6,133 nucleotides of DNA from a virus. The stretch covers positions 1 to 6,133 of the IMG/VR virus record IMGVR_UViG_3300045988_001084; one strand, written 5' to 3'. This document shows, in pieces, positions 1-6,133 of this stretch (position 1 is the stretch's first letter; each line of letters begins with the position of its first letter). The notes beneath the pieces are model-generated. The model saw only the letters and a program-made list of their open reading frames with translations, was not told where the DNA came from and made no database searches. The translations under genes were made by a program, and so were the position numbers.

Positions 1-55
1 AAGTATTTAGGTGTTGATAGTCTTAGTGACGCTAATAATCCTTTGGTTTATCAGA
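1..55 (+). repeat. Terminal redundancy (left copy), the signature of a circular genome linearised by assembly.
   Basis: AAGTATTTAGGTGTTGATAGTCTTAGTGACGCTAATAATCCTTTGGTTTATCAGA at 1-55 is identical to 6079-6133. It falls in the middle of the VP1 reading frame, so it is not a biological terminal repeat. Confidence 0.95.
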
Positions 56-1221
56 GTTCTCAAATTGTTAACGCTCTTCCGTTCCTTGCTTATCAGAAAA
101 TCTATTATGATTTCTTTAGTAATTCTCAATGGGAGAGACATTTGGCTTATGCTTATAATGTAGATTATTGGTCTGGAACTGGTCAACTCTCATTAGTTAC
201 GGATATGGTTAAGCTTCGCTATTCGAATTATCCTAAAGACTATTTTATGGGTATGCTTCCGTCTAGTCAGTATGGTTCAGTAGCTGTTTTGCCTTCTTAT
301 TATGATTCTTCTCATTCTTCTAATAATGTTTTGGCTTATTCCTCTGGCGCAACTCCTTCCTTTGGCTTGATGGAAAATGGTTCTTCTACTACTAATGTGA
401 CTGTTTCTAATTCTTCTGATGCTCTTCGTTATGCTACTCTTAATACTGACCTTTCCGCCCTCTCAATCCGTGCCACAGAATACCTCCAGCGTTGGAAAGA
501 GGTAGTACAATTCTCTAGTAAGGATTACTCTGACCAGATGGCTGCTCAGTTTGGTATCAAAGCTCCCGAATACATGGGTAATCATGCTCACTATATTGGA
601 GGCTGGTCTAGTGTTATTAATATCAATGAAGTAGTTAATACCAATCTTGACTCTGATTCCTCTCAGGCTTCTATTGCTGGTAAGGGTGTATCTAGTAACT
701 CTGGTCATACTCTTACTTATGATTGTGGCGCTGAACATCAGGTGATTATGTGTGTTTACCATGCTGTACCTATGTTGGATTGGAATTTGACTGGTCAAAA
801 TCCTCAATTGACTGTAACTGCTATATCTGACTTCCCTCAACCAGCGTTTGACCAACTTGGTATGCAGGCCGTTCCTGCTCTGAATCTCCAGAATAATCCA
901 GGTCGTGTCGTTTCAGGTTCTTTAGGTTATAATCTTCGCTATTGGCAGTGGAAATCTAATATTGATACCGTTCACGCTGGATTTCGTGCTGGTGCTGCTT
1001 ATCAATCTTGGTCTGCTCCTCTTGATGGCTGGCAAGTTTTGACTTCTGCTGGTGTTTGGTCTTATCAGTCCATGAAGGTTCGTCCTCAACAGTTGAATTC
1101 TATTTTTGTACCTCAGGTTGATGCTGCTAATTGCTCTGTTGCATTTGACCAATTGTTGTGTAATGTTAACTTCCAAGTATATGCTGTACAGAATTTGGAT
1201 AGAAATGGTTTACCCTTTTAA
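1..1221 (+). CDS. VP1: Major capsid protein VP1 (phiX174 F-like jelly-roll), C-terminal 406 codons plus stop. It continues in frame from 5557..6078 across the circular junction, giving about 580 aa in total.
   Basis: Frame 1 is open from base 1 (KYLGVDSLSDANNPLVYQ...) to TAA at 1219-1221. The tracked start at 43 is only a TTG inside the ORF. Position 6079 equals position 1 and 6078 is divisible by 3, so the 5557 ORF joins in frame. Size, the Ser/Thr-rich variable loops and the GGWSSVININEV-type segment resemble microvirus capsid proteins. Codons strongly favour T at the third position, as in the other genes. Confidence 0.92.
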   Translation, partial: KYLGVDSLSDANNPLVYQSSQIVNALPFLAYQKIYYDFFSNSQWERHLAYAYNVDYWSGTGQLSLVTDMVKLRYSNYPKDYFMGMLPSSQYGSVAVLPSYYDSSHSSNNVLAYSSGATPSFGLMENGSSTTNVTVSNSSDALRYATLNTDLSALSIRATEYLQRWKEVVQFSSKDYSDQMAAQFGIKAPEYMGNHAHYIGGWSSVININEVVNTNLDSDSSQASIAGKGVSSNSGHTLTYDCGAEHQVIMCVYHAVPMLDWNLTGQNPQLTVTAISDFPQPAFDQLGMQAVPALNLQNNPGRVVSGSLGYNLRYWQWKSNIDTVHAGFRAGAAYQSWSAPLDGWQVLTSAGVWSYQSMKVRPQQLNSIFVPQVDAANCSVAFDQLLCNVNFQVYAVQNLDRNGLPF

Positions 1222-1233
1222 TTGTGTGTTGTT

Positions 1234-1686
1234 ATGAGAAATTTTGCTTATATAAATTCCGATTTTATTAAGAACGAAGTTGTTCCCGAATTGGTTGAAG
1301 ATAATCCGTGTTATCAACAATCTGTGTATGATTCTGTTATGTATGATGAGACTCCTGATGGCGATTTGATTCAAGCTGATATGACTCAGATTCTTCTGAA
1401 TCAAGAAAAATACCGTCGTTTGCTTGGTGATATGAACGTGCAGAGCATTCTTGCTCAGATGTATCCTACTCAGTCTACTATTATGGATGGTATGACTGAT
1501 GATGAGCGGTTTAATTGTATTATTTCTCGGCATTGCCAGACAATGTCTGAGCGTCAAGCCGTATTACAACAGTTGGCTAATGAGAAGTCTGAATTATCGG
1601 CTTATGCCAAGTCTATGTTGGAAGAACAATTGGCAGAGAAAGAAGCAGCGCCGTCTACGGATTCCGCCCCTGCTCCTGAGTCATAA
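1234..1686 (+). CDS. Hypothetical acidic 150-aa protein, possibly an internal scaffolding or assembly protein (function not established).
   Basis: The first ATG is at 1234 (the tracked start at 1222 is TTG), 13 nt after the VP1 stop. The stop TAA at 1684-1686 overlaps the VP2 ATG (TAATG). Third-position T bias matches the other genes. The protein is rich in D/E and has a predicted helical, coiled-coil-like C-terminus (ERQAVLQQLANEKSELSAYAKSMLEEQLAEKE) and a Pro/Ser tail. Size and charge recall microvirus scaffolding proteins, but I see no diagnostic motif. Confidence 0.6.
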   Translation: MRNFAYINSDFIKNEVVPELVEDNPCYQQSVYDSVMYDETPDGDLIQADMTQILLNQEKYRRLLGDMNVQSILAQMYPTQSTIMDGMTDDERFNCIISRHCQTMSERQAVLQQLANEKSELSAYAKSMLEEQLAEKEAAPSTDSAPAPES

Positions 1687-2774
1687 TGGGTCTTTTTGAT
1701 GCTATAGCTTCCTCGGCCGCAAACCTTACCGACAATGTTGTTGGTATGGTTAATCAGAATCATCAGAATAAGGTTAATCTCCGTATGATGCGCGAACAGA
1801 ACGCATTTAACGCAGAACAGGCTCAAATCCAGCGTGATTGGCAGCAACAGATGTGGGGTATGAATAATGCCTATAACTCTCCTAACGCTATGATTTCTCG
1901 TGGTTTGAATCCGTTTGTTCAAGGTTCTGCTGCTATGGCTGGTTCTAGGTCTCCTGCTTCAGGCGGAGCTGTTGCTACTGCCGCTCCTGTTCCTAGCATG
2001 CAGGCTTATAAACCTAATTTTTCTGGCGTGTTCCAGTCTCTTGCTTCCCTTGCTCAAGCTAAGGCTTCTGAGGCTTCTTCTGGTGAATCAGTCTCTCGTG
2101 CACGTCAGACTGATACGGTAACTCCTCTTTTGTCTGATTATTATAGAGGTCTTACTAACTGGAAGAATCTATCTATTGGCTCTTCTGGTTATTGGAATCA
2201 GGAAACAGGCCGTATTTCTGCCGCTCTAGACCAGTCTACTGAGGCCCAAAATCTAAAAAATGCCCAGTTTGCTGAACGTATATCTTCCGCTCAAGAAGCA
2301 CAGATTTTGCTTAATTCTGATGCTCAACGTGTTATGAATAAATACATGGACCAGAATCAACAGGCTGATTTGTTTATTAAGGCTCAAACCTTAGCCAATC
2401 TCCAGACTCAAGGTGCTCTTACTGAGAGGCAAATCCAGACTGAAATACAACGTGCTATTCTTGCTTCTGCCGAGGCTTCTGGCAAGAAAATTGATAATCG
2501 TTTGGCTTCTGAAACGGCTGATTCTCTGATTAAGGCTGCTAACGCTTCCAATGAGTTGCAATATCGTGATAGTACGTATGATTATAAGAATGTTAAGCTT
2601 CGTAAACATACGGAGTATAAAACTTCTATGGCGAATCAGAAAGCTGCTGAATATGGTGCAGACTTGGCTCGCAAACAAGGCCGTACTCATTATTGGGAAT
2701 CCGTTTCTCGTGGTCTTGGTTCTATTGCTTCTGGTTCTGGTAATTTTGTCGGTGCATATAATGGTCGTAAATAA
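1686..2774 (+). CDS. VP2: Minor capsid / DNA pilot protein VP2 (phiX174 H-like).
   Basis: The N-terminus MGLFDAIASSAANL...NLRMMREQNAFNAEQAQIQRDWQQQMWGMNNAYNSPNAMISRGLNPF is the typical conserved VP2 head (N-x-REQNAFN ... R-x-W ... YNSP ... GLNP). It is followed by an Ala/Ser/Gly-rich linker and a long Q/A/E-rich helical region, as in pilot proteins. ATG is at 1686 and TAA at 2772-2774. Confidence 0.88.
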   Translation: MGLFDAIASSAANLTDNVVGMVNQNHQNKVNLRMMREQNAFNAEQAQIQRDWQQQMWGMNNAYNSPNAMISRGLNPFVQGSAAMAGSRSPASGGAVATAAPVPSMQAYKPNFSGVFQSLASLAQAKASEASSGESVSRARQTDTVTPLLSDYYRGLTNWKNLSIGSSGYWNQETGRISAALDQSTEAQNLKNAQFAERISSAQEAQILLNSDAQRVMNKYMDQNQQADLFIKAQTLANLQTQGALTERQIQTEIQRAILASAEASGKKIDNRLASETADSLIKAANASNELQYRDSTYDYKNVKLRKHTEYKTSMANQKAAEYGADLARKQGRTHYWESVSRGLGSIASGSGNFVGAYNGRK

Positions 2775-2842
2775 ATATTACTATTCGTTGTCTTATATTT
2801 TTTTTACCTATTATTTATTTTTGTTGTGAATATTTGATTTTG

Positions 2843-2854
2843 CGAAATATTTCG
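2843..2854. repeat. Perfect 12-nt palindrome CGAAATATTTCG in the AT-rich part of the large intergenic region.
   Basis: Read directly from the sequence: c2843 g a a a t a t t t c g2854 is its own reverse complement. Function is unknown; it could be a dimeric protein-binding site or a small hairpin. Confidence 0.5.
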
Positions 2855-2879
2855 ACTCTCGGTAGTAAAATAATATTAC

Positions 2880-2888
2880 GTATACATT
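2880..2888 (+). repeat. Left copy of the 9-nt direct repeat GTATACATT that brackets the GC-rich block.
   Basis: GTATACATT at 2880-2888 is identical to 3063-3071, a 183-nt offset. In both copies GAAGCCC follows, 11 nt downstream (2900-2906) and 16 nt downstream (3088-3094). The left copy directly abuts TAATATTAC (2871-2879). Confidence 0.7.
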
Positions 2889-2962
2889 CTTTAGGACTAG
2901 AAGCCCATCGCGGCGTTTGAGCGATATACACCCGCCGCCCGCGTAGGGCCTGGTCGAAAAAT

Positions 2963-3008
2963 GGAGCGGAGCGACTTCCTTATAGGAGCGCTCCGCTCCG
3001 GTATTTTA
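2963..3008 (+). terminator. Candidate intrinsic terminator for the VP1-VP2 transcript.
   Basis: An 11-bp perfect GC-rich stem (2963-2973/2989-2999) can extend by four more pairs (2975-2978 with 2985-2988) to leave a 6-nt loop. It is followed by GGTATTTTA (3000-3008). It lies ~190 nt after the VP2 stop. The T-tract is short and interrupted, so the call is tentative. Confidence 0.4.
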
Positions 3009-3062
3009 GCACGGAGTGCGCAAAGGCAGGTTCTATCTGACCTGCCGTGCCTATACCCCCCT

Positions 3063-3071
3063 GTATACATT
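3063..3071 (+). repeat. Right copy of the 9-nt direct repeat GTATACATT.
   Basis: Exact match to 2880-2888. The 174 nt between the two copies carry the highest GC content in the window. Confidence 0.7.
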
Positions 3072-3202
3072 TACTTGTTAATTAAGCGAAGCCCCTAGTT
3101 GTGTGCGAAGCAAATCCGAGTTATCCTCTCGGATTCTCCTGTTTCTTGTCTATAAACGCACAACTCACACTCTACGGTAGAATCTAAAAAAAAGAGATTT
3201 CT

Positions 3203-3233
3203 TTTGGAGTTATAGAAATAGTTTGTATATTTG
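3203..3233 (+). promoter_or_regulatory. Candidate Bacteroidetes-type promoter (-33 TTTG / -7 TAnnTTTG) upstream of the 3278-5538 gene block.
   Basis: TTTG is at 3203-3206 and TATATTTG at 3226-3233, with a 19-nt spacer, about 45 nt upstream of the ATG at 3278. This matches the Bacteroides sigma-AB consensus as I recall it. The genes lack clear Shine-Dalgarno sequences, which is also typical of Bacteroidetes. A second -7-like TATTTTTG at 2816-2823 has no obvious -33 partner. Confidence 0.4.
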
Positions 3234-3277
3234 CTCCCAGTTAGAAGTTACAACCATTATTAACATTTTAAATTCTT

Positions 3278-3478
3278 ATGATTATGCAGAAATTTATTAT
3301 CTCAGTTAAAGACAAAAACACTGGTCGCGATGTTATTCCGCCTTATATTGTCAATTCTCTCGATGGCCTTGGAAATTATTCTGAGCGAATTTCTCCGCTG
3401 GGTCTTATTGTTATTGTGGATTCGATTAAAGAAGAAAATGATTTTATTAACCTCAACACTCAAGGCGATGAAAAGTAA
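3278..3478 (+). CDS. Hypothetical small acidic protein (66 aa).
   Basis: ATG is at 3278 and TAA at 3476-3478. About half of its codons end in T (34 of 66 by my count), matching the bias of the recognised genes. The overlapping 3330 frame lacks this bias. I recognise no motif. There is no TM segment or signal peptide, and D/E residues exceed K/R. Confidence 0.6.
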   Translation: MIMQKFIISVKDKNTGRDVIPPYIVNSLDGLGNYSERISPLGLIVIVDSIKEENDFINLNTQGDEK

Positions 3479-3551
3479 TAATATTTGGAAAATTGTTATT
3501 GGAGCCGTTTCTGCCGCTCTTGGTTATATTCTTAACGCTATTGGCTTATGA
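3468..3551 (+). CDS. 27-aa single-pass membrane peptide (MKSNNIWKIVIGAVSAALGYILNAIGL). Candidate holin-like or membrane-permeabilising partner of the downstream peptidase.
   Basis: The ATG at 3468 overlaps the last codons of the 66-aa ORF. The stop TGA at 3549-3551 overlaps the peptidase ATG at 3548 (ATGA). 17 of 27 codons end in T, which fits real coding. A short N-terminus with two lysines precedes a ~20-residue hydrophobic helix with small-residue spacing (GAVSAALG). The upstream part of the tracked 73-aa ORF (3330-3467) looks like a frame-shadow artefact. Confidence 0.45.
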   Translation: MKSNNIWKIVIGAVSAALGYILNAIGL

Positions 3552-3856
3552 ATAATGATCTTATGGATTTTTTTGAGCACCTGCTTTGTTTTAACCTGCA
3601 TTTTTCGGTAACAAGCGCTAAACGTTCTATTGCTGAAAATAAAGCTGCTGGAGGTGTTCCTAATTCGCAACATTTGGTTGGCGAAGCTGTTGATATTAAA
3701 CCGTATGGTTCTACTACTTATGGTCGGTTGCTTGAGCATATCCATAACTATTCAGACAACATTCATGTGTTTGACCAACTGATATTGTATCCTACGTTCA
3801 TTCATGTTTCATTTGGTGAGCGTAATCGTCGTCAAGTAATTGATAAAAGAAACTAA
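3548..3856 (+). CDS. Zinc D-Ala-D-Ala carboxypeptidase-like peptidase, M15 / LAS superfamily (Peptidase_M15_3-like). Probable endolysin.
   Basis: The segment VTSAKRSIAENKAAGGVPNSQHLVGEAVDI ... FIHVSF matches the M15 pattern (S-x-x-R-S ... N ... GG ... S-x-H-x6-D ... h-H-h). The putative Zn ligands are H42 (3671-3673), D49 (3692-3694) and H86 (3803-3805). At 102 aa it is a minimal domain with no signal peptide or TM segment. Confidence 0.8.
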   Translation: MNNDLMDFFEHLLCFNLHFSVTSAKRSIAENKAAGGVPNSQHLVGEAVDIKPYGSTTYGRLLEHIHNYSDNIHVFDQLILYPTFIHVSFGERNRRQVIDKRN

Positions 3857-3858
3857 TT

Positions 3859-5538
3859 ATGAATTATTCTCCCGATTTGCTTAAGGCTGTTGACCATTGT
3901 CAGCATCGTTCCTTTATCACAAATAGATATAATGGTGCCCGCATTGCTGTAGATTGCGGTCAATGTGATTATTGTATCCATAAGAAAGCTCAAAAAGCGT
4001 CCATGCGCGTGAAGACCGCTGGAAGTGCTTTTAAGTATTCTTATTTCGTTACGCTTACTTATGATAATGAACACGTGCCTCTTATGGCTTGTAAGGTTCT
4101 GCATAGTGACTATGATGACGCTATAGGCATTTCGGGAGATGTTCATTTTGGTTATGAATATCATAAATATATCCCTGTTTCTGAATATCAATGTGATGAT
4201 GACTCCATATTGCGTCATATATTCTTCGAGCAGGTACAAGGCACAGTGCCGTTTGACCGTGAGCTTAAGGAGTATGCTCCTGTTAAGGATAATTGGTTCC
4301 TTAGTATGGCTGCTATTCGTAGCTTTATCTATAAGACGCAATCGGTTGACAAAACGGATTATCCCGCTTCTGCACAATATGGTCGTGATAACCTTATACC
4401 CTTTTTGAACTACGCTGATGTTCAGAATTATATTAAAAGATTACGTAAATATTTATATAAACAGTTAGGTTCTTATGAAACGCTACATTTCTACGCTGTC
4501 GGTGAGTACGGCCCTGTGCATTTCCGTCCGCATTATCATATCTTATTATTCACGAACTCGGAAGAAGTCTCAAAGGTATTACGATACTGTCACGATAAGA
4601 GTTGGAAATTCGGTCGTTCAGATTTCCAGCTTGCCCGAGGTGGAGCTTCTTCATACGTTTCGAGTTACGTTAATAGCCTTAGTTCTGCTCCCTTATTATA
4701 TCGCTCATGCCGCGCGTTTAAACCCCGCTCGAGAGCGTCTCTCGGATTCTTTGAGAAAGGTTGCGATTTCGTGGAAGGTGAAGAGCCTTATGCGCAGATT
4801 GAACAAAAAATCGATTCTGTCGTTAATGGAAGAATCCATAACTTCAACGGCCTTAGTATTCGGTCAACTCCGCCCATGTCGTATATCCGTACCTTACTGC
4901 CCCGATTCTCGTCTGCTCGCAATGACGATAGTATTGCGATTGCTCGAATTCTTCGAGCTGTACACTCAACGCCAAAGAGAATTGCAAAATTCGGATTTAT
5001 CGACTACAAACAGGATTCGGTTTTGAGCCTTGTCCGTACTTATTATCAATATCTCAAAGTTCAAAATATTCTTACAGATGATGACAAAATTATATTACAC
5101 GCTTCTCGGTGTCTTACTAGGTTCTGTAACAGTTCTAGCGATGTCGATATTGAATCTTATATTAATAAGCTATATCGGTTGTTCTTATATGTCTATAAGT
5201 TCTTCCGTAACTGGCATTTGCCTTCCTTCGGTTCTGATATTAGTGCTTACTCCGGTCGTATTATGTTTATCATTAAAACAGGCATAGAATATGAAAAGAA
5301 AGCGAATTATGAAAATTTGCGAGGTATATATGGCCTTCGTTCCCAATACCCTGAACTCTCGGATTGTATGTTCGTTCTACCTGCGAACGGCCAAGAATCA
5401 GATATCTTACAGTCTATTTCACGTGAAACAATTCAGCTCCTTGAGCAACTTCGGTTCCGTAGTGCAACATTCTGTCGCGATATGATTAAGCACAAAAAAC
5501 TTAATGATGCTAATAATATTTTCAACCGCATGGTTTAA
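3859..5538 (+). CDS. VP4: Rolling-circle replication initiator protein VP4 (phiX174 A-like HUH endonuclease).
   Basis: All three RCR motifs are present. Motif 1 is FVTLTYD (4045-4065). Motif 2 (HUH) is HFRPHYHILLF, with HYH at 4531-4539. Motif 3 is the paired catalytic tyrosines YVSSYVNS (Y266 at 4654-4656, Y270 at 4666-4668; compare phiX174 A YVAKYVNK). There is an N-terminal Cys/His cluster HCQH...CGQCDYCIH. I found no P-loop in the 559 aa. Confidence 0.93.
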   Translation: MNYSPDLLKAVDHCQHRSFITNRYNGARIAVDCGQCDYCIHKKAQKASMRVKTAGSAFKYSYFVTLTYDNEHVPLMACKVLHSDYDDAIGISGDVHFGYEYHKYIPVSEYQCDDDSILRHIFFEQVQGTVPFDRELKEYAPVKDNWFLSMAAIRSFIYKTQSVDKTDYPASAQYGRDNLIPFLNYADVQNYIKRLRKYLYKQLGSYETLHFYAVGEYGPVHFRPHYHILLFTNSEEVSKVLRYCHDKSWKFGRSDFQLARGGASSYVSSYVNSLSSAPLLYRSCRAFKPRSRASLGFFEKGCDFVEGEEPYAQIEQKIDSVVNGRIHNFNGLSIRSTPPMSYIRTLLPRFSSARNDDSIAIARILRAVHSTPKRIAKFGFIDYKQDSVLSLVRTYYQYLKVQNILTDDDKIILHASRCLTRFCNSSSDVDIESYINKLYRLFLYVYKFFRNWHLPSFGSDISAYSGRIMFIIKTGIEYEKKANYENLRGIYGLRSQYPELSDCMFVLPANGQESDILQSISRETIQLLEQLRFRSATFCRDMIKHKKLNDANNIFNRMV

Positions 5539-5556
5539 TTTTTAATTTTATTGATT

Positions 5557-6133
5557 ATGAGTGATTTTAACCCTTTAGACCGAGCGAAAATTTCTACCCA
5601 TCGCTCTTCCTTCGACTTGTCTAGTAAAAAATTGTTTACAGCAAAAGTTGGAGAAATTTTACCTTGTTATTGGCAGATTGCTATCCCTGGTACTAAGTAT
5701 CGCATTTCCTCCGACTGGTTTACCCGTACCGTTCCGGTTAATACGGCTGCTTATACCCGTATTAAGGAGTATTATGATTTCTACGCTGTACCGCTGCGCC
5801 TGATTTCTCGTGTACTTCCGCAGGCATTTGCCCAGATGACGGATTATATGACTAGCGCTTCTAGTAGTACTACTAATGCGCCTGTACTTACTTCTGTTCC
5901 TAATGTTTCCCAGAGCACGATTAGCTTGTTTCTTCAAACGGCTAACGCTGGTGACCAGACTAATACTCGTGACGACGCAGGGCTTCCTATTGTTTATGGT
6001 TCTTGTAAGTTGCTTGATTTGCTTGGTTACGGTTCTTTGATTGCATCTACTAATACTGCTAAGGCTGCTATTACGAAAAAGTATTTAGGTGTTGATAGTC
6101 TTAGTGACGCTAATAATCCTTTGGTTTATCAGA
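5557..6133 (+). CDS. VP1: Major capsid protein VP1, N-terminal part. The unique part is 5557..6078; bases 6079..6133 duplicate 1..55.
   Basis: ATG at 5557-5559 lies 18 nt after the VP4 stop, and frame 1 has no stop to the window end. My translation is MSDFNPLDRAKISTHRSSFDLSSKKLFTAKVGEILPCYWQIAIPGTKYRISSDWFTRTVPVNTAAYTRIKEYYDFYAVPLRLI... The FDLS-x4-FT-x3-G-x-L-P ... PG ... Y-x-F-VP-R-L pattern is the conserved N-terminal signature of Microviridae major capsid proteins. The ORF track omits this ORF because it has no stop inside the window. Confidence 0.92.
   Translation, partial: MSDFNPLDRAKISTHRSSFDLSSKKLFTAKVGEILPCYWQIAIPGTKYRISSDWFTRTVPVNTAAYTRIKEYYDFYAVPLRLISRVLPQAFAQMTDYMTSASSSTTNAPVLTSVPNVSQSTISLFLQTANAGDQTNTRDDAGLPIVYGSCKLLDLLGYGSLIASTNTAKAAITKKYLGVDSLSDANNPLVYQ
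6079..6133 (+). repeat. Terminal redundancy (right copy).
   Basis: Exact 55-nt copy of 1-55; the offset of 6078 nt gives the genome length. Confidence 0.95.

Follow-up and report, generated by a model that had tools for sequence, protein, structure and literature searches.

What purpose is served by the one large non-coding gap of an otherwise packed microvirus genome? The window analysed here is the whole stretch of 6,133 nucleotides from IMG/VR virus record IMGVR_UViG_3300045988_001084; given its 55-nt exact terminal repeat, it corresponds to a microvirus of ~6.08 kb, with 6078 nt as the circular genome length. All genes are on the plus strand. Between the pilot gene VP2 (1686-2774, plus strand) and a 66-codon ORF (ORF66; 3278-3478, plus strand), the region 2775-3277 amounts to 8.3% of the genome and is its sole large gap, in agreement with a preliminary description of this DNA, which had drawn attention to an oversized non-coding region. 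We report that this gap houses a conserved folded element common to a group of Bacteroides-type microviruses, which comprises four modules (M1 to M4) rather than a single element, and we weigh what these modules may do.

Coding potential and composition of the gap

Two ORFs of at least 40 aa are found inside the gap, at 2897-3070 (minus strand) and 2961-3098 (plus strand), and neither is conserved. Whichever frame is considered, it is open across the block in at most 5 of 112 relatives, and block lengths among relatives differ by non-multiples of three. The earlier view that the gap has no credible ORF is thus borne out, and a hidden gene in the block was rejected for lack of a conserved open frame. 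It follows that the ‘hypothetical protein’ CDSs with which some GenBank records cover the element are probably spurious.

The GC content of 2900-3165, previously put at ~60%, was measured at 52.6%, a value of 60.2% being reached in 2900-3060 alone; 3061-3170 has 41.8% and the genome 40.1%. A variable AT-rich spacer (2775-2888, plus strand; 23% GC) follows the VP2 stop codon and holds a lone TATTTTTG at 2816-2823, for which a role as promoter of a non-coding RNA had been envisaged. This suggestion did not hold: no TTTG partner at -33 was found for this box, and of 190 related genomes only ~9% can be aligned over the surrounding stretch (2761-2850).

Fold and conservation of the block

The block 2889-3175 folds far better than its shuffled versions (z ~ -6). 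For 2880-3170, z-scores of -6.3 as DNA and -6.2 as RNA were obtained, with none of 200 shuffles as good. The block is kept at the same place in hundreds of independent contigs of related microviruses, and its aligned identity is 0.85-0.95 versus 0.7-0.9 elsewhere, on a par with the best coding segments, a level inflated within the close clade by the use of block-derived motifs to gather the loci. Both the fold and its motifs are specific to the plus strand.

Compensatory changes were observed for all helices among more than 100 diverse relatives, with the exception of an outer GCCC/GGGC pairing proposed previously. The 5′ modules are 98.2% paired with 143 cells changed on both sides, versus at most 6 in controls, and M4 with 203 such cells likewise exceeds its controls. 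In all helices except that of M2, the switches occur almost wholly between Watson-Crick pairs, G-U/G-T intermediates being nearly absent. The preliminary description had counted at least four strong hairpins: the helices do covary, but the widely conserved part of the block is the AT-richer 3073-3175 and not the GC-rich part.

A known structured RNA family was rejected. Searches of the window with Rfam 15 on both strands, with E up to 10, returned only noise (mir-383, RAGATH-30) far below threshold, the best match being mir-383 with 21.5 bits against a gathering score of 70; zero matches were obtained at gathering score across 12 genomes, and ARAGORN found no tRNA or tmRNA.

Modules M1 to M3

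M1 (2893-2955, plus strand) features a conserved leader, a hairpin (Pb) and an H-type pseudoknot, with covarying helices and a mean identity to the window of 0.91 over 190 genomes. Pb (2907-2925, plus strand) has an ATCGC/GCGAT stem and a 9-nt loop; its helix is 99.2% paired and its pair 2910-2922 is found as GC 85, AU 14 and CG 6. The pseudoknot (2933-2949, plus strand) is built from stems S1 (2933-2935/2941-2943) and S2 (2937-2940/2946-2949), with loops of 1, 0 and 2 nt, the two stems being 100% and 99.8% paired, respectively. Pair 2933-2943 of S1 is CG 96, GC 6 and UA 5, and in S2 the pair 2938-2948 is CG 101, GC 4 and AU 1 and the pair 2940-2946 is CG 103 and UA 4. This pseudoknot takes up the GGGC (2946-2949) that had been assigned to an outer pairing with the GCCC at 2903-2906: it pairs with the GCCC at 2937-2940 instead, and covariation rejects the outer helix, which shows mismatches in the very sequences that support S2. 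An ACTAG/CTGGT extension present in the minimum-free-energy (MFE) fold is disfavoured by C-A and A-C mismatches read in the alignments. The MFE closing stem 2880-2886/3062-3068, whose 5′ arm is in a poorly conserved stretch, is probably specific to this genome. Covarying H-type pseudoknots are more familiar from RNA, which counts against reading the block as a DNA origin.

M2 (2963-3008, plus strand) contains the 11-bp perfect GC-rich stem noted earlier, present as an inverted repeat (2963-2973/2989-2999) and followed by GGTATTTTA. Its fold has a z-score of -6.4, and it alone among the helices has many G-U pairs, with 41 and 33 cells, as well as A-C mismatches in 27 cells. A terminator scan flagged two sites, namely a shorter stem at 2985-2999 within the M2 3′ arm, with a GGTATTTTAG tail, and 3113-3135 in M4. 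One relative (L161) keeps only the hairpin of M2, followed by TATTTTTTG, and in four others (L165, L170, L171 and L177) an ordinary hairpin with a T-run upstream of the core replaces the GC-rich modules. M2 thus looks like the intrinsic terminator of the VP1-VP2 transcript, and its 11-bp hairpin behaves like an RNA-level terminator. A pairing of 2963-2972 with 3086-3095 suggested by RNAalifold involves invariant positions only and was discarded as having no evidential value.

M3 (3009-3050) consists of two hairpins on the plus strand. H3 (3009-3019), GCAC-GGA-GTGC, belongs to the C-GNA-G mini-hairpin type, and its pair 3011-3017 is AU in 73 and GC in 34 sequences with zero intermediates. H4 (3020-3050) has an outer helix (3020-3022/3048-3050) and an inner one (3025-3030/3041-3046), is 98.9% paired and includes the pairs 3029-3042 (GC 54, AU 53) and 3030-3041 (GC 99, AU 5). 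Two hairpins closed by outer helices had been predicted, and both were recovered with covariation: H4, and hairpin P3 of M4, which lies inside helix P1.

The core module M4

In M4 (3073-3175, plus strand), an AT-rich 5′ flank is followed by mini-hairpin 1, then by a three-way junction with its pyrimidine-rich unpaired strand and, as a tail, by CACAC. Mini-hairpin 1 (3086-3092, plus strand; GCGAAGC) is nearly invariant in the close clade, where GCGGAGC and ACGAAGT are its variants, and is found as ACGAAGT, GTGAAGC, TTGAAAA or ACGTAGT in distant clades. The junction is closed by helix P1 (3097-3104/3158-3165, plus strand), which encloses mini-hairpin 2 (3105-3111, plus strand; GCGAAGC) and hairpin P3 (3113-3135, plus strand; 8 bp, loop TTATCCT). 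P1 is 99-100% paired, although its AGTTGTG/CACAACT in the window becomes AGTTCAA/TTGAACT or AGTTGCG/CGCAACT elsewhere and ACTTTCG/CGAAAGT in the cultured Bacteroides fragilis phage phiHBP1. The outer pair of mini-hairpin 2 alternates between GC (52), CG (47) and AU (13), with GAA, GGA, GTA, GAAA or GTAA as loops, and in P3 both sides changed for 7 of the 8 pairs in the close clade and for all 8 in distant clades. In the unpaired junction strand (3136-3157, plus strand), CTTGTCYATAAACG is nearly invariant in 226 sequences; the strand carries a conserved CTTGTC at 3145-3150, kept as CTTGTY, CTGGTC or CTCGTC in distant clades. Over 116 diverse sequences, M4 is 97.5% paired, with both sides changed in 11 pairs and 203 cells; slid controls reached no more than 48 cells.

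A covariance model of M4, named R1, detects one copy in 14 of 15 distant microviruses with Rep proteins only 25-30% identical, phiHBP1 being among the matches. These genomes were taken by accession; a Rep-alignment scan gave close relatives only, and the mar63 Rep as query gave zero matches. In every case the copy has the same orientation as the genes and sits between the pilot gene and Rep; in nearly all of these genomes, a Bacteroidetes-type -7 promoter box comes just downstream. Among distant clades, 17 of 20 pairs have changed on both sides. With DNA parameters, the comparative fold of M4 is recovered in the window and in phiHBP1, whereas the minimum-free-energy fold with RNA parameters misses it in phiHBP1. 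P1 encloses ~60 nt, including 22 nt of unpaired strand, an arrangement that would suit a single-stranded molecule rather than a cruciform extruded from a duplex.

Mini-hairpins and strand bias

Four N-C-GNA-G-N′ motifs occur in the 287-nt block, against 0.24 expected (P < 1/5000). In the non-coding gaps of nine genomes, 44 GNA/GNNA mini-hairpins lie on the plus and 7 on the minus strand; in the remainder of these genomes, the corresponding numbers are 48 and 94. GAA, GGA and GTA triloops closed by C-G, a hallmark of DNA mini-hairpins, predominate. Some of the loops are GNRA-like tetraloops, which are good RNA motifs too and count against a priming role. Because plus-strand DNA and mRNA have the same sense, neither covariation nor strand bias can tell DNA from RNA.

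Such mini-hairpins are poorly bound by SSB, their RNA versions are far less stable, and they also occur in St-1, alpha3 and RSF1010 ssiA (PMC13037366). In G4, the primer template annotated at 3970-3997, for which CTG 3996-3998 is the start, includes GCGAAAGC at 3977. phiX174 has GCGAAGC at 2358 in its F-G intergenic region, which holds its complementary-strand origin and, according to PMC9865509, the primosome site, and CCGAAGG directly 3′ of its viral-strand origin (annotated at 4306). As phiX174 thus displays mini-hairpins near both of its origins, they do not separate the two origin types.

Transcription signals around the block

A putative Bacteroidetes-type promoter (3203-3233, plus strand; TTTG, 19 nt, TATATTTG), 28 nt 3′ of the core, is the only full match of this type on either strand of the genome and is predicted to drive ORF66, the peptidase and Rep. 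TAnnTTTG boxes are present in the gap at 2816 and 3226 only, both outside the folded block, and such a box lies downstream of the core in nearly all distant genomes examined. No plus-strand sigma-70-like site was detected in 2600-3400, the single match (3309-3281, minus strand) being outside the folded block. M2 would be a separate, RNA-level element, the intrinsic terminator of a single genome-length transcription unit starting at 3203-3233; M3 and M4 would then lie in the spacer between terminator and promoter.

Comparison with known single-strand origins

R1 revealed no significant homology to known origins among those scanned (phiX174 and G4; best E = 2.2, in phiX174). As in the primase-dependent complementary-strand origin of G4 (and of St-1, alpha3 and phiK), the block occupies an intergenic, non-coding part of the packaged viral strand and forms a stable, covarying cluster of adjacent hairpins with C-GNA-G motifs; the two systems share a GCGNNAGC/GCGNAGC mini-hairpin, which in G4 is within the hairpin copied into the primer, and an unpaired stretch 3′ of a hairpin where priming could start. 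Unlike G4, where three hairpins are independent, M4 is a junction closed by a long-range helix; R1 yields a best E of 4.6 on G4, with no significant homology of sequence or structure; the host is here a Bacteroidota; and the conserved unpaired motif is CTTG (3145-3148) rather than CTG, the window having an unconserved CTG at 3139, 4 nt past P3.

The primosome site of phiX174 (n′/PriA) is also structured, intergenic and on the viral strand and has the identical GCGAAGC heptamer, but its R1 match at 2345-2435 is not significant (7.2 bits, E = 3.7), and it is described as a plain hairpin region (PMC9865509), whereas M4 is a junction with accessory modules. A structure of this sort has been proposed as necessary for any microvirus, and conserved intergenic hairpins with compensatory substitutions, predicted beside Rep in reekeekee- and roodoodoo-microviruses, have been proposed, without proof, as negative-strand initiation sites (PMC9865509). 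These belong to other microvirus clades and, by their description, are set apart from the four-module region by consisting of one or two simple hairpins. The mini-hairpin heptamers CCGAAGG of RSF1010 ssiA and GCGGAGC of the phage N4 early promoters form part of signals in single-stranded DNA that a primase or an RNA polymerase recognizes (PMC13037366); the same heptamers are found here as variants of mini-hairpin 2 and at 2966. Their readers are plasmid- or phage-encoded (RepB′, N4 vRNAP), and the proteins of this microvirus showed no domain of a primase or polymerase.

The single-strand origins of rolling-circle plasmids (ssoA, ssoU, ssoT, ssoW) and the f1/M13 region are orientation-specific, extensively folded non-coding single-stranded DNA of ~150-300 nt, organized as modular cassettes adjoining the double-strand origin and the rep gene; f1 has both its minus and its plus origin, together with a structured signal, within ~500 nt. 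The block resembles the plasmid origins in being folded, orientation-specific, modular and beside rep. It differs from ssoA by the absence of the CS-6 box (TAGCGW) from both strands of 2775-3277, and no plasmid shares its sequence. It differs from the f1/M13 minus origin in that the folded block has no promoter-like duplex and no TAnnTTTG within it. Plasmid sso and f1/M13 origins use RNA polymerase, and nothing in the block suggests priming by this enzyme.

A candidate origin of replication and its alternatives

We propose that 2889-3175 is a viral-strand DNA replication-origin region in which M4 would be the complementary-strand priming site. This is our preferred reading of the sequence data, held tentatively and at slightly less than an even chance. 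After entry of the circular plus strand into a Bacteroidota cell, the host single-strand binding protein would coat the viral DNA, with the three-way junction of M4 and the accessory, mini-hairpin-rich M1 and M3 remaining folded. The folded region could then be the entry site for host priming, either by direct primase action, as in G4, or through a PriA-type primosome, as in phiX174. The primer might start on the pyrimidine-rich unpaired strand (3136-3157), 3′ of P3, and complementary-strand synthesis would convert the genome into its double-stranded replicative form. A structured, orientation-specific single-strand origin was already the candidate of the preliminary description: conservation, covariation and strand-specific mini-hairpins speak for it, whereas action as DNA rather than RNA, priming activity and the host enzyme involved are features that we infer, and a nick site for Rep is a rival. 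The universality of M4, its adjacency to the Rep promoter and its unpaired CTTG would also fit a viral-strand origin, which counts against a priming role; known complementary-strand origins tend to be exchangeable.

The main rival, which we consider unlikely, is that M4 is, or also contains, the viral-strand (+) origin nicked by the HUH Rep. The nick could fall at CTTG|TC in the junction strand (3145-3150) or at TG|TTAATTAAG at the 5′ edge of M4 (3076-3085), and the variable mini-hairpin-rich modules upstream would be the complementary-strand origin, a layout reminiscent of the intergenic region of f1/M13. No other non-coding element than M4 is kept across the whole clade; it is nearly always upstream of a -7-type box preceding the Rep-containing genes, and Rep has an HUH motif (HFH, 225-227) and a YxxxY pair (Y266, Y270), motif types shared by the phiX174 A protein. 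The nick sites of phiX174 (CAACTTG|A) and of the pC194 family both have CTTG as their 5′ half; in M4, this tetranucleotide is unpaired and kept throughout the close clade, as it is in 9 of 14 distant cores, with CTGG or CTCG in the remaining five. Swaps of the upstream cassettes stop just 5′ of TTAATTAAGCG, and the CCGAAGG mini-hairpin of phiX174 comes right after its plus origin. However, the resemblance to phiX174 is confined to CTTG, since the junction strand matches the 30-nt origin CAACTTGATATTAATAACACTATAGACCAC at 13 of 30 positions, a background level (shuffled genomes average 18), and the ACTTG 5′ flank is unconserved within the family. The best genome-wide match to this origin (21/30) is inside VP2 and borderline relative to shuffles, and a phiX-like CTTATATTAATAA inside rep (5156-5168), kept in the close clade, was dismissed because distant clades do not have it at the corresponding site. 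The HUH origins known so far are either unstructured or simple hairpins, and a junction with a long-range closing helix would be unlikely to extrude from the supercoiled duplex that is the substrate of Rep. Recombination boundaries are also absent from the junction strand, and P1 is complementary everywhere. A bifunctional origin, in which M4 would combine the Rep nick site with recruitment of priming and the M1 pseudoknot would be selected as DNA, seems to us improbable.

Only slightly less improbable is an action of the block, or parts of it, as RNA, with M1 and M2 as a structured 3′ UTR and terminator protecting a genome-length mRNA, and M3 and M4 as a non-coding RNA or a read-through or processing element. 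The structures are in the mRNA sense, M2 tolerates G-U pairs and is next to a U-tract, M1 has a compact covarying pseudoknot, some loops are GNRA-like, and the RNA fold z-scores of the whole block equal the DNA ones in strength; but Rfam is empty (window at E up to 10, 12 genomes at gathering score), M4 lies downstream of a terminator-like hairpin and upstream of the only full promoter, and the candidate promoter at 2816 is unconserved and has no -33 box. Further points against RNA are the dominance of C-G-closed GAA, GGA and GTA triloops, much less stable as RNA, the near absence of G-U intermediates outside M2, and the failure of the RNA MFE fold to retrieve the comparative fold in phiHBP1. 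We regard it as very unlikely that the block has no part in replication and serves only as a stack of transcription terminators or to insulate the promoter from the end of the late genes. The two terminator-like sites (2985-2999 and 3113-3135) and the four relatives in which a hairpin and T-run stand in place of the GC-rich modules could be taken in that sense; nevertheless, termination requires neither a pseudoknot nor a closing helix of long range, nor does it call for GNA triloops or for unpaired motifs that are conserved; the CTCCTGTTTC that comes after P3 is a poor U-tract; and M4 persists downstream of good terminators in these four relatives and across clades whose Rep proteins are 25-30% identical. 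Capture of host or mobile DNA, a chimeric assembly, or a dif-like attachment site for XerCD in a temperate microvirus is more improbable still. Provirus-forming Bacteroidales microviruses do carry dif-like sites upstream of rep (PMC3091885), and the GC content of the 5′ half of the block is unlike that of the rest of the genome. Yet neither block motif has a copy in 185,579 cellular species genomes, blastn of the block against plasmids gave one chance match alone (E = 0.3), and the recurrence of the block at one place in independent contigs argues against a captured segment or a chimera, which the preliminary description had left among its options and which we reject. No match to the 21-nt dif core was found with up to 3 mismatches, and the XerD-arm pattern is absent inside 2775-3277, which leaves the non-coding region with no dif-like match.

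Implications for gut microviruses

Microviruses of this type rank with the most abundant DNA phages in the guts of humans and animals. The searchable literature yielded no account of a replication origin for this clade, and the paper on phiHBP1, its first cultured member, says nothing of an origin, an intergenic region or a hairpin in the genome of that phage. With M4 there is now a precisely delimited candidate of ~100 nt that can be aligned and for which a covariance model exists, and its presence in phiHBP1 makes it testable in B. fragilis. It is also useful as a marker for orienting and annotating microvirus contigs and gives reason to drop several probably spurious ‘hypothetical protein’ calls that overlap the element.

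Should the bifunctional reading be true, the same junction would display an unpaired CTTG nick site and recruit Bacteroidota priming through SSB-resistant GNA mini-hairpins, by a route distinct from the PriA, DnaG-G4 and RNA-polymerase routes of E. coli phages, and the pseudoknot of M1 would be without precedent among phage origins as a natural, functional pseudoknot of single-stranded DNA. More broadly, strand-specific arrays of C-GNA-G DNA mini-hairpins may typify origin regions of single-stranded DNA in general, and not only those of the E. coli phages where they first came to notice.

Genome organization

The window comprises the complete, circular genome of a microvirus, with all credible genes on the + strand. 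Its ends (1-55 and 6079-6133) form an exact 55-nt direct repeat, which is the assembler overlap left on a circular contig, so the genome itself measures 6078 nt; with one copy removed, the apparent split of the capsid gene (an ORF from 5557 to wrap position 17 and another at 43-1221) vanishes. The major capsid gene runs from 5557 across the circular junction to 1221; it is followed by a 154-codon ORF (1222-1686), the gene for pilot protein VP2 (1686-2774), a 66-codon ORF (ORF66, 3278-3478), an M15 peptidase gene (3548-3856) and the gene for a rolling-circle Rep protein featuring a HUH motif and a YxxxY tyrosine pair (3859-5538). The remaining intergenic gaps span only 18-69 nt, which leaves 2775-3277, 8.3% of the genome, as the sole large non-coding region. 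A complete Bacteroidetes-type promoter (TTTG, 19 nt, TATATTTG; 3203-3233) is present only once in the whole genome, just downstream of the folded part of this gap, hereafter the block (~2889-3175), and upstream of ORF66-peptidase-Rep. The nearest records are uncultured Microviridae from samples of dog, lemur and human; Bacteroides fragilis served as the isolation host of a more distant one, phiHBP1 (PMC13064476).

Within rep, several 30-nt stretches of 4468-5241 attain a third-codon-position identity of 0.89-0.96 among 190 relatives, versus a genome mean of 0.62, and alternative-frame ORFs are found there at 4475-5026 (183 aa) and 5030-5287; an overprinted gene or an embedded cis-element could account for this conservation, the frame-specific pattern not being decisive. 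The same gene harbors CTTATATTAATAA at 5156-5168, equivalent to the phiX174 origin core CTTGATATTAATAA less one G and almost invariant in the close clade. Because distant clades are unrelated at the equivalent site, this match probably reflects chance and coding constraint.

A conserved structured element

The block is strongly supported as a real conserved structured element. As the preliminary description had proposed, it is non-coding: any given frame stays open from 2900 to 3165 in at most 5 of 112 relatives, and the block varies in length by non-multiples of three. The strong folding described there was also recovered (z = -6.3 with DNA and -6.2 with RNA parameters for 2880-3170; z = -4.0 for the minus strand), as was an 11-bp perfect inverted repeat at 2963-2973/2989-2999. 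The GC content of ~60% attributed to 2900-3165 applies to the 5' part (60.2% for 2900-3060; genome average, 40.1%) and not to the whole stretch (52.6%).

Thirty-four GenBank microviruses match the block at 73-88% identity (33 of them at 80-88%), their overall genome identity to the window being just 70-84%. A 23-nt motif of its 5' half was found in 107 IMG/VR microvirus contigs and a 16-nt motif of its 3' half in at least 119 IMG/VR contigs; the combined 3' pattern retrieved at least 119 metagenome contigs, mostly of ~6 kb or shorter fragments, many labelled human gut. Aligned identity against 190 related genomes is 0.85-0.95, at or above that of the best coding segments, these conservation figures being inflated at motif positions by the use of block-derived motifs to gather the relatives' loci. 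The 90 nt directly after the VP2 stop are alignable in only 9% of the same genomes. The 5' and 3' motifs are both absent from 185,579 species of bacteria and archaea, each represented by one genome, and a plasmid search found none carrying the block.

Comparative analysis resolved the block into four modules, M1 to M4, found in differing combinations. M1 (2893-2955) combines hairpin Pb (2907-2911/2921-2925) with a compact H-type pseudoknot, whose stems S1 (2933-2935 with 2941-2943) and S2 (2937-2940 with 2946-2949) covary independently: S1 is seen as CG, GC and UA, while one S2 pair is seen as CG, GC and AU and another as CG and UA. The outer GCCC(2903)/GGGC(2949) pairing suggested earlier found no support, being mismatched in exactly the sequences where the pseudoknot stems covary. 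In one relative, L014 (3769-3940), a C-to-T cluster across M1 (GCCC to GTTC, GGGCC to GGACT) breaks S2, and could denote a hypermutated or defective copy or a sequencing error.

M2 (2963-3008) consists of the 11-bp hairpin followed by GGTATTTTA. Its helix is the only one with many G-U pairs and A-C mismatches, and its 3' arm and T-tract were flagged by a terminator scan. Some relatives retain the M2 hairpin alone, and others replace the GC-rich modules by an ordinary hairpin and T-run upstream of the core; we read M2 as an RNA-level terminator of a single long transcription unit. M3 (3009-3050) comprises hairpin H3 (GCAC-GGA-GTGC) and hairpin H4 with an outer helix, both of which covary. The alignment of relatives called for in the preliminary description revealed covariation in M4 as well as in the 5' modules; for the latter, 98.2% of cells are paired across 107 sequences and 10 pairs (143 cells) are changed on both sides, against at most 6 cells in slid controls, and not one of 500 shuffles scored as high for covariation.

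An optional small hairpin, TATAC(A)-CCCC-TGTATA (3051-3068), separates M3 from M4 in most close relatives and is deleted in Dulem 254-type genomes. Four genomes without M1-M3 (L161, L165, L170 and L177) carry a conserved TTTTTCCGAAAGTA ~20-40 nt upstream of the core, between terminator and core.

The core module M4 and its phylogenetic depth

The M4 core (3073-3175) comprises, in order, an AT-rich flank (TGTTAATTAA), mini-hairpin 1 (GCGAAGC, 3086-3092), helix P1 (3097-3104/3158-3165) enclosing mini-hairpin 2 (GCGAAGC, 3105-3111) and hairpin P3 (3113-3135), a 22-nt unpaired pyrimidine-rich strand containing CTTGTC (3145-3150), and a CACAC tail. In 116 diverse sequences, 97.5% of cells are paired and 11 pairs (203 cells) are changed on both sides; slid controls gave at most 48 such cells, and none of 500 shuffles attained the observed covariation score. 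Several genomes keep M4 without the GC-rich modules; the part stressed in the preliminary description is thus the accessory one.

R1, the covariance model of M4, was run on 15 microviruses with a Rep sharing only 25-30% identity with that of the window and matched 14 of them once each, including Dulem 257 (E = 1.6e-10), Dulem 266 (E = 2e-9), bajarodmic 1102 (E = 7e-6), mar63 (E = 2.5e-5), phiHBP1 and five relatives (E = 1e-6 to 7e-4) and three weaker matches (E = 0.03-0.2). All lie on the gene strand between the pilot and Rep genes. There, P1 reads ACTTTCG/CGAAAGT versus AGTTGTG/CACAACT in the window, and P3 is wholly different in sequence, still paired; of 20 pairs, 17 are changed on both sides, and pairing is kept in 96.4% of cells, in an alignment fitted to the model and hence favoring structure. 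The constant features are two C-GNA(A)-G mini-hairpins, ACA after P1, and CTTGTY or a one-base variant (CTGGTC/CTCGTC) in the unpaired strand. Nearly all of these genomes carry a TAnnTTTG -7 box 3' of the core, usually within ~20-110 nt.

Three CDSs labelled 'hypothetical protein' in GenBank overlap the element: XCD03858 (Dulem virus 242, L005 558-884), XCD06793 (Dulem virus 257, L357 3581-3784) and CNECMEOK_00004 (phiHBP1, L304 2326-2736). They are probably spurious, as no frame is conserved. In relatives L171 (2828-3332, minus strand), L122 and L014 (3664-3767), a different cassette lies upstream of the core or replaces part of it. Besides a small ORF and a terminator, it includes a pyrimidine-rich stretch (…CTGCATAGTCGAACCCAAAAAAGGAAGC…CTCAC…) with weak alignment to M4, which may be a degenerate second copy.

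DNA or RNA

Because the mRNA has the sense of the viral DNA strand, strand specificity by itself is indecisive. Several observations, none of them proof, lean towards the block acting as DNA rather than RNA. Among the loops, triloops of GAA, GGA or GTA closed by C-G predominate, and the pair outside them covaries (GC 52, CG 47, AU 13). By sequence, these hairpins fit the definition of the DNA mini-hairpins GCGNAGC/GCGNNAGC, which are extraordinarily stable, bind SSB poorly and have far less stable RNA counterparts (PMC13037366). The 287-nt block contains four C-GNA-G motifs versus 0.24 expected (P < 1/5000). When the window is taken together with eight distant genomes, their non-coding gaps carry 44 motifs on the + strand versus 7 on the - strand (0.4-1.0 expected in each shuffled gap), as against 48 on + and 94 on - outside the gaps. 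In helices other than M2, one Watson-Crick pair is almost always exchanged for another, and G-T intermediates are very few. For M4, folding with DNA energy parameters recovers the comparative structure both in the window and in phiHBP1; with RNA parameters, mini-hairpin 2 is lost in the former and P1 in the latter. Moreover, M3 and M4 are preceded by a terminator-like hairpin and followed by the only full promoter, and the proposed Rfam check returned no family matching the block. An RNA function would be in keeping with the GNRA-like character of some loops and with the pseudoknot, a fold better known from RNA.

The post-pilot gaps of distant relatives are larger, up to ~1 kb (L362 3252-4302, L361 3569-4364, L306 3755-4576, L304 2277-2686), and show no sequence similarity to M1-M3 of the window. 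Those of L362, L361 and L304, not L306, are dense in + strand C-GNA-G or C-GNNA-G motifs; the L361 gap has 9 or 10, depending on edge counting, versus 3 in the rest of the genome.

A candidate replication origin

The block is most likely a replication-origin region acting as folded viral-strand DNA, with M4 as its essential part and the GC-rich 5' part as a clade-specific accessory and terminator. In G4, GCGAAAGC occurs at 3977, inside the annotated primer template (3970-3997; start at CTG 3996-3998). In phiX174, GCGAAGC occurs at 2358 in the F-G intergenic region, the primosome recognition hairpin being placed ahead of gene G (PMC9865509), and CCGAAGG at 4333, immediately 3' of the viral-strand origin; such mini-hairpins thus flank both kinds of origin in classical phages. 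They are also found in St-1, alpha3 and RSF1010 ssiA (PMC13037366).

We favor a complementary-strand origin at M4, because mini-hairpins occur at or near known ssDNA priming sites and because the junction, closed at long range around the 22-nt unpaired strand, appears to be shaped like single-stranded DNA and unlike a cruciform extruded from a duplex. The folded, SSB-resistant region would recruit the host priming machinery, and the primer would begin in the unpaired strand, on the 3' side of P3. The chief rival reading makes M4 the viral-strand origin, where Rep would nick: no other non-coding element is universally conserved, M4 adjoins the Rep promoter, its conserved unpaired CTTG corresponds to the 5' half of the nick site of phiX174 (CAACTTG|A), and phiX174 places its CCGAAGG mini-hairpin directly after the + origin. 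However, a comparison of the junction strand with the 30-nt origin of phiX174 gives 13 matches in 30 positions, the background level. A composite region is quite possible by analogy, the f1/M13 intergenic region holding both origins.

In its proposed working, the block would resemble the complementary-strand origins of G4 and phiX174 and plasmid single-strand origins, and belongs to none of them: M4 lacks homology to the G4 and phiX174 origins, and the block has neither the CS-6 box of ssoA plasmid origins nor the promoter-mimicking hairpins of origins primed by RNA polymerase. The idea of such origin hairpins is not new, since conserved intergenic hairpins with compensatory changes were already put forward as sites of negative-strand initiation in two other clades of microviruses (PMC9865509). 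Our literature search turned up no account of this element, nor of an origin of any kind, in Bacteroidota-type microviruses. The element is widespread in gut viromes and open to testing in phiHBP1.

Follow-up and report, generated by a model that had tools for sequence, protein, structure and literature searches.

The window, i.e. the entire stretch of viral DNA analysed (6,133 nt), had been taken by the initial annotation for part of an ssDNA microvirus, and matches to capsid F, the pilot protein and Rep in Pfam and PHROGs identified it as such. Directly upstream of Rep lie two genes, one specifying a 27-codon peptide and the other a peptidase (Table 1); the anatomy first proposed for these ORFs, in which the stop codon of one shares an ATGA with the start codon of the other, was borne out. 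The phage carrying this cassette is a gut ssDNA microvirus with a genome of 6.1 kb. The start of the peptide gene overlaps by 11 nt (ATGAAAAGTAA) the stop of a further ORF of 64–66 aa, an arrangement seen in 83 of 101 loci.

Table 1. Position of the cassette and of neighbouring features in the window.
Feature	Position	Strand	Basis
TATATTTG, putative promoter, fits the Bacteroidota −7 box TAnnTTTG	3226..3233	+	read from the sequence
Gene for an acidic 64-aa protein upstream of the peptide (66 aa from ATG 3278)	3284..3478	+	pN/pS 0.29
27-codon gene (ATG at 3468, TGA ending at 3551) for a predicted single-helix membrane peptide, MKSNNIWKIVIGAVSAALGYILNAIGL	3468..3551	+	own-frame pN/pS, synteny
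ATGA stop/start overlap of the peptide and peptidase genes (peptidase ATG at 3548)	3548..3551	+	translational-coupling signature
Gene for a 102-aa N-terminally truncated M15_3 (LAS-type) zinc peptidase, putative endolysin	3548..3856	+	PF08291, PHROG 894

The sequence TATATTTG is preceded, 19 nt upstream, by a TTTG (3203–3206), and in 63 of 101 relatives the −7 motif precedes the 64-aa ORF by 57–59 nt. By comparison with the Bacteroides consensus we take it to be a putative promoter of that type, which would serve an operon running from the 64-aa gene through the peptide and peptidase genes to Rep. Homologues of the 64-aa protein are found directly before Rep in relatives that have neither the peptide nor the peptidase, so the gene is not specific to the cassette, and it was therefore rejected as a third lysis component. 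The protein matched no family in Pfam or PHROGs; a single-sequence model (pLDDT 80) with a strand-strand-helix-strand order had no fold match either. An Rfam search of the window returned no significant RNA family.

Selection on the peptide gene and its linkage to the peptidase

The selection figures for the lineage of the window (clade 1) were obtained from 63 distinct DNA versions of the peptide ORF. Its own-frame pN/pS was 0.113, those of the other two frames being 1.39 and 5.17, and over the codons that overlap no other gene it was 0.085; third positions were variable in 25 of the 27 codons, and second positions in 3. A second, distant microvirus lineage (clade 2), whose Rep and peptidase are ∼27% and ∼45% identical, respectively, to those of the window, carries at the equivalent site, beside its peptidase, a counterpart of 29 aa with a pN/pS of 0.063. 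Synonymous divergence of the ORF was high in the two lineages (pS 0.23–0.41), and its ATG, stop codon and length were all kept across relatives. The peptidase, at a pN/pS of 0.30, is above the peptide in this respect (0.06–0.11); an identical peptide was in fact recorded in 36 loci alongside 36 different peptidases. None of the ∼160 distinct related microvirus loci that were inspected lacked the ORF. As relatives showed neither stops nor frameshifts in it, the small ORF came through the conservation check that the initial annotation had proposed, and is a genuine, syntenic and constrained gene. That it is real, far beyond chance, is thus confirmed.

That the ORF might be a chance frame, or a decaying remnant without a product, could have been suspected since the genome is T-rich and holds many long hydrophobic ORFs in alternative frames, and since the ORF is absent from many annotations. 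It is shorter than Prodigal's minimum gene length of 90 nt, which may be why it is missing; public records leave the peptide out or, with some pipelines, label it 'hypothetical protein'. Given codon-level selection in two independent lineages (own-frame pN/pS 0.06–0.11 at the above pS) and the conserved start, stop and length, however, this explanation is hardly credible, and a chance ORF was ruled out. A longer isoform of 73 aa, starting at an upstream in-frame ATG (ORF 3330–3551), was also rejected, the pN/pS of its upstream part being 0.87. Residue conservation rises from 0.69 to 0.94 at the peptide ATG, and in clade 2 an in-frame stop lies no more than 45 codons upstream of the peptide in 26 of 50 loci (the nearest at 11 codons). 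The frame upstream of this ATG is open in 120 of 122 clade-1 loci, and for clade 1 the 73-aa form is rejected less firmly.

Linkage of the two genes was absolute. In the 110 distinct viral loci (contigs found by the peptide pattern), the peptidase followed the peptide directly in all cases, the overlap being ATGA in 108 and GTGA in two; the peptide was likewise present in all related microvirus loci found by the peptidase that had enough upstream sequence. The clade-1 genes are joined by a −1 overlap, with a stop in the peptidase frame usually 15 nt upstream of its ATG and no slippery site at the junction. In clade 2 the two ORFs are separated by 3 nt in 42 of 50 loci, where they are in frame with a stop and one codon between them; the other spacers measured 9, 16, 21 and 32 nt. 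Since the frame relation varies, the peptidase frame is stopped upstream and a slippery site is lacking, production of a fusion by readthrough or frameshifting was rejected. No peptide–peptidase fusion was found in ∼160 microvirus loci; the one fused relative, a short-form M15_3 preceded in the same protein by a similar N-terminus, MTSNQIKSIWLVSVFIFISLMLSFA, is encoded on a dsDNA-phage contig. Host and prophage scans of genome contigs, performed with the peptidase and with the peptide pattern, gave no match. A 27-kb metagenome contig in which microvirus DNA accompanies an ABC-permease-like gene was set aside as a probable assembly chimera, since the junction falls inside the capsid gene. Contigs of 367 kb and 62 kb are also on record as carrying the exact clade-2 peptide.

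Some relatives hold other membrane ORFs in the peptide slot and have no peptidase; the site upstream of Rep can also be taken by lipobox proteins of 63–65 aa or stand empty. In bajarodmic virus 411, the genome of which bears no peptidase anywhere, a 32-aa membrane ORF occupies this slot, after an overlapping upstream ORF and before Rep, and matches Pfam DUF6486 (a profile of ∼31 aa) with 30.9 bits (cut-off 22.7). The window peptide and its clade-2 counterpart, like the five variants searched, had no DUF6486 match at E up to 10; hhalign gave only a 61% probability of relatedness between the window peptide and the DUF6486 peptide. A DNA-pattern search with the bajarodmic virus 411 peptide yielded no matches, tblastn with the same peptide yielded none (low-complexity masking is assumed), and no IMG/VR relatives of the Rep of this virus were found. 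The alignment of Rep proteins comprised close relatives only.

The truncated peptidase and the membrane peptide

The 102-aa protein matched PF08291, Peptidase_M15_3 (E = 2.9e-9, 37.4 bits, cut-off 23.2), and PHROG 894, 'endolysin' (E = 3e-14). More than 1,700 protein clusters (90% identity) matched it at E up to 0.001, and PF08291 was carried by 120 of 120 close homologues among the matches listed. The M15_3/LAS-type peptidase with an H-x6-D...H triad put forward in the initial annotation was thereby supported, H42, D49 and H86 being kept and, in fact, invariant over 39 close and 13 distant homologues. Within the motif NSxHxxGxAxD, H42 and D49 fall opposite 1LBU positions 154 and 161, which are zinc ligands in that structure; H42, D49 and H86 are the predicted zinc ligands here. 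Residues S23, R26, N31, G36, S40, H42, G45, A47, D49, I79 and H86 are invariant over 13 phage homologues. The protein covers only positions 39–107 of the 108 in the PF08291 profile, and lacks a ∼38-residue N-terminal segment with an F..xE[FL] motif; its relatives fall into two classes by where the catalytic His lies, 23 short forms having it at about residue 40 and 67 full-length ones at about residue 70. It follows from this coverage and from the two classes of His position that the protein belongs to a truncated M15_3 subfamily and is not an outsider. Of the minimal LAS/M15-fold peptidase initially described, the triad stands, but the domain is not complete.

The AlphaFold2 model of the peptidase (pLDDT 86.6) had no Foldseek match in the PDB at E up to 0.001. 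Against BFVD, the top matches were viral 'Peptidase M15/M15A' models with a probability of 1.0 but TM-scores of only 0.37–0.59, and a PDB sequence search produced a weak match to 1LBU only. Among dsDNA phages, the nearest homologue is the Stenotrophomonas phage Siara endolysin, with 50% identity over residues 21–102. The enzyme has no hydrophobic N-terminus, in agreement with the export signal having been reported as absent, and so needs a route across the membrane.

The peptide consists of a basic N-terminus, an interfacial Trp and a hydrophobic core of ∼19–22 residues. Over 19 residues it averages 2.0 on the Kyte-Doolittle scale, which is transmembrane-grade, while the summed Hessa insertion energy (+1.4 kcal/mol) is marginal; a helical wheel places K8, G12, S15, G19, N23 and G26 on one face. 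Holins typically have a charged hydrophilic C-terminal tail, and often a dual-start motif. The peptide resembles them in being small, in having at least one TM helix by hydropathy and in adjoining an endolysin-type gene, but the remaining holin features were not seen: its C-terminus (...NAIGL) lies within the hydrophobic segment, its only two basic residues are both N-terminal, and its gene has a single conserved ATG with no dual start. Searches of Pfam, PHROGs and NCBIfam gave no family match for the peptide, and no match to any holin model; the best holin match (PHROG 443 holin, E = 0.13) was obtained with the clade-2 peptide only. Nor was there a phiX174 E-like match in Pfam or PHROGs. The term 'holin-like' of the initial annotation could not be upheld beyond the position of the gene.

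A proposed lysis module and its alternatives

To our knowledge, lysis by microviruses has been worked out only for phiX174 E, and we know of no explanation, offered at any time since an endolysin role was first proposed in 2012, of how a signal-less microvirus endolysin would cross the membrane. The best reading of the locus, which we hold with middling confidence, is that the peptide and peptidase genes form a two-gene lysis module, since the closest dsDNA-phage homologue is an endolysin encoded beside holins and spanins. Both genes would be borne on one late transcript and translated as a coupled pair. We infer that the peptide would insert into the cytoplasmic membrane, leaving its basic N-terminus on the inner side, and self-associate via the face formed by G12, S15, G19, N23 and G26; once a critical level was reached, it would make the membrane permeable or depolarise it. 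The M15 zinc peptidase, an 11.7-kDa cytoplasmic enzyme with no signal, would thereby gain access to the murein, and would cut peptide stems or cross-links until the cell bursts. Somewhat tentatively, the peptide may be either the membrane part of such a two-part lysis system of minimal size, founding a new class of micro-holin, or a subunit that can detach and that exports or anchors an N-terminally trimmed endolysin.

The sequences show that the two genes are genuine, under strong constraint, coupled and linked without exception, and that the enzyme is a member of a phage endolysin family. The lysis module is favoured by this absolute linkage, with an overlap in 110 of 110 loci and the same pair in a lineage with a ∼27% identical Rep; by the endolysin of the Siara cassette, the PHROG 894 match and the lack of a signal on the enzyme; and by the hydropathy of the peptide, its one-sided stripe of small and polar residues and the activity of Gp7 of the microvirus Ebor (PMC11980548). 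It is disfavoured by the tiny size of the peptide, its marginal Hessa energy and its lack of a match to holins or other families, of a charged tail and of a dual start. Full-length M15 proteins without a partner in other microviruses, the 32-aa slot ORF without a peptidase, and the failure of the peptidase AlphaFold model to match a solved LAS structure also count against it. So does the peptide being more conserved than the enzyme (pN/pS 0.06–0.09 versus 0.30): a holin more conserved than its enzyme is unusual, and such constraint better fits a specific molecular target than generic hole formation.

This last point leads to the possibility, unlikely in our judgement, that the peptide serves as a lysis or toxicity factor with a specific target, binding a conserved host membrane protein as phiX174 E acts on MraY and the 37-aa LysM on MurJ, and that the peptidase is an accessory that speeds wall breakdown after synthesis has stopped. 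A near-invariant peptide beside a drifting enzyme is the pattern of a fixed protein–protein interface, and the 32-aa DUF6486 membrane ORF in the same slot of the peptidase-less bajarodmic virus 411 fits this idea, as would a relationship between the two peptides at the probability given by profile comparison. However, that homology is unproven, a peptide sufficient for lysis would not be expected to be strictly co-inherited with a constrained enzyme (pN/pS 0.30; 110 of 110 loci), and the peptidase, being cytoplasmic, would remain cut off from the wall. Alternatively, the peptide may act for the truncated enzyme as a detached anchor in the membrane, a partner in export or an activator, possibly a former N-terminal signal anchor that is now a separate gene; it would bind the peptidase and carry it to or through the membrane in the manner of SAR or signal-anchored endolysins, making no hole. 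The peptide does have the length and the n-/h-region layout of a signal peptide and ends where the enzyme starts; the enzyme lacks ∼38 N-terminal residues of its full-length homologues, the dsDNA-phage short-form M15_3 is fused to MTSNQIKSIWLVSVFIFISLMLSFA, and the clade-2 ORFs are in frame in 42 of 50 loci. Yet in ∼160 microvirus loci no fusion was found, so that the TM segment is not a covalent part of the enzyme as in a SAR or signal-anchored endolysin. The frame relation, moreover, is not conserved, the clade-1 peptidase frame usually being stopped 15 nt before the ATG with no slippery site, and no mechanism is known to us that would let an unattached 27-aa peptide export another, folded protein. 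This explanation is improbable.

About as improbable is that the pair is not a lysis module at all, the peptidase serving entry (virion-bound, or released early) and the peptide acting at the membrane in some other way, for instance in superinfection exclusion, host takeover or assembly. Traces of Ebor Gp7 were found in virions (PMC11980548), the genes lie directly upstream of Rep in an operon that need not be late, and small phage membrane proteins serve many roles. Against this, the closest characterised relatives of the enzyme are annotated as endolysins and located in lysis cassettes, a membrane peptide coupled to a muralytic enzyme is a hallmark of lysis modules, and the T=1 capsid leaves little room for cargo.

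Comparison with known lysis systems

Microviruses rank among the most common phages in the mammalian gut. Literature searches on microvirus lysis turned up no description of a membrane-peptide partner, in line with what had been supposed at the outset; the peptidase has been known in microviruses since 2012. A constrained membrane peptide of 27–29 aa, present in at least ∼160 genomes of two deep lineages, is a concrete candidate for the route taken by the endolysin. If the two-gene lysis module were correct, the peptide, at under half the length of every holin-like protein that could be documented, would set a new lower limit of size for the gating of endolysin release, and the pair would offer a minimal lysis cassette with which Bacteroidota-type hosts could be engineered. 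Whether as a micro-holin or as an export or anchor subunit, the peptide would provide the first defined route of a microvirus endolysin to the wall, and a lysis strategy distinct from that of phiX174 E. The locus shows, too, that a gene better conserved than those beside it is often overlooked by gene callers or left without a name in deposited annotations.

The phiX174 E protein has 91 aa, is overprinted within another gene and acts without a muralytic enzyme. Like E and LysM, the window peptide is very short, has a single TM helix as its presumed active part and belongs to a small-genome phage; unlike E, it is not overprinted but free-standing save for its 11-nt and 4-nt overlaps, and always has a peptidase alongside. 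It has no sequence similarity to E or LysM and no counterpart of the conserved proline of E. Pinholin pores have a glycine-zipper lining, and the stripe formed by G12, S15, G19 and G26 in the window peptide resembles it. Pinholins, however, pair with self-exporting SAR endolysins, while the window enzyme has no SAR domain, and the window peptide has no sequence similarity to pinholins or to the TpeE/BhlA proteins. A single functional TM helix and, by analogy, oligomerisation may be common to pinholin S21 68, the TpeE/BhlA proteins and the window peptide. TpeE is formed by a short helix plus an amphipathic helix (∼70 aa, ∼8 kDa), and the TpeE/BhlA proteins, the smallest holin-like proteins that could be documented, are ∼2.5 times larger than the window peptide (PMC9527704).

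Among microviruses, Ebor (Tainavirinae) resembles the window in having both a wall hydrolase, Gp7, which is active on peptidoglycan in vitro, and a very small predicted membrane protein, the 45-aa Gp1, for which no lysis role was proposed (PMC11980548). Gp7 is, however, of another enzyme type (6SSC in the authors' HHpred search), and Gp1 and Gp7 are separate table entries that were not paired. M15_3 peptidase genes of gut Alpavirinae and Gokushovirinae, with a proposed endolysin role, were described by Roux et al. (2012), who noted an 'unknown ORF' next to the gene in 5 of the 11 cases without describing a membrane partner (PMC3394797). The window peptidase shares with them PF08291, the proposed role and the gut-microvirus setting, which bears out the earlier remark that such enzymes were already known in microviruses; the other microvirus M15 proteins inspected were full-length (126–150 aa) and had no conserved micro-TM neighbour. 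The lysis cassette of Siara specifies an M15 endolysin endopeptidase, two holin/antiholin genes, and an i- and an o-spanin. Its enzyme is of the same subfamily as that of the window, with a shared C-terminal HVSFGxRNRRQV motif, and in both cases a signal-less muralytic enzyme is encoded beside a small membrane-protein gene with an overlapping stop and start. A spanin, present in Siara, was not observed in the window. The Siara holins have 104–124 aa and several TM segments, whereas the window peptide has 27 aa, one predicted helix and no soluble tail; the membrane partner is placed downstream of the enzyme in Siara and upstream of it in the window, where the enzyme is shorter by ∼38–45 N-terminal residues and is carried by a 6.1-kb ssDNA microvirus.

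Gene arrangement before the replication initiator gene

The reading of this DNA as a microvirus genome was borne out by genes for capsid protein F, a pilot protein and a replication initiator (Rep). The initial annotation had also placed and described the stretch 3468-3856 correctly as two overlapping ORFs. Three closely packed ORFs on the + strand fill the space from a 500-nt intergenic region to rep. The ATG of the 27-codon ORF (encoding the peptide) lies 11 nt inside the 3′-end of the upstream gene for a 64-66-aa acidic protein (ATGAAAAGTAA), its TGA and the start of the 102-codon ORF (encoding the peptidase) share the sequence ATGA, and the peptidase stop codon is 2 nt from the start of rep.

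Positions of the features discussed, in the window and in related sequences
Sequence	Feature	Position	Strand	Remarks
Window	Capsid protein F, fragment	43-1221		PF02305, PHROG 514
Window	Pilot protein	1686-2774		
Window	Intergenic region	2775-3277		
Window	GC-rich block	2890-3175		Hairpins, e.g. 2964-2999, 3027-3047, 3113-3135
Window	TAnnTTTG box and upstream TTTG	3203-3233		19 nt apart
Window	64-66-aa acidic ORF	3278/3284-3478	+	
Window	Peptide frame, open upstream	3330-3551		73-aa hydrophobic ORF
Window	27-codon ORF (peptide)	3468-3551	+	
Window	102-codon ORF (peptidase)	3548-3856	+	
Window	Rep	3859-5538		PF23343, PHROG 942
Bajarodmic virus 411	32-aa membrane ORF	L182 1387-1485 = L273 4342-4440		Equivalent slot
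Dulem virus 263	63-aa protein	L180 1356-1547		Downstream of 64-aa gene; TM segment, lipobox-like motif
Dulem virus 245	65-aa protein	L184 1147-1344		Upstream of 64-aa gene; TM segment, lipobox-like motif
Dulem viruses 226, 238	Deposited 'peptidase' CDS	L174 638-1012, L175 638-1012		124 aa, upstream ATG
Metagenome contig, 27,412 nt	Microvirus DNA joined to ABC-permease-like gene	L373 4243-4863		
dsDNA phage contig, 37 kb (JGI 3300041085)	P0261, M15_3 protein	L321 5001-5375		124 aa

The intergenic region includes a GC-rich block (55% GC versus ~40% for the genome) with several hairpins, whose folding as ssDNA gave a z-score of -5.9 against shuffled sequences. DNA-level conservation of the block extends over ~240 loci of clade 1 (the window's own lineage) but not to clade 2 (a distant microvirus lineage with a counterpart peptide); the block showed no significant match to Rfam. 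Possible roles are those of a replication or complementary-strand origin and of a terminator/promoter region. In 63 of 101 relatives, a distance of 57-59 nt separates the TAnnTTTG box from the 64-aa gene downstream; together with the upstream TTTG, the box fits the Bacteroides promoter consensus, which hints at a host among the Bacteroidota. A search for a prophage or host link for the cassette (the peptide and peptidase genes) found none. Contig L373 is probably an assembly chimera, since its junction falls inside the capsid gene; the exact clade-2 peptide also has records on two contigs, of 367 kb and 62 kb, where a prophage and its host might be recognisable.

The 64-aa gene is conserved well outside the cassette-bearing viruses. 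Its homologue directly precedes rep in bajarodmic virus 502 and Dulem virus 266, which have no peptidase, and stands beside different small membrane genes in other peptidase-less relatives; since relatives carry different genes of this kind there, the site before rep appears to be a variable slot that takes genes for small membrane proteins. In the 63-65-aa ORFs of two such relatives, the N-terminal TM segment ends in a lipobox-like ...A(Q)[SA]C (LTAQSC, FVQAC) and a Ser/Asn-rich tail comes after it; these ORFs, which lie in the same genomic region, may encode lipoproteins or alternative lysis proteins. Microviruses that lack the enzyme can also have tiny membrane peptides upstream of rep: bajarodmic virus 411, with no peptidase anywhere in its genome, has a 32-aa ORF matching Pfam DUF6486 (E=2e-7), a family on which no paper was found. 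The window peptide did not match DUF6486; profile comparison of the two peptides gave a 61% probability of relationship. The 64-aa protein family spans very distant microviruses (9-25% identity, mostly before rep; homologues in L074, L075 and L179-L184), and a single-sequence model predicted a strand-strand-helix-strand fold, for which the PDB held no match.

A constrained 27-codon gene coupled to the peptidase gene

Copies of the peptide numbered 68 when reached via the peptidase, and a degenerate DNA pattern retrieved 110 distinct loci. Among 63 distinct nucleotide versions, the third position varied in 25 of the 27 codons and the second in 3, with a pN/pS of 0.113 in the ORF's own frame versus 1.39 and 5.17 when the remaining frames are read. 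In the codons free of overlap the value was 0.085 (pS 0.41), compared with 0.30 for the peptidase and 0.29 for the upstream 64-aa gene. The 27-codon ORF is thus a real gene, as the initial annotation had held. Its product starts at 3468, since pN/pS 5′ of the ATG is 0.87 and residue conservation jumps at the ATG from 0.69 to 0.94. A longer isoform with two TM segments is just conceivable in clade 1, where 120 of 122 loci keep the frame open upstream over 45 codons or more; no selection signal was found in this extension, and stops are frequent there in clade 2.

When synteny was checked, the peptidase gene came next in all 110 peptide-bearing loci, with an overlap of ATGA in 108 and GTGA in 2. 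Clade 2 is represented in GenBank by Dulem viruses 236 and 257, bajarodmic virus 410 and Microvirus mar62, with Rep only ~27% and peptidase ~45% identical to those of the window; in these viruses the slot of the peptide is occupied by a 28-29-aa ORF (MKSETKSK[IV]WSAIIAA.VSLLTSI.QIFS; in mar62, MKAETKSKLWAAIISALVSLLSNLANIL). A pattern for this form of the peptide matched 46 IMG/VR and 71 metagenome loci, and its coding sequence has a pN/pS of 0.063; the spacing from the peptide stop to the peptidase start is 3 nt for 42 of 50 loci, the others having 9-32 nt there. In 36 loci one identical peptide accompanied 36 different peptidase sequences. Intermediate peptides in Dulem viruses 226, 238 and 241 bridge both types, and W7, I11, A13 and L18 are invariant across the whole set.

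The peptide has a basic N-terminus (M1, K2, K8), a Trp where the membrane interface is presumed to lie and a hydrophobic core of 19-22 residues (mean Kyte-Doolittle 2.0); Hessa insertion energies sum to a marginal +1.4 kcal/mol. On a helical wheel, K8, G12, S15, G19, N23 and G26 fall inside one 100-degree arc. Searches of Pfam, PHROGs and NCBIfam gave no family match for the peptide, and it is not annotated as a gene of its own in the 35 GenBank phage records containing its sequence. It is, nevertheless, predicted by some annotation pipelines: the exact 27-aa and 29-aa sequences are present in JGI, and NCBI nr lists close variants under the name 'hypothetical protein [Microviridae sp.]'. For Dulem viruses 226 and 238 the deposited 124-aa CDS crosses the micro-ORF in another frame and masks the 28-29-aa gene, probably through mis-annotation.

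A truncated M15_3 peptidase

The proposal of a minimal M15 zinc peptidase held for the family: the 102-aa protein matched Pfam Peptidase_M15_3 (37.4 bits, gathering score 23.2, E=2.9e-9) and PHROG 894 'endolysin' (3e-14). Local alignment with 1LBU, a Streptomyces zinc D-Ala-D-Ala carboxypeptidase, paired H42 with position 154 and D49 with position 161, within a common motif, RS..N..GG..NS.H..G.A.D. Alignment with 12 other phage homologues, one dsDNA-phage endolysin included, left S23, R26, N31, G36, S40, H42, G45, A47, D49, I79 and H86 invariant. The proposal did not hold for the full domain, the profile being covered only at positions 39-107 of 108; the ~38-residue N-terminal segment of 126-150-aa homologues is missing. 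In a set of 150 representatives, obtained by clustering at 50% identity, two locations were seen for the catalytic His: near residue 40 in 23 short forms and near residue 70 in 67 full-length forms. Given this bimodality and the partial coverage, the protein is assigned, by its sequence, to a distinct truncated M15_3 subfamily.

Family membership likewise follows from sequence and not from fold. The AlphaFold2 model (m31e2ec4c3287), although confident (pLDDT 86.6, pTM 0.76), matched no solved (PDB) structure in Foldseek, where its hits were predictions for viral 'Peptidase M15/M15A' proteins at modest TM-scores; superposed on a 69%-identical BFVD model, it gave a TM of only 0.70. Either the shallow alignment yielded a wrong topology, or the truncated form may pack unlike known LAS enzymes.

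Possible functions and comparison with known lysis systems

Of the readings considered, that of a two-gene lysis module has the best support; the membrane peptide would provide the membrane step (permeabilisation, depolarisation or timing) and the signal-less peptidase the murein step. Its support is positional and comparative: it is favoured by the absolute linkage of peptide and peptidase, the translational coupling of their genes, the conservation of the pair across deep lineages, the putative self-association face of the peptide, and an enzyme of an endolysin family whose nearest dsDNA relatives lie in holin cassettes. These points sustain part of the miniature holin-endolysin module proposed initially; the charged tail, dual start and family match of typical holins are absent from the peptide, so our confidence in this sequence-derived reading is only middling. 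That the peptide is so much more strongly conserved than the enzyme would also fit binding to a specific host membrane protein, a mechanism like that of single-gene lysis, which we consider unlikely. It fits equally well a peptide acting as the detached anchor or export partner of a trimmed enzyme, an improbable arrangement encouraged by P0261, a short-form dsDNA-phage M15_3 protein with a fused N-terminal segment (MTSNQIKSIWLVSVFIFISLMLSFA). A cassette role outside lysis appears no less improbable.

The P0261 segment is signal- or TM-like; aligned without gaps, it and the clade-2 peptide have in common an 'IW' at positions 9-10. In P0261, the split peptide/peptidase arrangement may have its fused counterpart.

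M15 peptidases had, as initially stated, been seen in microviruses: M15_3 enzymes of gut Alpavirinae and Gokushovirinae were reported in 2012 with a proposed endolysin role, an 'unknown ORF' adjoining the peptidase in 5 of 11 cases and no membrane partner mentioned (PMC3394797). The activity of Ebor Gp7, a microvirus peptidoglycan hydrolase, was shown in 2025, and the Ebor genome table lists a 45-aa membrane protein with no role given (PMC11980548). The literature on microvirus lysis yielded no description of a micro-TM partner, in agreement with the initial annotation; the enzyme is already known, and its coupled, strongly constrained micro-peptide partner is, as far as we can tell, undescribed. 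Among dsDNA phages, the best homologue of the peptidase comes from Stenotrophomonas phage Siara, an 'endolysin endopeptidase' of 146 aa (50% identity over residues 21-102, with a C-terminal HVSFGxRNRRQV in both), whose gene is followed by two holin/antiholin genes and then by those for the i- and o-spanins. The size of the microvirus peptide is without precedent among the holin-like proteins compared, and the cassette would be a variant of the holin-endolysin-type lysis cassette.
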